Origin: a virus
Virus record (IMG/VR): IMGVR_UViG_3300044510_000078
Length of the DNA stretch: 64,000 bases
Reading direction: 5' to 3' (one strand)
Part shown: one piece after another, positions 1 to 64,000 of the stretch
How the letters are laid out: every line of letters starts with the position of its first letter
Position numbering within the stretch: the first letter of the stretch is position 1
Notes under the pieces: generated by a model
The model's input: the letters and a program-made list of their open reading frames with translations, nothing else
Told to the model about the DNA's origin: nothing
The model's database searches: none
Made by a program: the position numbers and the translations under genes

Positions 1-65
1 CCCTTTTGGGTAATCTCCGATGTATTTGCTAATTGGATATTTTTTTAACCATAATTAAATTTGTT

Positions 66-338
66 TTAATCTTCCTTTTGGAATTGAAATCTAAATAAAT
101 TAAAAAAATCTACCATCTTAGAATGACATGGCTCAATTTCACTCACCAATTGTGCTGTATAAGTATCCATGTTTTCGTCAGTTACCCATACTTTCCAGAC
201 GTTTTCAGCCGGAACCAAAAGTTTGCAAAATGTTTTCATATTATTTGGAAGTAGCGGTGTCAATTTATTATTTGTCACTAACGATTTCGAGGGTGGTAAA
301 TCCATTAGAAGTATGATAATAGCCAACCGTCTCACCAT
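66..338 (-). CDS. hypothetical protein (true start probably downstream, at MKTFCK)
   Basis: ORF track; co-oriented with neighbours; 5' part overlaps the upstream ORF. Confidence 0.45.
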   Translation of the reverse strand: MVRRLAIIILLMDLPPSKSLVTNNKLTPLLPNNMKTFCKLLVPAENVWKVWVTDENMDTYTAQLVSEIEPCHSKMVDFFNLFRFQFQKED

Positions 339-468
339 CTATTATTAAATTTAAATCCTGCTCACAGACGAGATATATATTTGTAGAATTATAGTCGGCA
401 AATGAGCCAACTTTCCTTACTCTCTGTCCGGCTTTAAGCTCGTTTCCATTTTTATCAACAAATTTCAT
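268..468 (-). CDS. hypothetical phage protein
   Basis: 66-aa ORF with ATG start in the minus-strand gene run. Confidence 0.6.
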   Translation of the reverse strand: MKFVDKNGNELKAGQRVRKVGSFADYNSTNIYLVCEQDLNLIIDGETVGYYHTSNGFTTLEIVSDK

Positions 469-514
469 ACTACAATATCAGGAGTTATTTATTCAAGAGT
501 CAACTCTTTCACTT

Positions 515-868
515 TTACAGTTTATTATCTTTTTTTACTTTCTTGTCAATGATTTTTTGAACTTCTTTTGCCGCTTTATATTGTCCAGCATTTGCCAATA
601 CAATTGGAGCCGCGCAAAACATATATTTATCTTCATTTAAGAAATCGTCTTCCTCACAAACGGCAAGTAAAAGGCCGATACTAGCTTCGCCGTCGCCAGT
701 TATTTCAACCTCTCCCTCGAAAAATTTTTCTACGCCACGGGTAAGGACTTCCATTATTAGGGCGTCTTTATTTGGAAGAAAATCATCTGGATTTATTTCG
801 ACCTTGCCTCGCCAGTTTGCTCCTATAACAAAATAGGCTTTAAATGGAGTTTCGACTAAAGCATCCAT
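515..868 (-). CDS. hypothetical protein
   Basis: 117-aa ORF, tightly packed. Confidence 0.7.
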   Translation of the reverse strand: MDALVETPFKAYFVIGANWRGKVEINPDDFLPNKDALIMEVLTRGVEKFFEGEVEITGDGEASIGLLLAVCEEDDFLNEDKYMFCAAPIVLANAGQYKAAKEVQKIIDKKVKKDNKL

Positions 869-871
869 AAG

Positions 872-1048
872 TTAAATAGAAAAATTATTTACCCTTTCCC
901 ATTCGGAAATTGGTTTTATTTCGGAAGGCCATGCGATGTTTTTCTTTTGACAAAACGGACACGCGATTCCGTAGTGCGCCCCGAAAGTGACGTTGGCTTT
1001 TTTATTTGATATAGTTTTGTGAAATTTAGGTTTTCTACTGTAAGTCAT
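872..1048 (-). CDS. small hypothetical protein with CxxC (MTYSRKPK...CPFC...), below ORF-track cutoff
   Basis: Manual translation: 58 aa that exactly fill the gap between the ligase stop and the next start. Confidence 0.55.
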   Translation of the reverse strand: MTYSRKPKFHKTISNKKANVTFGAHYGIACPFCQKKNIAWPSEIKPISEWERVNNFSI

Positions 1049-1050
1049 AA

Positions 1051-2175
1051 TTATCTGTCTCCTTTATTGTAATTGTTACAATCAAATTTAGCGTAATTGG
1101 GGATTCCGTAACCAGTGAACCCATTGTAATACAAAGTTACGACTTTGCCAATGTAATTCTTTTTGTTTTTGAGAACTTCTGTAAATTGTTCAAATGAACC
1201 TTTCAAATCGGCGGCGAAAGTCCTACCGTCTTTCATCTTACAAATTAAACGACCCGCCCGACCAGTCCTGTTACCCTCTCCTTCTTCGATGTCAGCTATT
1301 TCAAATTCGTCGTCATCTGTTGGTTTTAGTTTTAGGAGATTTTTAGAACGCTTGTTTTCATAGGCGTCGTTGGTGCGAATAATCGCGCCTTCATATCCAT
1401 CCTTCAAAAACGAATCATAAATTTCAAATAATTCATTCTTATCTTTGGCTGTTTCGTGTTCTACTAATGTGATATATTTTACTCCTTTAAGGATTTTCCT
1501 AAGAGCCTTACGCCTTTCTAAGAATGGCGTTTCTTGAGTAATCCCTTCAAAACCATATCCATCATAAACGTAGTATTTAACCTTTTGTTCGCTTTCGGCC
1601 AAAGATTCGGCAGTTATATGAACTGTGTCACGAACCAGTCTAATAATTTCGTTTAGCTTGTAACGATATTCGTGATTGTAGAGTTCTCCATCAATTACAA
1701 GAGACGGATATTTCTCAAATAAGTGCTTTAATGAATTAAAAACGTGCGGAGCCGAAACAATAGCTTCGCCCTTCCTCGTAAAAGCTCCCTTTGAATGAGT
1801 AACCTGCCTCATTCCATTATATTTACGGTCAACCGAAAGTGGGTAATTAACATCATTCTCATAGTCAAAAAACTTCTTGGCGAGCATTGGTTGGATATAT
1901 TTTGTTCCACCTAGCTTATTTTTAGACTTGTAGTATTTGAGCTTGAGTTGTTTTTTGTATTTGGCGTTGATTTCCAGCGTGGCTTGTTCTTCTGGAGAGG
2001 TTTCGTTTATCTTTCCAAGATTCTTACCTTCACATTCAGTCCAAGCTAAAGTTATTTTTTTTCCATCGTCCTGTCCGCTAATCGTCCTGTATTTATTTCC
2101 AGCTTGTTCGAGTCGCCAAGTTTGGATTGCGCCAGTAGAAGTTAAAGAATAAAGAATGGGGTATGTTTTCTGCAT
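1051..2175 (-). CDS. ATP-dependent DNA ligase (phage type)
   Basis: Motif I DRKYNGMR, VIDGELY, YYVYD, EGAIIR, RSKNLLKLK and C-terminal OB fold. Confidence 0.92.
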   Translation of the reverse strand: MQKTYPILYSLTSTGAIQTWRLEQAGNKYRTISGQDDGKKITLAWTECEGKNLGKINETSPEEQATLEINAKYKKQLKLKYYKSKNKLGGTKYIQPMLAKKFFDYENDVNYPLSVDRKYNGMRQVTHSKGAFTRKGEAIVSAPHVFNSLKHLFEKYPSLVIDGELYNHEYRYKLNEIIRLVRDTVHITAESLAESEQKVKYYVYDGYGFEGITQETPFLERRKALRKILKGVKYITLVEHETAKDKNELFEIYDSFLKDGYEGAIIRTNDAYENKRSKNLLKLKPTDDDEFEIADIEEGEGNRTGRAGRLICKMKDGRTFAADLKGSFEQFTEVLKNKKNYIGKVVTLYYNGFTGYGIPNYAKFDCNNYNKGDR

Positions 2176-2180
2176 ACTAA

Positions 2181-2480
2181 TTAATCTAAAAATTTGTAAG
2201 TTGTATTTACGTTATTCTCTTTTACTGTAAAAGTTTTAGTTTTCTTATCTAAGACCACTTTTTCTATATCTTTAAATGTTACTAGAAAAGCGAATTCTTC
2301 ACCGCAAACCTCGACTTCTTTTGAGTTTCGGGAGAAAAGATTACAAATTTCCCTATTTTCTACCAAAGCCGCTGGTTTGGTCACAATCATTTTTTTAAAG
2401 AGTTGTAAGTTGTTCATACTTATATTCCTTGTTTGATGTCTAGTATTTGTTGTAGAGAACAGTCTGGATGTGCCTTGCAC
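2181..2480 (-). CDS. hypothetical protein (likely start MNNLQL)
   Basis: ORF track; overlap suggests a later ATG. Confidence 0.5.
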   Translation of the reverse strand: MQGTSRLFSTTNTRHQTRNISMNNLQLFKKMIVTKPAALVENREICNLFSRNSKEVEVCGEEFAFLVTFKDIEKVVLDKKTKTFTVKENNVNTTYKFLD

Positions 2481-2890
2481 AAATATAAGAATTCATTTAT
2501 ATCTGAGGGTATATGTCCCCTTTCTACGTTTCTATCGTAAAAGTGAGGCAATCTTGAATTATGCACTAAATTCATTTTGACTTTATCAATGTCCCCATCA
2601 AATTCAGTTCTAAGAACTGCCCAAGCTATTGTTGGCGACCTGTTTATGCCTGCGAAACAATGAAAATAAAACGGTGAAGAGTTATTTTTAAAATTCTGGT
2701 AAATATGCCAAGCAAAATAAAAAGGCCCATAGCCCCATTGGGAATTTTCTACTATCGGATACCAAAAGTAATTAGTAGAAAGTCTTAAATCTTTCTTATT
2801 TGGAGGACTATCATTAAAACTTAGCACGGCACAGAAATTTTCTCGCTTAAAAAGCGGAGACGCAGATGGAATCGGGCCGACAGTTATCAT
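2420..2890 (-). CDS. dual-specificity/tyrosine phosphatase-like protein
   Basis: P-loop signature HCFAGINRS (CX5R-S). Confidence 0.75.
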   Translation of the reverse strand: MITVGPIPSASPLFKRENFCAVLSFNDSPPNKKDLRLSTNYFWYPIVENSQWGYGPFYFAWHIYQNFKNNSSPFYFHCFAGINRSPTIAWAVLRTEFDGDIDKVKMNLVHNSRLPHFYDRNVERGHIPSDINEFLYLCKAHPDCSLQQILDIKQGI

Positions 2891-2891
2891 G

Positions 2892-3269
2892 TTACGATTT
2901 CCTCCAATAACGGAAACTGTCTTCGTCTCTATGAAACGTGCTGAACTCTATAATTTGAGAGTCTTCTAGCGCAAGAACTTCATGCGGAAGTAATCTATCT
3001 ATTTTAAGGATTTCTCCTTGACTTAGGACTTTTTCGTGAAGTGATGCGTCACGGGTGTCAATTAGCCATACTTTTATTTTTCCTCTAGCAACCAAGAAGG
3101 TTTCGCGCTTTTGGTCGTGCGAGTGCATAGAAAATCTAGCACCAGCATTAAAATTTAATAATTTTCCACAATAGTTATTTTTCTCATCATTGACGATAAT
3201 TTCTTCGTGTCCCCATGTTTTTTCTATACGTTGGCTTTTAAGAAGTTTATCGGCAAAAAAATCGCTCAT
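2892..3269 (-). CDS. cupin-domain protein (sugar isomerase-like)
   Basis: KTWGHE, FSMHSHDQKRETF and LPHEV cupin metal-binding motifs. Confidence 0.8.
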   Translation of the reverse strand: MSDFFADKLLKSQRIEKTWGHEEIIVNDEKNNYCGKLLNFNAGARFSMHSHDQKRETFLVARGKIKVWLIDTRDASLHEKVLSQGEILKIDRLLPHEVLALEDSQIIEFSTFHRDEDSFRYWRKS

Positions 3270-3270
3270 A

Positions 3271-3582
3271 TTATTTATTATTAATAGCGTTACGCCTGAC
3301 GAGTTCGGCCCGAATGTTTTTTAAGAAAAGCGGTAATTCTTTTGCGGCTCTTTTGGCGATGTGTTGGAGTTGAAAAATGCTCTTTGTCTGTAAGTTAATT
3401 TGTTTGTATTTTTTAACAAGCTGAATAAAGAATTGAGATACGGCAAAATCCTTAGCCAATTGCTCTGGAGATTTTACGGGCGTTTGTCCGGCCACCGCTT
3501 TTGTTGAATTGTCTGGTGAGACATCGTTAAAGTCGTTTGGGTCGTTAGTTAAAGTTGGATTATTTGCGTTTGATGGTTCCAT
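3271..3582 (-). CDS. hypothetical protein
   Basis: 103-aa ORF. Confidence 0.6.
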   Translation of the reverse strand: MEPSNANNPTLTNDPNDFNDVSPDNSTKAVAGQTPVKSPEQLAKDFAVSQFFIQLVKKYKQINLQTKSIFQLQHIAKRAAKELPLFLKNIRAELVRRNAINNK

Positions 3583-3817
3583 ATTTGTTTTTGTTTAAAT
3601 TCCAGTCGTTGTAAAGTTGTTCGTCCGTTTGGTTAATTTTTAATTCAAAACAGGTCGGACGTTTATGTTCTTTTTCATTCCATAGCACTCGCAAGTATTG
3701 TTTCCCGCCATCAATAGAAACCGCTCTGCAAGAACAAGAATGATAATCATGTTGGGCGCGACTAAATATCGTATCCCCGCATTTTTCACAGGTAATTGCT
3801 AATACTTTATTTTTCAT
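3560..3817 (-). CDS. zinc-binding phage protein
   Basis: CEKCGD...HDYHSCSC..VSIDGG pattern, common in phage genomes. Confidence 0.7.
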   Translation of the reverse strand: MKNKVLAITCEKCGDTIFSRAQHDYHSCSCRAVSIDGGKQYLRVLWNEKEHKRPTCFELKINQTDEQLYNDWNLNKNKYGTIKRK

Positions 3818-3828
3818 TTTTTATTCGG

Positions 3829-4032
3829 CTAGTCTTCGTTTGGAAGGCTCATTACGTCGTAAAATGCCATGTCTCTTTCTATAATTTCGATATAAGACTC
3901 TAAAGCGACCACGGCACATTCCAATTCATTTAATGCTTCTTCTTCGTTATTTTCGTCATAGAATTTATACCGCAAAGAGTCAATTAACTTTATCAAACGA
4001 TTGACTTCGGTTTGATTATCGGACAAATTCAT
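3829..4032 (-). CDS. hypothetical protein
   Basis: 67-aa ORF. Confidence 0.6.
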   Translation of the reverse strand: MNLSDNQTEVNRLIKLIDSLRYKFYDENNEEEALNELECAVVALESYIEIIERDMAFYDVMSLPNED

Positions 4033-4055
4033 AAGACATTCTAGCGCGAATTTAT

Positions 4056-4520
4056 TTACTTGTCAAGGCTAGGCGGGTCGGAACGCCCCTTATCAGAAGG
4101 GAAAAAACGGCAAGCATATTCTTTTCCATTGTCTAAGAGCGTCACAGAAATCTCTTTATTATCTGAGCAATATAGGGCCACTTGATATAAACATTCGTGA
4201 CATACGCAATCAGATTTTACTGTCTCTTTTGGCGTTTGGCACAAAAACCTAAAATATAGTAATTTCTTGACATTTTTTAAGATTTCGTAATGCTCCTTTG
4301 TATAGTCCATGTTACAGAATTCGCATTTTATTAGTGAATTTTTCTTTTTTAATTCAGAGGGGTGAATTACTTCTGCGACGGCTGTTATCCATTCATATTT
4401 GTCCATATATTTACCTTGAATTTCAAATTTTAGTTCTGTGTAGTTCTGAGAATTATAGACCATTGAAGCAAAACATTTGGCAATATATTGAGCTAGAGCG
4501 GGGTCTTGTTTTATTTTCAA
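4056..4520 (-). CDS. hypothetical protein with CxxC motifs
   Basis: 154-aa ORF; CEFC and CHEC. Confidence 0.6.
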   Translation of the reverse strand: MKIKQDPALAQYIAKCFASMVYNSQNYTELKFEIQGKYMDKYEWITAVAEVIHPSELKKKNSLIKCEFCNMDYTKEHYEILKNVKKLLYFRFLCQTPKETVKSDCVCHECLYQVALYCSDNKEISVTLLDNGKEYACRFFPSDKGRSDPPSLDK

Positions 4521-4625
4521 TTCTAAGCCAGTTCATCCATGCTTAGGGCTTGAATAATAGCAATGCCATCGTAAGTTTGAATTTCTTTTTCCCAAGCCCA
4601 TTTGGTAAGACTTCTAACTAGAGAC

Positions 4626-5738
4626 TTAAACAGTTTCATAAAGATTTATTAAATTATGATATAATTCATTTATTTGAGTATAGTTCACTGAACGTGGAAG
4701 TTTTGTTGATTCGTAAGCTTTTTTAGCGACACGCTCCAAACTGATAAATTCATCCATCAATTTTTCATAAGACCATTCTCCGTTTTTAACAGATAAAAGC
4801 TCCTTAGCGTCTGGACGTTTTACTAAAAGTTTTCCAGTTGATAATATTTCAAGACCCATTCTACTCAATCTCAGAAGATGGCAACCATGCTTGGTGTCGT
4901 AACCATGTTTAGAATCTACAATAGCCCGTTCTGGATTTCTGTTTTTCTTCCAGTTTAAAAACGATTTCCACTGTTCAGAATCTATTTTGTATTGCTTTTC
5001 TCGTTTGATTAGAGAAACAATATCTTCATTGAGATTTAGTTCTTTTGAAAGTTTATTTAGGGCAATAAAATAGTATTTATGATGCCAATTATCAAAGCCA
5101 ACATCGGTTTCCTTGAAAGATTTTATCAAATCCCATATTTTTTCTTTTAAGTCGTTTTTAGCAAGCTCATCAAGGGGCAATGTAGAAAAATCCCAAAAAT
5201 TGATTTGAGACTGTATTGCTCTATCAATTTCGTCTATATTTTTATTCTTAACGTCTGTAAGGCCGTAATCTTTTCTTAAAGGTTCTGAAATGTCTTTTTG
5301 AAGCCATTTGCGGTGGCGTTCAATTTTTGCCGCTTGGCTGTAAGCGTATCCAAAAAAAGTAAAATAAGCCCTAGAAGATAAAAACAAATCTCTATGTTCT
5401 ACCAACACTCTTCCAATTTTAGATAATACAAGAAAATCATCTACGAATAAAAGTTCAATGACGTTTGGATTTACAGCCGCCGCCAATTGCATGAACTTTT
5501 CCAAAGAAAAAATGGTAGATTCTAACTTTGGATTATTTGGATTTTTAAGATGAGACAGGGCTGATTCGATTGATTTTTCATTTTCGGCCTGATAAAACTT
5601 ATGAAAAAGGTCATTTCGTATATTTTGTGGCGGGATTACGACGCCACCTACGTCCGTATCAGACGTTTGTGTATCTAGCCCATAAGCCCTCGACCCCTTC
5701 AATGTAAGCAAAATTGTATTTCCTAAAACCCAATCCAT
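4626..5738 (-). CDS. Pol-beta-superfamily nucleotidyltransferase (RlaP/YcgL-like)
   Basis: GSRAYG...SDTD NTase motif, NPNVIELLF, YDTKHGCHLLRL. Confidence 0.85.
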   Translation of the reverse strand: MDWVLGNTILLTLKGSRAYGLDTQTSDTDVGGVVIPPQNIRNDLFHKFYQAENEKSIESALSHLKNPNNPKLESTIFSLEKFMQLAAAVNPNVIELLFVDDFLVLSKIGRVLVEHRDLFLSSRAYFTFFGYAYSQAAKIERHRKWLQKDISEPLRKDYGLTDVKNKNIDEIDRAIQSQINFWDFSTLPLDELAKNDLKEKIWDLIKSFKETDVGFDNWHHKYYFIALNKLSKELNLNEDIVSLIKREKQYKIDSEQWKSFLNWKKNRNPERAIVDSKHGYDTKHGCHLLRLSRMGLEILSTGKLLVKRPDAKELLSVKNGEWSYEKLMDEFISLERVAKKAYESTKLPRSVNYTQINELYHNLINLYETV

Positions 5739-5744
5739 GACTAA

Positions 5745-5773
5745 ATTTTACCAAAACAGCCCAATTTTGTCAA
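5745..5773 (-). promoter_or_regulatory. sigma70-type promoter (leaderless start)
   Basis: TTGACA-17-TAAAAT, 6 nt before ATG at 5738. Confidence 0.75.
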
Positions 5774-5786
5774 GCGCAAAAGTCAC

Positions 5787-6761
5787 CTACCCAACTCCGT
5801 AATTGTAGTAATGATACTTGACCCCATTAAAAGCGTTTAAATTATTCCCGCCCGCATAACTTATACTCGACTGTAGGGTTTGTTTTATTTCTTCCATTCT
5901 ATCTAAATAACTACAAGAGGACTGCATTTCTACGAGGCGTCCTTCTATGTGTTTGTTATGTTTTTTAGCTTGTATTGAAGTAGAGCCGAAGTATTGTTTT
6001 TGACCATTGAGTATTTCGGCAGGGGAATCAATACAGGAGGCGAAAAACGCTCCACTCATTACCATTTTTGCACCCAAAACCAGCGCTTTTGCAACATCAC
6101 CAAAGTATTTGCAGCCCCCGTCCGCAATTATCGGCACATTAGAAGGAACCGCTGCCAATTTACAATCAGCGACGCAATAGCCCATTGGGACATGGAAGCC
6201 GGTTTGTAATTTTGTCGTGCAAATTGAGCCGCCACCTATTCCAACTTTTATGGCATCTGCGCCCCATTTTATTAGTTCTGTCGTGGCCAAATGGTCGGCG
6301 ACGTTACCGGCGATTATTTTCGCACTCGGGAAATTTATCTTCAAATAAGCTATTTTCTCCTTGACTTTTGAGTGAAACCCGTGGGCGACATCTATACAAA
6401 TCGCGTCAACGCGCCAATTATTCGACTTGATTATTTCCAAATCGTTCCGCGAATCTGAATTAACTCCTGTGCTTATGCTGATTAGGGGCCAATTTTCTTC
6501 GTTTGCGAGTCTCGCTAAATTAACGGTTATGGATTCACCAGATTCAGCGAACCCAAATCTGTGCATGATATAAAAATATCCATTATTTGCCAATAGTCTG
6601 CAAATTTTAGAATTTATAACAGACTGCATATTTGCAGGAATGACAGGCAACTTATAAAGGCGTCCCAAAAAATTCACAGACGGGTCGGCATTTCCCCTTG
6701 AACCCAAATCCGAAAATCGGGGAATTAAATGAACGTCATCATAAGTGAAGGAATTATACAT
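5787..6761 (-). CDS. guaC: GMP reductase
   Basis: FTYDDVHLIP, IDVAHG, IAGNV, KVGIGGGSICTT, IIADGG, YFGSTS..KK..HIEG. Confidence 0.92.
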   Translation of the reverse strand: MYNSFTYDDVHLIPRFSDLGSRGNADPSVNFLGRLYKLPVIPANMQSVINSKICRLLANNGYFYIMHRFGFAESGESITVNLARLANEENWPLISISTGVNSDSRNDLEIIKSNNWRVDAICIDVAHGFHSKVKEKIAYLKINFPSAKIIAGNVADHLATTELIKWGADAIKVGIGGGSICTTKLQTGFHVPMGYCVADCKLAAVPSNVPIIADGGCKYFGDVAKALVLGAKMVMSGAFFASCIDSPAEILNGQKQYFGSTSIQAKKHNKHIEGRLVEMQSSCSYLDRMEEIKQTLQSSISYAGGNNLNAFNGVKYHYYNYGVG

Positions 6762-6781
6762 TTGATTTTTCTTTTAATTGT

Positions 6782-6964
6782 TTATGTAGAGATTGTATTT
6801 CTTTGCTCATTCGATACTCTCCCGATTGCTCTTAGACAATCGTTTTCTTTTTGAAGTTCATCGAGTTTACCGTTAATGGCGTCGTTTTGAATTTCGGAAA
6901 TTAAAACCTCCCACGGTTCTTTGCTATTTTGAACACGAACCGACCATTGCTCTGCTGTTTTCAT
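6782..6964 (-). CDS. hypothetical protein
   Basis: 60-aa ORF with stop/start overlap. Confidence 0.5.
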   Translation of the reverse strand: MKTAEQWSVRVQNSKEPWEVLISEIQNDAINGKLDELQKENDCLRAIGRVSNEQRNTIST

Positions 6965-7230
6965 TTAATAACTTCTCCTAACTCGCGCAGTCTTCTTTTA
7001 AAAAGAGATTTAAATTTAGATTTTGTTTTTACTAATTCAAGAGGCCCAAATACTTCTTGCCAAATGTCTTGTAAAGCGTCCACTGCTTCGCAAGACATCT
7101 TGCAATTCAGTTTTACTGGAAGACAGGCGTAATCTGGATAATCGGGAACAAAATTTTCATCAAAATAAAAATAAAAATCACGATGCTCCCAATAGAAATC
7201 TGTTATTTCGTTGAAGGTTTTTAAGTCCAT
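6961..7230 (-). CDS. hypothetical protein
   Basis: 89-aa ORF. Confidence 0.6.
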   Translation of the reverse strand: MDLKTFNEITDFYWEHRDFYFYFDENFVPDYPDYACLPVKLNCKMSCEAVDALQDIWQEVFGPLELVKTKSKFKSLFKRRLRELGEVIK

Positions 7231-7383
7231 GTTATGCTAAGATAGATTTTTCTGAAAATATTTTTTCAGTCACAATTTGATTAAGGCAAAGGTCACATAA
7301 ATCTACAATTTTTATGAATGTAATTGTGTCTGGTTTTTCCACCGGCTCATTAGAGCATATCAAATGTTTATTTCAAAGTCAAT

Positions 7384-7959
7384 CTATTTTTCTTGAAAAT
7401 AGCTTGGTTTTAAATCATAAAATATCCACTCTTGACTTTGGCTTTCGCTACCAGAGCCTTTGGAGCTTTTATTGTCTTTCTCTTTCTGTCTATTATTAAA
7501 GCCTTTAACTAGCGTGCCGCGAACTATTTGACCCCGCTGCGTCCTACGAATGACGCTTCTTTCGCCATCTTTGGATAATTCTTCGTGCAATTTTCGACTG
7601 TAAGGCAATGAAAAAAGACGGAGTTCGCTTTCTTTGACGTTATAGCCAAATATTTTCAACGTAGGCTCTTGATATTTTAGTGTTGGCTGCTCAATAAGAA
7701 AATAAATTAAACCGGCGTCTTTTGAGGTTGGGTTCGGTTCTTTAATAACGACAGACCTTATGCTTAAAATTTCAGGCAAATACTTACTAGACGCTCCCCA
7801 TCCTAAATAAGTGGGAATCGCCTGCGCCAAAATAATCGTAAATGCAAAGAAACTAACAATAAGGGCCGTTTTTATTTGCCACTTAACTTTTGAAGAAGAT
7901 AAAATCCAAAAACTAAGAACAAAAAGACAAAGAAGAAGAACGGATAAAGAAATACTCAT
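7384..7959 (-). CDS. membrane protein (two N-terminal TM helices plus soluble domain), third gene of motor-like module
   Basis: Hydrophobic N-terminus; 25 nt downstream of the ExbD-like gene. Confidence 0.75.
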   Translation of the reverse strand: MSISLSVLLLCLFVLSFWILSSSKVKWQIKTALIVSFFAFTIILAQAIPTYLGWGASSKYLPEILSIRSVVIKEPNPTSKDAGLIYFLIEQPTLKYQEPTLKIFGYNVKESELRLFSLPYSRKLHEELSKDGERSVIRRTQRGQIVRGTLVKGFNNRQKEKDNKSSKGSGSESQSQEWIFYDLKPSYFQEK

Positions 7960-7984
7960 ATTGTGCGCTTTTTATTTTTTATGT

Positions 7985-8569
7985 TTATCTCGAACCGTTT
8001 TGAGCAATCAGTTCTTGCATTGTGTTAATGTTCACAGCTTTCCCATCTTTGTCAAGACTAAAGCGAAAAAACGTAATTTCATCCCCGACAGTAATGAAGG
8101 TATTTGTTTTACATACAACTTCTAGGAATGGTTTTATTTTTATCAGTTTAACTGAAACTGGCGTCGGAGAGGCGTCGTCTTTTCTGTAACAATGAACATT
8201 AACAACATATTCCCCCACGGTTGAGCCTCTAAGGGTTATAATTTCTTGATTTACTTCCAAAGTCGCTCCTTGCTGGTTTTGCGACCGACCTAAATTGTCG
8301 TGGGCAAGGCTCATAAGAGAGCCTTCGCCACCCTCTCTTCTGTTGAACCCAACTATATGCCCATAAGAATCCTTAGTCCATAAATCCATATCGTCATTTG
8401 ACTTAGCTGGCCATTCCATAATAATAGAATAAACAGCTTGATATTTTAGCGCGGCTTCTGATTCATTCGGTTTATGGTTGACAACTAAGATAACGGCCAA
8501 ACAACACAACAACAATGAAAACAAAACGTCCAAAAATGGAGTGACGGATTGATGTCCCTTATATTGCAT
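7985..8569 (-). CDS. ExbD/TolR/MotB-like single-pass membrane protein with YfaP/DUF2135-like soluble domain
   Basis: TM motif SVTPFLDVLFSLLL with the conserved Asp; DDMDLW...EIITL..GEYVVNVHCY; start reassigned to ATG 8569, just after the upstream stop. Confidence 0.7.
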   Translation of the reverse strand: MQYKGHQSVTPFLDVLFSLLLCCLAVILVVNHKPNESEAALKYQAVYSIIMEWPAKSNDDMDLWTKDSYGHIVGFNRREGGEGSLMSLAHDNLGRSQNQQGATLEVNQEIITLRGSTVGEYVVNVHCYRKDDASPTPVSVKLIKIKPFLEVVCKTNTFITVGDEITFFRFSLDKDGKAVNINTMQELIAQNGSR

Positions 8570-8570
8570 A

Positions 8571-9029
8571 TTATCCTTCCAGAGCTTGTTCGGCGACAAA
8601 CATTTGTAATCTAAGAATAAAATTCGCCACCATTCCGACAAGAGTAGGGATGAAGGCAGTGCTTAATCCGTTTTTAATTGCACCAATCAAAGAAGAAACA
8701 TCATTGCCCATTCCCAAGAACATTAAAACAAGCCCAATAATCGTCGAAAGAAGCCCCAAATCAAAACACGACTCTGCGGCATATCTTACCCTTGCTATTC
8801 TATTTAAAATTTCTAATTTATTGAAGTTAGGTTTATCTTTGTTCCAATCTATATCTTGACAGACTTTGCCCATGTAAATTGTCGAGATAACAGCTAAAAC
8901 AAAAATTGCCAACCCTAAATATGAACTGTCATATTTAATAAGTCCAGTAAATCCTCCCGCCATAAAAGTAAAAGAGCATCCAGTCATTGTTGCCGCGAAA
9001 ATTATTAACCATCTTGTATATGTCGTCAT
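8571..9029 (-). CDS. MotA/TolQ/ExbB proton-channel family protein
   Basis: LGLLSTIIGLVLMF and GLSTAFIPTLVGMVAN TM motifs; start reassigned to ATG 9029. Confidence 0.8.
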   Translation of the reverse strand: MTTYTRWLIIFAATMTGCSFTFMAGGFTGLIKYDSSYLGLAIFVLAVISTIYMGKVCQDIDWNKDKPNFNKLEILNRIARVRYAAESCFDLGLLSTIIGLVLMFLGMGNDVSSLIGAIKNGLSTAFIPTLVGMVANFILRLQMFVAEQALEG

Positions 9030-9030
9030 A

Positions 9031-9792
9031 TTAATTATTTGCTCTGGGGGTTGAGTTTGTGGTTTCCGGAACCATGAGAATTTGTATAACTGGACGAATT
9101 GGGTCGCCCAAATAGTCTCTATTATAATGCCAAGGTGGGCCAATCCCTACGTCAAAAGCGACTTTTTCTATCATTTTTTTATATGGTTTGTTGGCGAATC
9201 TTTCTGTTTTAAATAAAAAAAAGTTACTAACTCCAACAGCACAGTAAAAATCATAACTCATATCAACTGGACGTTCTATTTTTGCTCGCACTAATGATTC
9301 AATATCTAAATTACTTGCATGAAGACATTCGTGGATTATTACCAATCCAAAATCTCTCATTGCATTTAAATCGTGAATCGTCGGCGGTTTTAGAGAAGAA
9401 GTTACACCTATATAAGCTCGCCAAGATTCCCTGTATTCATAAAAAACCGTCATGCCAAGTAAAGAAGAATTTGTCCCCATGCTTCTCAACATATCGTCTG
9501 ACCAATACATATTCTGGTAATTACAATTATAACGAAGTCCAGAAATATTTTCAATAAATGAAACCGCTAGTTTGGCAAGTTCTATATCTTCATTTGAAAA
9601 TTTCCTCGAAAATGTCCAATTTATCTTAGAAAATTCATCAATAGAAATTGATTGAATTTTTACGTCTGACATTTTTTTACCTGTTACGTCAGCCAATTGA
9701 ACGAAATTTGGGTTTGGACTTAATGGAATGATAATTTCACGCTTTGAACATCCGACAAACATTAAAATAAACGCCAAAAAAAGACTCTTCAT
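9031..9792 (-). CDS. putative lipoprotein zinc metallopeptidase
   Basis: Signal peptide ending FVGC; IIHECLH (HExxH). Confidence 0.55.
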   Translation of the reverse strand: MKSLFLAFILMFVGCSKREIIIPLSPNPNFVQLADVTGKKMSDVKIQSISIDEFSKINWTFSRKFSNEDIELAKLAVSFIENISGLRYNCNYQNMYWSDDMLRSMGTNSSLLGMTVFYEYRESWRAYIGVTSSLKPPTIHDLNAMRDFGLVIIHECLHASNLDIESLVRAKIERPVDMSYDFYCAVGVSNFFLFKTERFANKPYKKMIEKVAFDVGIGPPWHYNRDYLGDPIRPVIQILMVPETTNSTPRANN

Positions 9793-9828
9793 AAATTATG
9801 ATAGTGTCATTTTATGATTTATATTAGA

Positions 9829-10023
9829 TTATAAATACCCATAAGAGCCTCCGCAAACGGGGCAATATAATCCTTTAATTTTTATAACAAAGAAACCGTT
9901 TGTAGTTTGAAACGAGTCCCCAAGTTTCATGCGTTTTAATTTGGCTTTATTACATTGCCAATTTGTGCATTTTATTTTATTAGCGGTATTCATGTCTGAG
10001 TAGTCTCCACCTCTTTGAGTCAA
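9829..10023 (-). CDS. small zinc-finger protein
   Basis: CTNWQC...CPVCG. Confidence 0.55.
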   Translation of the reverse strand: MTQRGGDYSDMNTANKIKCTNWQCNKAKLKRMKLGDSFQTTNGFFVIKIKGLYCPVCGGSYGYL

Positions 10024-10516
10024 TTTCTACTTGACCAGAATCAATTTTTTTTATCATTTCTAAAACTTCTTCCAATGAATTATAGATATACTTGTGAGGT
10101 AGCTGCCCCATTATCCAAAATGGCGTGTGTTGTTTGCCGCCCTCAATAAAAACAAAAATTGGTTTTTTCATTCTTACAAAAGTTGTTAATTCTTCTGCGC
10201 TTCCCCAAGAAGCGACCTTGGGTATTATCTGAACGATGGCGAAATCGCTAACGTCGCAAAGCCTCAAGTCGTCAGACCTAACTTGTTTCATTCTTTCTGC
10301 AACTTTGTCGTATTCTTTAGCGTTCATCCAGCTTTGGAGTTGTTGGCGAGCCTCTTCGTCTTCTTTGATTTCGTTAATAAAGGGCTTTTGATAAGGATTA
10401 AAAACCTTTATACCTAAAGGACTCAAAGAGTCAATAACACGCTGCCGCCAATTTTGGCCATCTGCATACTGCATGGTTCCTACAACATAGACCCTTGTGT
10501 TTTTTAGTAAATTCAT
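9980..10516 (-). CDS. nucleoside 2-deoxyribosyltransferase-like protein
   Basis: VYVVGTM, NWRQ, KVFNP, DLRLCD.SD, WGSAEE. Confidence 0.7.
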   Translation of the reverse strand: MNLLKNTRVYVVGTMQYADGQNWRQRVIDSLSPLGIKVFNPYQKPFINEIKEDEEARQQLQSWMNAKEYDKVAERMKQVRSDDLRLCDVSDFAIVQIIPKVASWGSAEELTTFVRMKKPIFVFIEGGKQHTPFWIMGQLPHKYIYNSLEEVLEMIKKIDSGQVEIDSKRWRLLRHEYR

Positions 10517-10520
10517 AAAA

Positions 10521-10769
10521 TTAACTTGGGACAGCCGGAATATCCATCCAATATTTAATATCTTTAGGACAGATTCTTTGCCCGCGACGAGTCATATAAG
10601 GCTCTCCGTTTTCGTCAGTAACGCGACCGAAAAATTTACAAGTGGCTCCCATATCTATGATATTATGATTGTCAACCCAAAGGAATAATCCATTTGGTTT
10701 TGCGTCTGAAAGCTTAGTCCAAGTAGTGCGTTGCATATTCTTTAATTTGTCAAAGCGGTTCCTCTCCAA
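10521..10769 (-). CDS. hypothetical protein
   Basis: 82-aa ORF ending YWMDIP. Confidence 0.6.
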   Translation of the reverse strand: MERNRFDKLKNMQRTTWTKLSDAKPNGLFLWVDNHNIIDMGATCKFFGRVTDENGEPYMTRRGQRICPKDIKYWMDIPAVPS

Positions 10770-11004
10770 AAATTTCTCGAAGGGCTTGCTCTTCTTTAAG
10801 AGAAACGTCTTTATATTCTTCTGGAAGCGCGGCTCTAATTTGCTCGCGGTCTTGCGTTTTTAACCATTCGCCAAATTTATCAAAATCGGCACTGCATTTT
10901 TCACAACTTTGAGCGTTACAATAAGTCCCCGTGCAATAAGGACATCCAATAATCAAAGTCCGACAGTGGCCGCAATATTTTATTTCATAATTTTTAAATT
11001 TCAA
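10750..11004 (-). CDS. Cys-rich zinc-binding hypothetical protein
   Basis: CGHC, CPYC, C..C..C. Confidence 0.6.
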   Translation of the reverse strand: MKFKNYEIKYCGHCRTLIIGCPYCTGTYCNAQSCEKCSADFDKFGEWLKTQDREQIRAALPEEYKDVSLKEEQALREIFGEEPL

Positions 11005-11029
11005 TTAAAACCTCCTAAGAGAAAGGGTT

Positions 11030-11542
11030 CTATTTTTTATTTCTAAAATCTGCCATTGCTATTCCAGCAGCGGTGGAAACATTTATAGACCTGACTGTTC
11101 CGTATGCTGGAATTGTAACAATATTTTGGCATTTTGTCAAGACTTCATCAGGAAGTCCAAGCGTTTCTTCTCCAACAATCAAACATGGGCTGTTTGGCCA
11201 TTTAAATTCAAATAAATTTTCTGATTTGAATTTTATATTATTTTCTAGGGCTATTGGCGTATAGCGATTTTGAATATATGTAAAAAATTCTTGAATTGTC
11301 TTAAAATGAGTCAGTGGAGTATAATGATATGTTCCAACTGCCGCTCTCTTATCCCATCTTTTACTTCCGCCAATATAAAACGCTTCTCTAAATCCAAAAA
11401 AATTAGCATTTCTTAAAACAGAACCTAAATTAAAATCTCCAGAAACATGAGTCATAGCTACGGCAGCAGGAACAGATTTGTAAGCGTAATCTCCACAAAT
11501 AGCTTCGACTTCCATGTTTTTGTAATGGTCAAGGACATTCAT
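11030..11542 (-). CDS. SpoU/TrmH family RNA 2'-O-methyltransferase
   Basis: NLGSVLRNA, LIVGEETLGL, IPAYGTVRSINVSTAAGI (SPOUT motifs). Confidence 0.88.
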   Translation of the reverse strand: MNVLDHYKNMEVEAICGDYAYKSVPAAVAMTHVSGDFNLGSVLRNANFFGFREAFYIGGSKRWDKRAAVGTYHYTPLTHFKTIQEFFTYIQNRYTPIALENNIKFKSENLFEFKWPNSPCLIVGEETLGLPDEVLTKCQNIVTIPAYGTVRSINVSTAAGIAMADFRNKK

Positions 11543-11720
11543 AAATAACTACAATTTCTGGCCAATCGCCTTCGTAGTAACAATTACTAAAATCTAACCT
11601 AAAAATGAATTTTTTCAAATTCTTTAGAAGATACATCAGCTTCTTTTAGCTGTTCTAGGATGTGCTAAGGAGCGGCAATTGATTCCTTTTTTAGTAGTTT
11701 TATTTTTCTGCTTTTTTCAT
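11529..11720 (-). pseudogene. degraded small ORF (about 63 aa if repaired)
   Basis: MKKAEKIKLL...CYYEGDWPEIVVIYECP is readable only after two homopolymer indels and one in-frame TAG (11665-11667). Confidence 0.3.
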
Positions 11721-11795
11721 ATAAATTATGGAACAAAATTTAAATTACTAATTATCATTTTCGATATAGAGTGAGAAACGTGCGGTAGAAATTTT

Positions 11796-12412
11796 TTAAT
11801 TGTTCTTATTTTTGCTCGATTTTCCAAGTCTCTTGTCGAAAAGAGCCATGAATTCCGTTTTATTGAGAATAAAGCCAGTATTGTGTTGCAAGTCTAAAAC
11901 CTCGTCTATCCAATAGATTTTTTCTACAATTGTTTTTATTGACTCGGCTTTTAGCAGCATCGAAGCTGCGTCCTTCCATTTGGACCTCCAAAACAGGCTC
12001 TCCACATTTCTTCATGTGAAAAAAGCCAAATGATAAAGGTAATTTGGAATTTTAGCTTTTGCGGTTTTTAAATTTGTGTTTAAATTTTTTTGCCCATTTA
12101 AGTCGTGACTCTTCATCTGTGCCATCATTTTTATTCTCAAATCTTGAGCCAAAGACATACTTTCCTTCGCACTCAACAGACCTCCTTAGCGCGTCGTAAA
12201 CGGCAGCGTAGAAATTTTCTACCAACGGTTCAAAGACTCGCTTTATTTTTTTGTTCCCGATTGTATGTAAAAATTTGGATATTATTATTAGAATATGCCT
12301 CCCTGCCACAAATCCAAAAATACAAATGATTTAAGGCATAAAAATCATAAAACGTCTTTAAAATATTTCTTGCATGAAAGGCGTGGTTTTTTCTCCTAAG
12401 ACCTTTTCTCAT
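11796..12412 (-). pseudogene. frameshifted hypothetical phage protein (about 205 aa if repaired)
   Basis: Three track ORFs join into one frame by 1-nt indels at runs 12246-12252, 12065-12069 and 11979-11981, giving ...FYDFYAL...FGGPKWKDAA...LDLQHNTGFILNK. Confidence 0.5.
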
Positions 12413-12420
12413 ATATCACA

Positions 12421-12448
12421 ATTCTATTATGAGTCTATAGAAAGTCAA
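12421..12448 (-). promoter_or_regulatory. sigma70-type promoter
   Basis: TTGACT-16-TAGAAT, 8 nt before ATG 12412. Confidence 0.55.
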
Positions 12449-12449
12449 G

Positions 12450-12482
12450 AAAAAACGCGGCGAGAGAAAGGTTCCCACCGCG
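12450..12482 (-). terminator. intrinsic terminator after DUF2828 gene
   Basis: CGCGGTGGGA/TCTCGCCGCG 10-bp stem followed by T6. Confidence 0.8.
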
Positions 12483-12484
12483 CA

Positions 12485-12529
12485 GATTATATTGCTATTT
12501 GTATTTACTTGTGACAGCGCAACATAATC
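12485..12529 (-). other. 3' UTR hairpin whose arms are antisense to the upstream ACAGCA elements
   Basis: GATTATGTTGC/GCAATATAATC 11-bp stem. Confidence 0.55.
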
Positions 12530-12538
12530 GAAACTTCA

Positions 12539-14059
12539 TTAAACTCCCAAAGCTTTATATCTTTCGGAGTTTAATACCTTTAGCATGAATTGATATGGAG
12601 TTGTTCCATTCATTACGTATTGGAAGACGCTTGGAGAACATCCGCTTAGTAAAACAACTCCTACATCATTCGTTTTAGCGGGAGACTGTCCAACTGTCGC
12701 ATTTACGTTCCAAAAAACTAACTTAGGCATAGAATATCCGAAGTTTTTATATTGACGAGCTATTTCTTTAAAATTTGTTGCGTCATTGTTGCTTGTAGCG
12801 GCGTCAAACTGCATATCAGAAACAATATAAATCACAGACGGCATTTCTTTTGCTGGGACTTTATTTGCCTTAGCTGTATTTAAAATACGATTAAAAACAG
12901 ACTGCAAATTTGTATTCATCCCCCAATCTGCGTCATTAATATTGTTTATCTTTTCTTTAATTGTTGAGCCTTCTACTTTGACCAATTCAGACTCAGCAGA
13001 AAACGTCATAAAATAACCGTTAAATGCTCCAACATTCTTTTCGGCAAAATACAAAGCCAAAGACACAGATACATCAATTGGGGCTACCGAACCTTTAGTA
13101 GAGGTCATTGAACCGGACACATCAGCAACCACCAAGCCATTGTGGGGGTTTTCAGCCAAAAAGTCTGGCAAATTATTCCACAACAATTCAAGAGTTTTTG
13201 AATCGTCGCCCTTACGTAATTTAGCTACAACGTCATAAGGATAAAGCGCCCCGGCGTTTACTTTGGCTTCTCCTTTTTCTACGGCAGACTGCCAAGTTTG
13301 GTAGCCATCGGCATCGTGGCGAGCAAAAGCTTTACAATAAATCATTGAGGCGCGAGAAGGCACCTGTTCATAATTTATGACATTCCAATTTCCGCCGCAC
13401 ATCTTTTGTTCTACAACATTTAAATAAGAACGCAAATAACTAAGCGTGTGACGATATTTCTTTTCAGAAAATCCTAAGTCTTTCGCCAGCATTTTAGCGA
13501 GCTTAACGGTTTCTTTGCTGGAGGTATTGATAGAAGGCATCCATTTTGCTAACAATGAAACGGATGATTTCTTGTTGTTTTCAACTGCGATATTCCAGTC
13601 TTTGATAAGTTGTTTTTTAAGTAAATGGACCACATGAGGCCAAACAATTAAATTTCCTTTAAGCGCAAACAAATCATCCCAACGTCCATAAAACGGAACA
13701 TTTTTTAAATTACGAATAACCAAATCTGGATAATTCTTAGCGAGGGCATTTAAGCCAACCCTAAAAGTTCTGCGTTCTCCCTGTCCTCCTCTTATGTCTC
13801 GAAGATAAAAAAGACATTTAAATGCCAACTCAAGATTTTCCTTTGCGGCATTTGAAACTAAATCAACAATGACTTCTTCTGAATTTTGACGCAAAGCACC
13901 ACCTTGCGAAAATAAATCCAAAACATCTGAATTCGATGTAACTGGTGTTAGAGCGCCATTTTCCGTTGTGGTAAATGTTTGTGAGCGAACGGTTTTCTTC
14001 CGTTCGTATGCTGTCACTCCCCCTTGCTCTTTGGTGATTGCCTTTATTAGTTTATTCAT
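12539..14059 (-). CDS. DUF2828 family protein (TROVE-like ring plus vWA; Ro60-related)
   Basis: TTENGA, LFYLRDIRGGQGERRTF, YGRWDDL, AKWMP, MIDAS-like VADVSGSM, IVSDMQFD, FWNVN. Confidence 0.88.
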   Translation of the reverse strand: MNKLIKAITKEQGGVTAYERKKTVRSQTFTTTENGALTPVTSNSDVLDLFSQGGALRQNSEEVIVDLVSNAAKENLELAFKCLFYLRDIRGGQGERRTFRVGLNALAKNYPDLVIRNLKNVPFYGRWDDLFALKGNLIVWPHVVHLLKKQLIKDWNIAVENNKKSSVSLLAKWMPSINTSSKETVKLAKMLAKDLGFSEKKYRHTLSYLRSYLNVVEQKMCGGNWNVINYEQVPSRASMIYCKAFARHDADGYQTWQSAVEKGEAKVNAGALYPYDVVAKLRKGDDSKTLELLWNNLPDFLAENPHNGLVVADVSGSMTSTKGSVAPIDVSVSLALYFAEKNVGAFNGYFMTFSAESELVKVEGSTIKEKINNINDADWGMNTNLQSVFNRILNTAKANKVPAKEMPSVIYIVSDMQFDAATSNNDATNFKEIARQYKNFGYSMPKLVFWNVNATVGQSPAKTNDVGVVLLSGCSPSVFQYVMNGTTPYQFMLKVLNSERYKALGV

Positions 14060-14082
14060 TTTTTACCTTTCTTTAAAAAATC

Positions 14083-14134
14083 AAGACGCCCCTTTGTATG
14101 GGCTATACATATTTTAAGTTGCTGTAGGCACCTT
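14083..14134 (-). ncRNA. putative structured RNA element 2 (ACAGCA-loop hairpin, 52 nt)
   Basis: Outer stem AAGGTGCC/GGCGTCTT, loop TACAGCAACTTAA, inner hairpin TGTAT-AGCCC-ATACA. Confidence 0.6.
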
Positions 14135-14143
14135 TCATTAAAC

Positions 14144-14195
14144 ACGATACGTTTTTTTCTATGTTGAGGTAGATATAATCTGCTGTTAGTATCGT
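14144..14195 (-). ncRNA. putative structured RNA element 1 (ACAGCA-loop hairpin, 52 nt)
   Basis: Outer stem ACGATAC/GTATCGT starting at the predicted TSS, loop TAACAGCAGATTATA, inner hairpin TCTA-8nt-TAGA. Confidence 0.6.
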
Positions 14196-14201
14196 AACAT
14201 T

Positions 14202-14230
14202 ATTCTAGTAGGGTCTTGTAGATTTGTCAA
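14202..14230 (-). promoter_or_regulatory. sigma70-type promoter for ACAGCA elements and DUF2828
   Basis: TTGACA-17-TAGAAT; element 1 begins 6 nt downstream. Confidence 0.8.
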
Positions 14231-14255
14231 ATCTTTTTTCCAGAAATCAATAAAA

Positions 14256-14263
14256 AGTGTAAT
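14256..14263 (+). promoter_or_regulatory. AGTGTAAT motif (candidate phage-sigma/late promoter)
   Basis: Identical 8-mer lies 2-8 nt before four start codons in the window. Confidence 0.5.
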
Positions 14264-14265
14264 TT

Positions 14266-14594
14266 ATGAGGGTAAAGATTATGGTTTTGGATATAGTGGG
14301 GCCGTTGGATACGTCGCTTCTGGAGATTTTACGAGTGGACAATTCTTAACGCCAACCAATGCGGACAAAAAAACTGTTATTTCTGATATTTTCTTATCAT
14401 CTCAATTGTCTAATATCTTTACAATTACCGATAATGCTGGCGCAAATTATGCGAAACTTTATGTTCCATCAGAAGGCTCAATGCAAATTACTCCAAGACT
14501 ACAAATTAAATTAGACCAAAATACAAGATTGAAAGTGACCTCCGACGCTACTGGTAATGCGTCTTGTTCTGTTTTTTATTTCTTAGATAACTAA
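14266..14594 (+). pseudogene. small virion-like protein with 1-nt frameshift (109 aa if repaired)
   Basis: Adding one A at 14274-14276 joins ATG 14266 to the open frame ending at 14594 (MRVKDYGFGYSGAVG...SVFYFLDN). Confidence 0.5.
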
Positions 14595-14603
14595 AGAAGA
14601 ATT

Positions 14604-14726
14604 ATGTATCGTATTTTCCATTCAAGGTTATTGCTATGGGGCAATTCTTTACGAGTTTTGCTGCTAGAAAGAACTCCTTCTGAAGCAATATTGACAGAAA
14701 ATAATTTGCCATTCTTACTCGAATAA
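14604..14726 (+). CDS. 40-aa hypothetical protein (...AILTENNLPFLLE)
   Basis: Manual translation; fills the gap in the plus-strand mini-operon. Confidence 0.45.
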   Translation: MYRIFHSRLLLWGNSLRVLLLERTPSEAILTENNLPFLLE

Positions 14727-14728
14727 CT

Positions 14729-14993
14729 ATGACAACTAAAGTAAAAGAATTTCAAGTCGAAGTAGATGTATATAACGGAGCAACTGGCCCTACTGGGCCA
14801 ACCGGGGCGACCGAACCCCGCGCAAACCGCATCTGGCAACCACGGCGGCGTGACCATTGCCGAGTATTACAACGGCGGTGGACTGGCCTCCAACATTCAT
14901 GTTACCGAGCTTCTGCTTTACGGAGTGAACCATACATCCGAGCAGGCAGACGAGGTGTTTGATTACCTGAACGACAAGTTTGCGGTTTACTAA
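14729..14993 (+). pseudogene. chimeric remnant: collagen-like N-terminus joined out of frame to the C-terminus of a LamG-like virion protein
   Basis: GATGPTGPTGAT in one frame; TELLLYG...EVFDYLNDKF in another; locally GC-rich. Confidence 0.55.
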
Positions 14994-15026
14994 AACCTCT
15001 GAGCGATTCCCGTAGAGATGACGGAT

Positions 15027-15500
15027 TTAAAGCTTACAAACAAACAAATCTTGTGCCATTTGTGAATGAGAAGAATCTTCAAAAAAATACTCAAAAATTG
15101 AACGCACGATTTTCCATTCTCCACCAGCAAGGCTACAACCAATTTTATATGGGATTGCAACTTTTTTTATTCCAAGTTGAATGGTGTCTTTTTGCGCGAG
15201 TTCAATTGATTGATAGAAGGCTTCGTAGTTTAATTGACGGGAGTTTCTAGCGAAACTTCCATAATGATACTGTCCATAGAGATTATATATCATTTTTTCA
15301 TCTTTTGTTTTAGCAGATGAAAACTTACCTAACTTACCTTTGTCTCCACAAACGGTCCGACTATCGGCACCAAAGGCTTCTGGATATTTTGATTTAACGC
15401 TCAATGCGACCCCCGCCCCCATCGTATTAAAGCAATTACAGCAATGAAAGACCGCTCCAACTGGAATCTCCAATACGTCAAAGTTTACTTCTGTAATCAT
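15027..15500 (-). CDS. Macro-domain protein (ADP-ribose hydrolase-like)
   Basis: HCCNCFNTMGAGVA, YNLYGQ, IGCSLAGG.W. Confidence 0.88.
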   Translation of the reverse strand: MITEVNFDVLEIPVGAVFHCCNCFNTMGAGVALSVKSKYPEAFGADSRTVCGDKGKLGKFSSAKTKDEKMIYNLYGQYHYGSFARNSRQLNYEAFYQSIELAQKDTIQLGIKKVAIPYKIGCSLAGGEWKIVRSIFEYFFEDSSHSQMAQDLFVCKL

Positions 15501-15504
15501 AATT

Positions 15505-15684
15505 TTATAGGTTGATGCTCCATAAATCAGGTCTAACTCTAAATAATTCTAAGACTTGTGATTCTTCGAGAGTTTTTTCAATTGGTAAACGCGAAAAAAA
15601 GTCAACTTCAATTTCGCCATCTTTGGCAGAAACGATGATTTCAAGCCCAATATTTGTTTTAGTTTGTTTGACTTTAAGTGTCAT
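15505..15684 (-). CDS. 59-aa hypothetical protein
   Basis: Manual translation; starts right after the AAA+ stop. Confidence 0.5.
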   Translation of the reverse strand: MTLKVKQTKTNIGLEIIVSAKDGEIEVDFFSRLPIEKTLEESQVLELFRVRPDLWSINL

Positions 15685-16809
15685 CTATCTTCCTCCAAAA
15701 CCGAATCCAACTTGTTTTTCTACTTCTTGGAAGTTATTGTTATCTCTTAAATTGTAAATTTCGCCGATGGACATTGGGGCCGTAACCTTGAATTCAAATC
15801 CTAGAGAATCTATGCATTTTTGCGCGTCTTTTATCGGCAGTTTATTGAAATAATAACGATATTTTAATCTTCCCTTCCTGAGAATTGCTTTGTCTATATT
15901 TTTTATATCAGTGTTATATGTTACTAAAAAAGTGACATTTAAAATATCATTAAGAATTCCATCTGATAAGTTCAAAATATTAAAAATCAAAGAATTATTA
16001 TCGGTATCTCTCTGTAAGATTGCTTTTTCTGCATCTTCCAAGACGAAAACTGGGCTCTCTTTCTCAGAGATAAGAGATAAAAAAGTTGGGGCAGAGAGAT
16101 TTTCCGTCATACAGCTAGGGATAAAGATGAAATCTCTATTTATTTTCGATGTTAGGTGTTTAATATAAGTAGTTTTCCCAGTTCCCGGCGGACCATCAAA
16201 AATAAAAATACCACCATTTTCATTTTGAAGTTTTTCTTTGATTTTTTGGTCATGCTCTACAAATCCTTCTCCATAATTTATTCCTAAATCAATTTTGAGT
16301 GGTTTTAATTTAAAATTGTTGATTTCCAATCCCCTACCGGCTTCAACCAAAAGTCCAATTTGATGAGATTCTTCTGTTTTTTGAGAAAACTTGTTAAATG
16401 TTTCAATTAGATGGTCTAGTTCTTTTTTTGTTGCGTTGTCTTTTAGGGCTTCGATAGGATAGTTTAAATTAACTGTCAAAAAATCTCTTTTGAAGACAGC
16501 AATAAGATAAACAAAAAAAATCTTAGATAAATCAACCCGGTAATATCTCTCTATCGAAGGGCGGCCACCGTCAAAAAAATCGTAAGATTCTTCTTTTTCT
16601 GTATCAAAGTTCAAATAGCTGTTATTATTGGCGGCATATATTAGTGAGCATCGTTTATTTTTTTCTAAAAATGATAATGTTCTATTAATATCACAATAAT
16701 TGAAACGAATTACAGATGGAGTAGTTCCATATTTCAACGCAAACTCTTGTATAAAATAACAATGCGGACTATTCGGGTCGCGGTTTATATTTTGGATAAT
16801 AGAACTCAT
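15685..16809 (-). CDS. AAA+ ATPase
   Basis: Walker A GPPGTGKT, Walker B VLEDAE, LNLSDG, AILRKGR; start reassigned to ATG 16809, 6 nt after TATAAC. Confidence 0.88.
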   Translation of the reverse strand: MSSIIQNINRDPNSPHCYFIQEFALKYGTTPSVIRFNYCDINRTLSFLEKNKRCSLIYAANNNSYLNFDTEKEESYDFFDGGRPSIERYYRVDLSKIFFVYLIAVFKRDFLTVNLNYPIEALKDNATKKELDHLIETFNKFSQKTEESHQIGLLVEAGRGLEINNFKLKPLKIDLGINYGEGFVEHDQKIKEKLQNENGGIFIFDGPPGTGKTTYIKHLTSKINRDFIFIPSCMTENLSAPTFLSLISEKESPVFVLEDAEKAILQRDTDNNSLIFNILNLSDGILNDILNVTFLVTYNTDIKNIDKAILRKGRLKYRYYFNKLPIKDAQKCIDSLGFEFKVTAPMSIGEIYNLRDNNNFQEVEKQVGFGFGGR

Positions 16810-16852
16810 ATTACTGTTATAAGGTATTGTTTTTGGGAAAACCAAGCTTTTT

Positions 16853-17083
16853 CTACGAATAGTCCGTGCCAAATCTATACAAATTAACTAAATTTAAAAA
16901 GATATTTGCATTTTGGGGCGTTTTTTCTCTGTGAACTCTATATTTATCAGAAGAACAAGAGGGCGAACTTCTAAAAATTGAAGTTAATGCTCCTAATTGT
17001 TCGGTCGCCCAACTCCATTCTTCGTCGTCATAGGCCCACATCAGGGCTGTGATTTCTCCAAAAAGTTTTTGTTTTTCGTTCAT
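16853..17083 (-). CDS. hypothetical protein
   Basis: 76-aa ORF. Confidence 0.5.
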   Translation of the reverse strand: MNEKQKLFGEITALMWAYDDEEWSWATEQLGALTSIFRSSPSCSSDKYRVHREKTPQNANIFLNLVNLYRFGTDYS

Positions 17084-17099
17084 TACTGGAATTTAAGAA

Positions 17100-17353
17100 C
17101 TAATATCCTGATTGACTATCTTCCTGACATCCTCTCGTGCAGAAAAAAATATATACAATAATTCCCAATAAACAAACCATTGTAGATAAACAAAATCCTA
17201 CACTTATATAAGTAATACGCAAATTGCCGGTTTCAGAAACGGTCGGAGAGTCAAGAACCAAATTTTGAGCGAAACATCCGACATAATTAAAAAATATACA
17301 GCTATTATCGTTAAAAACAAATAAAAAGCAAATTTTAGAAAAGGATTCTTCAT
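17100..17353 (-). pseudogene. two-TM membrane protein with 1-nt frameshift (84 aa if repaired)
   Basis: One extra T at run 17289-17294 joins MKNPFLKFAF... to ...LLGIIVYIFFC... Confidence 0.45.
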
Positions 17354-17380
17354 AAGAAGAGTTTATCGAAAAATTATTGT

Positions 17381-17875
17381 TTAGTCAATAGTTTTTGTTG
17401 GCCAAAAATAGGGAATATCATTCGTCTCTTTCCAACCGAAAGAACTATACCAACCGGGGTCTTTTCTCAAAAGATTTGACCTGTGGCTCGCGTGTAATCG
17501 CTCGTCACCTAGCCAGCTAGGTGTAGGTTCCCTTTGGATAATTAGTGGACTAAACGGTAATTCTCCGACGAAGATATATTCTGGATAATAACTATGTATT
17601 TTATTAAAAAGAGAGTCTTTATACCCTCGACTTATCCACTCTTGACATATGAAAAGGCCATATACTACTAAACACTTTTCATAGCCTTTCCACATTTGAG
17701 TGCATGGATGATTATACCAAGGAGTTTTTCGTATTTTATCACCACGAATTGATTCTGGCCCGATTTTTAGAGCCTTTAGCATTTGAAATACTTCTACTCT
17801 TTGCTTGCCTAGCCTTTTAGTGTCTAAGACTTTAGCACACGAAGAGAAAAGGGCGTGTGGCAAAAACGTTTGCAT
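17381..17875 (-). CDS. pyrimidine dimer DNA glycosylase / endonuclease V-like protein
   Basis: MQTFLP, LD.KRLGKQRVE, NHPC..MWKGY, HASHRSNLLRKDP. Confidence 0.88.
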   Translation of the reverse strand: MQTFLPHALFSSCAKVLDTKRLGKQRVEVFQMLKALKIGPESIRGDKIRKTPWYNHPCTQMWKGYEKCLVVYGLFICQEWISRGYKDSLFNKIHSYYPEYIFVGELPFSPLIIQREPTPSWLGDERLHASHRSNLLRKDPGWYSSFGWKETNDIPYFWPTKTID

Positions 17876-18333
17876 TATATTAATGTTTTATTATAAATCA
17901 CATACGCGCTAAGAATTGGAAAATTCATAACGTCATAAAAACTAGCTTGAGATACTCTAAAATTATGAAACGTCAATCCATTCCAAGTCACAAACCATGA
18001 AGCTTCATTCCTCAACATGAGTTGAGAATATAAAACTAGATTCTCGTTTCTAATTTTATAATTAAATGTTTCTAGCTTTTGGTTTGTCAAGTTACTTTTA
18101 GTCGCTCTGAAAGCTCTAAATCCATGACTTCGTAGGAAGTCTAGCATTATTCTGTCAGAATAATTGGGTCGTCTTTTGATTTTGTTGGGGTTCACTCCTG
18201 TAATAAGGGATAGGGCAGTTGCACCGCAACCGGCTCTTTCGTATTTTCCTATATCGAAAATATGCGCGGCAAATTTCTCCATTCGATATTTAGAGAAATC
18301 AGTATTCCCGGCTCCGTATGTTCCATTTTCCAT
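17875..18333 (-). CDS. hypothetical protein
   Basis: 152-aa ORF; CGATAL segment is weakly peptidase-like. Confidence 0.65.
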   Translation of the reverse strand: MENGTYGAGNTDFSKYRMEKFAAHIFDIGKYERAGCGATALSLITGVNPNKIKRRPNYSDRIMLDFLRSHGFRAFRATKSNLTNQKLETFNYKIRNENLVLYSQLMLRNEASWFVTWNGLTFHNFRVSQASFYDVMNFPILSAYVIYNKTLI

Positions 18334-18335
18334 AA

Positions 18336-18360
18336 AATTAAAAGGCCCGCTTGCGCGGGC
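18336..18360 (-). terminator. intrinsic terminator
   Basis: GCCCGC-GCAA-GCGGGC GNRA hairpin followed by CTTTTAATTTT. Confidence 0.75.
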
Positions 18361-18366
18361 TTGAAC

Positions 18367-18486
18367 TTAACTGGCGCGGAGACTTGGAAGACGAACGCTC
18401 GAAGTCTTTTTTGGAGCTTCGGGAGTATTGTCCTTTACAGGAGTGACTTCCTTTGTTTCGGCCTTTGTTTTGTTTTTCTTTGGCAT
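18367..18486 (-). CDS. 39-aa basic protein (MPKKNKTKAETKE...)
   Basis: Manual translation; has its own promoter and terminator. Confidence 0.55.
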   Translation of the reverse strand: MPKKNKTKAETKEVTPVKDNTPEAPKKTSSVRLPSLRAS

Positions 18487-18495
18487 AACAAAATT

Positions 18496-18523
18496 ATTTT
18501 AGCATGGCTTTAGTAGTTGTCAA
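18496..18523 (-). promoter_or_regulatory. sigma70-type promoter
   Basis: TTGACA-16-TAAAAT. Confidence 0.6.
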
Positions 18524-18885
18524 CTTTGTTTTTCAGTATTTTCCATATTTATGTAATTTTTAATTCGCTCAACTACTTCTTGACTTGTATGACCATCCCA
18601 TTTTGGGGCCAACGACAAGACTCTTGCACCCGTTTTATTCGCTAATTCCCACATACTCACAGGCAAATGATAGGTTATGTCTCCAGTCGGTAAACAAATC
18701 CCACCGATAAACCAGCCCTTATAACTTGAACCGTCATCATGGAGAAGGCTTATCCAAGACCATCCCGGCACGTTTTTCATAAACGCCAGAAAAAGAGAAC
18801 ATCTATGGTCATAAAGCTCATTAAAGGTATGAATCCCATCGGAGACTTCTCCTGTATCACAAGGAATTATAAGGCTATTATTCAT
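18520..18885 (-). CDS. conserved phage hypothetical protein (SDG.HTFNELY...WDGH)
   Basis: Recognisable motif pattern. Confidence 0.75.
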   Translation of the reverse strand: MNNSLIIPCDTGEVSDGIHTFNELYDHRCSLFLAFMKNVPGWSWISLLHDDGSSYKGWFIGGICLPTGDITYHLPVSMWELANKTGARVLSLAPKWDGHTSQEVVERIKNYINMENTEKQS

Positions 18886-19842
18886 GTTTTTTAACTCTTG
18901 GGTCTGAAAGATTTTCGTCGCTGAAGAATTTTCGATATTGTTTCCAAGATTTGAAATTTCCGTAGTATTTACCGTCGTCTATACAGCAAGCGCTGTGTTC
19001 TGCTGGCGAAAGATGACGCGGAATAGAACCAAATAATCTATCGCAAAGTTTGATGTCGGCTTCATAATCGTCTTTACCTTCAAAGTTATGGTAAGAAATT
19101 CTAGCGCAGCGGGCGACGGCTATTTTTCTTTTTAATTCGTCTATGCTTTTATGCCAGTCTGGAGAATCTATATCCACGTAGTTATTATTCAATGCAATCA
19201 ACCTAGACTCGTTCATTTTATCTCCGAAGGGTATGTGCCACTGACCTTTTTCTATTTTCTTTGGGATTGACGAATTATAAAGCTCTAACATTCTTTCTGC
19301 GAGAATCCTGAATTCGGGCTGGGCGTCTTCATGTGCTCGCAGAGCAAAAAATTCTCGTAATCTGTTCCACTAAAAATGACCCTAATATGAAACCAAGGCT
19401 CCAAAATGCGATTAACGATTTGCTTATGAAGACCAAGTTGATTAAGAAGAGTCGCCTGCTCTATAGCTTTATTTCTAGCCTGTAGCCAAAGCCTCTTTGA
19501 TTTTTCCATCGGGGTTACTTTTTCTGTTCTAGCTTCGCTGGCTCCGCCGCCAAGATACTCCTCATAATAAAAATCTTCAGTTTTATTTGTATTGTCCAAT
19601 TCTTGATGCGCTTGCATCCCGCGCTGATTCGCCCCCCAAAATTCAGGCATGGCTGGGTTATTTTTAATTTGTTCAACGAATTTTTCAAATGGTATTGCGC
19701 GGGAACTCGCCGCGTTCTTAGAAAAGACTCGGTGCGTCATAAGTTCACTATGAATAAATCTTGGATATTCTAAAATAAACGTAGTCAATCTAACCCCACT
19801 AGGAGATATAGAATCGGTAATTATTTCTGTTTTAATTGGCAT
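18878..19842 (-). pseudogene. thyX: flavin-dependent thymidylate synthase, split by 1-nt frameshift at 19346-19351 (321 aa if repaired)
   Basis: PRFIHSELMTHRVFSKNAASSRAIP; adding one T restores ENFFALRAHEDAQPEF..LAERMLE joining the second ORF with ARCARISY and HLSPAEH. Confidence 0.75.
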
Positions 19843-19848
19843 ATTATT

Positions 19849-20064
19849 TTAATATACTCCAGTAATCCCACAAGGAAATTCATATCTTCTATATACACCG
19901 CTTACTGTTTTTATATTTGGGATGTAGTAATCGTTTAGTTTAACTTTAGGCGACTCAGGTTCCATTACTTCGGCATTTTTATTTTTTTTAATAACAGGAA
20001 CTACAAAACTAGCGAAGAGTGCTTTAAGGAATCCTCGACGACCGGGCTTTTGTTGTTTATTCAT
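19849..20064 (-). CDS. small protein with twin-arginine-like leader
   Basis: GRRGFLK followed by a hydrophobic stretch. Confidence 0.55.
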   Translation of the reverse strand: MNKQQKPGRRGFLKALFASFVVPVIKKNKNAEVMEPESPKVKLNDYYIPNIKTVSGVYRRYEFPCGITGVY

Positions 20065-20560
20065 ATTTTATTTTCTTTTTGGGGGAAAGCCCATTCTCAT
20101 CTAAATCTTCAAAACGATGTTCACAAAAAATCATCAATTTTTCGCGTATTTCTGGCCAGTGTTCGATTTTGTAATAATTTTTCATTTTACTAGAGTATTC
20201 CTGCACTTTTTCAGGTTTTGGTCTAAATGCCAATTTAAGAACTTGGTCTGGAAAATGAGAAAGCACTTCTGGATGGTCGTCTATAAATACGTCGAAGGAA
20301 AAAGCTTTGCCGAAAATCGCCTTATCTTTCCGCTCCCAACAATAATATAAATTATCAGGTTTGATTCCGGTTTTTTGGAAAAACCCAAATTTTTCAATCC
20401 ACTCTAAAGATTTAGCTCTTTGTTCGGAATTTACCCTAGATATAATCCAAATTTCATGCCCGTCTTCTACTAGATTTTTTATTACCTCTAAGGCTCGTGG
20501 GTATGCTTCTCTAGTTGGGTTATGGACAATTGTGTTGCCCAAGTCTATTCCAATTTTCAT
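20057..20560 (-). CDS. HAD-like hydrolase (nucleotidase-like)
   Basis: IGIDLGNTI, WIISR, VFIDDHP. Confidence 0.65.
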   Translation of the reverse strand: MKIGIDLGNTIVHNPTREAYPRALEVIKNLVEDGHEIWIISRVNSEQRAKSLEWIEKFGFFQKTGIKPDNLYYCWERKDKAIFGKAFSFDVFIDDHPEVLSHFPDQVLKLAFRPKPEKVQEYSSKMKNYYKIEHWPEIREKLMIFCEHRFEDLDENGLSPKKKIKYE

Positions 20561-20865
20561 TTAATTTTACCTCCAAGAAAATAATGTCCAATAAACCCAT
20601 GAATTACTGGCAAATTTAATTTTTGTCTTAAAAAGTTCTCCAACATTGTTAGCGGGCAGTTCCAACGATTCACAGACAAATTCAAAACAAAACTAATAAC
20701 TGGAAAACAAACATACCAAGGAGCCAAGTATAACAGCCAAAATATTGACAATACATTCATTACTACTACAAAAGCGTGACTAAAAACGGTTAACCCAAAG
20801 AAGATTCGGTAGCCGATATTGATAAGAGTTTCGCGTCTTTTTTTCCATCTTGAAGTTTGAACCAT
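20557..20865 (-). CDS. membrane protein (DUF2784-like)
   Basis: Hydrophobic; CPLTMLEN.LR motif. Confidence 0.6.
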   Translation of the reverse strand: MVQTSRWKKRRETLINIGYRIFFGLTVFSHAFVVVMNVLSIFWLLYLAPWYVCFPVISFVLNLSVNRWNCPLTMLENFLRQKLNLPVIHGFIGHYFLGGKIK

Positions 20866-20972
20866 ACTCTTAGCGTTTCATTGTCAACATAATAAAAACC
20901 AATTAATTTTGCGCCGATTGGTATGAATTTTATTAAGTTTTCTGCTTGTTTTTCGTTAGGTTTGTGAATCAT
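20790..20972 (-). CDS. hypothetical protein
   Basis: 60-aa ORF; long overlap with the next gene. Confidence 0.4.
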   Translation of the reverse strand: MIHKPNEKQAENLIKFIPIGAKLIGFYYVDNETLRVWFKLQDGKKDAKLLSISATESSLG

Positions 20973-21187
20973 TAAACTTTAACTACGACCTCAACAAATT
21001 TTGTTATCTTTGGCGAGCCTTCGGAAGATAAAATTTCTGAGTGAGTTAATCTCACACCATCTACAAATGTGGTCGTAAATTTACTCTCAAATTCATGGAT
21101 AAGTAAAAGAATTTTCCGCGCCAAATTATCTCGTTCGTTTTGAAAATCTTTTACCGATAGCTCGGTGGAAATTTGTGCTGTTTTCAT
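20972..21187 (-). CDS. hypothetical protein
   Basis: 71-aa ORF with coupled stop/start. Confidence 0.6.
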   Translation of the reverse strand: MKTAQISTELSVKDFQNERDNLARKILLLIHEFESKFTTTFVDGVRLTHSEILSSEGSPKITKFVEVVVKV

Positions 21188-21366
21188 TTGTTTAATTCTA
21201 TATCCTTTATGTTAGCGTAAATTTCCTTATTGTCAATCTCTAAAATATATACAAATTCACTTTTATCGCCGTAGTTGTTCGTTACAAGCCGAACTGGACA
21301 AATTGCGCCAGCTTCTATTTTTTGGCCGCATTCTGTTCTAAGTTTTTTCTTGAGTGTTGCTGTCAT
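21184..21366 (-). CDS. hypothetical protein
   Basis: 60-aa ORF with coupled stop/start. Confidence 0.55.
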   Translation of the reverse strand: MTATLKKKLRTECGQKIEAGAICPVRLVTNNYGDKSEFVYILEIDNKEIYANIKDIELNK

Positions 21367-21692
21367 TTTATTCTGATTGTTGGGGTTGGCAAGTTTGGGA
21401 CTTCGATGGTCGGCTCGTATTTATATTTGATTATATTTGATGGTTTACCTTCTTTTTTATTTTTGTCATAGGGAATAATGAAGAATATGTATTGTTTGTT
21501 TTCTGACACGTCTAACGTCAATCTATCAACCCTGCCTATATCTCTCCTTATCGAGAGGCCAGATTCGCTTTTGATTTCAAAAAAATATCCAACAATGTCC
21601 GATTTAGGCAGATTTTGCCAACAAACCGTTACTTCTCTCCCAAAACAATCAAACCCCAAAAACAAGCAGAAAATTAATATAAATTTTTTCAT
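21363..21692 (-). CDS. secreted fibronectin type III-like protein
   Basis: Signal peptide; W...DIVGY...YIFFIIPYD....G.PSN. Confidence 0.6.
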   Translation of the reverse strand: MKKFILIFCLFLGFDCFGREVTVCWQNLPKSDIVGYFFEIKSESGLSIRRDIGRVDRLTLDVSENKQYIFFIIPYDKNKKEGKPSNIIKYKYEPTIEVPNLPTPTIRIK

Positions 21693-21693
21693 T

Positions 21694-22326
21694 TTAGAAA
21701 TACATGACGTATGTTGATTTTTTGTGTTTTTTTGCCAAAAATAATGAGTGCGCCGTTCCTTTACTTTCTCCGTCCCATGCTGCCAGAACGATGTCTGAAT
21801 TGATAATTATATCTTCGTTTCTTTGAAAACCAGCACTTTTGCCAAGGTTTTTCCAGTGAGCAGGAAATTCAACAAGCCTAAGAGAATTTTCTCTGGCAAA
21901 TTTCGCTCCCAATGAGTCGGCTCCATTGGCCCCACCAGAAATAATAATGGCTTTTTTTTGAAATTTGGCCGAGATAAAGCCGGTTTTAATGGCTTCAATT
22001 ACTTTAAATAGTCTTTTCTCGTCGGAGAAAGACCTAGAACCAATAATCGCTAATTTCGGACTAATCAGTAAATCTTCCAAAACTTCTCCGTGACACAATT
22101 TTTCTCCGCACCAACACCCTAAGACTTTCCCTTTAAGGGAATAAAGATTTTTGAGGATTTGAGGTTGAGAAAAAATCCAACTAGCATATTTTTCAACGAC
22201 TTCTTCCCTTGTCCCGTCCTGTCCTATAATAAACGGATTGCCCCAAACTCCTTCTAATCCCGTGTTTGGACAGTTCCCTCTTCCAATATAAACGTCATAG
22301 GGTAATTTTTTACAGTGAACTATCAT
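21694..22326 (-). CDS. DUF4326-SLOG (DUF2493/YspA-like) fusion protein
   Basis: YDVYIGRG..WGNPF..LKGKVLGCWC...CHG; then IIGSR..ISGGANGAD..AHW...GKSAGFQRN..WDGESKGT. Confidence 0.8.
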   Translation of the reverse strand: MIVHCKKLPYDVYIGRGNCPNTGLEGVWGNPFIIGQDGTREEVVEKYASWIFSQPQILKNLYSLKGKVLGCWCGEKLCHGEVLEDLLISPKLAIIGSRSFSDEKRLFKVIEAIKTGFISAKFQKKAIIISGGANGADSLGAKFARENSLRLVEFPAHWKNLGKSAGFQRNEDIIINSDIVLAAWDGESKGTAHSLFLAKKHKKSTYVMYF

Positions 22327-22340
22327 GTAATTTTTAATAA

Positions 22341-22730
22341 TTAAAGCTTTTTAAGCTTTCCCCAAGGTTTATAGTAAATGTTCTGCCCGCCTGCGCCAAC
22401 AACAAATTGGGCGTATTCGATTCTGTTTCCAGTTTCAGCGTCAATAAAGAATCCTGATTTGTATGGATTATAAGTTGCTTTGCGATATTCAAGCAGTAAA
22501 TTAACCAGCGGAGTTTGTTCTCCAATCGTTTCTTTTAAAGAGCTTTCTTCACCCTCAACAAAAGCGTGAACATTTTTTTGTTTTTCTCGCAAAACTCTTT
22601 TTCTTCCAACCTCGGATACTTTGAATTTACAATCTTTAAGATAGATAACGTCCTTATGAGCAATGACCCGGCCCTTGTATAACACGGAAAAGCATTTATT
22701 TCGTAAATTTCTATAAATTTTGATTTTCAC
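22341..22730 (-). CDS. conserved phage hypothetical protein
   Basis: YRNL..KCFS...GRKRVLREKQKNVHAFV pattern. Confidence 0.7.
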   Translation of the reverse strand: MKIKIYRNLRNKCFSVLYKGRVIAHKDVIYLKDCKFKVSEVGRKRVLREKQKNVHAFVEGEESSLKETIGEQTPLVNLLLEYRKATYNPYKSGFFIDAETGNRIEYAQFVVGAGGQNIYYKPWGKLKKL

Positions 22731-23213
22731 TTATGTAAGTTTAGTTTGATTTTGTAATTTGTCAATAATGTTCGTTGTAGAAATGCCTTCTATATATGAA
22801 ATTATATTAATTTCGGACCCAATTTTATTAAGGGTAGAATATTCTTGACGGTTAAGTGTATGTATTTTGTAATCTCCACCCTTTACATAAATATCTGGCC
22901 ACGCTTTTTCTAAAAAATCACACGCTAATACATCGTCAAAAACACAAACAAAATCTATCATTTTTAATGAATCTAAAACTTCCGCCCTATCAAGCTCTGG
23001 ATTAACTGGGCGATTTTCCCCTTTGAGAATTCTAGTCGCCCTATCTGAATTTATCCCAACGATAAGATGAGAGCCAAGTCTTTTTGCTGTTTTTAAATAA
23101 GACACATGGCCACGATGTAAAATATCGAATACTCCATTCGTGACGACAACTCTCGCTCCGTTAAATAGTCCAGATTGCCTTATTATTCCAAGAGTTTTTA
23201 AATTAATAACCAT
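22731..23213 (-). CDS. rfaE2: D-glycero-beta-D-manno-heptose-1-phosphate adenylyltransferase (HldE domain II)
   Basis: TNGVFDILHRGH, VGINSD....LKG..RP, YVKGGDY, GISTT. Confidence 0.85.
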   Translation of the reverse strand: MVINLKTLGIIRQSGLFNGARVVVTNGVFDILHRGHVSYLKTAKRLGSHLIVGINSDRATRILKGENRPVNPELDRAEVLDSLKMIDFVCVFDDVLACDFLEKAWPDIYVKGGDYKIHTLNRQEYSTLNKIGSEINIISYIEGISTTNIIDKLQNQTKLT

Positions 23214-23228
23214 AACTTAATACGACGC

Positions 23229-23633
23229 TCACTGAAACGGCAAAAGATTTAATTCTTTAGCATGACTCTGGCAAACGGTTTTGAGTAAGGCTCCATCTTT
23301 TTGTTTATGTAGGACTCCAGTTTCACCACACACCTCGCAAGTCACAAATGATTTTCTTTCCGCCGCGATAATTATTTTGTGAGCGTCAATAGTCCGGCTG
23401 TTTTTGGTATAAAATCTAAGTCCTCCGAATTTTTCTTTTACTTGTTCGGCTATGGTTTGTTCTGCGTTTTGAGAATCGGTAAGATTCTGAATGCTTCTGC
23501 ACAAATCAAAAATAATTTGATACCATCCATCATCACAAGAAATTCCATATTTCATACAAGAATCTGGATTATCATGTTCGCTAAAAATCTTCGGGAAAAT
23601 AGAATATAGAGAATTTTGTTTTTGGGGACTCAT
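23229..23633 (-). CDS. conserved phage hypothetical protein
   Basis: CDDGW...QVKEKFGGLRFY...CEVCG. Confidence 0.75.
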   Translation of the reverse strand: MSPQKQNSLYSIFPKIFSEHDNPDSCMKYGISCDDGWYQIIFDLCRSIQNLTDSQNAEQTIAEQVKEKFGGLRFYTKNSRTIDAHKIIIAAERKSFVTCEVCGETGVLHKQKDGALLKTVCQSHAKELNLLPFQ

Positions 23634-23636
23634 AAT

Positions 23637-24263
23637 TTAATGGTGGTCGAATGACGTTATTTGCTTTTTATCCATAATGGCTTTTATTACGTCAAAAGAA
23701 ACCGGCCCGTGAAACACGTCAAATCCGACATCCAAAAGTTTTGAATTTAGATTAGATTCTTTTGAGTCCTCACAGTTTCCGTGTGAGTGCCCGCACAAAG
23801 CCCAAGAGCCTTGATTTATTTTATTCCATACTTTTATTGGATAATGAAAATTAGTAATTAATTGATTATTCACTATAACCTCTAAATAATCGCCAAAGAA
23901 AAAGACATTATTCCAATTGCGACATTCTCTTCCCATAAATATCGAAGGGATTGCGTTTTCCTTATAAATGGTAGAAACAGCAGATTCGTGATTTCCGTTA
24001 ATATAAATCACATTGCAAGGAATTCTTGAAAGTAAAGATTTTACTGATTCTACGCAGCTATTCAAGGCCAAATCCCCAAGGTAAATAAGCGTGTCCGTAG
24101 GACGCAAAACACTTAGCGAATTCAAGATAGCGGCATCATTCTCTTGAAATGAATTAAAACCCCTTGGACGCCAAATAAAGGGCTGGATATGATTATAATG
24201 AAAATCAGACGCCCAAAAAACACGGGCTTCGTCGGAATGTGATAGTTTAATTGGTTTGAACAT
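23637..24263 (-). CDS. calcineurin-like metallophosphoesterase
   Basis: SDFH, YLGD, GNHE, FHYP, GHSH. Confidence 0.88.
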   Translation of the reverse strand: MFKPIKLSHSDEARVFWASDFHYNHIQPFIWRPRGFNSFQENDAAILNSLSVLRPTDTLIYLGDLALNSCVESVKSLLSRIPCNVIYINGNHESAVSTIYKENAIPSIFMGRECRNWNNVFFFGDYLEVIVNNQLITNFHYPIKVWNKINQGSWALCGHSHGNCEDSKESNLNSKLLDVGFDVFHGPVSFDVIKAIMDKKQITSFDHH

Positions 24264-24266
24264 TTT

Positions 24267-24563
24267 TTATGAAAACTTCTTTTTATTGCGGATTTTATTT
24301 CTTTTTGTTTTATAATATGTTACGTTTGGCTGTTTGTCAAGCCACTTTTTGAAGCGTTGGTATTCTTGGGTTTGCTTGATTAGCTCTACAGAATTTAAGA
24401 TTTCTGCCAATTGACTATTACTCCAAGTCGAATGGATAAAATCTTCACAAGACGGGCAGGTAGAAACGGTTTCTTTGCCTCCCTGCGAACGTGGAATAAA
24501 ATGATGCTGTTCTACTGAGTCCGATTCTCTTTCACAATAAACACATTGGTTTTCCTTTTCCAT
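24267..24563 (-). CDS. HNH-like protein
   Basis: CVYC...HHFIPRSQGG...CPSC. Confidence 0.7.
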   Translation of the reverse strand: MEKENQCVYCERESDSVEQHHFIPRSQGGKETVSTCPSCEDFIHSTWSNSQLAEILNSVELIKQTQEYQRFKKWLDKQPNVTYYKTKRNKIRNKKKFS

Positions 24564-24780
24564 AAACTCTTATATATCTTTTTCTTTTGATTATCTTGAT
24601 TTTTAAACCAAAAATTTCATTGATTCCATTATTAATTGGTATTGTGAGAAAGTAATTTTTTCGTTCTGATAGTTCTTCTTTTAATTGTGAGATATTCTCA
24701 AATCCCAAAGAAACAATATTCGGCTCGTGACCAAATTTATAATAATATTCAGTTATTTTTTCTTTGATTGTATTTATCAT
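24532..24780 (-). CDS. hypothetical protein
   Basis: 82-aa ORF. Confidence 0.55.
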   Translation of the reverse strand: MINTIKEKITEYYYKFGHEPNIVSLGFENISQLKEELSERKNYFLTIPINNGINEIFGLKIKIIKRKRYIRVYGKGKPMCLL

Positions 24781-25370
24781 TTATTTAATTGAATTAATTC
24801 TATTTTGTATTCTCCAGCTAATTGAAGGGCAAAGTTGTCTTTATCATAAATTTCTTCAAATACAATCCTTTTAATTCCGTTCGCGGCAATTGCCTGCATA
24901 CAATTCCTACATGGTAGTAAATTACAAGCTAACAACCATCCCTCTCTTGGCTTGAGCCAAGCTAGGGCGTTTATTTCTGCATGAATAACTCTTTTGCGCC
25001 GTTCATCCCTGTTACTCCAATCAATTTCTATTCCTTTAGGAGCGCCATTATACCCTAATGACGCGACTGATTTATCTTCTCTCAAAATGCAACATCCTGT
25101 AGTTTTCCACGGGTCTTCGCTTCTTAAAGCTGCTGTTTTAGCAAGAAGAAGCGCATACTCTTCCCAAGAAACCCTTGGTTTTGCGGTAATGATTTGACTT
25201 ACTTCTAATTTTGGCCATTTTTGCCATGTTATTTCTTCAAAATCGGAGTCACCACCACATCTGCATATACACATTGAACCACCAAACATTTCAGGTGTTA
25301 TAGGTTTTTTAACGCCATGACAAAGGCCGTGGTTATCTTTTTGGCATTCTTCACATAAATATACGTCCAT
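24777..25370 (-). CDS. dCMP deaminase with N-terminal Cys-rich extension
   Basis: RSEDP, GYNG, HAEINAL, PCRNC. Confidence 0.88.
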   Translation of the reverse strand: MDVYLCEECQKDNHGLCHGVKKPITPEMFGGSMCICRCGGDSDFEEITWQKWPKLEVSQIITAKPRVSWEEYALLLAKTAALRSEDPWKTTGCCILREDKSVASLGYNGAPKGIEIDWSNRDERRKRVIHAEINALAWLKPREGWLLACNLLPCRNCMQAIAANGIKRIVFEEIYDKDNFALQLAGEYKIELIQLNK

Positions 25371-25374
25371 AATT

Positions 25375-25677
25375 TTAGTTTGGTTTATTTTCGATTGGCT
25401 CTATTGTGACTTTAAAACATTTGCCCAATTCGCAATTTTTAATCATATCGTGACATAATGGTAAAACTAATGATTTTTCAATTCTATGGTCGTCTAAAAC
25501 TCCGTATCCCTTCATTAAGCACGAAGGAAAATAAAATACATTAGAAGAATATTCCATGCTTGTTAAATAAAAAAGGAACTGCAATTTTTTACTTTTTTGC
25601 CAACTTATTGAATCAAAATTATCTCTAAATTTTTTCGAAAAACAATTCCTTGGGGAATCTCCTTTACCATTTTGCAT
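25375..25677 (-). CDS. hypothetical protein
   Basis: 100-aa ORF. Confidence 0.55.
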   Translation of the reverse strand: MQNGKGDSPRNCFSKKFRDNFDSISWQKSKKLQFLFYLTSMEYSSNVFYFPSCLMKGYGVLDDHRIEKSLVLPLCHDMIKNCELGKCFKVTIEPIENKPN

Positions 25678-25679
25678 AA

Positions 25680-25862
25680 TTATTTTAAATCTTTTCGTTG
25701 ATAAATGATATTTGTATTTATTGGGGTTAAGGCTTTCATAAGCTTCAGTCTTTTAAGACAGTCGGATTTTTTATTAGAACAGTATGGTGGAGCGATTGGT
25801 ATGAATTCGTCTTCTGAATTTCTAAAATAAGATTGAACTAAAAATCTAGGAATCTTCTTCAT
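25680..25862 (-). CDS. hypothetical protein
   Basis: 60-aa ORF behind a clear promoter. Confidence 0.6.
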   Translation of the reverse strand: MKKIPRFLVQSYFRNSEDEFIPIAPPYCSNKKSDCLKRLKLMKALTPINTNIIYQRKDLK

Positions 25863-25868
25863 GTGAAG

Positions 25869-25897
25869 ATGGTAAAGTAAACTTCTCTTTACGTCAA
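25869..25897 (-). promoter_or_regulatory. sigma70-type promoter (leaderless start)
   Basis: TTGACG-17-TACCAT, 6 nt before ATG 25862. Confidence 0.7.
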
Positions 25898-25987
25898 GAG
25901 AAAAGAACCCCGTAATAAATAGATAGGTTATAGCCTATAAAAAGAGGAAAGACCTCGGACTTTGCCAGTTTTCTATCTTTCCTATAA

Positions 25988-26212
25988 TTACACTTTAAGG
26001 TAGGATGATACTCTTTTATTATTTACTTTTTGTAAATCCCTATCGAGGGCGAAACCAAAAAGTGTATTATGCAAGCTGACTAGCCGGTAGCCGTTATTAC
26101 ACATTTGTCTTGCTCTTACGGTAAGACCTTTGAAGTCGTAAAGACATCCGGCTCTTACTGTGTTTTTCTTTGCAAACTGTCCGTTTTTGTTTCTAACGTT
26201 GTGATAGTTCAT
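25988..26212 (-). CDS. hypothetical basic protein
   Basis: 74-aa ORF; RNKNGQF motif. Confidence 0.65.
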   Translation of the reverse strand: MNYHNVRNKNGQFAKKNTVRAGCLYDFKGLTVRARQMCNNGYRLVSLHNTLFGFALDRDLQKVNNKRVSSYLKV

Positions 26213-26219
26213 ATATTCT

Positions 26220-26360
26220 TTAGAGTCGTGGAGGGTTGCGTTTATTCAGGTATTCTTTAATTTTTTCAAAGAAATATCCGAACGATTCAAAAGTAAAAAC
26301 GCCCACTATTAAAGCTCCCAAAAGACAACAAAAAATTATAGCTAAAATAGCATAAATCAT
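26220..26360 (-). CDS. 46-aa membrane protein
   Basis: Manual translation MIYAILAIIFCCLLGALIVGVF... Confidence 0.5.
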   Translation of the reverse strand: MIYAILAIIFCCLLGALIVGVFTFESFGYFFEKIKEYLNKRNPPRL

Positions 26361-26387
26361 AACTTCTTAATATTATACATAAGAATC

Positions 26388-26395
26388 AGTGTAAT
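26388..26395 (+). promoter_or_regulatory. AGTGTAAT motif
   Basis: 5 nt before ATG 26401. Confidence 0.5.
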
Positions 26396-26400
26396 TTGAT

Positions 26401-26856
26401 ATGAACAATTTAACCAATACAAATAATATGATTCCTTTAGAAGTCTTTACTATGTTAGGAGGCAGTATTACTGGATTTTTGTTCCGTTTTATAGCGGAAA
26501 GAGCGAAGGACCGACAAGAACAATTTAAAATGATGATAGACAAGTTCAAGGCCGAAGAAGATTCTCGCAATTCTGCCGTCCAGAGAGTCCCACTTGACGC
26601 TGGAAAATGGGTGAGAAGATTGATTGTAGTTTCAATACTTTTTGGCGTTATTCTTGCTCCGTTTATAATGGCCTTGATGGGAAATTCTGTCATAGTAGAA
26701 GTTCAGGAGCGGCATGGGTTTTTCCGTAGTTTATTTTCGTCTGGAACAACGACTAAATTTGTAGAATTACAAGGTTATCTATTAGTTCCAGAGGTCAGAC
26801 AAACGCTGACAGCTTTGGTCGGGTTTTACTTTGGACAAAGTGCGGGAAAATGCTAA
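26401..26856 (+). CDS. multi-pass membrane protein (holin-like candidate)
   Basis: Three hydrophobic segments; opposite strand to neighbours. Confidence 0.7.
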   Translation: MNNLTNTNNMIPLEVFTMLGGSITGFLFRFIAERAKDRQEQFKMMIDKFKAEEDSRNSAVQRVPLDAGKWVRRLIVVSILFGVILAPFIMALMGNSVIVEVQERHGFFRSLFSSGTTTKFVELQGYLLVPEVRQTLTALVGFYFGQSAGKC

Positions 26857-27488
26857 TGAAAAAAATATTAACAATATTTCTTATATCGTTTTTGACGGGC
26901 TGCTCTAGCGTTAAAACTGAGGGCAAACGTGTTGGCGTATTAGATTTAAAGAAAAAAAGCCCAAGTGTTGCAATCGGAGTTTCCACAATTCAAAAACAAG
27001 AATCCAAGCAAGCCCAAAACGCGGTTACAAACAAATCTAATACTATTGTTGCAAAACCTATAAGTCGCCCACAAGAACCCAAAAAGGGCGCAGAAGTTTT
27101 AATGGAACTCGCAAGTCGTTCCCAAATACAAAAAAAAGAAGAAAATAAAACGGCCCAACCAATTGTCCCGTCAACCCCTCAATCTCAAAAAAGTGCAACA
27201 AATGCAAATATCTCTAAAAACGAAGAAAAAAGCCCAATTAATCTAATAAAAATTGACTCTGAAAATCAAAATAAAGAAATCGTGAAAGTAGGAGTTTTTG
27301 ATGTAAATTTAACAAAATTATTGTTATTTTATTTAATTGCATTTTTGGGAGTGGCTGCGGCTTATTTTTTAACCGTCTTTGTTTCTAGCTGGTTACGCAT
27401 TAATAAATTAAAAAATCCATTTAAGAAAAGTCCTTCATCTGACGCTGAGAATCCTTTGGGTGGGTCTTCCGGTGACGTGGCAGTTTAA
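26850..27488 (+). CDS. lipoprotein with C-terminal TM helix
   Basis: Lipobox LTGC; low-complexity linker; C-terminal hydrophobic helix. Confidence 0.7.
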   Translation: MLMKKILTIFLISFLTGCSSVKTEGKRVGVLDLKKKSPSVAIGVSTIQKQESKQAQNAVTNKSNTIVAKPISRPQEPKKGAEVLMELASRSQIQKKEENKTAQPIVPSTPQSQKSATNANISKNEEKSPINLIKIDSENQNKEIVKVGVFDVNLTKLLLFYLIAFLGVAAAYFLTVFVSSWLRINKLKNPFKKSPSSDAENPLGGSSGDVAV

Positions 27489-27523
27489 CATAGCTGCCGA
27501 ATTTTAACATTCTTTCAGTTTCC

Positions 27524-28138
27524 TTATCGCGGCGAGGGGCTTTCTTTTTCATATTTTTTAATGAGTTTTTGTATTTTTCGTCTTGTAAAAAAGACTCTAC
27601 TCATAACTGTCCCGATTGGGCAATTCATTTGCTTGGCAGTATCAGAGTAGGACAACCCTTTACAAAAAATCATGTCAAAAATTTTTATTTGATTGTGGTT
27701 GAGTTTTTCTCTTATAAAGAAAATCTTTTCGTTTACTGAAGATAAACTCTCTTGAGCAGCTAGAATTGAGGCTGGGGTTTCCTTAACAATAAGCATTGGG
27801 TCAATGACAGAAGAATCATCCCTAGAATCTTCTGAAAAATCAGAAAAGTTCTTGTATTTTTTTGAAGATTTAATGTGGTCGAGAAAACAATTATAAGCAA
27901 TTCTATTTAACCAAGTCGAAAATTGCGCTTCATTGTTTTTAAATTTTTTTAAGTATTTCCAAGACTTGACAAAAGCTTTTTGCAGAATATCTTCTAAATC
28001 CGCTGGTTGTAAAAACTTATTTTTTGAATAAATAAATTTTTTAATAAAGTCTTTGTTTCTTTTTAAGAGAGTATCAAAAGCCTCTGTGTCCCCGGCTTGA
28101 GCCTTAATTACTAGCTCTTTACTGGATATTTCAGTCAT
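27524..28138 (-). CDS. ECF-type RNA polymerase sigma factor
   Basis: AQAGDTEAF, EDILQKAFVKSW, FSTWLNRIAYNC, LSYSDTA...GTVMSR. Confidence 0.9.
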   Translation of the reverse strand: MTEISSKELVIKAQAGDTEAFDTLLKRNKDFIKKFIYSKNKFLQPADLEDILQKAFVKSWKYLKKFKNNEAQFSTWLNRIAYNCFLDHIKSSKKYKNFSDFSEDSRDDSSVIDPMLIVKETPASILAAQESLSSVNEKIFFIREKLNHNQIKIFDMIFCKGLSYSDTAKQMNCPIGTVMSRVFFTRRKIQKLIKKYEKESPSPR

Positions 28139-28139
28139 G

Positions 28140-28553
28140 TTAAAACACGGGCTCTTCTGTTAGGGTTTCGACTTCTGGTGTTTCTACGGCGCTCGGTTGC
28201 ACGGGAGCTGGCGGCGCTTGTTTTGTTGTTGAGGGTTTCGCTGCTGGCTTACTGGTAGGTTGTTTTATTCCCGTGTTTTTCTTTGCGTTGATTTTCCAAG
28301 CGCGAAGGTTGTTATAATAATTGCCATTATATTCCCTACCCCTTACCGAGAAAAAAACCTCTACCTCTTGCCCGACACGCAAACCTTCTAGGATTCGGAT
28401 TCTATTTTCAAAAACTTCAAACTTAACTGACTGAGGATACTCTTCTTTTGTCTGAACGACAAATTCTTGGATTTTGTATTGGCCCGCCGCTTTTGGGTCA
28501 AAAACGGCAAGAATGTTTCCTACGACGCTGAATGAGTTATTTTTTGTTTCCAT
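28140..28553 (-). CDS. DUF3127 family OB-fold (SSB-like) protein
   Basis: QEFVV...YPQSVKFE...VEVFFSVRGREYNG.YYNNLRAWKI plus acidic tail. Confidence 0.85.
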   Translation of the reverse strand: METKNNSFSVVGNILAVFDPKAAGQYKIQEFVVQTKEEYPQSVKFEVFENRIRILEGLRVGQEVEVFFSVRGREYNGNYYNNLRAWKINAKKNTGIKQPTSKPAAKPSTTKQAPPAPVQPSAVETPEVETLTEEPVF

Positions 28554-28584
28554 ATTGTTATATTACTGTTTGTTTATCTCGAAG

Positions 28585-28878
28585 TCAACTGTTATTTTGG
28601 ATATATTTGTATTTTTCCTCCCAAGAGGCGTCTCCCGTATCTATACACGACACAATCCTAGAGATATTATCACAAGATTCTATTCCAAATCCAGAATCGG
28701 CTCCAGAAAGTGTTTCTTCCCAGATTTTATTATTAAAATAATAAACAAAAAGGGTATTTTCATTGACTTCTAACTGTAATTTATTGCCATCCGTCCCTAG
28801 TTGAAAATCAATTAAAACAACTCGTCCAGTCATACAGGCTATAAAATGAAGTTCTCTTATTAAACCAACCGTTATCAT
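28585..28878 (-). CDS. hypothetical protein
   Basis: 97-aa ORF. Confidence 0.5.
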   Translation of the reverse strand: MITVGLIRELHFIACMTGRVVLIDFQLGTDGNKLQLEVNENTLFVYYFNNKIWEETLSGADSGFGIESCDNISRIVSCIDTGDASWEEKYKYIQNNS

Positions 28879-29057
28879 ATACCACGCGACTCTTCTTCTA
28901 TTAGTTTTTTTAGGTTATTGAGGTGGAATTCCCAAAAACCCTGTCCCACTTTAAACATTTTTTGTTTATTAATTTGATTTTCTAGTTCAAACATCTTGTC
29001 GTCGAATTTTGAAGCTTCAGATATAAGGCTTTTGAGGTATTCCTTAGATTTTTTCAT
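28875..29057 (-). CDS. hypothetical protein
   Basis: 60-aa ORF. Confidence 0.55.
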   Translation of the reverse strand: MKKSKEYLKSLISEASKFDDKMFELENQINKQKMFKVGQGFWEFHLNNLKKLIEEESRGI

Positions 29058-29316
29058 TGAAAAAGATTTTGTATTTGTTTATAAATGTTGAAATATTTTT
29101 ATCTTCTATTGAGGCTCGTTGTATAAGGGTCTTTAGTTCATTATACAGTAATTTTATCTTTTCTTCGTCTGGAAGAAGTTTTTTTTCTTCTTTTTCTATG
29201 TTTTGGATGCACTTGGCAATTCTCATCTCCCACCAAGCGACATTTTTATGAATTAAAAGCGCTTCTTCAAGAAGCTTTTCTTTAATAGAAAGAATTGTAT
29301 CGTTGGTTTTTAGCAT
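29044..29316 (-). CDS. hypothetical coiled-coil protein
   Basis: 90-aa ORF. Confidence 0.6.
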   Translation of the reverse strand: MLKTNDTILSIKEKLLEEALLIHKNVAWWEMRIAKCIQNIEKEEKKLLPDEEKIKLLYNELKTLIQRASIEDKNISTFINKYKIFFNEKI

Positions 29317-29320
29317 AAGA

Positions 29321-29959
29321 TTATCTAAATAAAAAATGTTTCCATGTGTGGTGGTTTATTCTTTCTGTTATAAAAGAAGATATAAGTGTAGCGTGTGGCT
29401 TGGATGGCTTTTTAATAAGTTTAAGACCTACCTCTTCTGGTAGTTTATCTTTCTTTTTGTCGTTAATAGACTTGTCGCACCATACCATGTTGTCCCAAGT
29501 GTTTTTTCCACCACGGGAAATAGGAATAACGTGGTCAACGTTTCCTTCTCTTTCTTTTAGTTGGCGATTGGTATATTGGCAGATACCCTTGTCACGAATA
29601 CGCACATTTCTTTTAGTGAGTTTGGGTTCCCTAATAATTACCTTACAAAAATGCCTTGTAGCAATCACAGTTGGCACTCTAATTTCTTTCTTAGCGGAGC
29701 TAATTGTTAAATCGTATGGTCTAATTGGGAGATTTACCCATTCGTCCCAAGTCACGGGGTTTGCATAGGAATATTCAGTAAAGTTCCATTCCTCATCCTT
29801 GCCCCTTAAATATTCTATATCAAATGCAAACCACTTGTGTTCTCCGTGGTCGTCTGTGGAACTTAGGGCAATAATCGCATCCTTAACTGTCTTGTAGCCT
29901 ATCTTTCTATAGATAGAGTCTAGGCACAAACATAGCAATTTATCTTGTATTCCTGTCAT
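29321..29959 (-). CDS. HNH endonuclease (McrA-like)
   Basis: RDKGICQY, NVDHVIPISRGG..TWDNMV.C...N..K. Confidence 0.88.
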   Translation of the reverse strand: MTGIQDKLLCLCLDSIYRKIGYKTVKDAIIALSSTDDHGEHKWFAFDIEYLRGKDEEWNFTEYSYANPVTWDEWVNLPIRPYDLTISSAKKEIRVPTVIATRHFCKVIIREPKLTKRNVRIRDKGICQYTNRQLKEREGNVDHVIPISRGGKNTWDNMVWCDKSINDKKKDKLPEEVGLKLIKKPSKPHATLISSFITERINHHTWKHFLFR

Positions 29960-29968
29960 CTAACTATG

Positions 29969-30643
29969 TTATTCTACCTTTGCGAAAAAATCAAGAGATA
30001 CATTTTTGTGTGACGCATAGCCAGAGACAAAATTTGTTGTGGCCATTCTTAAATTTTTAAAAGCTTCATTATTTCCAATAGAAGAATTTACGTAGGCGCA
30101 AGTATTTGACTCACTTATTCCTATCGAAGAGGCGTATTGTTTAACCTCTACAATGCCGCCAGCCCCTACAAATGTAAAAATAAACTTTCCATCTTCCGAT
30201 AATTGTTTAATCATTTTCTGAATCTGCTCGTGCGACCAACTGCGCGAAGAGTTTTCTTGTCCATCTGTAAAAATAGTAACAAGGACTTTTACGTTTTCAT
30301 TTTCTAAAATATTATTTAGATTTTTTTGTAGTCTCGTCACTGAATAACCGATGGCGTCCCTTAGTGGGGTGCCGCCATCTGGAACATAACTCTCATATTC
30401 AATAAGGGGAACCTTATTAATATCTTTATTGCACACTAAGTAATCAAACCTGTTTTCAGCCAAAGAATCAAACAACATAATTGTTAATTTCGTTAAAAGT
30501 CGCTCATTCTTAGCAGACTCTTTTAGTGTTTTTATTTGTTCGTTGATATTTTTTACAGTCTGCTCTCGAACCGCGCTCATTGAACCAGACCTGTCAATTA
30601 AAAATAAATAATAAAGAATAGGAGTATTTTTTTGTTTTTTCAT
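29969..30643 (-). CDS. von Willebrand factor A domain protein
   Basis: LIDRSGSM MIDAS, GGTPLRDAIG, IFTDGQENSS. Confidence 0.88.
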   Translation of the reverse strand: MKKQKNTPILYYLFLIDRSGSMSAVREQTVKNINEQIKTLKESAKNERLLTKLTIMLFDSLAENRFDYLVCNKDINKVPLIEYESYVPDGGTPLRDAIGYSVTRLQKNLNNILENENVKVLVTIFTDGQENSSRSWSHEQIQKMIKQLSEDGKFIFTFVGAGGIVEVKQYASSIGISESNTCAYVNSSIGNNEAFKNLRMATTNFVSGYASHKNVSLDFFAKVE

Positions 30644-30649
30644 AAATTT

Positions 30650-31534
30650 TTATGGGATGGGGCAATATTCGCTCAAGTCTCCAAAAGCTTTCGGAAGGGG
30701 TTCTTCTACATACACCTTCTTAGAGTTGCAAAAATCTATGCCCGCTTTTATTAAACTGTCCCGGCTTGCATAATACAAAACGATGTCAAAGGCTTCGTTG
30801 CTTTTATTGAAGGTCGTTTTTATAACCTTGTCTTGGATTTTTTCTCCATAAGTTGTTCCAAGTTCAAACTTTGGAATTTCTTTGGAAGTATTGTCTGAAT
30901 GGAATGTTTGCCGCGTCTTGCAGGAGAACATCGCTAGCGGCGTATCGCAAGTGTTCCAAATTGGCGATGAGTAGGGGTCGTAAGGAGGACAATCGTAAGG
31001 AGGACAATCGTAAGGAGGACAATCGTAAGGAGGACAATCGTAAGGCGGGTAGATACGCGGCCAACGCTTCCTGAACGGAATAGGGTTTAAAGTATAGGGA
31101 GCATCTATTTGTTCGTCTTCTATTTCTGGTTCTTTTTCAAGCGTAATCCTCGCACCAATAACTCCATTGTTTTTTGTTGTTTTTTTGGTGCCGCCTTCTG
31201 TTTTGGCTCCTATCGTATTTGCGTAGCTTTTAAAGCCATCAGAAAAAACAAACGCCGCCACTTCTTCGTCTGAAATGCGATAACCTTTTACTTCTATTGT
31301 TGAATATGGGTCAACGATGTATCCGCTTTGTGCGTCTTCGCCACGCCGTCCCTTTATTACATCTATCCCATCTAAACTTAATATGGCCAAAGCTTTTCTG
31401 TTTGACTTGTTTTTGAGTTGAATCGTATAGTTCGTGCCCTTTCTGGCCTCAATATACGTTTGGGAGTTATGCAGGAGTTCTTTAACTGGTCGTCCATTAA
31501 CCAGCACTTGCAATTCAAAGGCATTTTTATACAT
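30650..31534 (-). CDS. conserved phage hypothetical protein with PPYDC repeats
   Basis: 294-aa ORF; ELQVLVNG...SLDGIDVI..GYIVDP. Confidence 0.8.
   Translation of the reverse strand: MYKNAFELQVLVNGRPVKELLHNSQTYIEARKGTNYTIQLKNKSNRKALAILSLDGIDVIKGRRGEDAQSGYIVDPYSTIEVKGYRISDEEVAAFVFSDGFKSYANTIGAKTEGGTKKTTKNNGVIGARITLEKEPEIEDEQIDAPYTLNPIPFRKRWPRIYPPYDCPPYDCPPYDCPPYDCPPYDPYSSPIWNTCDTPLAMFSCKTRQTFHSDNTSKEIPKFELGTTYGEKIQDKVIKTTFNKSNEAFDIVLYYASRDSLIKAGIDFCNSKKVYVEEPLPKAFGDLSEYCPIP
30978..31045. repeat. 15-bp tandem repeat, about 4.5 copies
   Basis: (TCGTAAGGAGGACAA)x4 plus TCGTAAGG; encodes PPYDC. Confidence 0.95.
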
Positions 31535-31591
31535 ATTTTTATTCCTTAACTAGCCGCACAATGCGGACTTCAAGGATATTATGCCGAAGTT

Positions 31592-31939
31592 TTACGTTTT
31601 GTTCAAGTATTTTTTCTGGATATTTTGAAAATGGATAATTTGTCCCAAAATTTCATTAAAATTAACAAAGGTAATTCTGTCTGTAACAATTGTGTAGGGT
31701 TGATGTTTTTGAATGTCTAGTCTAATTCCATTAACTTGAAATTCTGGATAAATTATATCGTCAATATAGTCGAAAACCCCCATTTTCTGCATATATTTGA
31801 AGTAAAAGTCTTGAAATTCTTTGGGACATTCTACTAATACGTCTAAGGCTAGGTTTTCTTTTGAAATAAGGGTTAGGTGTCTAAACGGAAGAGATTCTGT
31901 TGGTGGTTCACAAAGCCCTCCAACGATTACTAGATTCAT
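31592..31939 (-). CDS. hypothetical protein
   Basis: 115-aa ORF preceded by AGTGTATAT. Confidence 0.7.
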   Translation of the reverse strand: MNLVIVGGLCEPPTESLPFRHLTLISKENLALDVLVECPKEFQDFYFKYMQKMGVFDYIDDIIYPEFQVNGIRLDIQKHQPYTIVTDRITFVNFNEILGQIIHFQNIQKKYLNKT

Positions 31940-31953
31940 GTATTAATATACAC

Positions 31954-32613
31954 TTATCTTAATGGGGTCAGAAACTTACATATGCTTGAAACACAATAAA
32001 GAAAAATAGCAACAATGACATGAACTAATCCATTCAATGCCCAAACCGTATGAGTATAGGGTCTGTATAGCCACTTATACCACCACTTAGACTGCCTTTC
32101 GATAAAGGGACGAATTTTCTTTTGTAATTTTTTAATAGCTTCTTTTCTTGGGCCGCTTTCCATTTTTAGCTCTTTTTCTAAGGTAATTTCGTGAAGTTGC
32201 CCCTTCAGGAAGACGGCTTTAAATTCAAGTATAAAATCTTCCTCTTCCCCGTCAATGATAAATATATCTCCGAAATAGATTTCTCCTGTAAAGTCCTCTA
32301 TTTTTTCTATTTTTAGGTTTTTAGAATCCACCCTAACTCCAAACGGCGATTCTGAGTCTTTGACGAGAACTCTGTCGTGAATTTCTTTATACAGTCCCGC
32401 CTCGGATAATGTATAAATATTCGAAGTTTCCGAGTGGGGAAATCCTGTGCAAATAAATGTATGATTGTCTAATGTTTTTTTGAGGATTTTTCGAGTCTCT
32501 TCTGAGACGGGTAAGGGAAGTTCACAGGTTAGTTCGCTGTATGCTTGGAAGTTCATTTTGTTCAGCTTATCATTGCGTGACTTTACCCAAAAGTCAAACG
32601 AAATATGCTCCAT
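31954..32613 (-). CDS. hypothetical protein (true start likely MNFQAY, downstream of the tRNA)
   Basis: The track ATG lies inside the tRNA acceptor stem. Confidence 0.65.
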   Translation of the reverse strand: MEHISFDFWVKSRNDKLNKMNFQAYSELTCELPLPVSEETRKILKKTLDNHTFICTGFPHSETSNIYTLSEAGLYKEIHDRVLVKDSESPFGVRVDSKNLKIEKIEDFTGEIYFGDIFIIDGEEEDFILEFKAVFLKGQLHEITLEKELKMESGPRKEAIKKLQKKIRPFIERQSKWWYKWLYRPYTHTVWALNGLVHVIVAIFLYCVSSICKFLTPLR

Positions 32614-32678
32614 GAGGGAATCGAACCCTACCTTAATCCCTTGAGAGGAGACTGTCCTGACCGATAGACGAATGGAGC
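32606..32678 (-). tRNA. tRNA-Glu (anticodon CTC), CCA not encoded
   Basis: GCTCCAT/ATGGAGC acceptor, D arm GTCT..AGGAC, loop CT-CTC-AA, TTCGATT T loop; one T-stem mismatch. Confidence 0.92.
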
Positions 32679-32718
32679 GGGTATATTAATTTAATTTTTA
32701 TTTGCATATTTAAAATAA

Positions 32719-33105
32719 TGGAGGCGGGTGGAGTTGAACCACCGTCCTAAACAAACTATATTAAATATACTACACGTTTAGTTGAGTTTTAACCACTCTC
32801 GAAGAATTAAATAAAATTTATCAACAAACATTTCAATTCTTCTATCGCTTGGTCTTAACGAACGTTAAGCGAACTTACGCTCGTCCAGCCTGTGATTACG
32901 CCATTTTAACATACAGACTTTTGTTAAATGACGGGTAGCTATTAAGCTACAGCGAGCTTGCGAGAGGCACGGATTACTCCCTTGCCTACCGCAGCGAATA
33001 ATGCTTTTTTATTAGCAGTTATTTTGGTGACTATTTATAAGCGGCCATAGTCTCCGCTACGTGCATACCTAATTTCGTCTATTCAGTCGAAACCATTACG
33101 CCCCC
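32719..33105 (-). ncRNA. ssrA: tmRNA; tag reading frame 33016-32942 encodes ANKKALFAAVGKGVIRASRKLAVA
   Basis: GGGGGCG/CGCCTCC-A acceptor with G3-U70, GTTTCGAC D-like loop, GGTTCAACTCC T arm, pk1 GACTAT/ATAGTC, resume context AAATAACT-GCT. Confidence 0.95.
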
Positions 33106-33113
33106 GAAAAGAA

Positions 33114-33242
33114 CTATTTCTTCACAGCGTCAATAACGCCGTCAATTTTTGCATTAAGTTTCAGATTATTTTTACGCACAAGATAACCCAAAACAAACCC
33201 AATGCTCAAAACTAAAAAATTAATAACAATAAATAATGTCAT
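33114..33242 (-). CDS. 42-aa single-pass membrane protein
   Basis: Manual translation MTLFIVINFLVLSIGFVLGYLVRK...; AGTGTAAT motif upstream. Confidence 0.55.
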   Translation of the reverse strand: MTLFIVINFLVLSIGFVLGYLVRKNNLKLNAKIDGVIDAVKK

Positions 33243-33250
33243 ATACTTAT

Positions 33251-33258
33251 ATTACACT
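33251..33258 (-). promoter_or_regulatory. AGTGTAAT motif
   Basis: 8 nt before ATG 33242. Confidence 0.5.
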
Positions 33259-34111
33259 ATTCTTGTGCGTTTGTCAATTCGGGTTTTGTTTGTATTAAAT
33301 CATATTTAGATTCTAGGTCGGCTTTTGTGACTGCAACAACTCCACGATGAGAAACGGCAATAGAGGCGGCAAGGTTTGCTTTAAATAGGGCTTTGGCGAT
33401 GTTTTTGTCTTTTAGGTAAGTTAAAATAAAAGCCGCAAAAAAGGTATCTCCTGCGCCACTCACCTCTCTGACTTCGGAAGCTATACCTTCGCACCAAGCT
33501 GATGTGTCGCCAGTATTTGTGAGCATTTTACATCCCTTTGCTCCTAATGTAATAATCAAATTTTTACAGAATTTTTCTGGTGTGCTATTTGTTTTTAAAT
33601 TATCAGAATATTCTTTTTCATTAATTTTGACAAAATCTATATTTTCTGACCATTTTCCGAGAATTTTTTTAGTGTCCATGAAAACGACCCCACCCGCCTT
33701 GTGACAGGATTCAGAAATTTTATTTATATCTTCTTCTATAAGAAGACCCTTACAATAGTCTGAAAAGATTACAGCGTCATGCTGCATTTCTTCTATAACG
33801 GTTAAGAGGTCTTCTATTTGAAGCCTCGCGCAACTATCGTTTTCGTCAACTCTTATAATTTGTTGTCCGGATTTTTCGTCAACATATCTAATTTTTTTTA
33901 TTGGAGTTTCGTTTTTAACATAGTCTATAACTATTTTTTTTGAATCTCCACCTAAAGACCATAAATTTGCAAAGGTATTCCCAGCCATGCCAGAGTTTGT
34001 TTTTATTTTAATTGGGTTGAAAACTGGAACTGGAGCCTCTGGACAGAGCCTTTTACACTCCCCGTAAATAAAAACGTCTAAACACTCTTCGCCTATTAAA
34101 AGTATTTTCAT
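33257..34111 (-). CDS. rfaE1: D-glycero-beta-D-manno-heptose-7-phosphate kinase (HldE domain I, PfkB family)
   Basis: RLCPEAPVPV, GMAGN, KKIRY, FSDYCKG, ITLGAKG, EVSGAGDT. Confidence 0.85.
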   Translation of the reverse strand: MKILLIGEECLDVFIYGECKRLCPEAPVPVFNPIKIKTNSGMAGNTFANLWSLGGDSKKIVIDYVKNETPIKKIRYVDEKSGQQIIRVDENDSCARLQIEDLLTVIEEMQHDAVIFSDYCKGLLIEEDINKISESCHKAGGVVFMDTKKILGKWSENIDFVKINEKEYSDNLKTNSTPEKFCKNLIITLGAKGCKMLTNTGDTSAWCEGIASEVREVSGAGDTFFAAFILTYLKDKNIAKALFKANLAASIAVSHRGVVAVTKADLESKYDLIQTKPELTNAQE

Positions 34112-34114
34112 TTA

Positions 34115-36238
34115 TTATTGGACGAATGACAGGTCGCATTTATTCCCGGCACAACTAGATTCTTCTAATAAATGAGTTTCGTCGTCAGATTCTTCCAGCT
34201 TAGAGTAATCTACGGTGTGAAAATCTTTCACCAGCTTTTCAAAAAGGACTATTTCTTCTGGAGACGAGACAGTTTCGTTTGGTGCTTGCTTGTATTTTTT
34301 TTCTCCGTCATCGGGGAGAAATGACACCGCAGCAAACATATTATTGTTATTAAATATAAAATTTATTACGTCCACCCATTCAGAATCTTTTACGATAACC
34401 GTGCAGGACACGTTATGGGTTATGTCTTTTTTATTTGTTGATGTTGTGCCGGGAAGCACCCAGTTTTCTTGCGTAGATTTTATAATTTCAAGGTGTTGAA
34501 TTGCAGTCAGGTCTTTTTTAACTAAACATCCTTTCGGGTTTTGAACTGGAAAGGTGATAACGTCTGTAGCTTTATTTTGACACCAAACGCTTTCTTCACA
34601 AACGTCTGGATTATACATTTTGAAGAATTTATAAACGTTTTCGTCTTTATTTGCTTGAATTCTTAGCAATTGCTTCTCAGAATGGACTGGGTGTATTCCA
34701 GACGCCAAGCTTCCAAGAGCCTTTGTTCCTGTTCCCTCTGGTTTAACGCAAGTAACGCGGGCGGCAGGATTTATTCCTAGAATTTTCGCCCAACGTATGT
34801 TGGTGTTTACAGCTAATTCTGCCATTTCTTTTTGAATTTGGGGATTTAATAAAAGTTCCCTGTTGGCCATGATTCCCGTCATTGACACTCCAAGGAGCGA
34901 TTCTTCTTCTGTAAGTTCTTTCGACGCCTTTGTTAGATATGGAAAATTAGTATATGACGCCTGTAACGTTCCAATAATAACCTGAGCTGTAATTGCTTCC
35001 TTCAGCAGTTCTAGGCTTTTGATTTTTTGCCCGTTGAGAGTGGTTAGATTACAAAACTGAACTCCGCACCGGCCATCTTTAGTAATTGGAATAAATCCTA
35101 TTTCTCCACATGGATTAAAGAGCGCATATTCGTCATTAGCCCAAATAAAGCCGGGTTCTCCAAACATTTTGGTTCTTTCAATAATCTCCGCAAATTGTTC
35201 TTTTGTCGTTTTTCCCCTAAGTAATAAAACAGAGTTATTGCTTCTTGCCCTTTGTGGTTCGAGTTTTGTCCAATCTACTTGATTGTTTTTCTTTAAGCTT
35301 TCTACTTCCCAATCGCTAATAGTTATATAATGTCTTTGGCCTTTGTAATTGACCCATATTTCATTTTTATTTTCTTCTGTTTTGTGTGGAACGCCATGTT
35401 TTTCAATCCGTAGCATGGTTTTTGAATTAATCATTTCCTCGTCGTCCTGTTGAAAGATTGCTATGGTCGCAGACCTTCTCACTCCGCCAGACAATACTGC
35501 GTCTGCCGCGTGCATTAAAATGTCATATATGTCAATGTGTTTTAATCTGGTTTGTCCATTATTTTCAATTATATAATCAAGAAGGTTTTTAATTTTCACA
35601 TGAGCATTTTTAAGCCCCTTGTAACCGGGAGCTTTTCCACCTCCAGTTTTTAGCTTGGTCCCCTTTTTTCTGATTTTAGAATAATCAAAAACAATTTTTC
35701 TTCCAGTTAGAGCTGTGTTTTTACAATAACAATTTAAAAGAGCTTCTAAAGAATCTGCCCAGCCTTCTATGGTGTCCTCAATAACATATGTAATCACGGT
35801 GCCAGTTTTATCTTGGGCTCCAACTAAGTCTGGAATTCTGGCGCTTAAATTCTTATGAAGACCAATGCCTACACCGCAGCCGCATAATAATAAAAAGAAA
35901 ACTTCAGAAAAGGCCCGAATAGAATCAACGTGTCTAACAGAACAATTGTAGATTCTTTCGTTCTTAGCTTCAATTGCCTTTCCTCCAAATTGCATAGAAC
36001 GCATTGACGGGCAAACTATTTTTTCTCTTACGAGGTCAAAGGAAGCATGAATTTGTTTTTTTTCTTCTTCTGGCAGGTGACTGAAGCGCTTCAAATGCAT
36101 TAGCTCGACACGCTTCACGGCCTCTTCCCAAGTCTCTCTTCGTTTTAGTTTTTCGTTGTATCTTGCGTATTTGCTGGTAAATACGTAATTTGAAATTTCC
36201 GAAAAAATATCCACATCCTTCGTTGCGCTTTTGTCCAT
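34115..36238 (-). CDS. nrdJ: class II (adenosylcobalamin-dependent, RTPR-type) ribonucleotide reductase
   Basis: PSMRSMQFGG, YNCS, GGVRRSA, GEPG, NPCGEI, QFCNL, TCVKPEGT, C-terminal CAGNKC. Confidence 0.92.
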   Translation of the reverse strand: MDKSATKDVDIFSEISNYVFTSKYARYNEKLKRRETWEEAVKRVELMHLKRFSHLPEEEKKQIHASFDLVREKIVCPSMRSMQFGGKAIEAKNERIYNCSVRHVDSIRAFSEVFFLLLCGCGVGIGLHKNLSARIPDLVGAQDKTGTVITYVIEDTIEGWADSLEALLNCYCKNTALTGRKIVFDYSKIRKKGTKLKTGGGKAPGYKGLKNAHVKIKNLLDYIIENNGQTRLKHIDIYDILMHAADAVLSGGVRRSATIAIFQQDDEEMINSKTMLRIEKHGVPHKTEENKNEIWVNYKGQRHYITISDWEVESLKKNNQVDWTKLEPQRARSNNSVLLLRGKTTKEQFAEIIERTKMFGEPGFIWANDEYALFNPCGEIGFIPITKDGRCGVQFCNLTTLNGQKIKSLELLKEAITAQVIIGTLQASYTNFPYLTKASKELTEEESLLGVSMTGIMANRELLLNPQIQKEMAELAVNTNIRWAKILGINPAARVTCVKPEGTGTKALGSLASGIHPVHSEKQLLRIQANKDENVYKFFKMYNPDVCEESVWCQNKATDVITFPVQNPKGCLVKKDLTAIQHLEIIKSTQENWVLPGTTSTNKKDITHNVSCTVIVKDSEWVDVINFIFNNNNMFAAVSFLPDDGEKKYKQAPNETVSSPEEIVLFEKLVKDFHTVDYSKLEESDDETHLLEESSCAGNKCDLSFVQ

Positions 36239-36335
36239 AACATCTGTAGTATTGTATATTACAGTGGCTTTGCTGCAAAGGAAAGTTAAAACCTAAAAAA
36301 TATTTTTTTTGCTAAAATTGAAAATTACAAGTGTA

Positions 36336-36821
36336 TTAAGCCCTCAAAAAAACCTCATCAAATTTACAAAAATCTACGCTCTTAACTCTGAGGGTTTCTT
36401 TTATTTTGGGAATAATGTCGGTATTTTGATTTTGGATAAAAAAAGCCTTGTAATATTCATTCGCAAGCTCTTTTCTTTTATCTTGGCGACAATTACATCC
36501 CATATAAATAGCGTCTCTAGCCTTGACGAGCGAATCAAGAGCCTCTTTTTGGGGGGGTAAAAACGCTTCTTTCTCTGAAAAATACCAAGAACAAAAATGC
36601 TCTAAGTCTTTAAATATAAACGCGCCTTCATCTTCTTTTTGTTTTTCTTCTAGCCCGTAGTGAAGGTCGAGCGTCCTTTTAATTACTTCTGGAGGGACCG
36701 GCTTTGCTTCTGCGTCTTCTTTATCTTGCGAGCCTTCTGTTATCTGGGCTGTTGCCGAAAAATTCGACGAGGTCCAAAAGTTTTTTTGTTTTTCAATTCT
36801 ATTTTTTATTATTTGGTTCAT
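36336..36821 (-). CDS. hypothetical protein
   Basis: 161-aa ORF. Confidence 0.65.
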   Translation of the reverse strand: MNQIIKNRIEKQKNFWTSSNFSATAQITEGSQDKEDAEAKPVPPEVIKRTLDLHYGLEEKQKEDEGAFIFKDLEHFCSWYFSEKEAFLPPQKEALDSLVKARDAIYMGCNCRQDKRKELANEYYKAFFIQNQNTDIIPKIKETLRVKSVDFCKFDEVFLRA

Positions 36822-37167
36822 TTGCCAATCTTATTAAAATAAAATACAAAACCCAAGAAATGAAAATACTGACCCCAAAACCTAAATCTATCTTTCCACC
36901 AAAAACAAGTTTCCCAAAAAAATTAAAACAAAATCCTAGCCACGTTCCTAAACAAATAGGGCAGGTTAAGAGATTGGTGAAAAAATTAGCATAACGAGTA
37001 TGGAGATAGTCTAAAAAGAAAAATTTATTACTTTCATTAAATTTTTTGAAATCTTTTATGATTTGAAATTTAAAAAGAAAATCTAAATATTCAAACACCG
37101 CATTGGTATTTAAAATAATATAAACCACCACAGCGGACAAAACTCCAGCTTGAATATCTGTTATCAT
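36799..37167 (-). CDS. membrane protein with CxxC
   Basis: Hydrophobic; LLTCPICLGTW. Confidence 0.7.
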   Translation of the reverse strand: MITDIQAGVLSAVVVYIILNTNAVFEYLDFLFKFQIIKDFKKFNESNKFFFLDYLHTRYANFFTNLLTCPICLGTWLGFCFNFFGKLVFGGKIDLGFGVSIFISWVLYFILIRLANEPNNKK

Positions 37168-37179
37168 GGTTATATTAAT

Positions 37180-37287
37180 TTAATATCCTTTAATTTTCCA
37201 CCAAATATTTCTTTCTCCGCTAAATAGCTGACGGACAAAGATAAAGGAAAAAATTCCCACCAAAATGAATAAAAGAATAACTCCCAT
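37180..37287 (-). CDS. 35-aa membrane peptide
   Basis: Manual translation MGVILLFILVGIFSFIFVRQ...; promoter upstream. Confidence 0.45.
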   Translation of the reverse strand: MGVILLFILVGIFSFIFVRQLFSGERNIWWKIKGY

Positions 37288-37298
37288 AATAGTCCACT

Positions 37299-37327
37299 AT
37301 TTTAGCACAGCGGTCTTCATCAGTCAA
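37299..37327 (-). promoter_or_regulatory. sigma70-type promoter (leftward of divergent pair)
   Basis: TTGACT-17-TAAAAT. Confidence 0.65.
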
Positions 37328-37337
37328 GAAATTTGAT

Positions 37338-37366
37338 TTGACAAACGCATGAAGTTTTGCTACTAT
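37338..37366 (+). promoter_or_regulatory. sigma70-type promoter (rightward of divergent pair)
   Basis: TTGACA-17-TACTAT. Confidence 0.7.
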
Positions 37367-37779
37367 GATAGAAATGGTATCCAATCCATTTTTGACTGCC
37401 GGGAAAAAACGGCAAGTTTTCTTGAGCTATTCCATCGAGGACGTGCTGGTGCCATCAGACATAGCGAAAAGTTGGCTTTCTGTAAATAAAACAGAAATAA
37501 CAAAAAGGTGTGAATAAAAATCACAAGTTACCCGCTGCGATGCTTTAAAAGGCATGGATAAAGATTCGTAATGAAGTTCTAGCGCCCTTCTTCGACCACT
37601 GGCAACAATGGTAGAGTCTTCCTGAAAAGGTGTATATCGTCGTGTTTTGGCTGTGACACATAAAATCTTTCAGCCCTCAAGAAATTTTGCATATACTTTT
37701 TTATCCTCTTAGAGAGATTTTGTAAATCTTTCTAGGGGATATGCGTCTCATATTTGGCTAAGAAATTTCACATATTCAC

Positions 37780-38409
37780 ATGATGACTGATTCAAAAAAC
37801 ACACACTGCTCGCTCCTCGGTTTAACGGGTTTAGCTGGGGCTGGTAAAGACCTTTTGTTTAGCGAGATAGCGAAATTCACCACCGCTAAACGACTTGCGT
37901 TGGCCGACAATCTTAAAATGGAAATGCAAGAATATCTCTTGAAGTGTTTTGGGATAGATATTTTACACGCGACAAGAGAGCAGAAGGAGTCTGTGAGGGA
38001 TTTACTTGTTGCTCATGGGAAAGTCCGCCGCAAAATTTCAAAAGGGAGGTATTGGACTAGCTTGATTACTAAAGAGACAATAAAATACCGCAAAGAATGC
38101 TTAACAGTTATAACAGATATACGATACGCAAAATATCCCGAAGACGAACACTTCTGGCTTAAAAAAATGGGAGGAAAGCTCATTCATCTTAAAAAATTCA
38201 TCATAAATGAAAACGAAGACCTTATCCCATTAAAATACCCAAATATAGATGAAGCTGAAAACGACCCAATTTTACTCTCTTTATCTGATTACCAGATTGA
38301 ATGGCCAGATATGCAGACCTGTCCAATTCAATATAAAACAAAATATGAAGAAAAATACCAAAAAGAACTTGAAAAATTCTTCTACTGGCTCAAATTCGGC
38401 TCAAAATGA
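37780..38409 (+). CDS. deoxynucleoside monophosphate kinase-like P-loop protein
   Basis: GLTGLAGAGKD, LALADNLK, VITDIRY. Confidence 0.75.
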   Translation: MMTDSKNTHCSLLGLTGLAGAGKDLLFSEIAKFTTAKRLALADNLKMEMQEYLLKCFGIDILHATREQKESVRDLLVAHGKVRRKISKGRYWTSLITKETIKYRKECLTVITDIRYAKYPEDEHFWLKKMGGKLIHLKKFIINENEDLIPLKYPNIDEAENDPILLSLSDYQIEWPDMQTCPIQYKTKYEEKYQKELEKFFYWLKFGSK

Positions 38410-38983
38410 ATCAGACTTAAAACTTGTTCTTGCCGTTAAGAACGACCAGTGCGAAAAGAGTTTTTTAGAGTTATCTGAAAAATATTCAAACGTCTTTTAT
38501 AAGATATGCCAAAAATATACCCCCGCCCTAGTAGTGTCTGGCGTATGTCCAGACGATATTTACAAGGAAAAAACATTTATTCTTTATAAATGCGCTCTCT
38601 CTTTTGACCCGTCAAGAAATACAAAATTTTCCACTTGGCTAGGGAACTATGCAAGATATATATGCTTGCACGCAATTAATGCAAAAAAATTTATTCTACC
38701 CTCTACAGATGAAGAAATTTCTCAATTTATTGAAGATAAACAGCAACAAATTAATTACAATTTTTCAAAGAGGGAGGAAGACTACGAGCTTGTGACCTCT
38801 TTGTTATCAAAAATAAACGACGAACGCTTTAGAAAAGTATTAACGCTCAGATACTTAGCTGACACAAAGAAAACTTGGAAACAAATTGCAGAAGATATGG
38901 ATGTTTCAGTCCAAACAGTTATAACAATTCACAACAGAGCTTTACAGTTTTTAAAAAACAAAATAATAAAACTTGAAAAATAA
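38345..38983 (+). CDS. sigma70-family RNA polymerase sigma factor (second phage sigma; start uncertain)
   Basis: Region 2 FDPSRNTKFSTWLGNYARY; region 4 TWKQIAEDM.VS.QTV..IHNRAL. Confidence 0.8.
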   Translation: MKKNTKKNLKNSSTGSNSAQNESDLKLVLAVKNDQCEKSFLELSEKYSNVFYKICQKYTPALVVSGVCPDDIYKEKTFILYKCALSFDPSRNTKFSTWLGNYARYICLHAINAKKFILPSTDEEISQFIEDKQQQINYNFSKREEDYELVTSLLSKINDERFRKVLTLRYLADTKKTWKQIAEDMDVSVQTVITIHNRALQFLKNKIIKLEK

Positions 38984-40076
38984 TATGCCAAAATATTTAC
39001 TAAATTTACCAGTAAACGGGGTGTCGTTCGGACAAACATCTATATTGTTACTAAGAACAATTTTCGACAATAAATATGAACAACCAGAGGGACTGTTTCC
39101 TATTGGTAATATTGACCTTTCTACAACAAACTGTCCCCATGATTTTAAACAGTGGATAGATAATTTAATAAAAAAAGCATTTACCAATCACAACAGAGAC
39201 ATTCCGTGTTTTAAATTATGGCACCTTAATCCAGACTCTCTACAATCCGTAAGCGACAGAACCTTACTCATGTCATTTTATGAACTAGACGCTCCCACCC
39301 CATTAGAATTAAATGTAGCGAAAAATAACGAAACCATCTTTACGTCAGAATATACATCTAAAATTTTCCAAAATCATAATATAGAGAGCCAATATATGCC
39401 ACTTGGCTTTGATTCATACCACTTTAGCAGACTAAATAAAAAATACTTTGATGATGGCCGAATCGTTTTTAACGTAGTTGGTAAGTTCGAGAAACGTAAA
39501 CATCACGCAAAAGTTATTTCTGCATGGATAAAAAAATATGGGGGTAATCCAAAATATTTTCTACAATGTGCTGTTTTTAATCCGTTTTTTGAAAACGCAG
39601 ACAAACAATATAAACATATCGTCAACCAACTAACGAGGGGGCAACGCATTTTTAACGTCAACTTCCTCGGACACATGGTTCAAAATTCATTGTATAACGA
39701 CTTTCTAAACTCTGCCGATATTGTTATAGGCATGAGTGGAGGAGAAGGATGGGGTCTTCCAGAGTTTCAGTCCGTAGCAATCGGCAAACATTCGGTTATT
39801 ATGGACGCTCATGGATACAAAGGTTGGGCGACCAAAGAAAATTCAGTTTTAGTTTCTCCGTGCGGGAAAATAGACGCAACTGACGGATTTTTCTTCCAGA
39901 AAGGGGCTATGTCCAACCAAGGGAACATCTTTGACTTTAACGAAGAAGAGTTTCTCTCCGCCTGCGACAAAGCTATTGAGAGGGTAAACTTATCAAGAGT
40001 TAACACAGAGGGATTAAAACTCCAAGAAAAGTTCTCAAAAGAAAAATTCGTAGAAAATATTTTATTAAAGATATGA
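38973..40076 (+). CDS. GT-B glycosyltransferase (GT4-like)
   Basis: VVGKFEKRKH, MSGGEGWGLPEFQS. Confidence 0.85.
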   Translation: MKNNMPKYLLNLPVNGVSFGQTSILLLRTIFDNKYEQPEGLFPIGNIDLSTTNCPHDFKQWIDNLIKKAFTNHNRDIPCFKLWHLNPDSLQSVSDRTLLMSFYELDAPTPLELNVAKNNETIFTSEYTSKIFQNHNIESQYMPLGFDSYHFSRLNKKYFDDGRIVFNVVGKFEKRKHHAKVISAWIKKYGGNPKYFLQCAVFNPFFENADKQYKHIVNQLTRGQRIFNVNFLGHMVQNSLYNDFLNSADIVIGMSGGEGWGLPEFQSVAIGKHSVIMDAHGYKGWATKENSVLVSPCGKIDATDGFFFQKGAMSNQGNIFDFNEEEFLSACDKAIERVNLSRVNTEGLKLQEKFSKEKFVENILLKI

Positions 40077-40741
40077 ATACACCTCCCCAAATTAACCTAA
40101 GAACCTTCACAAACGACCAGTGGGTTTTAGATAAAGTTCTTTATGGAAATTTTTACAAAATTAAGGGACTACCTAACGACAAAGCTGTTATGGATATAGG
40201 GGCTCATATTGGGTATTTTTCAATCCTTTCTGTGCTTAAAGGGGCGGGAAAAGTTTACGCATATGAACCATTTGTAGAAAATTACGAACTACTAATTAAC
40301 AACATCAAAGATTATAAAAAACAAATAATCCCATATTCTATAGGAGTCTATCCCACAGAATCTAATATTAAAATAAACTATCCAGTGTTTAACAAAGAAA
40401 ATTACTACGACTTTAACAATCTTCCAATAGAGCAATCCCAAGATTTTTATAGGACGCTATGCCTTCCCCTCGATAAAATATTACAACAATACGACGACTC
40501 TTTTTCTTTACTTAAAATAAGTTTAGGATATGCGGAAAATGAGATTATAAGAACCTGTGAAAATATTAACAAATTTGAGAATATCTGCTGCGAAACTCAA
40601 TGCGAACCGCAAGAAGTTCAAAAAACTCTTGAATATCTTGGGTCTAAAGGTTTAAAAGACTCTTGGTTTACACAAACCGACGAAGAAACGTTCGTCTTTA
40701 TGGCGTCAAAAGATAAAAAAAACAGTGTTTTTGAACTATAA
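40073..40741 (+). CDS. FkbM family methyltransferase
   Basis: MDIGAHIGYFS, YAYEPF..NYELL. Confidence 0.85.
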   Translation: MNTPPQINLRTFTNDQWVLDKVLYGNFYKIKGLPNDKAVMDIGAHIGYFSILSVLKGAGKVYAYEPFVENYELLINNIKDYKKQIIPYSIGVYPTESNIKINYPVFNKENYYDFNNLPIEQSQDFYRTLCLPLDKILQQYDDSFSLLKISLGYAENEIIRTCENINKFENICCETQCEPQEVQKTLEYLGSKGLKDSWFTQTDEETFVFMASKDKKNSVFEL

Positions 40742-40746
40742 TAAAA

Positions 40747-41094
40747 ATGCCACAATATATATACTCCCACCCAGAAACGAGCGAAACAATAGAAGTCTTT
40801 CAATCTATGAAAGACGTGCATGAATATATAGACGGCAAAGGAACTAAATGGAACCGAGTGTTTTTAGCTCCAACTGCATCAATAGACACAAAAATAGACT
40901 GTGATTCTTTTTCTGACTTCTCTAGGAAAACAGAAAACAAAAATATGAAACTCGGAGATATGTGGGATTTATCTGGAGAACTAAGTGACAAAAGAATTAA
41001 AAGAAAAGGTCACGACCCAATCAAAGAAAATGCAATAAAAAACTATAGCAAAAAATGCAAAGGAAAACCACACCCACAAGCGTATGAAAACTAA
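40747..41094 (+). CDS. FmdB-like small protein
   Basis: MPQYIY...EVFQSM N-terminus. Confidence 0.6.
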   Translation: MPQYIYSHPETSETIEVFQSMKDVHEYIDGKGTKWNRVFLAPTASIDTKIDCDSFSDFSRKTENKNMKLGDMWDLSGELSDKRIKRKGHDPIKENAIKNYSKKCKGKPHPQAYEN

Positions 41095-41923
41095 ACTTCA
41101 CAATTGCGGCAGGCTTGAAGTAAGACAATCCTCAATAGAAGGATATGGAGTCTTTGCGACAGAAGAGATAAAACAAGGAGAAATTCTTGAGGAGATTCCT
41201 TTCATTTTATTCCCGCAATATACAGCTTTAGGTAAAAACTTCTACGAATACTTGGACGCAAGCAATTTACTTAAAGAAAACGTCAAAACGACTGAATTTC
41301 TAAGAAAAAATCTTAAATTCAAAGAGCCAGAAAAATACTACTTTAAATGGAGTCCGCCAGAACCAAATATTAATGGAGAGAACATTACATACTGCGTATT
41401 ACCTCTGGGGTTTGGTCCAATATATAATTCTTCAAACACAGAAAACAACGCTGGCTGGCAAATTGACGACAATCTTTTTACATTTATAGCAGAAAAAGAC
41501 ATACAAAAAGACGAAGAAGTTCGAACCTTTTATGGATATTTCTTAGGAGATGATGGGTCAATCTGGAATGCGGACCAAGTTTTTTTCTTTGGGATGGACA
41601 AAGACGGAGAAGGAAAAGTTAGACTTAAAAGCTTGAGATTCAACAGTCAAGAGGCAGTAGAAAAATCAAAAAAAGACACGGGTTTTTCTATGCTTCAATC
41701 AATACTTGCGGAAAATAACAAAGGAGTCGTCCTTAAAAAAATAAACGGAATAACAACTACCGGAGAGAAGAAGTTTTCGTTTGAATTTCCAGAATACTAC
41801 CCATTAAGGTTTTTTTACGCAAAGATAAACGAATTTAAAAGGTCAACGCTCCCAATGGTTGAATTCTCAATCGAAAACCCAAAAGAAAAAACAATTCAAT
41901 CAATTGTAATTAAAAATGGATAA
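41084..41923 (+). CDS. SET-domain protein
   Basis: EVRQSSIEGYGVFATEEIKQGEILE, IYNSSN..N, FIAEKDIQKDEEVRTFYG. Confidence 0.85.
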   Translation: MKTKLHNCGRLEVRQSSIEGYGVFATEEIKQGEILEEIPFILFPQYTALGKNFYEYLDASNLLKENVKTTEFLRKNLKFKEPEKYYFKWSPPEPNINGENITYCVLPLGFGPIYNSSNTENNAGWQIDDNLFTFIAEKDIQKDEEVRTFYGYFLGDDGSIWNADQVFFFGMDKDGEGKVRLKSLRFNSQEAVEKSKKDTGFSMLQSILAENNKGVVLKKINGITTTGEKKFSFEFPEYYPLRFFYAKINEFKRSTLPMVEFSIENPKEKTIQSIVIKNG

Positions 41924-42860
41924 TTTTAAGAATATTTCTGTTAGACTTGAAGGTGGCATGGGGGATTGTTTACTAGGAAACAGATTTATCCCAGCGATAA
42001 AAGAAGCGTATCCAAACTCTGAAATTACAGCATTTATAGATTCAGAGGGAAAAACATTTCAAAAAGAAATTTTGGACTGCTGTTATCCATCATTCTACAA
42101 AGAAATAAAGATAATTCCAAACAAAAAATATAAAGATTTTTGGGTAGATTGTCAATTCGGAACAGACAATTACTATGGGGCGTTAGAAAACGTTCCAGAC
42201 AAAATACTATCAGAGATGTTATCTTATGACAAGTTTTACGACTTACACATTGACTCTCTTAAATGGACTAAGAATAAAACTTGGATAAAATATCATAGAT
42301 TTTTTCCAAAGCCCCATGTGGAACCACTACAGACCCCAAACAGATATATTGTGCTCCACCTAGTTTCTTCAACGTCAGTTGGACACAGAATGGAAGAATG
42401 GTATATCGTAAGACTTATTAAGGAGCTTTTAGAGAGAGGGAACTTTAACATAAAAATAATATCAACCCCAGACACAAATCATTTTTACCAAAACTTAGAA
42501 TCTAAAAGGGTAGAAATCATAAACGCCAATATAAAAACCATTGTTTCGATTATAGGAGGTGCGGCGGGAATGATTTCTACTGATAGCGGATTCCGCTACC
42601 TTGCTTATGGATATAGTATCCCAACCCTCATATTCTCCAAACAAAGTGTCCAGCCATTTTCAGCAATTCCTAGTCACCAGATAAGATGGCTCATTTTTCC
42701 AGAAACGTGTTTTCCGCTACATTACGACGCAACAAGGGTTTCGGAGACATTGCTAAACTGTATAAAAAATCCGGCGCAAATTTTAGTTCCGTATGTTTCA
42801 GATTTTAATAGTCAGTGTGTTTATAGGAATTATATAATAAATACCGAAAGGACAAAATAA
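41916..42860 (+). CDS. GT9-like (heptosyltransferase-like) glycosyltransferase
   Basis: GGMGDCLL, YIVLH, MISTDSGFRYLA. Confidence 0.7.
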   Translation: MDNFKNISVRLEGGMGDCLLGNRFIPAIKEAYPNSEITAFIDSEGKTFQKEILDCCYPSFYKEIKIIPNKKYKDFWVDCQFGTDNYYGALENVPDKILSEMLSYDKFYDLHIDSLKWTKNKTWIKYHRFFPKPHVEPLQTPNRYIVLHLVSSTSVGHRMEEWYIVRLIKELLERGNFNIKIISTPDTNHFYQNLESKRVEIINANIKTIVSIIGGAAGMISTDSGFRYLAYGYSIPTLIFSKQSVQPFSAIPSHQIRWLIFPETCFPLHYDATRVSETLLNCIKNPAQILVPYVSDFNSQCVYRNYIINTERTK

Positions 42861-43447
42861 TGAAAAAAATCATTACAGCAAGCGAATATTTTTACCATCC
42901 ATACAACGGAACGGTAAACAACGAAAGATGTATCGAAATCCCACTCGCGGAACGATATATCAAAACTCTCGAAGACGATATTATTGAAATTGGAGCCGTT
43001 TCCCCATATTACAGAGAGAATAAACACAAAGTTTATGACCCATACGACACGCACCCGAAATCAACAAAACTACACGCAGAAGCTCTAAATATAAAAAGCA
43101 AGAATATTCTCTCCATATCAACGATAGAGCATTTTGGAAATACAAGAGGCTTTGGTTGTAATTTTATTACAGATGAAAAATTCGCCTCTCAAAACTTCCT
43201 TGAGAAACTTGTTGAAGAAGCGGCGTCGTTTTTTGTCAGTGTGCCAATACACGCACACCCAATATTTGACATTTACATCAAACAAAATCTTAAAAAATTT
43301 AATTGGTTTTCTTATGTAAAGCGGCAACAATTCCCTCCGATTTGGGAACTCTGTGAAAACGAAAGCTGTTTTAATCACAAATATGCCAGCCCGTTTGAGT
43401 GCGCCAATGCGGTAATTTTCTTAACAAAAGGGGTGGCGCTTGAATAA
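42860..43447 (+). CDS. methyltransferase-like protein
   Basis: IIEIGAV, ILSISTIEHFG. Confidence 0.55.
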   Translation: MKKIITASEYFYHPYNGTVNNERCIEIPLAERYIKTLEDDIIEIGAVSPYYRENKHKVYDPYDTHPKSTKLHAEALNIKSKNILSISTIEHFGNTRGFGCNFITDEKFASQNFLEKLVEEAASFFVSVPIHAHPIFDIYIKQNLKKFNWFSYVKRQQFPPIWELCENESCFNHKYASPFECANAVIFLTKGVALE

Positions 43448-44207
43448 CCTTATAGTAGGTTCAAGATGCGGAGGAATAGGTGATAATCTTGTTTTTACAC
43501 CAATATTCAAGGTATATAAGGACGCAACGATACAATTATTGGAACATCCCAAAAGCCATATAGTCGCACCCATTTTTGATAATATCTGTAATGTAAAATT
43601 TACAAACGAACCAACTAACTGTCCAGAATCATCGCACCCACACACCGCGCAAAAGAAAATAGAAGGAACCGGGATTTCTCATTTGGTGAATTGTATTCCA
43701 TTTATTATTCTAACAGAAAAAGAAATATCTTGGGCTCAAAATTTTTTATCAAACTATACAAACAACCTAGATAATCTACTAGCCGTTTCAGCAGATAATA
43801 ATGGAAGTAAAAACCCAAACGACCTGCACGCACATTACAGGCTACTTCCCAAAGAAAAAATACAGAAAGTTATTGATTTTTATTCCAAAAAATATACGGT
43901 ATTCCAGTTCGCAATGAGTGATAACTATACAAACCTACAGAACTGTATTCCAATCTTGGATTTAACAATAAGAGAAATGGCCGCGTGTTTCGCCATAATT
44001 AAAAGATACACAGGGATTGACACCGGACACTATCATTTGATGCTAGCAGCAGGAGGTGATGCGGTAGTTTTTGTCCCCAACCCATCCTATTTTTACAGCC
44101 ATAAAGAATGGCACTACACGCCCGAGCTTTGGAAAAATGAAATTCCCAGAGTAGAATATATAAACTTCAACAAACTACATGAGCATATTTCTACAATCCA
44201 GAATTAA
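43440..44207 (+). CDS. GT9-like glycosyltransferase
   Basis: GGIGDNLVFTP, YTGIDTGHYHLMLA. Confidence 0.7.
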   Translation: MNNLIVGSRCGGIGDNLVFTPIFKVYKDATIQLLEHPKSHIVAPIFDNICNVKFTNEPTNCPESSHPHTAQKKIEGTGISHLVNCIPFIILTEKEISWAQNFLSNYTNNLDNLLAVSADNNGSKNPNDLHAHYRLLPKEKIQKVIDFYSKKYTVFQFAMSDNYTNLQNCIPILDLTIREMAACFAIIKRYTGIDTGHYHLMLAAGGDAVVFVPNPSYFYSHKEWHYTPELWKNEIPRVEYINFNKLHEHISTIQN

Positions 44208-44820
44208 CCTTAAAGATTTCTGTTCATTTTTTCCGTATAAATGGAAAAACGTAATGGAAATAGGAGTAGGTTCTTGGGACATGAGCCGCGCAAAATATTT
44301 TCTAAATAACGAAGACTGCAAAGTTACGCTCATTGAGCCAAACAAGAATTTTTACAACACGTTAAATAAACATAGGAACGAACATAAAAACCTTGAAATT
44401 AAAAACTTAGCTATTGGAGATAGCGTTACGTGTCTAAAATTTTACGACTATGGGCAGGAATCATATCTGGAAGGAGTTATTCCCCCATTAAGTAAGTTCG
44501 GCCCAGCACCAACGGACAACGCTGCGCCCGTAAATGTCGTAACGATGAAAGAAATTGACGACGGCGCAATAGATATTCTCCTCGCCGACGTAGAAGGTTC
44601 TGAATGGTTTATTCTTAAAAATCTAATAAGCAGACCAAGAATCATAGCCCTAGAAACTCATTGCGAAGCAGAATACACAAATCCCAATATAGAAAAAATC
44701 TGGGACTGGATGAATAAAAATACATACAAGGTCTTATTTAAGAATACAACCGACTCTTTCTATATCCGAGGAGACGATTACGGATGGGGTAAAGGAGGAA
44801 ACACCAATTGGCGCTGTTAA
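44179..44820 (+). CDS. FkbM family methyltransferase
   Basis: EIGVG, LIEPN, NLAIGD, LLADVEGSE. Confidence 0.8.
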   Translation: MSIFLQSRINLKDFCSFFPYKWKNVMEIGVGSWDMSRAKYFLNNEDCKVTLIEPNKNFYNTLNKHRNEHKNLEIKNLAIGDSVTCLKFYDYGQESYLEGVIPPLSKFGPAPTDNAAPVNVVTMKEIDDGAIDILLADVEGSEWFILKNLISRPRIIALETHCEAEYTNPNIEKIWDWMNKNTYKVLFKNTTDSFYIRGDDYGWGKGGNTNWRC

Positions 44821-45632
44821 ACCCAATGAAAGCTTTAGGATTTAATCAAGGACAGTATGGGGATATTGTTATGGGGATTGTAGCAGCAAAACAATTTAAA
44901 AAGACATACCCAGACAGCTCATTAACGCTTTCCGTAAATAAAAAATATTCAGATATTTTGCCTCTTTTTTTAAATAACGAATATTTTAATAAATACATCA
45001 TTTGGGAAAACTATAATGATTGGCCATCTGCAAATGATTTAAAACTTTTAGAAGAGGAGGGTTTTAATGTAGTATTTAACCCAATGCCCAAACACGCGAG
45101 AGAAGACTGGTATCTTTTTAGACACCAGACTGATGAATTGTGCTTGATGCACGGATTACAAAGTCCAACAGACTCACAAATAGAATTAAAAACACACTTC
45201 AAAAGACAGCAAAAAGCAAAAAAAATCTGCCTCACCCTATCTGGAGAGACAAGGGGAAGCTGTAAATCTCTCAGTGGCGAACAGAAAATAAATCTTTGTA
45301 ATAGATTAAGAAAAGAAGGATTCACATTAATACAAATCGGAGCAAAAAATGAAGAAAAATACGGAGACATTCAAATTTCTGATTTTTTTATCGGAGCAAA
45401 AACGCTAGTAGAAACAGGACTGCTACTGACCGTTGACACCTGTTGGGCGTGGATAGCGTCTGGATACAAAGTTCCAACCGTCGGACTTTACGGATTCTCA
45501 TACTATCCAAACGCAAAAACAGCAAAAAACTGGATGCCAATTAACCCAAATGCAGAATATTTAGAGTCCACAAACGTCTCAAATATACAAATAGACGAAA
45601 TAATTACTTCAATTAAAAAACTTTATGATTAA
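44808..45632 (+). CDS. GT9-like glycosyltransferase
   Basis: GQYGDIVM, LIQIG, LLLTVDTCWAWIASGY.VPTVGLYG. Confidence 0.75.
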   Translation: MALLNPMKALGFNQGQYGDIVMGIVAAKQFKKTYPDSSLTLSVNKKYSDILPLFLNNEYFNKYIIWENYNDWPSANDLKLLEEEGFNVVFNPMPKHAREDWYLFRHQTDELCLMHGLQSPTDSQIELKTHFKRQQKAKKICLTLSGETRGSCKSLSGEQKINLCNRLRKEGFTLIQIGAKNEEKYGDIQISDFFIGAKTLVETGLLLTVDTCWAWIASGYKVPTVGLYGFSYYPNAKTAKNWMPINPNAEYLESTNVSNIQIDEIITSIKKLYD

Positions 45633-45975
45633 AATATCAGTAGATGAAGGGTATGCGTTTGATTTTTTATCAATCTTAACAATTAAAAAAGACAAAACAA
45701 ACAACAGACAAGCTGGAGTTTACGCCTTCGACACCGCGCTTTCCATTATTGAGCAACTTGGTGTTACAAGGTATTCGGAGATAATAGCTTCACGAGAATA
45801 CAAAAATCTGAATAAAGCAAACGAATTAGTTTTTGACCTAATTAACAAAATAAGAGACGGCGACGACTCTATATCAGCAAATCAAGTTGATACGGCAAAT
45901 AATTTGCGTTTTGAATGTAAAAAAGACCTGCAAAAAAGATTTTTTAATACTGAAACTAAAGAAATAAAAATATGA
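45625..45975 (+). CDS. hypothetical protein of glycosylation island
   Basis: ISVDEG..FDFLSILTIK...N..RF..K..IN-like pattern. Confidence 0.7.
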   Translation: MIKISVDEGYAFDFLSILTIKKDKTNNRQAGVYAFDTALSIIEQLGVTRYSEIIASREYKNLNKANELVFDLINKIRDGDDSISANQVDTANNLRFECKKDLQKRFFNTETKEIKI

Positions 45976-46634
45976 AACAATTTGGTATAAGAATGGACGG
46001 ATGCGAAGAGCCAATTGAACAGTTAATAAAAGAACGGTTATCGAACACCGAAAAAGAATTTAATTATCTCGAAATAGGCGTCGCAGAATGCAAAACGCTA
46101 TTAGCCGTCACGCAAATTATTTTAGAAAATAAATTTAATAAAAATTTTACAGTGATTGGATTAGACCTACCAACCTGCGGCTACGTTATGGACAATTTAA
46201 CAAATATTTCAAAAAAATTTCAAGAAATAGCCGATTTCTCCATTCTTTTTGATAACTCAAACGTTCAACCAGACACAGTATCTTTAATTTTAAATAAAAA
46301 CCCAAGAGAAGAAATAATCCCAAAATTAAACTGTGACCTAGACTTTGTGTTTATAGATGGATGCCACGGACGGAATTGTGTCGTTAGTGACTTTTTAGCG
46401 ATAGAAAAAAAAGTAAAACAAAACGGAATAGTCCTGTTCCACGATGTAGGATTAGAAGAGCAAGGAACAGACTGGCAAGACCATTGCAAGGAAAACATAA
46501 ACGTCAGACAAGCCGTGATTGATTTGGGACTTTGGGACGAAACGCGGGTTGGTTGGAAAATTTTAAAATATATAAACGGAACAAGAACAACTGGCGGATA
46601 TGGGAACAGTTGCGCCGCCTTCGTGAAGGATTAA
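45972..46634 (+). CDS. class I SAM-dependent methyltransferase (Methyltransf_24-like)
   Basis: YLEIGVA, DFVFIDGCH, VLFHD. Confidence 0.8.
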   Translation: MKQFGIRMDGCEEPIEQLIKERLSNTEKEFNYLEIGVAECKTLLAVTQIILENKFNKNFTVIGLDLPTCGYVMDNLTNISKKFQEIADFSILFDNSNVQPDTVSLILNKNPREEIIPKLNCDLDFVFIDGCHGRNCVVSDFLAIEKKVKQNGIVLFHDVGLEEQGTDWQDHCKENINVRQAVIDLGLWDETRVGWKILKYINGTRTTGGYGNSCAAFVKD

Positions 46635-46635
46635 C

Positions 46636-47232
46636 ATGGGGTCACTCAATAAACTTTGTCACTTGCTAGAGGAATTCGCCCCACGAAACCCTATATTTAT
46701 AGAAACCGGGACACACATGGGAAACGGAGTGCTTGAAGCTCAAAAATACCCATTCAAAAAAATAGCTTCCATCGAAATAATTCAAGGACAAGTTCTAAAA
46801 CTCAAAAATTTGTTTAAAACAGACATAAGAGTAGAAATTATATGTGATAACAGCCACCACGGACTTAAAAATTTGCTTCCTCAAATTACCGATAATGCTG
46901 TTTTTTGGCTAGACGCCCACTTCCCCGGCGCAGACTTAAACGTTGCGTCTTACACATCTGAAAAAGACAACGACATAAGACTACCGCTCGAAAAAGAACT
47001 AACGCTGATTAAAAATCTACGGAAAGAATTCAAAGATTTAATTTTATTTGATGACTTGTTTTTATACAAGGATAACGGAGCGCACGTAATGAAGGTTTGG
47101 GGAAACCGGCCAGAAATAATGCCCAAGCAAAGGTTTTCTGCTAACGAATTTTACAAAGATATTTTTAAGGAGACGCACGACTTCGAAGAACTAGACCAAC
47201 ACGAAGGCTACGGAATCCTTAGACCTAAATAA
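46636..47232 (+). CDS. methyltransferase-like protein
   Basis: FIETGT..GNG, SIEI, FWLDAH, ILFDD. Confidence 0.7.
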   Translation: MGSLNKLCHLLEEFAPRNPIFIETGTHMGNGVLEAQKYPFKKIASIEIIQGQVLKLKNLFKTDIRVEIICDNSHHGLKNLLPQITDNAVFWLDAHFPGADLNVASYTSEKDNDIRLPLEKELTLIKNLRKEFKDLILFDDLFLYKDNGAHVMKVWGNRPEIMPKQRFSANEFYKDIFKETHDFEELDQHEGYGILRPK

Positions 47233-47235
47233 GAT

Positions 47236-48069
47236 ATGCTAATTGACGCATTTCCATTTTGTAACGAATTAGACGTTTTAGATATTAGATTAAATACGTT
47301 AGATGCGTATGTTGACTATTTTATCCTTGTAGAAAGCGAAAAAACACAAACACTAAAAGACAAACCTCTCTATTTCGACAAAAATAAAGAAAGATACGCT
47401 CAATTTCTCAAAAAAATTGTTCATGTCAAAGTTTTGGGAAATGAGTGTTCTGGCCTAGACCCGACAACGTGGCAAATGGAACACTTTCAAAGAAATTGTA
47501 TCCAAAAAGGAATAAATACCATCCAAACAAAGCTCAATCTCACTGCACATGGAGAACATTATGTAATGATTTCCGATGCAGACGAAATTCCAAATTTAGA
47601 AATCTTATACAAAGCAACAAGTAGATGGGACTTGACTAAACCAATTAGCTTTGATATGACATATCATACATTTTATCTAAATCTTCTGACGAAAAACAAA
47701 AGATGGATTGGAACGGTTTTAGCACCGTTAAATACTATTGTCAATGCGACCCCACAAGGAGTAAGAAACTCAAAAGACAACATCGCTCAACAGATAAAAG
47801 GCGGCTGGCATCTGGGATATATGGGCGGAAAAGAGATGGTTTATAAAAAATTCTTTAACTGCGTAGAACCAATGGATAAAAGTCTTATTCCACCCTTTGA
47901 AGTTTTCTCCAAAGAATTTGACAGAAAAATTAAAAATACAGGTTCATTTTTATTTTCTGACAAAAAAGATGACTCCATTACCCTTGAAGAACATCCGGTA
48001 GAATACCCAACCCTACCTCAATACGTAATAGAAAACAAAGAAAAACTAAATCACCTAATTTTCAAATAG
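47236..48069 (+). CDS. GT17-like (beta-1,4-GlcNAc transferase) glycosyltransferase
   Basis: IDAFPFCNELDVLDIRL..L...VDYFILVES, EHFQRN, ISDADEIP, GWHLGY. Confidence 0.85.
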   Translation: MLIDAFPFCNELDVLDIRLNTLDAYVDYFILVESEKTQTLKDKPLYFDKNKERYAQFLKKIVHVKVLGNECSGLDPTTWQMEHFQRNCIQKGINTIQTKLNLTAHGEHYVMISDADEIPNLEILYKATSRWDLTKPISFDMTYHTFYLNLLTKNKRWIGTVLAPLNTIVNATPQGVRNSKDNIAQQIKGGWHLGYMGGKEMVYKKFFNCVEPMDKSLIPPFEVFSKEFDRKIKNTGSFLFSDKKDDSITLEEHPVEYPTLPQYVIENKEKLNHLIFK

Positions 48070-48079
48070 TCTAACCTAC

Positions 48080-49180
48080 ATGAAAGAAAAGGTTATTGTA
48101 ATTACTGGCATTCTAGGCATGGATGGCTCAAACATGGCGGAATATCTGCTTAAAAATGAACCAGATTTTAAAATAGTTGGAGTTCATCGTCGCTCTGCAA
48201 ATGCAAATTTTAAAAATATAAAAGCTTTTGACAATAACCCTAAATTTTCTTTAGACTACTTGGACCTAGCGGACAGCGTAAGCATAGAAACAGTTATCCG
48301 AAAATACTCTCCAATGTATTTTTTAAATTTTGGTGCTAATTCGTTTGTAGGTTGTAGTTGGGATATGCCGCTGCAAGTTATAGATGTAAACGCATTAGGG
48401 GTATTAAGATGCCTAGAGGCTATAAAACAACACTGCCCAACTTGTAGATTTTATTCAGCAGGAAGTTCCGAAGAGTTTGGGAACGTGGACTATTCGCCAC
48501 AAGACATAAAACACCCAATAAAACCAAGAAGCCCATACGGAGTATCAAAAGCTACAGCAAGACACATCGTTAAGGTTTATAGAGAGTCTTATGGACTATA
48601 TGCAGTGCATGGAATATTATTCAACCACGAAGGAAGTCGTCGTGGAATAGAATTCGTGACAAAAAAAATAACAAACGGCGCTGCAAGAATAGTTCAATCT
48701 ATTAAAAATAATCAAAAATTCGAGCCCATACAACTCGGAAACGTAGATGCAAAACGCGACTGGTCAGACTCTCGTGATTTTGTAGATGGCATCTGGAGAA
48801 TGATTAACCAAGAAAAATATCGCAAACCCAATTGCGGTATCTTTTTCCCAAAAGATTATGTCCTCGCTTCAGGACGAACTAACAGCGTCAGAAAATTTGT
48901 AGAAGTGGCGTTTGAAAAACTAAATTTTTTCCAAAATTTAAGATGGCAAGGAACTGGTCTTACAGAACAATTCACGGGAGATTTCATAAATAATACCGGC
49001 GAACCTTGGAGAGTTCCATTAGTCATTATCAATGAGAAGTTTTACCGACCAAACGAAGTAGAGCTTTTACTGGGGGATTCAACACCAGCAAGAGAAGAGT
49101 TACAGTGGAGTCCACAGATTTCGTTTGACAAACTTGTAGAAGATATGGTAAAATCAGACCTAGATGAAATCTCCAAATAA
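48080..49180 (+). CDS. gmd: GDP-mannose 4,6-dehydratase
   Basis: ITGILGMDGS, SSEEFG, PRSPYGVSK, GILFNHE..RRG.EFVT.KI, LGNVDAKRDW, FYRPNEVELLLGD. Confidence 0.93.
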   Translation: MKEKVIVITGILGMDGSNMAEYLLKNEPDFKIVGVHRRSANANFKNIKAFDNNPKFSLDYLDLADSVSIETVIRKYSPMYFLNFGANSFVGCSWDMPLQVIDVNALGVLRCLEAIKQHCPTCRFYSAGSSEEFGNVDYSPQDIKHPIKPRSPYGVSKATARHIVKVYRESYGLYAVHGILFNHEGSRRGIEFVTKKITNGAARIVQSIKNNQKFEPIQLGNVDAKRDWSDSRDFVDGIWRMINQEKYRKPNCGIFFPKDYVLASGRTNSVRKFVEVAFEKLNFFQNLRWQGTGLTEQFTGDFINNTGEPWRVPLVIINEKFYRPNEVELLLGDSTPAREELQWSPQISFDKLVEDMVKSDLDEISK

Positions 49181-49511
49181 ATACCAAAAATTAATTTTAA
49201 GATTTCTTAAAGACACAAAATATTTTAAACAAACCGAATGGAAAAGAGAAACCGCGCTGGCAAAAAAACTATTACTAGAAAATTCAATAGATTTTTGGAT
49301 GTCAGTTTCGCTGCCCTTTGAACTTAATTCTTTAGCTTGGTTTCTTACGCCAGAAGGCAAGACTCACGTAGCGGTTACAGAAAAGAAGCTTGTCCTAGAT
49401 TTGAAAAAAGAAGCTACATTCTCTATTATAGAAGAACCAAAACAAAGCGAAAATACAGAAGTTAAAAAACCTCAAACAATATTAGATTTTTTAAAACATG
49501 GCAAAACATAA
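49164..49511 (+). CDS. hypothetical protein
   Basis: 115-aa ORF. Confidence 0.7.
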   Translation: MKSPNKYQKLILRFLKDTKYFKQTEWKRETALAKKLLLENSIDFWMSVSLPFELNSLAWFLTPEGKTHVAVTEKKLVLDLKKEATFSIIEEPKQSENTEVKKPQTILDFLKHGKT

Positions 49512-50610
49512 ACAGACCGAAGAAGAAGAAAAGCCAAAAGAACTTTCTTCAGAACAACAAATAGATTCCTTTTTAAAGGATAATGAAGAGTTCCATTATA
49601 ATAATGTAATCCAACAAGACTACGCTGTTTCAAGCGGAAGCCTTAAAATGGACATAGAAATGGGAGGAGGATTACGCCCCGGCATAGTAAGATTCAGTGG
49701 AGTTACAGAGGGGGGTAAAACCTCCTGCGCTCTTTCATTTGCCCGCTCTTTTCAAAAGAATATACCAAATTCCAAAGTCGTTTACATTAAAGCAGAGGGT
49801 CGGCTATCTGAAGATATAATTTCAAGAGCAGGCATTAACACAGACAAAGACAAATGGTTTGTATTTAAATGCAATATTTACGAAACATCCGTGCAGCTTA
49901 TTAATGAGCTAATACATAATAATCCCACTAACAGAAAATATTTTTTTATAATTGATTCAATGGACTCTCTTAATTTAAAAGAGGACATGAATAGGGTGTT
50001 CGGAACCGCAAACAAAGTAGCAGGCGCAGCATACTTAACGGCAGATTTTTTAAAGAAAATGGCATTACCGCTTTCTTCTTTAGGACACACCTGTATAATG
50101 ATTTCGCAAATACGAACGGCGGTATCAATTAATCCATACGAAAAGAAAGACCCAAGAGTAACCAATGCGTCTGGGGGTAACGCGATGCTGCATTATAGTG
50201 ACTGGATTTTAGAATTCCAAACTAGGTATCGCTCTGACCTAATAACGTCACTCCCAGAGTTGAAAGGAGAAGTTTTAGGACATTTTTGTAAGATTATCTT
50301 TAGAAAATCCCCAAACGAAAAAACATACAAAGAAATATCATATCCGATTAAATACGGAAGAACGGGTGGCACAAGTATTTGGGTTGAATACGAAATAGCA
50401 GACCTGATGATAATGTTTGAAATGGTAAAGGTAAAAACCGCATGGATTACTGTAGAACCAGAAATCTTAGAAGAACTCAAAAAACAAAAATTTGAAATTC
50501 CAGAAAAAATTCAGGGACTTGATAACTTTAGGAAACTTTTAGAAACTAATGAAAACCTAACAAAATACCTATACCAAAAATTTGAAAAAGTTTTAAAGAA
50601 AAATACATGA
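49498..50610 (+). CDS. recA: RecA/UvsX-like recombinase
   Basis: SSGSLKMD...GGG, Walker A GVTEGGKT, IIDSMD, ISQIR, SGGNAMLHY. Confidence 0.88.
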   Translation: MAKHKQTEEEEKPKELSSEQQIDSFLKDNEEFHYNNVIQQDYAVSSGSLKMDIEMGGGLRPGIVRFSGVTEGGKTSCALSFARSFQKNIPNSKVVYIKAEGRLSEDIISRAGINTDKDKWFVFKCNIYETSVQLINELIHNNPTNRKYFFIIDSMDSLNLKEDMNRVFGTANKVAGAAYLTADFLKKMALPLSSLGHTCIMISQIRTAVSINPYEKKDPRVTNASGGNAMLHYSDWILEFQTRYRSDLITSLPELKGEVLGHFCKIIFRKSPNEKTYKEISYPIKYGRTGGTSIWVEYEIADLMIMFEMVKVKTAWITVEPEILEELKKQKFEIPEKIQGLDNFRKLLETNENLTKYLYQKFEKVLKKNT

Positions 50611-51023
50611 GACTAAAAAATACCTTTGGCAAATTGGTCTATAAAAACGTTTCAAAGCATATTATTGATTGGGAGGGAAAGTCGCGCTCCCTTCTTCAAT
50701 TTAAAACAAAACAATTTTTAAAACCATACTGGTGCGGACAAATCGTTTATGAAGAGTTTCCCGTGTATGGGACCAAAATGAAAGTTGACATTCTCAACGC
50801 TACAAAAAAAATAGCAATAGAAGTCAACGGCCCACAGCATAATTCATTTAATAAATTTTTTCACCAAAACTCACCAGAGAGATATTTAAAATCCATTAAA
50901 AGAGATTATTCCAAACGGCAATGGCTGGAGCTTAACGATTTTACACTTATAGAAATAGAAGAAGAAGAAATTGAATTACTCTCGGAGAATTTCTTTTTTA
51001 AGAAATTTAATGTCACACTATAA
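50607..51023 (+). CDS. Vsr/DUF559-like endonuclease
   Basis: EEFPV...VDIL...AIEVNGPQH...RD..KR. Confidence 0.7.
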   Translation: MRLKNTFGKLVYKNVSKHIIDWEGKSRSLLQFKTKQFLKPYWCGQIVYEEFPVYGTKMKVDILNATKKIAIEVNGPQHNSFNKFFHQNSPERYLKSIKRDYSKRQWLELNDFTLIEIEEEEIELLSENFFFKKFNVTL

Positions 51024-51026
51024 TTT

Positions 51027-51034
51027 AGTGTAAT
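51027..51034 (+). promoter_or_regulatory. AGTGTAAT motif
   Basis: 8 nt before ATG 51043. Confidence 0.5.
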
Positions 51035-51042
51035 TATATTTA

Positions 51043-51321
51043 ATGAATCTTATGCCAAAACACAAAGACTTCAAATTTCCGGAAAAACTTTTGTCTCAAA
51101 TTAATGAATGTTCTGGAGGAGGGTTTTGTATTTTTACCTTTGATGAATATGGTAAGCCTCAAGTTTACAGCCAATTTGATAATCCAATTTATGCAATGGC
51201 AATGCAATATTATATAGAGAATTGGACGGCAGCGGTTTCTAATGTTCAATTAAATACATTTTCAAATGCAGTTGACAGAGCTATCAATCCAGAATCAGGA
51301 GACGGTTCCGAAAAAGCATAG
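51043..51321 (+). CDS. hypothetical protein
   Basis: 92-aa ORF. Confidence 0.7.
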   Translation: MNLMPKHKDFKFPEKLLSQINECSGGGFCIFTFDEYGKPQVYSQFDNPIYAMAMQYYIENWTAAVSNVQLNTFSNAVDRAINPESGDGSEKA

Positions 51322-51326
51322 CAGAC

Positions 51327-51354
51327 TTGACAAAGCTTCAAACATCGCTATAAT
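51327..51354 (+). promoter_or_regulatory. sigma70-type promoter (leaderless dnaB)
   Basis: TTGACA-16-TATAAT, 6 nt before ATG 51361. Confidence 0.75.
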
Positions 51355-51360
51355 ACCATT

Positions 51361-52848
51361 ATGGCGAATAATTTAGTTTCCCTTCAAGTAGAAAAGCACG
51401 TATTAGGCGGTATAATTAAAAACCCAGATGTCTTCGCAGATATAGAGAGATTCGTTCAAGATTCTGATTTTTTTAACAGAGTCCATTCTGTATTATTCTC
51501 AATAATTAAACAGACCCTTTCTAAGCAAGAAAAAATAGACAAAATTATTCTCGCTCAAAAAATTAAAAATCTTGGAATTGTTTTTAAAGACGATATAGAT
51601 ATTTTCGACTATGTAGATTCAATTGCTTTCACACAAATTACGCCTACGGCGACAATAGACGCGGCCAAGGAGCTTGTAAAGCTAAGAGTATTAAGAGAGG
51701 TCTGCTCTACAAGCTCAGAAATAGAAAAATACGTCAGAGAAAACGCCAACGAACCGATAGAAAAACTCATAGCAAACGTAGATAGCATATATTCCAAAAA
51801 AATAGAATCTTATTCTTTTAACGACGAACCAGAAAATGTATTCGATAACCTAGCCGCTAGCGTGTTAGAAACTGGGAAAAACCCCAAAGACGAAACTGGA
51901 TTTAAAACGCCATTTAGTGAATTCAACAGATTATATGGCGGGTTGCGCCCAGCGAACATCTACGCTATCGCATCAAGGCCGGGACAGGGTAAAACAACAT
52001 TTCTTAACTACATAGCGTATAAAACAAGCATCATTAATAAAATCCCTGTTCTTGTTTTAGACACGGAAATGATGACTAAAGAAATACAATTCAGAAAAGC
52101 CGCCGCCCTCACCGGAGTCCCACTTTGGTATCTTGAAACGGGTAACTGGAACAGAAATGTAGAGCTTCGAGACAAAGTAACAAACGGACTCAACAAAATA
52201 GAAAAAACCCCATATTACCACCATCACATAGGTAACAGAAATATAGACGAAGTTTGCGCCATCATCCGAAGGTGGTATTGGAGCAGAGTTGGTAGGGGAA
52301 ACCCATGTTTAGTGGTATATGACTATTTAAAACTTACCGGAGAAAAAGTTGGCGCAAACTGGGCCGAACACCAAGCAATAGGAGAAAAAGTTGATAAGCT
52401 CAAGAAAATTTCAGAAGAAATCAATTGTCCAATTTTTACAGCTATTCAAATTAACAGAACTGGAGAAAATTTTAATAGAAGCGCCGACTCTGTTGTTGAC
52501 GACAGTTCTGTTCTCGCACTATCAGACAGGCTTCAATGGTTTGCGTCGTTCGTCTCTATTTTTAGAAGAAAAACCATAGACGAAATTGCCCTTGACGGAA
52601 CAGAGTTTGGAACACACAAGCTTGTTCCGCTAAAAACTAGATTTCAAGGAAAAGACGCCGCAGGACATCAAGACTTGGTGAGGAGAAGGCTTCCAGATGG
52701 CTCGCAAAGCTATGTTCAGAATTATCTAAGTTTTGATGTAAATAACTTTGCATTAACAGAACGTGGCTCGCTTAATGATATTATAGAACACCAAAGAGCA
52801 CAAATAACACCCGACGATGGAAGCCAAAACGACGGAGAAACTCTTTGA
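51361..52848 (+). CDS. dnaB: replicative DNA helicase
   Basis: EKHVLGGII, GGLRP, ASRPGQGKT, VVYDYL, AIQINR, SDRLQWFAS. Confidence 0.92.
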   Translation: MANNLVSLQVEKHVLGGIIKNPDVFADIERFVQDSDFFNRVHSVLFSIIKQTLSKQEKIDKIILAQKIKNLGIVFKDDIDIFDYVDSIAFTQITPTATIDAAKELVKLRVLREVCSTSSEIEKYVRENANEPIEKLIANVDSIYSKKIESYSFNDEPENVFDNLAASVLETGKNPKDETGFKTPFSEFNRLYGGLRPANIYAIASRPGQGKTTFLNYIAYKTSIINKIPVLVLDTEMMTKEIQFRKAAALTGVPLWYLETGNWNRNVELRDKVTNGLNKIEKTPYYHHHIGNRNIDEVCAIIRRWYWSRVGRGNPCLVVYDYLKLTGEKVGANWAEHQAIGEKVDKLKKISEEINCPIFTAIQINRTGENFNRSADSVVDDSSVLALSDRLQWFASFVSIFRRKTIDEIALDGTEFGTHKLVPLKTRFQGKDAAGHQDLVRRRLPDGSQSYVQNYLSFDVNNFALTERGSLNDIIEHQRAQITPDDGSQNDGETL

Positions 52849-53771
52849 ATAATTCAAACGTAAAAGACATACTACAAACGATAGGCTATACACCAAACGA
52901 ATTTGGTAGGTCGTTTAGATGCAAGCCCCTGTATAGGGATTCCGACAATGCCACAGTCCTTTGTGTTGACAAATCTACAGGCTGTTGGTATGATTTTAAA
53001 GAAGGAATTGGAGGCTCCCTAAATCAGCTTGTCAAGCTTACGCTTAAACTAAAATCAGACCAAGAAGCAGAAGATTTTTTATCTGAAAAAAAATATATTC
53101 AAGCTATAGAACCTCAAGAAGAACCGCTTATAACGCTTCCTAAAATCTTTCCACAAGAACAGCTTAAAAAGCTCGAACCAGAAACATCATACTGGAACAA
53201 ACGAGGGATTTCAAACGAAACGTTGTCAATATTTAAAGGCGGCATTGCTCTCGACGGAAGAATGTGTAATAGATATGTCTTCCCTATCCCAAATTCAAAG
53301 GGCGAAACCGTTGGATACTCAGGAAGAGATTTAACAAATAGCGATAAAAGACCAAAATGGAAACATATAGGGCATAAAAAAGAATGGTGTTATCCTCTTT
53401 TTTTTAATAAACAATTTATTGCTGACGGGAAAGAAGCGGTCATGGTAGAGAGTATAGGAGATATGCTTGCGCTTTGGGAGGCTGGAGTTAAGAATTCTAT
53501 TGTTACATTTGGGCTCAAAATTAATCCTAAAATTATTTCTTATCTTATTAAAATAGATATTTCTAAGATAATAATAGCCCTCAATAACGATAATCAAAAA
53601 AATTTTGCAGGAAATAAAGCCTCGAATGAAATGGAAGAACAACTGTCTAATCATTTTGACAGAAACCAACTATGTATAGCGCTGCCGTCTAAAAAAGACT
53701 TTGGAGAAATGGAGAAAGAAGAAATAAAAACATGGAAACAGAACCTAAAGTCCTCTCAGCTTCAAAAATAA
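52845..53771 (+). CDS. dnaG: DNA primase (TOPRIM)
   Basis: RYVFPI...VGYSGR, VESIGDMLAL, IALNND, KDFGE. Confidence 0.85.
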   Translation: MNNSNVKDILQTIGYTPNEFGRSFRCKPLYRDSDNATVLCVDKSTGCWYDFKEGIGGSLNQLVKLTLKLKSDQEAEDFLSEKKYIQAIEPQEEPLITLPKIFPQEQLKKLEPETSYWNKRGISNETLSIFKGGIALDGRMCNRYVFPIPNSKGETVGYSGRDLTNSDKRPKWKHIGHKKEWCYPLFFNKQFIADGKEAVMVESIGDMLALWEAGVKNSIVTFGLKINPKIISYLIKIDISKIIIALNNDNQKNFAGNKASNEMEEQLSNHFDRNQLCIALPSKKDFGEMEKEEIKTWKQNLKSSQLQK

Positions 53772-54721
53772 AAACTTTTGAAAACTGTTCATGGTTGTAT
53801 TGGGGAAACTACCACCTCAAACTGCCTCAAAAGTCAAACGAAGGAGCGCAAAGAGGAACCATTTGTCATTTAATTTTTGAAATTCTTTTAAATCCAAAAC
53901 ATAAACTCCATTTTAAAAAAATCAAAAAAGCAGAGACAATAACAAGTTCTCCACCAATTCGACGGCTAGTAATCAAGCATTTAAAGAAAATGCAAATCAA
54001 TACAGATAAAAATTTTAAACTAATTGATGAAATGATTTTAGTTGGTATTAATAATGATTTTTTTATTCGTGGTGCAATATTATTAGACCCAGAATACGAA
54101 TTCAACCTTACAAACGAGACGCCCAAATATTCACTAACTGGGTTCATAGACAAAGCCGCAGAAAACACTAAAAACGGGACGTTTATTATTACAGACTATA
54201 AATCTAGTAAATTTAAATTTGACGAAAACGACTTAGAATCAAACATCCAAGCGATGATATACAGTTTAGTAGCAAAAAAAATCAAACCAGAATTAACACC
54301 CATAGTCAAATTTATATTTTTAAGATATGGTAAAGACCCTATCCAAACAGTTCAATTCAACGACGTAACACTTAAAGGATTCGAGCATTATCTACAAAAA
54401 ATAAACGAAACCCTAAATAATTTTTCCGAAGAACAAGCGGTGCAAAATTTTGCGGCGGATAAAAAACCCAAAGGAGGCGGATTCAACGGCTCTCTTCTTT
54501 GTGGGCTTGCAAAATCTCCAAATGAAAAGAAAAAAGACGGACAACCCATGTGGGCGTGTCCATATAAATTTTCTTTTAAATATTTCATTTTAAAAGATAA
54601 AAATGGCAAAATATTAAAATCAGATTTTAACAATTCATTTACACCCAAAGAAGAGGAAACGGTAGAAGAATTGACATATCAAGGGTGTCCACGGCATAAA
54701 GCTACAAGCCCAGAATTCTAA
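53732..54721 (+). CDS. PD-(D/E)XK exonuclease (RecB/AddB/Cas4-like)
   Basis: LSASKIKTF..C, RGTICH, GFIDK, ITDYKS, Q..IY, C-terminal Cys cluster. Confidence 0.85.
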   Translation: METEPKVLSASKIKTFENCSWLYWGNYHLKLPQKSNEGAQRGTICHLIFEILLNPKHKLHFKKIKKAETITSSPPIRRLVIKHLKKMQINTDKNFKLIDEMILVGINNDFFIRGAILLDPEYEFNLTNETPKYSLTGFIDKAAENTKNGTFIITDYKSSKFKFDENDLESNIQAMIYSLVAKKIKPELTPIVKFIFLRYGKDPIQTVQFNDVTLKGFEHYLQKINETLNNFSEEQAVQNFAADKKPKGGGFNGSLLCGLAKSPNEKKKDGQPMWACPYKFSFKYFILKDKNGKILKSDFNNSFTPKEEETVEELTYQGCPRHKATSPEF

Positions 54722-54750
54722 TTGACAAAACACGAAACAAAGGCTATGAT
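54722..54750 (+). promoter_or_regulatory. sigma70-type promoter (leaderless)
   Basis: TTGACA-17-TATGAT, 6 nt before ATG 54757. Confidence 0.75.
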
Positions 54751-54756
54751 AGAACT

Positions 54757-55536
54757 ATGCAAAGCTTGCCATTATGGAAGTCTCATTTTTCAATAGGAAA
54801 ATCCATTTTGACCTTAGCTAAAGCTGGCGAAACAGACAATTCTTGTCCTGATTCTATTTTTGATTTAGCCGAAAGCGCAGGGCTCAAAGAGATTATCCTA
54901 GTAGAAGACTCGATTAGCGGCTTTTTGGAGGCTTTTACCAACTCAAAGAAAAGTAAGAAAAAATTAATCTTTGGACTTAGACTGTCTGTTGTAGAAAACA
55001 TGGAAGAAAAAACAGAACAGTCGCTAGACAAAGTATGTAAATATGTAATTTTTGCCAAAGATACAATTGGCTACGAAACTCTAATTAAAGTCTCTTCGCT
55101 TGCAGCAAAGAACGGTTTTTATTATGAGCCCAAAATAGATTTTAAAAATCTTAAAGATGTGTGGAGCGAACATTTGCAGCTTGCCGTTCCATTTTATGAT
55201 TCATTTATTCATAAAAACGTATTGGAATGCGGTGCCTGTGTGCCAGATTTTTCTTTTACAACTCCAGTCTTCTTCATGGAAGATAACGATGTGCCTTTCG
55301 ACGAAATACTTTCGACCCAAGTGACCGACTTTTGTTCAAAAAACAAATTTGAATCTGTCAAGACAAAAAGCATTTACTATAATCTCAACAAAGATTTTAT
55401 TACATATCTAACCTTTAGATGTATAAATGCGAGGACTTCTCTGGAAAGGCCAGAATTACCGCATATGTGCAGTCAAGAATTTTCCTTTGAATCATGGAAA
55501 AAACAAAATCAAATTTCAAATTTAACACCCAACTAA
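54757..55536 (+). CDS. stand-alone PHP domain of DNA polymerase III alpha
   Basis: KSHFSIGKS, LVEDS.SGF, LIFGLRL, FAKDTIGYETLIK. Confidence 0.85.
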   Translation: MQSLPLWKSHFSIGKSILTLAKAGETDNSCPDSIFDLAESAGLKEIILVEDSISGFLEAFTNSKKSKKKLIFGLRLSVVENMEEKTEQSLDKVCKYVIFAKDTIGYETLIKVSSLAAKNGFYYEPKIDFKNLKDVWSEHLQLAVPFYDSFIHKNVLECGACVPDFSFTTPVFFMEDNDVPFDEILSTQVTDFCSKNKFESVKTKSIYYNLNKDFITYLTFRCINARTSLERPELPHMCSQEFSFESWKKQNQISNLTPN

Positions 55537-55964
55537 AAATTGGAAAATCTGGAGAAGACCTGTTTAAAAAACATTATGGGCCGATTTACGGCATACGTCC
55601 AGACTCCGAAAGTATGGAATATGATTTCATTTTAGAAAATGGGGCCAAAGTAGAGCTTAAAACAGACACTTACGCAATGAGCGATACGCCAAATTTTTTC
55701 TTTGAAAGATTTAGCGATATTAATACAAAAAAACTCGGTGGCCCTTGGAGGGCAAAAAAAGATGAAGTAGATTATTTCGTTTATCTTTACGTCAAAGACA
55801 AAATGTTTTACTGGTTTAACCCAATTCTCCTTTGCGCCGAGCTTGACAAAATTACAAAAAAGATGCAAACTAAGCATATTAGAAATATAGCTTGGACAAC
55901 CAGCGGATTTGCAGTTCCACGAGAGCTTTGCTTACACGTTTGCCTAAGACAAGAAAAGATATAA
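55494..55964 (+). CDS. PD-(D/E)XK-like endonuclease
   Basis: YDFIL...VELKTD. Confidence 0.6.
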   Translation: MEKTKSNFKFNTQLKIGKSGEDLFKKHYGPIYGIRPDSESMEYDFILENGAKVELKTDTYAMSDTPNFFFERFSDINTKKLGGPWRAKKDEVDYFVYLYVKDKMFYWFNPILLCAELDKITKKMQTKHIRNIAWTTSGFAVPRELCLHVCLRQEKI

Positions 55965-55965
55965 C

Positions 55966-56610
55966 ATGGATGGACACCTTTTAAGATTTGACAAGCAAAA
56001 AAAGCTCACATTTATAGACTGCGAGACATACAACCTATGCCTCTCTTTTGTTAAGAACAGGCCTTGGCAAATAGCCTTAATTGATGTCATTGGTAACGAA
56101 ATCATAAAAGAAACAGATTTACTAATAAATTGGCCCAAAGAAAAAAATCTCGGAATCAGCGTCAAAGCCGCGCAAATGACAAGACACGACCCATCTAAGG
56201 TAGAAAGCTTAGGGATTTCACCAGAAGAAGCTTTTGATATTTTAGATGAAAAACTTAAAACAGCAGACTACATATTAGGCCACAATATTTTGGGATTTGA
56301 CGTTTACCTAATTAGAGAATATTATAGACTAATGGGCTTTAAGACAGACTTTTTTTTAAAAAAAATCATTGACACAAAATGTCTAGCTCAAGGAATAAAA
56401 CTTTCTACGCCATTCAACGGAACCGAAAATTTACTTAATTATCAATATCGAATGTATAATTGCCCAGTAAAAGGCGTTAAAACAAACCTAGCCTTGCTTG
56501 GGAAGGAATACGAAATAGAGCATGATTACAAAAATCTGCACGACGCCCTAACCGACCTTCAGTTAAACGTAAAAATTTGGAACAAAATTAAATGGCAGGT
56601 TTCAATTTAA
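55966..56610 (+). CDS. DEDDh 3'-5' exonuclease (epsilon-like)
   Basis: FIDCET, GHNILGFD, IDT, HDALTD. Confidence 0.88.
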   Translation: MDGHLLRFDKQKKLTFIDCETYNLCLSFVKNRPWQIALIDVIGNEIIKETDLLINWPKEKNLGISVKAAQMTRHDPSKVESLGISPEEAFDILDEKLKTADYILGHNILGFDVYLIREYYRLMGFKTDFFLKKIIDTKCLAQGIKLSTPFNGTENLLNYQYRMYNCPVKGVKTNLALLGKEYEIEHDYKNLHDALTDLQLNVKIWNKIKWQVSI

Positions 56611-59171
56611 TGAATACAGAACTCTTTTTAGAAAAATTTAAAGAAATTGAACTACCTTTGCACGGAGTCAGACTTCCAAGGTTTGAGGTTAGCGAATCAG
56701 ACAAGGCCAAGCTGAAACTGAAAAAAAACGCCGATAACTATGCGTTTTTAAGAGAACTTTGCGTTGAATCCTTTAAGGGTCTAAAACTCTCAAAAGATTC
56801 ACAAGCCCATAAAGAATATGGAGAAAGAGTAAAATACGAGCTTGAAATTTTAAAAGAGCTTGGGTTTGTGGATTATGTTTTAATGGTATGGGATGTCATT
56901 AATTACTGTCGAACACACGGTATTCCAACTGGATTAGGTAGGGGAAGTGCTGCGGGTAGCTTGGTCTTGTTTTTGATAGGCGTGACAAAGATAGACCCAA
57001 TCAAGCACAAATTATATTTTGAAAGATTTGTTTCTAAAATTAGAGCCAAAAAACAGGTCATAGACGGAATTACTTACCTAGATGGCTCGCTAATGTGTGA
57101 CGTTGATTTGGATATATGCTACTACAGAAGAGGCGAAGTGATTAAATACCTAGAAAACAAATACTCTGGGAAAGTTTCAAAAATCTTGACGTTTAATACT
57201 TTGAGTGGTAAATTACTAATGAAAGAGTGCGGCAAAGTAGTGGGAAGTAAAAGCGAACAAGAAATGAACGAAATCAGCCATTTGATACCCCGGCTGCACG
57301 GTGTAGTAAGCGACATTTCAGAAGCTTATGAAGATGTTTCAGAGTTTAAGAAATGGTGCGACGAAAATGAGCAAATATACCAAATAGCCCTTAAACTAAG
57401 AGACTTAAACAAAAACAAAGGGGTTCACCCGTCGGGAATTTTGATTTCATTTGATGAACTTGAGAAAACTTGCCCAACCGAACTATCCTCAGATAAGGAT
57501 AGCGTATCATCTTATGATATGAATTGGATTTCAATGTTCAATATTAAATTAGACGTATTAGGACTTAGAGGCGTTTCTGTTGTTGATGACGTATGCAAAT
57601 CTGTTGGTATCGAGGCAAATGACATCAACTTAGACGACCCCGCAATTTATCAAAATTTACAAAACCTAAAAGCAAGACATGGCCTATTCCAAATCGAGGC
57701 CGACCTAGCTTACAAAGTTGTTCAGAAAGTCAAACCCAAAAACCTAGAAGAACTTAGTGGCGTGTTGGCCCTAGCCAGACCGGGAGCTATGGCGTTTGTT
57801 GACCAATACTCTTTATATACAAACCATCAAACCTATCAACCTATTCACCCCTTCTTTGATGAGATTTTGAAAGAAACTGGTGGCGTTGTTCTTTATCAAG
57901 AACAGCTAATGAAAATGGCAAATAAAATTGGTTTTACTTTAGATGAATCAGAAATCATTCGCCGCGTAGTCGGCAAAAAGAAAATAGAAGAAATGAAGCA
58001 ATGGGAACAAAAAGTCAAAGACAAAATCTCAGAAAATAAATTAGAAGAAGAAATAGGAAAAATTTTCTGGAAAATTTTAGACGCGAGTAAAAATTATTCG
58101 TTCAACCGGTCACATTCGCTGGCTTATTCGTCTCTTTCAGCAATTACAATTTATCTAAAATTTAAATACCCACAGCAATTTTATCTGTCTTTGTTGAAGA
58201 TGACCAAACATGAACCAGACCCAATTGGAGAAATTTCCAAAACTCACAAAGAAATGGCGCAGTTTAACATCAAGCTACTACCACCACACCTGCTCATGTC
58301 CGACATGGACTTTAAAGTAGAAAGCAAAGATATAAGATTCGGACTATTATCCGTAAAAGGAATTTCAAACAAATCAATCTCCAAGCTTAATAAATTCAAA
58401 AACGAATACTCGAATAAATTTGAAGTATTTGAAGCCGCAAGTGAAGCGGAATTAAATATCGGAGCGCTTTCAGCTCTTATTCAAGCGGGAGCTTTCGATA
58501 ACAATTTAAGACAGTCTCGAAGCTATATTGTATATGAAGCTCAATTATGGAATCTTCTTACCACCAAAGAAAAGAAAACCGCCCTATTACTTGGTAAAGA
58601 AAACGACTTTTCGTTGGTGAAAATTTTAAATACTCTTATGTCGCTAAAAGACGAAAAGGGTAAGCCAATCATTAAGCCGTCCCGCTGTGAAACCATTAAG
58701 AAAAACTCAGACCCCTATAAGAAAATCTACGAACAAAATAAATCGTCGGAAAAGTTTGCTAACTGGTGGTATGAAAATAAGCTACTTGGATATAGTTGCA
58801 CAGTTAATTTGATTGACATTTTTAAAGAAAAAATGCAGTCCCTAGTTCCCATAAAAGACATTTTAGACGCCACAAGTGGATTAGGAGTCGCTTTCGTCGG
58901 GACAATAACAGACCAACCAAAAACCGGCAAATCTAAAGCGAAGGGTGCAAAATACGCTAAAATGAACGTTTCAGACGAAACCGGAACAATAACTACTTTG
59001 ATTTTTAACAATAATCTAAATGAGTGCGAAACGCTTAATGGCAAACTACCAGAAGAAGGGGATATTGTTATTGTCAAAGGCTCAAAAAAAGAAGACGCTG
59101 TTTTTGCAAACCTGATTGCAGTTCAACAGTCAAAGATATATACAAAACTTTCAGAATTAAAAAATTCCTGA
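56610..59171 (+). CDS. dnaE: DNA polymerase III alpha catalytic core lacking PHP domain
   Basis: GRGSAAGSLV, ERF, CDVDLD, KGVHPSG, KLDVLGL, ARPG, YQEQLM, YSFNRSH, C-terminal OB; start set at ATG overlapping the upstream stop. Confidence 0.92.
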   Translation: MNTELFLEKFKEIELPLHGVRLPRFEVSESDKAKLKLKKNADNYAFLRELCVESFKGLKLSKDSQAHKEYGERVKYELEILKELGFVDYVLMVWDVINYCRTHGIPTGLGRGSAAGSLVLFLIGVTKIDPIKHKLYFERFVSKIRAKKQVIDGITYLDGSLMCDVDLDICYYRRGEVIKYLENKYSGKVSKILTFNTLSGKLLMKECGKVVGSKSEQEMNEISHLIPRLHGVVSDISEAYEDVSEFKKWCDENEQIYQIALKLRDLNKNKGVHPSGILISFDELEKTCPTELSSDKDSVSSYDMNWISMFNIKLDVLGLRGVSVVDDVCKSVGIEANDINLDDPAIYQNLQNLKARHGLFQIEADLAYKVVQKVKPKNLEELSGVLALARPGAMAFVDQYSLYTNHQTYQPIHPFFDEILKETGGVVLYQEQLMKMANKIGFTLDESEIIRRVVGKKKIEEMKQWEQKVKDKISENKLEEEIGKIFWKILDASKNYSFNRSHSLAYSSLSAITIYLKFKYPQQFYLSLLKMTKHEPDPIGEISKTHKEMAQFNIKLLPPHLLMSDMDFKVESKDIRFGLLSVKGISNKSISKLNKFKNEYSNKFEVFEAASEAELNIGALSALIQAGAFDNNLRQSRSYIVYEAQLWNLLTTKEKKTALLLGKENDFSLVKILNTLMSLKDEKGKPIIKPSRCETIKKNSDPYKKIYEQNKSSEKFANWWYENKLLGYSCTVNLIDIFKEKMQSLVPIKDILDATSGLGVAFVGTITDQPKTGKSKAKGAKYAKMNVSDETGTITTLIFNNNLNECETLNGKLPEEGDIVIVKGSKKEDAVFANLIAVQQSKIYTKLSELKNS

Positions 59172-62100
59172 TTTAATATCTAAAATAGTTGCCCCTCTTG
59201 CTGCAAGATAAAAGCCATCTTTTTCTTCAAACTCAGAGATTGGCATTTTTGATGTCATCAAAGTTCCTGAGTTGTAAATAGCGTCCCCCATTATACTATC
59301 GTAAAACTGATTTTGCCGTATGACTTTATATTTTTTTCTGTAATTTGGATTATTTGTTCCGTCTGCAAGTCTTTGTCCACGGTCTGAACTTGTCAACATA
59401 GTAGTATTTGGGAAAATCAATCCATCGTCTTCTGGAACAGATTCGTAAGAAATATGACCGTTCAACATTGCGAAATCACTTATTGCAGGGACAATGTATT
59501 TGTTGTAATTATCTGGAGAGTAATATCTCTCAAAAATCCAGTCTGGATTTTTAAAACCAGAGACGTTGCGCCTAGAAATCATTTTTGATGGAAATTCGAC
59601 TAAAGACCTATTAATAGGAGTCTCTATTAAGATTCCGCTTCTTTTCATTACTTCTGATGCATAATTTTTTGTATAAATTTCGCTCACTGGGTCGTTTGTG
59701 ATGTCCTCAAGAATACATCCCTCGCTATAAACAGACGCCTCTCCTTGCTCTAAATATTTAAATTCTCCATTTATAATACAATTTCCAGTTGATTCGCAAA
59801 GATGTTCCACGTCGAAAGGTAAAGCTACATAATCTGTAAAGATTAATGGAGAAATAGTTACGACTAATTTTGACTGCTCTCTCCATCCAGAAATGACCCC
59901 AGAACGGGTTGACCAAAACCCAGTAATGGTTGGCCAATCTACGTTACCATAGCAATCTTTAACGCCTAACCATCCATTTCCACTAGGAATATCAAATAAT
60001 TGACCGCGACGCTCTTTATTTAAAAACGTATAAGTATCCCCAAAAGCAAAATTAGAAATATCTAAATGGATTCCAGAAACAAACGTCCCCAAACCTATAT
60101 CGTTATTATCTTGTCTTCCTGTATTTGGGAAATATTTTAACGCTCTATAATGAATGTCAAGTCCACTAGACGTTATTGCAGGCAAAAAAACCCTGTCATC
60201 TTTCATTGGGTTTCGGAAAAGAACTCCACCAAGGCCAGTAGCTATTCCAAGATGCCCAGCTGCCAAACCTAACCACTGGTCGCCAACTATTCCAAATTGA
60301 TGCAGGCCACCTTGCTCTTCCGTATTTCCAGCTACGGACAAAAGATATAATGGGTCCGAGGCTGGAAGATAAACTGGATTTGCACAAACTACCTCCATAA
60401 TCGGGAAAGCTTTATAAGCGTATTCAGAATGAAAACTGCTATCACTTAAAGTCCAAGCTGGCCTTGTGTATAGGGCTTCTACATCAAATTGATATTCGGC
60501 ATATTTTGTGTATAGCCCAACCGGAGAAGTATTATTTTGCCTTTGGAGCGCGATAGCGGGGTTAGAACAATCCTTTCCAGTATAAAAAATGTTATCCCAG
60601 AAAGTCCTATAAGCTTGTGGGTCAGCAGACATATCCTCATCGTTTATGAAGCCCTGAATAAAACTTGGAGCGCTATTATAAATTAGAGGATTTCTACCGC
60701 TTGTAAAAGACGTGTCGTTAAGACCCATCCCAGCCAATAAATCTATTTCCGCATAGTTAGAATCTACTTTATTAGTTTTAGAAAAAGTGTTTTTCTTTTT
60801 AAAACCAATCGGGTCATAATTGAATTCTGTTTTACCAAGAAGCCCATCTGGATTATATTGCGCTCCAGAAAAAAACTCTTTCGTAGCATATTCTTCGATA
60901 GAAAGATTAAATTTGATTTTTTCAGCAAATCCTATTGACGGCACAAAAAATAAATCATGCCAACGTTGAGCGTTGGGATAAAGGAACTTTTTATGAGCCG
61001 TGGCGAACGGCCCCTTAAAATATCTGGGAAAGAAATTCTCAGTTCTTTGTTCTCCCAAAACTGGCCTCCATTCGCTTAATTCGTCAACCGGCTTGACGCA
61101 AAACTTATTTTGAGGATAAATAATTTTAGGAAACGAACTTGGAGTTATCCTATTGTCGAAATATTCATATGTGTATTTGGTTCTATCCCCATTATAGGCA
61201 TACATTATAGAAGTATTAGACTGAGTTCCGGCACCAGCCCCACTGTTACTTATATATCCTTTAATATATTTAACATTCTGTCGCCCGTCTCCAATTACAA
61301 AACTAGGACTATATTTTTTCCATAGAAAATAATTTCCAGACACAAACTCTCCGGTTATATTGTATAGATTTCCAGAATACTCATAACCAGCATTATTTCT
61401 TATATATCCAGTGAATAAACCGCCATCAATAGAATTACCCATTCCAAATGTCTTTTCGGTAATAAATTTGTCTTCATCCTCTTTTGGGGAAAAATTACTT
61501 TGAATTATAGCGTTAATCTTAGCTTTTGGCTGATGAGCTTCAACCGGGTCATAATAGTATGTGTCACTCCATCCACCCATAAAAAAATCAGACTCTTCTG
61601 CGTTTTGGAAGTATCCAAGAATAGGGTCGTATTCTATACGAGTCAACCCACACCCCATTTTCACAAAGGCCGGACGTTTATATGTTTCACTGCTAAAATT
61701 TTGATAAAAAATAAAACTTGGTAAATCACAGTATAAGCCTCTTTGGGGTCTGCCCGCTATATTTCCGTCTTCGCCAATCATATAACCGGAATGGACATTT
61801 AATCCAAGTTTAAAAATTCTTCCAGAATCTATATGAGGAGAATATTTGACATCTTTGTATTTCCCAGCCCAAAGTGGACGGCTCAATTCAAGTGGAATAT
61901 ATTTAAAACCAGTAACACCGGTATATGCTAATGCAAATCTTTCCTTTCCGTATTCATCGAAGCCGCTCTCTGCAAATCCCCATTTAACGCCCGTAAAACC
62001 CATATGATTCAATTCGTAAATTAGATTTCCTTCCGAATCATAACTAGAAGGCATATTATATTGCTCTCGCGCCAATGGATACTGATACTCGCCGAACATT

Positions 62101-63101
62101 GCGTCAACGGGGACGGACTTACCTATAAGTTGTCCAGAAAAATTTGTCAAATGATGAACGTTTGTATTAAACCGAACGGAAGGCTGGAGCTTTATTTTAT
62201 CTACATCATTTAAAGCAGACTTAACTGTTTCGGTCCAAATGCCAGATGAATATGGGCCATCACAAAACACTCGATTAAATATAACGCCGGTAGCTGGACA
62301 ATATGCGTTTTGTTCATCTATGCAAGGGGTGTTTGCTGGCCCAACAACTCTTTCTCCAGTTACTATTCCATAAGAGTCTTTTAATGGAATAACTATCTCC
62401 TCACAATAAGGAAGGGTTTCCCAAAAAACCGGGTCATAATTTAATTTTCCACTTAATTGATAATACTGAACCTCAGAATCTTTCATCAATTTTAGATTAA
62501 CAGGCGTAGAAAACAAATCCTCAACATCTAAGTATCCAAACCCAATTAAATCAACGTCTTGGTTTTTTTCAGATTGTGAAATTTCAAGAACCGTTTGTCC
62601 CCAATCCTTGTCGAAATAATATTTAAGTTCAGTATTTGAAAAATCGCCATACGGGACTCCACATCCTGCACCAGAATATGTCGCGCCTAAACATATATTT
62701 ATTATTTTGTTTAAATCTCCGGTGGAGATATTTGAAATCCTAGATGCAAAAAATAAACCAGCAGAAAGAGTGCTCAAAAAAGTTCTACACGGGTCAGTTG
62801 TATATCCAAAATGACCAGTGGCCAATTCTTTTTGGACATTATCGAAAAAGCTGCCGTTTGAAAATCCAATCGCAGAATTTAATCCCGTATTATTGTTGAT
62901 TCCATAGTCAAAAATTGCCTGCGCTATATCTGGCTCTTTTCCTATGCCAGAGCATACGACGTTACAAATCAACCACTCGTAAAATGGGTCAGTCAAGGAC
63001 GAATAACGAATCCTACGAACAGCGCTTGTAATAGCATGAGAAGCAAAAATCCTGAATAATGGATTTTGCTCTTCTCCCCAAAAATTACCCTCTGATGGCA
63101 T
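59157..63101 (-). CDS. large hypothetical protein, probable virion structural component (1314 aa)
   Basis: Long intact ORF rich in G/S/T/Y/F; no catalytic motif recognised. Confidence 0.7.
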   Translation of the reverse strand: MPSEGNFWGEEQNPLFRIFASHAITSAVRRIRYSSLTDPFYEWLICNVVCSGIGKEPDIAQAIFDYGINNNTGLNSAIGFSNGSFFDNVQKELATGHFGYTTDPCRTFLSTLSAGLFFASRISNISTGDLNKIINICLGATYSGAGCGVPYGDFSNTELKYYFDKDWGQTVLEISQSEKNQDVDLIGFGYLDVEDLFSTPVNLKLMKDSEVQYYQLSGKLNYDPVFWETLPYCEEIVIPLKDSYGIVTGERVVGPANTPCIDEQNAYCPATGVIFNRVFCDGPYSSGIWTETVKSALNDVDKIKLQPSVRFNTNVHHLTNFSGQLIGKSVPVDAMFGEYQYPLAREQYNMPSSYDSEGNLIYELNHMGFTGVKWGFAESGFDEYGKERFALAYTGVTGFKYIPLELSRPLWAGKYKDVKYSPHIDSGRIFKLGLNVHSGYMIGEDGNIAGRPQRGLYCDLPSFIFYQNFSSETYKRPAFVKMGCGLTRIEYDPILGYFQNAEESDFFMGGWSDTYYYDPVEAHQPKAKINAIIQSNFSPKEDEDKFITEKTFGMGNSIDGGLFTGYIRNNAGYEYSGNLYNITGEFVSGNYFLWKKYSPSFVIGDGRQNVKYIKGYISNSGAGAGTQSNTSIMYAYNGDRTKYTYEYFDNRITPSSFPKIIYPQNKFCVKPVDELSEWRPVLGEQRTENFFPRYFKGPFATAHKKFLYPNAQRWHDLFFVPSIGFAEKIKFNLSIEEYATKEFFSGAQYNPDGLLGKTEFNYDPIGFKKKNTFSKTNKVDSNYAEIDLLAGMGLNDTSFTSGRNPLIYNSAPSFIQGFINDEDMSADPQAYRTFWDNIFYTGKDCSNPAIALQRQNNTSPVGLYTKYAEYQFDVEALYTRPAWTLSDSSFHSEYAYKAFPIMEVVCANPVYLPASDPLYLLSVAGNTEEQGGLHQFGIVGDQWLGLAAGHLGIATGLGGVLFRNPMKDDRVFLPAITSSGLDIHYRALKYFPNTGRQDNNDIGLGTFVSGIHLDISNFAFGDTYTFLNKERRGQLFDIPSGNGWLGVKDCYGNVDWPTITGFWSTRSGVISGWREQSKLVVTISPLIFTDYVALPFDVEHLCESTGNCIINGEFKYLEQGEASVYSEGCILEDITNDPVSEIYTKNYASEVMKRSGILIETPINRSLVEFPSKMISRRNVSGFKNPDWIFERYYSPDNYNKYIVPAISDFAMLNGHISYESVPEDDGLIFPNTTMLTSSDRGQRLADGTNNPNYRKKYKVIRQNQFYDSIMGDAIYNSGTLMTSKMPISEFEEKDGFYLAARGATILDIKSGIF

Positions 63102-63121
63102 TTTTATTATAATCTAATAAA

Positions 63122-64000
63122 TCAAGAATTTGGTATCAAATTTCTTATATTTAAAAGTGTAGCTTGATAACCATTGTTTTGACCAATTAAAAATGATTCT
63201 TCTCCAATATGAATGGTTGGAGTAATAAAATTACAATGTTCTGCGCCGCCAGCCTTACAAGGGCTTATTGTCAAGTCTTGCGGGGTGCCAGAGGCGTTTT
63301 TACGTTCCTCCTCATATGGAGACATCCCCGGTCCACGTAAACGTTGCTGTGGGCTGGTTGAGGATGAAGGGGAGACGTTTCTATCGGTGTCTGAGGCGTT
63401 ATTCGTAATTCTTGTGATAGCTTTCATTGAAACGCCAGCTAATCCATCCTGTCCATTAGCGGTCATCATATCCAGTAATTTACCACCGGGGAAAAATCCA
63501 TGACTATAACGCATACTCAAACAAGGGTCAAAACAAACGCCGTCTTTTAGATTTCTTTGAGAGCAATAATACTCATCATAAATAAATAAATTAGATTGTG
63601 CTATTTTTAAATATTTGCATTTCGCTTCATTACTGCCATTTGAATAGTCGTTCGGGTCTTCGCTAGTCAAGTCGTAATCGTTACAATTAATTCTAATATC
63701 TCCATATCCATAGCCCTCCCCCGGCCCACCACGTTTGCCAAAATATTTACCTCTTAATACAGCGGGGTTTTCATTAGGAAAAGCTTTTTCCCGCCAAGTC
63801 TTCATCAATGCTATTAAGGCGTTGCGAGCTGAATTACCGTTGATGGGACTACTTAGGCTCAAATTTTTAGTTTTAAGGTAAAGACCGTAAGCGGCTGGCG
63901 AATCATACATTAAAGAATACTTGCTTCCATAACTCATTGAATACAAACCCTCCGTGACTCCGTTTCCATTTCTATCTCTATTATGTCTATTAACCTTCCA
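63122..64000 (-). CDS. hypothetical protein, 5'-truncated by window edge (probable virion protein)
   Basis: Frame stays open from 63946 to the window end. Confidence 0.7.
   Translation of the reverse strand, partial: WKVNRHNRDRNGNGVTEGLYSMSYGSKYSLMYDSPAAYGLYLKTKNLSLSSPINGNSARNALIALMKTWREKAFPNENPAVLRGKYFGKRGGPGEGYGYGDIRINCNDYDLTSEDPNDYSNGSNEAKCKYLKIAQSNLFIYDEYYCSQRNLKDGVCFDPCLSMRYSHGFFPGGKLLDMMTANGQDGLAGVSMKAITRITNNASDTDRNVSPSSSTSPQQRLRGPGMSPYEEERKNASGTPQDLTISPCKAGGAEHCNFITPTIHIGEESFLIGQNNGYQATLLNIRNLIPNS

What the first reader, a model, noticed from the sequence alone, without database searches (positions are those of the whole stretch)
12450..14230. DUF2828 (Ro60-like) gene framed by two ACAGCA hairpin RNAs and two matching bulged antisense sites: candidate RNA-guided or RNA-switch system
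Seen: on the minus strand a sigma70 promoter (14230-14202) starts 6 nt before two tandem elements, both 52 nt (14195-14144 and 14134-14083). Their stems differ in sequence but share one architecture: outer stem, ACAGCA plus a variable AT-rich stretch, inner hairpin, purine-rich linker. Right after the stop codon, the 3' UTR carries one antisense match to each element. Site 12527-12514 (TTATGTTGC[GC]TGT) matches element 2 ACAGCAACTTAA at 11/12. Site 12492-12477 (ATATAATCTGC[GC]GGT) matches element 1 ACAGCAGATTATAT at 13/14. Both have the same 2-nt GC bulge at the same position in ACAGCA. Established: DUF2828 combines a TROVE-like helical region with a vWA domain, the architecture of Ro60/Rsr, which binds Y RNAs and damaged RNA. 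Inference: the hairpins may be small RNA partners or guides of the protein, with self-targets in its own mRNA, or a 5'-3' long-range switch.
Basis: partly seen in the sequence, partly recalled or inferred. Interest (0 to 1): 0.8.

Follow-up and report, generated by a model that had tools for sequence, protein, structure and literature searches.

The report
Small partner RNAs of phage Ro60-like protein
The two hairpins ahead of this phage gene are real members of a widespread small-RNA family, absent from Rfam and from the papers I could search, that accompanies Ro60-like "DUF2828" proteins in very different phages and closely resembles the unexplained Class I RNAs of Dictyostelium. The proposed antisense target sites behind the gene are a chance match inside an ordinary terminator region.

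Summary
The hairpins are real.

The family has a covarying 7-9 bp closing stem, ACAGCAA 1-3 nt after its 5' arm, a variable core, an A-rich linker and a 3' ...CU(U/A)G. It occurs in 64 of 88 uncultured-phage DUF2828 loci. All 121 hits lie on the gene's strand and none lies inside the gene. In four cultured phage genomes every hit lies within 3 kb of the DUF2828 gene.

The protein model matches Ro60/TROVE structures over its full length. The best reading is Y-RNA-like partner RNAs, here co-transcribed in the gene's leader from a strong promoter.

The only Rfam family that touches these elements, below threshold, is Dictyostelium Class I RNA, which has the same handle.

The two 3' "antisense sites" are the two arms of one local hairpin next to the terminator. 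The match is at chance level and is not conserved in 49 relatives. The guide and 5'-3' switch readings are not supported.

This scan has found the same RNA family before on other DNA (at least 8 earlier notes).

The parts
14202..14230 (-). Sigma-70-type promoter TTGACA-17-TAGAAT. The predicted start site, about 14194-14196, falls on the first bases of element 1.
   Evidence: 11 of 12 consensus positions; sequence. The start site is inferred from the usual spacing, not measured.
14142..14197 (-). Element 1 (E1), 56 nt. Closing stem (U)UACGAUAC / GUAUCGUG(U), then UA, ACAGCAG, a variable core with a small hairpin AGAU/AUCU, and the A-rich linker AGAAAAAAAC. It deviates from the family at one near-invariant base (ACAGCAG instead of ACAGCAA).
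   Evidence: R1 hit of 24.7 bits, E 2.6e-3, second best in the window and in the genome.
14081..14136 (-). Element 2 (E2), 56 nt. Closing stem AAGGUGCC / GGCGUCUU with two G.U pairs, so it pairs only as RNA of this strand. Then U, ACAGCAAC, an inner hairpin UGUAU-AGCCC-AUACA, the linker AAAGG, and a 3' end of ...CUUGA.
   Evidence: R1 hit of 28.6 bits, E 3e-4, best in the window and in the genome.
14066..14071 (-). Shine-Dalgarno GAAAGG, 9 nt after the end of E2 and 6 nt before the ATG at 14059. No terminator was called between E2 and the gene.
   Evidence: Sequence; terminator scan. In relatives the last element commonly ends flush with the Shine-Dalgarno sequence.
12539..14059 (-). Gene for a 506-aa Ro60-like protein: DUF2828 helical part plus a DUF7788/vWA part with the MIDAS motif DxSxS (D313, S315, S317).
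   Evidence: Pfam hits at 1e-47 and 5.9e-35. PHROG 850 at 3e-147. Invariant residues. AlphaFold2 model pLDDT 83. The top 12 Foldseek PDB matches are all Ro60/TROVE over the full length.
12485..12529 (-). Local 11-bp hairpin in the 3' UTR (GAUUAUGUUGC at 12529-12519 with GCAAUAUAAUC at 12495-12485).
   Evidence: 3' region -30.6 kcal/mol, z -3.5; coordinates.
12449..12483 (-). Intrinsic terminator of the gene: an 11-pair stem with 7 G-C pairs, then a U tract.
   Evidence: also matched as the terminator part of an unrelated Rfam leader model.

Best explanation
E1 and E2 are two copies of a conserved small-RNA module of about 56 nt that travels with DUF2828 (Ro60-like) genes. I think the protein binds the constant 'handle': the closing stem, the single-stranded ACAGCAA beside its 5' arm, and the 3' ...CUUG. 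This would parallel Ro60 binding the conserved stem of Y RNAs. The variable core would give each copy its own role, such as tethering or mimicking another RNA. In relatives that core can be a plain hairpin, an anticodon-arm-like hairpin or a whole permuted tRNA-like domain of the YrlA type.

In this phage a strong sigma-70-type promoter starts transcription at the first base of E1, and E1, E2 and the protein gene are made as one transcript. The RNAs are then either cut out of the leader or act while still attached. E2 ends 9 nt before the Shine-Dalgarno sequence, so protein binding there could also throttle its own translation.

Shown: family membership, strand and neighbourhood specificity, stem covariation, and the Ro60-like fold.
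Inferred: protein-RNA binding, processing, the transcription start, and any role in RNA surveillance or counter-defence.
For: - R1, built from 52 elements of other phages, ranks E1 and E2 first and second in the window and in the 164-kb genome.
- In 88 IMG/VR DUF2828 loci there are 121 hits at E<=0.01. All are on the gene strand: 106 upstream, 15 downstream, none inside the gene, in 64 loci.
- The bare hexamer CAGCAA occurs 192 times on the gene strand upstream against 10 on the other strand.
- Closing stem: 87% of cells paired, 207 double-change cells against 64+-9 in shuffles, and at most 45% paired when the partners are slid. Frequent G.U pairs point to RNA of this strand.
- In four complete cultured phage genomes (456 kb) all 10 hits lie within 3 kb of the DUF2828 gene on its strand.
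- Chimeras carry the same handle around a YrlA-like tRNA mimic: L030 at 49.2 bits and L010.
- The protein model matches Ro60/TROVE structures, E 1.8e-9 to 7.7e-4, over the full length.
- Literature: highly transcribed unannotated regions lie just upstream of the Rsr-like gene of the Listeria phage CKA15, and the authors suggested Y RNAs (PMC12282133). Bas63 gp130, Ro60-like and next to the tRNA cluster, counters the Ppl defence (PMC11482910).
- In many loci the last element abuts the Shine-Dalgarno sequence.
Against: - There is no expression or binding data for this phage. It is uncultured, and the closest homologue of its protein is only 53% identical.
- E1 and E2 score modestly (25-29 bits), and single-sequence folding does not favour the structure.
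- E1 carries G at a position that is A in 98% of family members.
- In PMC11482910 gp130 expressed alone from a plasmid rescued T7 on Ppl. At least that activity may therefore not need the RNAs.
- The covariation statistics come from alignments chosen by or fitted to the structure, so they lean towards it. The strand and neighbourhood statistics do not have this bias.
Confidence: 0.62

Rival explanations
1. The elements are purely cis-acting: operator-like sites in the 5' leader through which the DUF2828 protein, or another factor, controls translation or stability of its own mRNA. No free small RNA is made.
For: Here both copies lie between the promoter and the Shine-Dalgarno sequence, with no terminator in between. 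In 26 of 48 distinct loci the last element ends 40 nt or less before the start codon, often flush with the Shine-Dalgarno sequence.
Against: - In other phages the same elements lie downstream of the gene (DirkDirk, L015, L016, L019).
- Some lie hundreds of bases away, wedged between tRNA genes with 0-5 nt spacers (L010: 256-315 between tRNAs at 183-255 and 320-392). There tRNA processing would release them as free RNAs.
- Two to four copies per locus, and chimeras with tRNA-like domains, fit stand-alone RNAs better.
- The two roles are not exclusive.
Confidence: 0.2
2. One reading: the variable parts of E1 and E2 act as guides or as one half of a 5'-3' switch, pairing with bulged antisense sites in the gene's own 3' UTR.
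For: An exact 11-nt complement exists between E1 and 12482-12492 and is unique in the genome for that 11-mer (shuffle P about 0.0065). Pairing there would compete with the 3' hairpin and the foot of the terminator.
Against: - 3 of 169 genes in the same genome have an equally long upstream/downstream match.
- E1 and E2 have 15 antisense 11-mer matches and three 12-mers across the genome; the 3' UTR match is just one of these.
- The E2 site is weak (8 of 9).
- The shared 'GC bulge' is just a shared UGCGC, one copy of which belongs to the terminator stem.
- There is no excess complementarity in 49 relatives (6.65 against 6.60 nt).
- The reverse complement of the core (TGCTGT) is present downstream in only 3 of 49 relatives.
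Confidence: 0.04
3. The RNAs work independently of the DUF2828 protein, for example as decoys or mimics of tRNA parts aimed at host tRNA-cleaving defences. They would merely share the tRNA/RNA-repair neighbourhood with the gene.
For: In most relatives the locus sits in tRNA and tmRNA clusters. Some cores look like anticodon arms (loops CUGUUAA and CUGCUAA), and some elements are embedded in tRNA-like molecules.
Against: - This window has no tRNA next to the gene. The only tRNA and the tmRNA are 18 kb away. Yet both elements sit directly on the DUF2828 gene.
- In four complete genomes hits occur only beside that gene.
- The constant handle argues for one common binding partner.
Confidence: 0.1
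4. It is a chance resemblance or a DNA-level repeat (an operator or recombination site) and not an RNA.
For: Single-sequence folding energies are unremarkable.
Against: - The strand bias is 121 to 0.
- G.U pairs would be mismatches on the other strand.
- The stems covary.
- An independent model picks exactly these two sites out of 164 kb.
Confidence: 0.02

Closest known systems
Ro60 (Rsr) with Y RNAs of bacteria and phages: YrlA and YrlB (Rfam RF02553; Chen et al. 2014, PMC4201824)
   Same: - Small RNAs are encoded within a few kb of a ring-shaped TROVE plus vWA protein and on the same strand (the criterion used in PMC4201824).
- There are several copies per locus.
- The RNA is modular: a constant stem closed by the 5' and 3' ends plus a variable effector part.
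- In relatives the same handle encloses a YrlA-like permuted tRNA domain. In DirkDirk a YrlA-like RNA sits between two elements.
   Different: - The protein belongs to Pfam DUF2828/DUF7788, not the TROVE family, and resembles Ro60 only at the fold level (11-14% identity).
- The RNAs are about 56 nt instead of 80-130 nt.
- E1 and E2 have no tRNA-like domain and no YrlA hit.
- The conserved element is a single-stranded ACAGCAA next to a short stem, not the long helix that carries the Ro60 binding site in Y RNAs.
- Binding is untested.
Dictyostelium Class I RNAs (Rfam RF01414; Kjellin et al. 2021, PMC7919456)
   Same: - The lengths are similar: 42-65 nt against a median of 64 nt (E1 and E2 are 56 nt).
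- A short covarying stem joins the 5' and 3' ends.
- A conserved motif lies directly after the 5' arm. The Rfam consensus is ...CCUUACAGCAAU... and the R1 consensus is ...CuuACAGCAAu....
- The rest of the RNA is variable.
- The terminal bases are conserved: AAG...CUGU in Dictyostelium, (A/U)AG...CU(U/A)G here.
- RF01414 is the only Rfam family that hits the phage elements: 7 hits at 6 distinct elements, 23.6-27.7 bits, all on the right strand.
   Different: - Every phage hit is below the gathering score of 41.5, and E1 and E2 give no hit at all.
- Class I RNAs are eukaryotic genes with a DUSE promoter. They were reported as unique to Dictyostelia and bind the RRM protein Rnp1A.
- I could not test whether Dictyostelium has a DUF2828 protein.
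Bas63 gp130, the Ro60-like counter to the Ppl defence system (PhageMaP preprint, PMC11482910)
   Same: - gp130 is a Ro60-like phage protein encoded directly upstream of the tRNA cluster of a Felix O1-type phage.
- The window's protein is homologous to the gene in that position in Felixounaviruses: 35% identity, E about 1e-79; the gene is conserved in 251 records; its layout is shown.
- The authors guessed that some 'tRNAs' there are Y RNAs. R1 finds weak elements in that cluster.
   Different: - I did not see the Bas63 record itself. That gp130 is this orthologue is inferred from the paper's description.
- The identity to the window's protein is only about 35%.
- The anti-Ppl effect was obtained with the protein alone.
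- Nothing is known about the defences faced by this uncultured phage.

Membership tests
   E2 scores 28.6 bits, E 3e-4. E1 scores 24.7 bits, E 2.6e-3. They are the top two hits in the window and in the 164-kb genome.
   Both elements are fully paired in the R1 alignment, apart from one outer position in E1. Both carry the conserved G5, C9, C180 and G183.
   E2 has ACAGCAA. E1 has ACAGCAG, one deviation at a position that is A in 98% of members.
   Both elements lie in the gene's leader, 21 and 82 nt before the ATG. The family rule is shown.
Dictyostelium Class I RNA (Rfam RF01414) | A score at or above the Rfam gathering threshold of 41.5 bits | tested here: not met
   There is no hit in the window even at E<=10 on 181 nt. 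Relatives reach only 23.6-27.7 bits.
Dictyostelium Class I RNA (Rfam RF01414) | 42-65 nt, a short terminal stem, and the 11-nt motif CCUUACAGCAA beside the 5' arm | tested here: inconclusive
   The length (56 nt) and the stem are met. E2 reads CCU-ACAGCAA, which is 10 of 11 with one base missing. E1 reads CUAACAGCAG.
Dictyostelium Class I RNA (Rfam RF01414) | A DUSE promoter about 60 nt upstream and a dictyostelid host | tested here: not met
   This is a bacterial-type sigma-70 promoter in a phage genome.
Y RNA / YrlA (Rfam RF02553) | Encoded near a Ro60-type protein and on the same strand | tested here: met
   The protein is Ro60-like by fold, not by the Pfam TROVE family.
Y RNA / YrlA (Rfam RF02553) | A tRNA-like domain (T arm, D arm), a length of 80-130 nt, and a match to the Rfam model | tested here: not met
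   There is no YrlA or tRNA hit at 14060-14240, and each element is 56 nt.
Y RNA / YrlA (Rfam RF02553) | Bound by the Ro60-type protein | not testable with these tools
   This needs immunoprecipitation or gel shifts.
Ro60 / TROVE proteins (for the gene) | A helical-repeat ring followed by a vWA domain with a MIDAS motif | tested here: met
   The model has pLDDT 83. The 12 best PDB matches are Ro60/TROVE over about 500 columns. D313-x-S315-x-S317 is invariant.
Ro60 / TROVE proteins (for the gene) | Sequence-level membership (Pfam TROVE, or a significant sequence match to solved Ro60 structures) | tested here: not met
   Pfam gives only DUF2828, DUF7788 and VWA_2. The profile against PDB sequences gives E 0.4 for TROVE chains.

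The most novel reading that the evidence does not exclude
The phage ACAGCAA RNAs and the Class I RNAs of Dictyostelium are the same kind of RNA, by common descent or transfer. Both would be the Y-RNA-like partners of DUF2828-type Ro60-like proteins, a family also present in eukaryotes. That would give a molecular function to an abundant amoebal RNA class that has been unexplained since 2004 and was thought unique to Dictyostelia. It would also give an RNA ligand to a large protein family of unknown function.
Probability: 0.3. Interest if true: 0.9.

Novelty: new variant of a known kind. Interest (0 to 1): 0.72.

Why it matters
DUF2828 is a very large family. More than 7,700 relatives scored in one capped search, and 710 cultured phage genomes carry it, including Felix O1, A511/P100, Campylobacter phages, staphylococcal phages and mycobacteriophages. 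Its function has not been established. One member was recently shown to defeat a bacterial defence (PMC11482910).

A conserved, easily recognised RNA partner would make the family directly testable. It would extend the Ro60-Y RNA principle to a second protein family. It would explain the 'mystery' abundant transcripts seen beside this gene in a Listeria phage (PMC12282133). It may also explain the Class I RNAs of Dictyostelium.

For this window in particular, the layout shows that the association does not depend on a tRNA cluster. The promoter start coincides with the 5' end of the first RNA, and both RNAs sit in the gene's own leader with no tRNA nearby. This layout also suggests feedback on the protein's own translation.

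Tried and rejected
1. Rfam gave nothing at or near threshold on the window: 4 kb at E<=10, 181 nt at E<=10, and the whole window at gathering thresholds, which found only the tmRNA and tRNA-Glu.
2. DNA similarity to cultured phages gave no match. The closest protein is 53% identical, so no near relative exists for a base-by-base comparison of the UTRs.
4. The idea of a genome-wide operator or repeat was rejected. The 11-mer occurs only at the two sites, and ACAGCA is not enriched genome-wide (30 against 29 per strand).
5. The antisense/guide model was rejected.
6. A U-run after the elements as a general terminator was rejected: 9% against a 4.7% background.
7. Whether Dictyostelium encodes a DUF2828 protein could not be settled. 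Literature searches, a search for longer homologues (which found only a RecQ fusion) and the Atlas (which showed bacterial, viral and plant clusters) did not answer it. Avesson et al. 2011, which lists the four proteins associated with Class I RNA, is not held.
8. I did not retrieve the Bas63 record itself. Only its genus-level orthologues were seen.
Full report
**Setting.** The window is part of a complete, uncultured 164,097-bp phage record with 36% G+C. It has no close cultured relative. The gene at 12539-14059(-) encodes 506 aa with Pfam DUF2828 (5.9e-35), DUF7788 (1e-47) and a weak VWA_2 match, and it falls in PHROG 850 'RNA-binding protein' (3e-147). An AlphaFold2 model built from a 21-sequence alignment has pLDDT 83 and pTM 0.74. 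Its 12 best PDB matches are all Ro60/TROVE proteins aligned over about 500 columns: Thermus phage phiLo Ro60, Deinococcus Rsr, and Xenopus and human Ro60 (E 1.8e-9 to 7.7e-4). The MIDAS motif DxSxS is invariant in the family. At the sequence level the protein is not a TROVE member.

**The observation.**
- The promoter TTGACA-17-TAGAAT at 14230-14202(-) matches 11 of 12 consensus positions.
- E1 has the stem ACGAUAC/GUAUCGU. E2 has AAGGUGCC/GGCGUCUU with two G.U pairs.
- In both, ACAGCA follows the 5' arm after 1-2 nt and an A- or purine-rich stretch precedes the 3' arm.
- Folding energies alone are unremarkable: leader z +0.24, E1 z -1.8, and E2's lowest-energy fold misses the outer stem. The case rests on comparison with other phages.

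**Comparison.** The first eight distant DUF2828 loci from IMG/VR already showed the same design. A high-GC phage whose protein is only 37% identical has tandem copies of stem, AU, ACAGCAAC, about 28 nt, stem, with unrelated stem sequences (L001). I then fetched 80 more loci.
- A simple scanner found such elements 120 times upstream on the gene strand and 10 times on the opposite strand.
- The bare hexamer CAGCAA occurs 192 against 10 times there, and 44 against 38 times inside the gene.
- I aligned 52 non-redundant elements from other phages (A2) and built a covariance model, R1. R1 contains nothing from the window.
- R1 ranks E2 (28.6 bits, E 3e-4) and E1 (24.7 bits, E 2.6e-3) first and second in the 64-kb window and in the whole genome.
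- On the 88 loci R1 gives 121 hits at E<=0.01. All are on the gene strand: 106 upstream, 15 downstream, none inside the gene, in 64 loci with one to four copies each.
- The closing stem is paired in 87% of cells. It has 207 double-change cells against 64+-9 in shuffles and at most 45% pairing when the partners are slid. These alignments were selected by or fitted to the structure, so that number leans towards it. The strand and position statistics do not.
- G.U pairs are common, which fits RNA of this strand.
- In the complete genomes of Bacillus phage 2S-4, Listeria phage A511, mycobacteriophage DirkDirk and Felixounavirus adrianh (456 kb in all), all ten hits at E<=0.05 lie within 3 kb of the DUF2828 gene on its strand.

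**What the family looks like.** The consensus is (A/U)(A/U)N-A-G-R-Y-R-C, then 1-3 nt, ACAGCAA(U/C), a variable core, an A-rich linker, G-Y-R-Y-C-U-(U/A)-G. The median length is 64 nt.
- The core can be a plain hairpin.
- It can be a hairpin with an anticodon-like 7-nt loop such as CUGUUAA or CUGCUAA.
- It can be a whole permuted tRNA-like domain that Rfam recognises as YrlA-like: L030, 49.2 bits, E 5.6e-8 in the 67-kb scan, with the alignment, and L010.
- Related tRNA-like molecules carry a hairpin plus ACAGCAA where the anticodon arm should be.
- In many relatives the elements are wedged between tRNA genes with 0-5 nt spacers. tRNA processing would therefore release them.
- In DirkDirk the order after the gene is element, YrlA-like RNA, element, terminator.

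**Link to known RNA families.** Among 4,227 Rfam families, the only one that touches these elements is RF01414, the Class I RNA of Dictyostelium. It gives seven hits at six distinct elements, at 23.6-27.7 bits, all on the right strand and all below the gathering score of 41.5. It does not hit E1 or E2.
- The Rfam consensus (6-bp stem, CCUUACAGCAAU..., stem, CUG) and the published description match the phage handle closely. That description is: 42-65 nt, a short covarying terminal stem, an 11-nt motif next to the 5' arm, a variable remainder, a start of AAG and an end of CUGU (PMC7919456).
- I reached this link, before consulting the scan's earlier notes.
- Those notes show that other agents of this scan found the same family and the same resemblance on other DNA at least eight times. 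This window is therefore a further instance, not the first.
- In the searchable literature I found no description of the motif. 'DUF2828' returns five unrelated papers and 'CCUUACAGCAA' returns none.
- Two papers come close. PhageMaP shows that Bas63 gp130, Ro60-like by structure and directly upstream of the tRNA cluster, counters the Ppl defence, and it guesses that some of the 'tRNAs' are Y RNAs (PMC11482910).
- The CKA15 study reports very highly transcribed unannotated regions just upstream of the Rsr-like gene of a P100-like Listeria phage and suggests Y RNAs (PMC12282133). R1 places two elements exactly in the corresponding position in A511.
- Chen et al. 2014 found YrlA RNAs next to TROVE proteins in phages but not this handle.

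**The 3' 'antisense sites'.**
- The two sites are the two arms of one 11-bp hairpin (12529-12519 with 12495-12485). The second site runs into the terminator stem at 12483-12455.
- An exact 11-nt upstream/downstream complement occurs for 3 of 169 genes of this genome, and 10 nt or more for 9. Shuffles give P about 0.0065 for one gene, which is what a scan over about 170 genes should turn up. E1 and E2 have 15 antisense 11-mer matches and three 12-mers across the genome, and the 3' UTR match is one of the 15.
- The E2 site is 8 of 9, and the 'shared GC bulge' is a shared UGCGC.
- In 49 non-redundant relatives the elements match their own gene's 3' region no better than unrelated ones (6.65 against 6.60 nt; 8% against 7% reach 9 nt or more).

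**How it most likely works here.** The predicted transcription start falls on the first bases of E1, so E1's 5' end needs no processing. E1, a 5-nt spacer, E2, 9 nt, the Shine-Dalgarno sequence GAAAGG and the ATG follow without a terminator. The whole is therefore one transcript, ending at the terminator at 12483-12455.
- I infer that the Ro60-like protein binds the constant handle of each element, as Ro60 binds the Y RNA stem, and that the variable cores provide specificity.
- In about half of the distinct relatives the last element abuts the ribosome-binding site of the gene. Binding may therefore also feed back on translation. This cis-regulatory role is the main rival and is not exclusive.
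- The neighbourhood here has no RtcB or tRNAs. It contains a SpoU-type RNA methylase, a Macro domain protein, an AAA ATPase and a nucleoside deoxyribosyltransferase. Relatives pair the gene with RtcB (A511) or a band-7 protein (DirkDirk), the company Ro60 keeps in bacterial RNA-repair operons.
- A role in RNA surveillance or counter-defence is plausible but unproven. In PMC11482910 the protein alone sufficed against Ppl.

**Verdict.** The hairpins are real and belong to a conserved RNA family, absent from Rfam and from the papers I could search, that is tied to DUF2828 genes. The guide, self-target and switch part is not. Relative to public knowledge this is a new variant of the Ro60-Y RNA kind.

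Noticed in passing
window 32606-33105 (-): The phage encodes a tmRNA (Rfam 146 bits; ARAGORN tag peptide ANKKALFAAVGKGVIRASRKLAVA) next to a tRNA-Glu(CUC). These are the only known RNA families in the window and lie 18 kb from the DUF2828 gene.
   Followed up: partly
window 14243-14594 (+): The 360-nt gap upstream of the promoter holds an open frame on the opposite strand, in a block where every other gene is on the minus strand. It has no start codon before the TTG at 14406 (62 aa). It may be a gene remnant or a small divergent gene.
   Followed up: no
window 12421-12448 (-) and 12230-12412 (-): A second good promoter (TTGACT-16-TAGAAT) sits right after the terminator of the DUF2828 gene. It drives a 60-aa ORF with no family match.
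   Followed up: no
window 60911-60960 (+): This is the third-best R1 hit (22.2 bits, E 0.011). It is antisense inside the 1314-aa ORF and has UCAGCAA and an A-rich linker. It is probably chance, and the genome-wide search did not list it.
   Followed up: partly
window 9980-16872 (-): The neighbours of the gene are a nucleoside 2-deoxyribosyltransferase-like protein, a SpoU-family RNA methylase, a Macro domain protein and an AAA ATPase. This set of nucleotide, RNA and ADP-ribose enzymes could be a counter-defence or RNA-modification neighbourhood.
   Followed up: no
L016 2996-3108, L016 3257-3370, L061 885-1004, L070 501-613, L059 104-225 and 404-530: These are tRNA-like genes of 113-127 nt with normal acceptor, D and T arms. 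A hairpin followed by (U/C)ACAGCAA replaces the anticodon arm. They are chimeras of a tRNA and the handle motif.
   Followed up: partly
L030 768-890; L010 2839-2965; L100 4502-4610: These are YrlA-like permuted tRNA mimics beside DUF2828 genes (Rfam 49.2, 32.3 and 39.8 bits, all below the gathering score of 69). The first two are enclosed by the ACAGCAA handle.
   Followed up: partly
L031 1-185: The 3' part of a GOLLD RNA (58.5 bits, cut off by the end of the locus) lies about 1 kb upstream of a DUF2828 gene and its element.
   Followed up: no
P0121 (1148 aa, metagenome): A single protein joins DUF2828/DUF7788 to a RecQ helicase (DEAD, Helicase_C, RQC, HRDC). It is either a real fusion or two genes merged by the gene caller.
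   Followed up: no
window 38541: The window and the stored genome record differ at one base.
   Followed up: no
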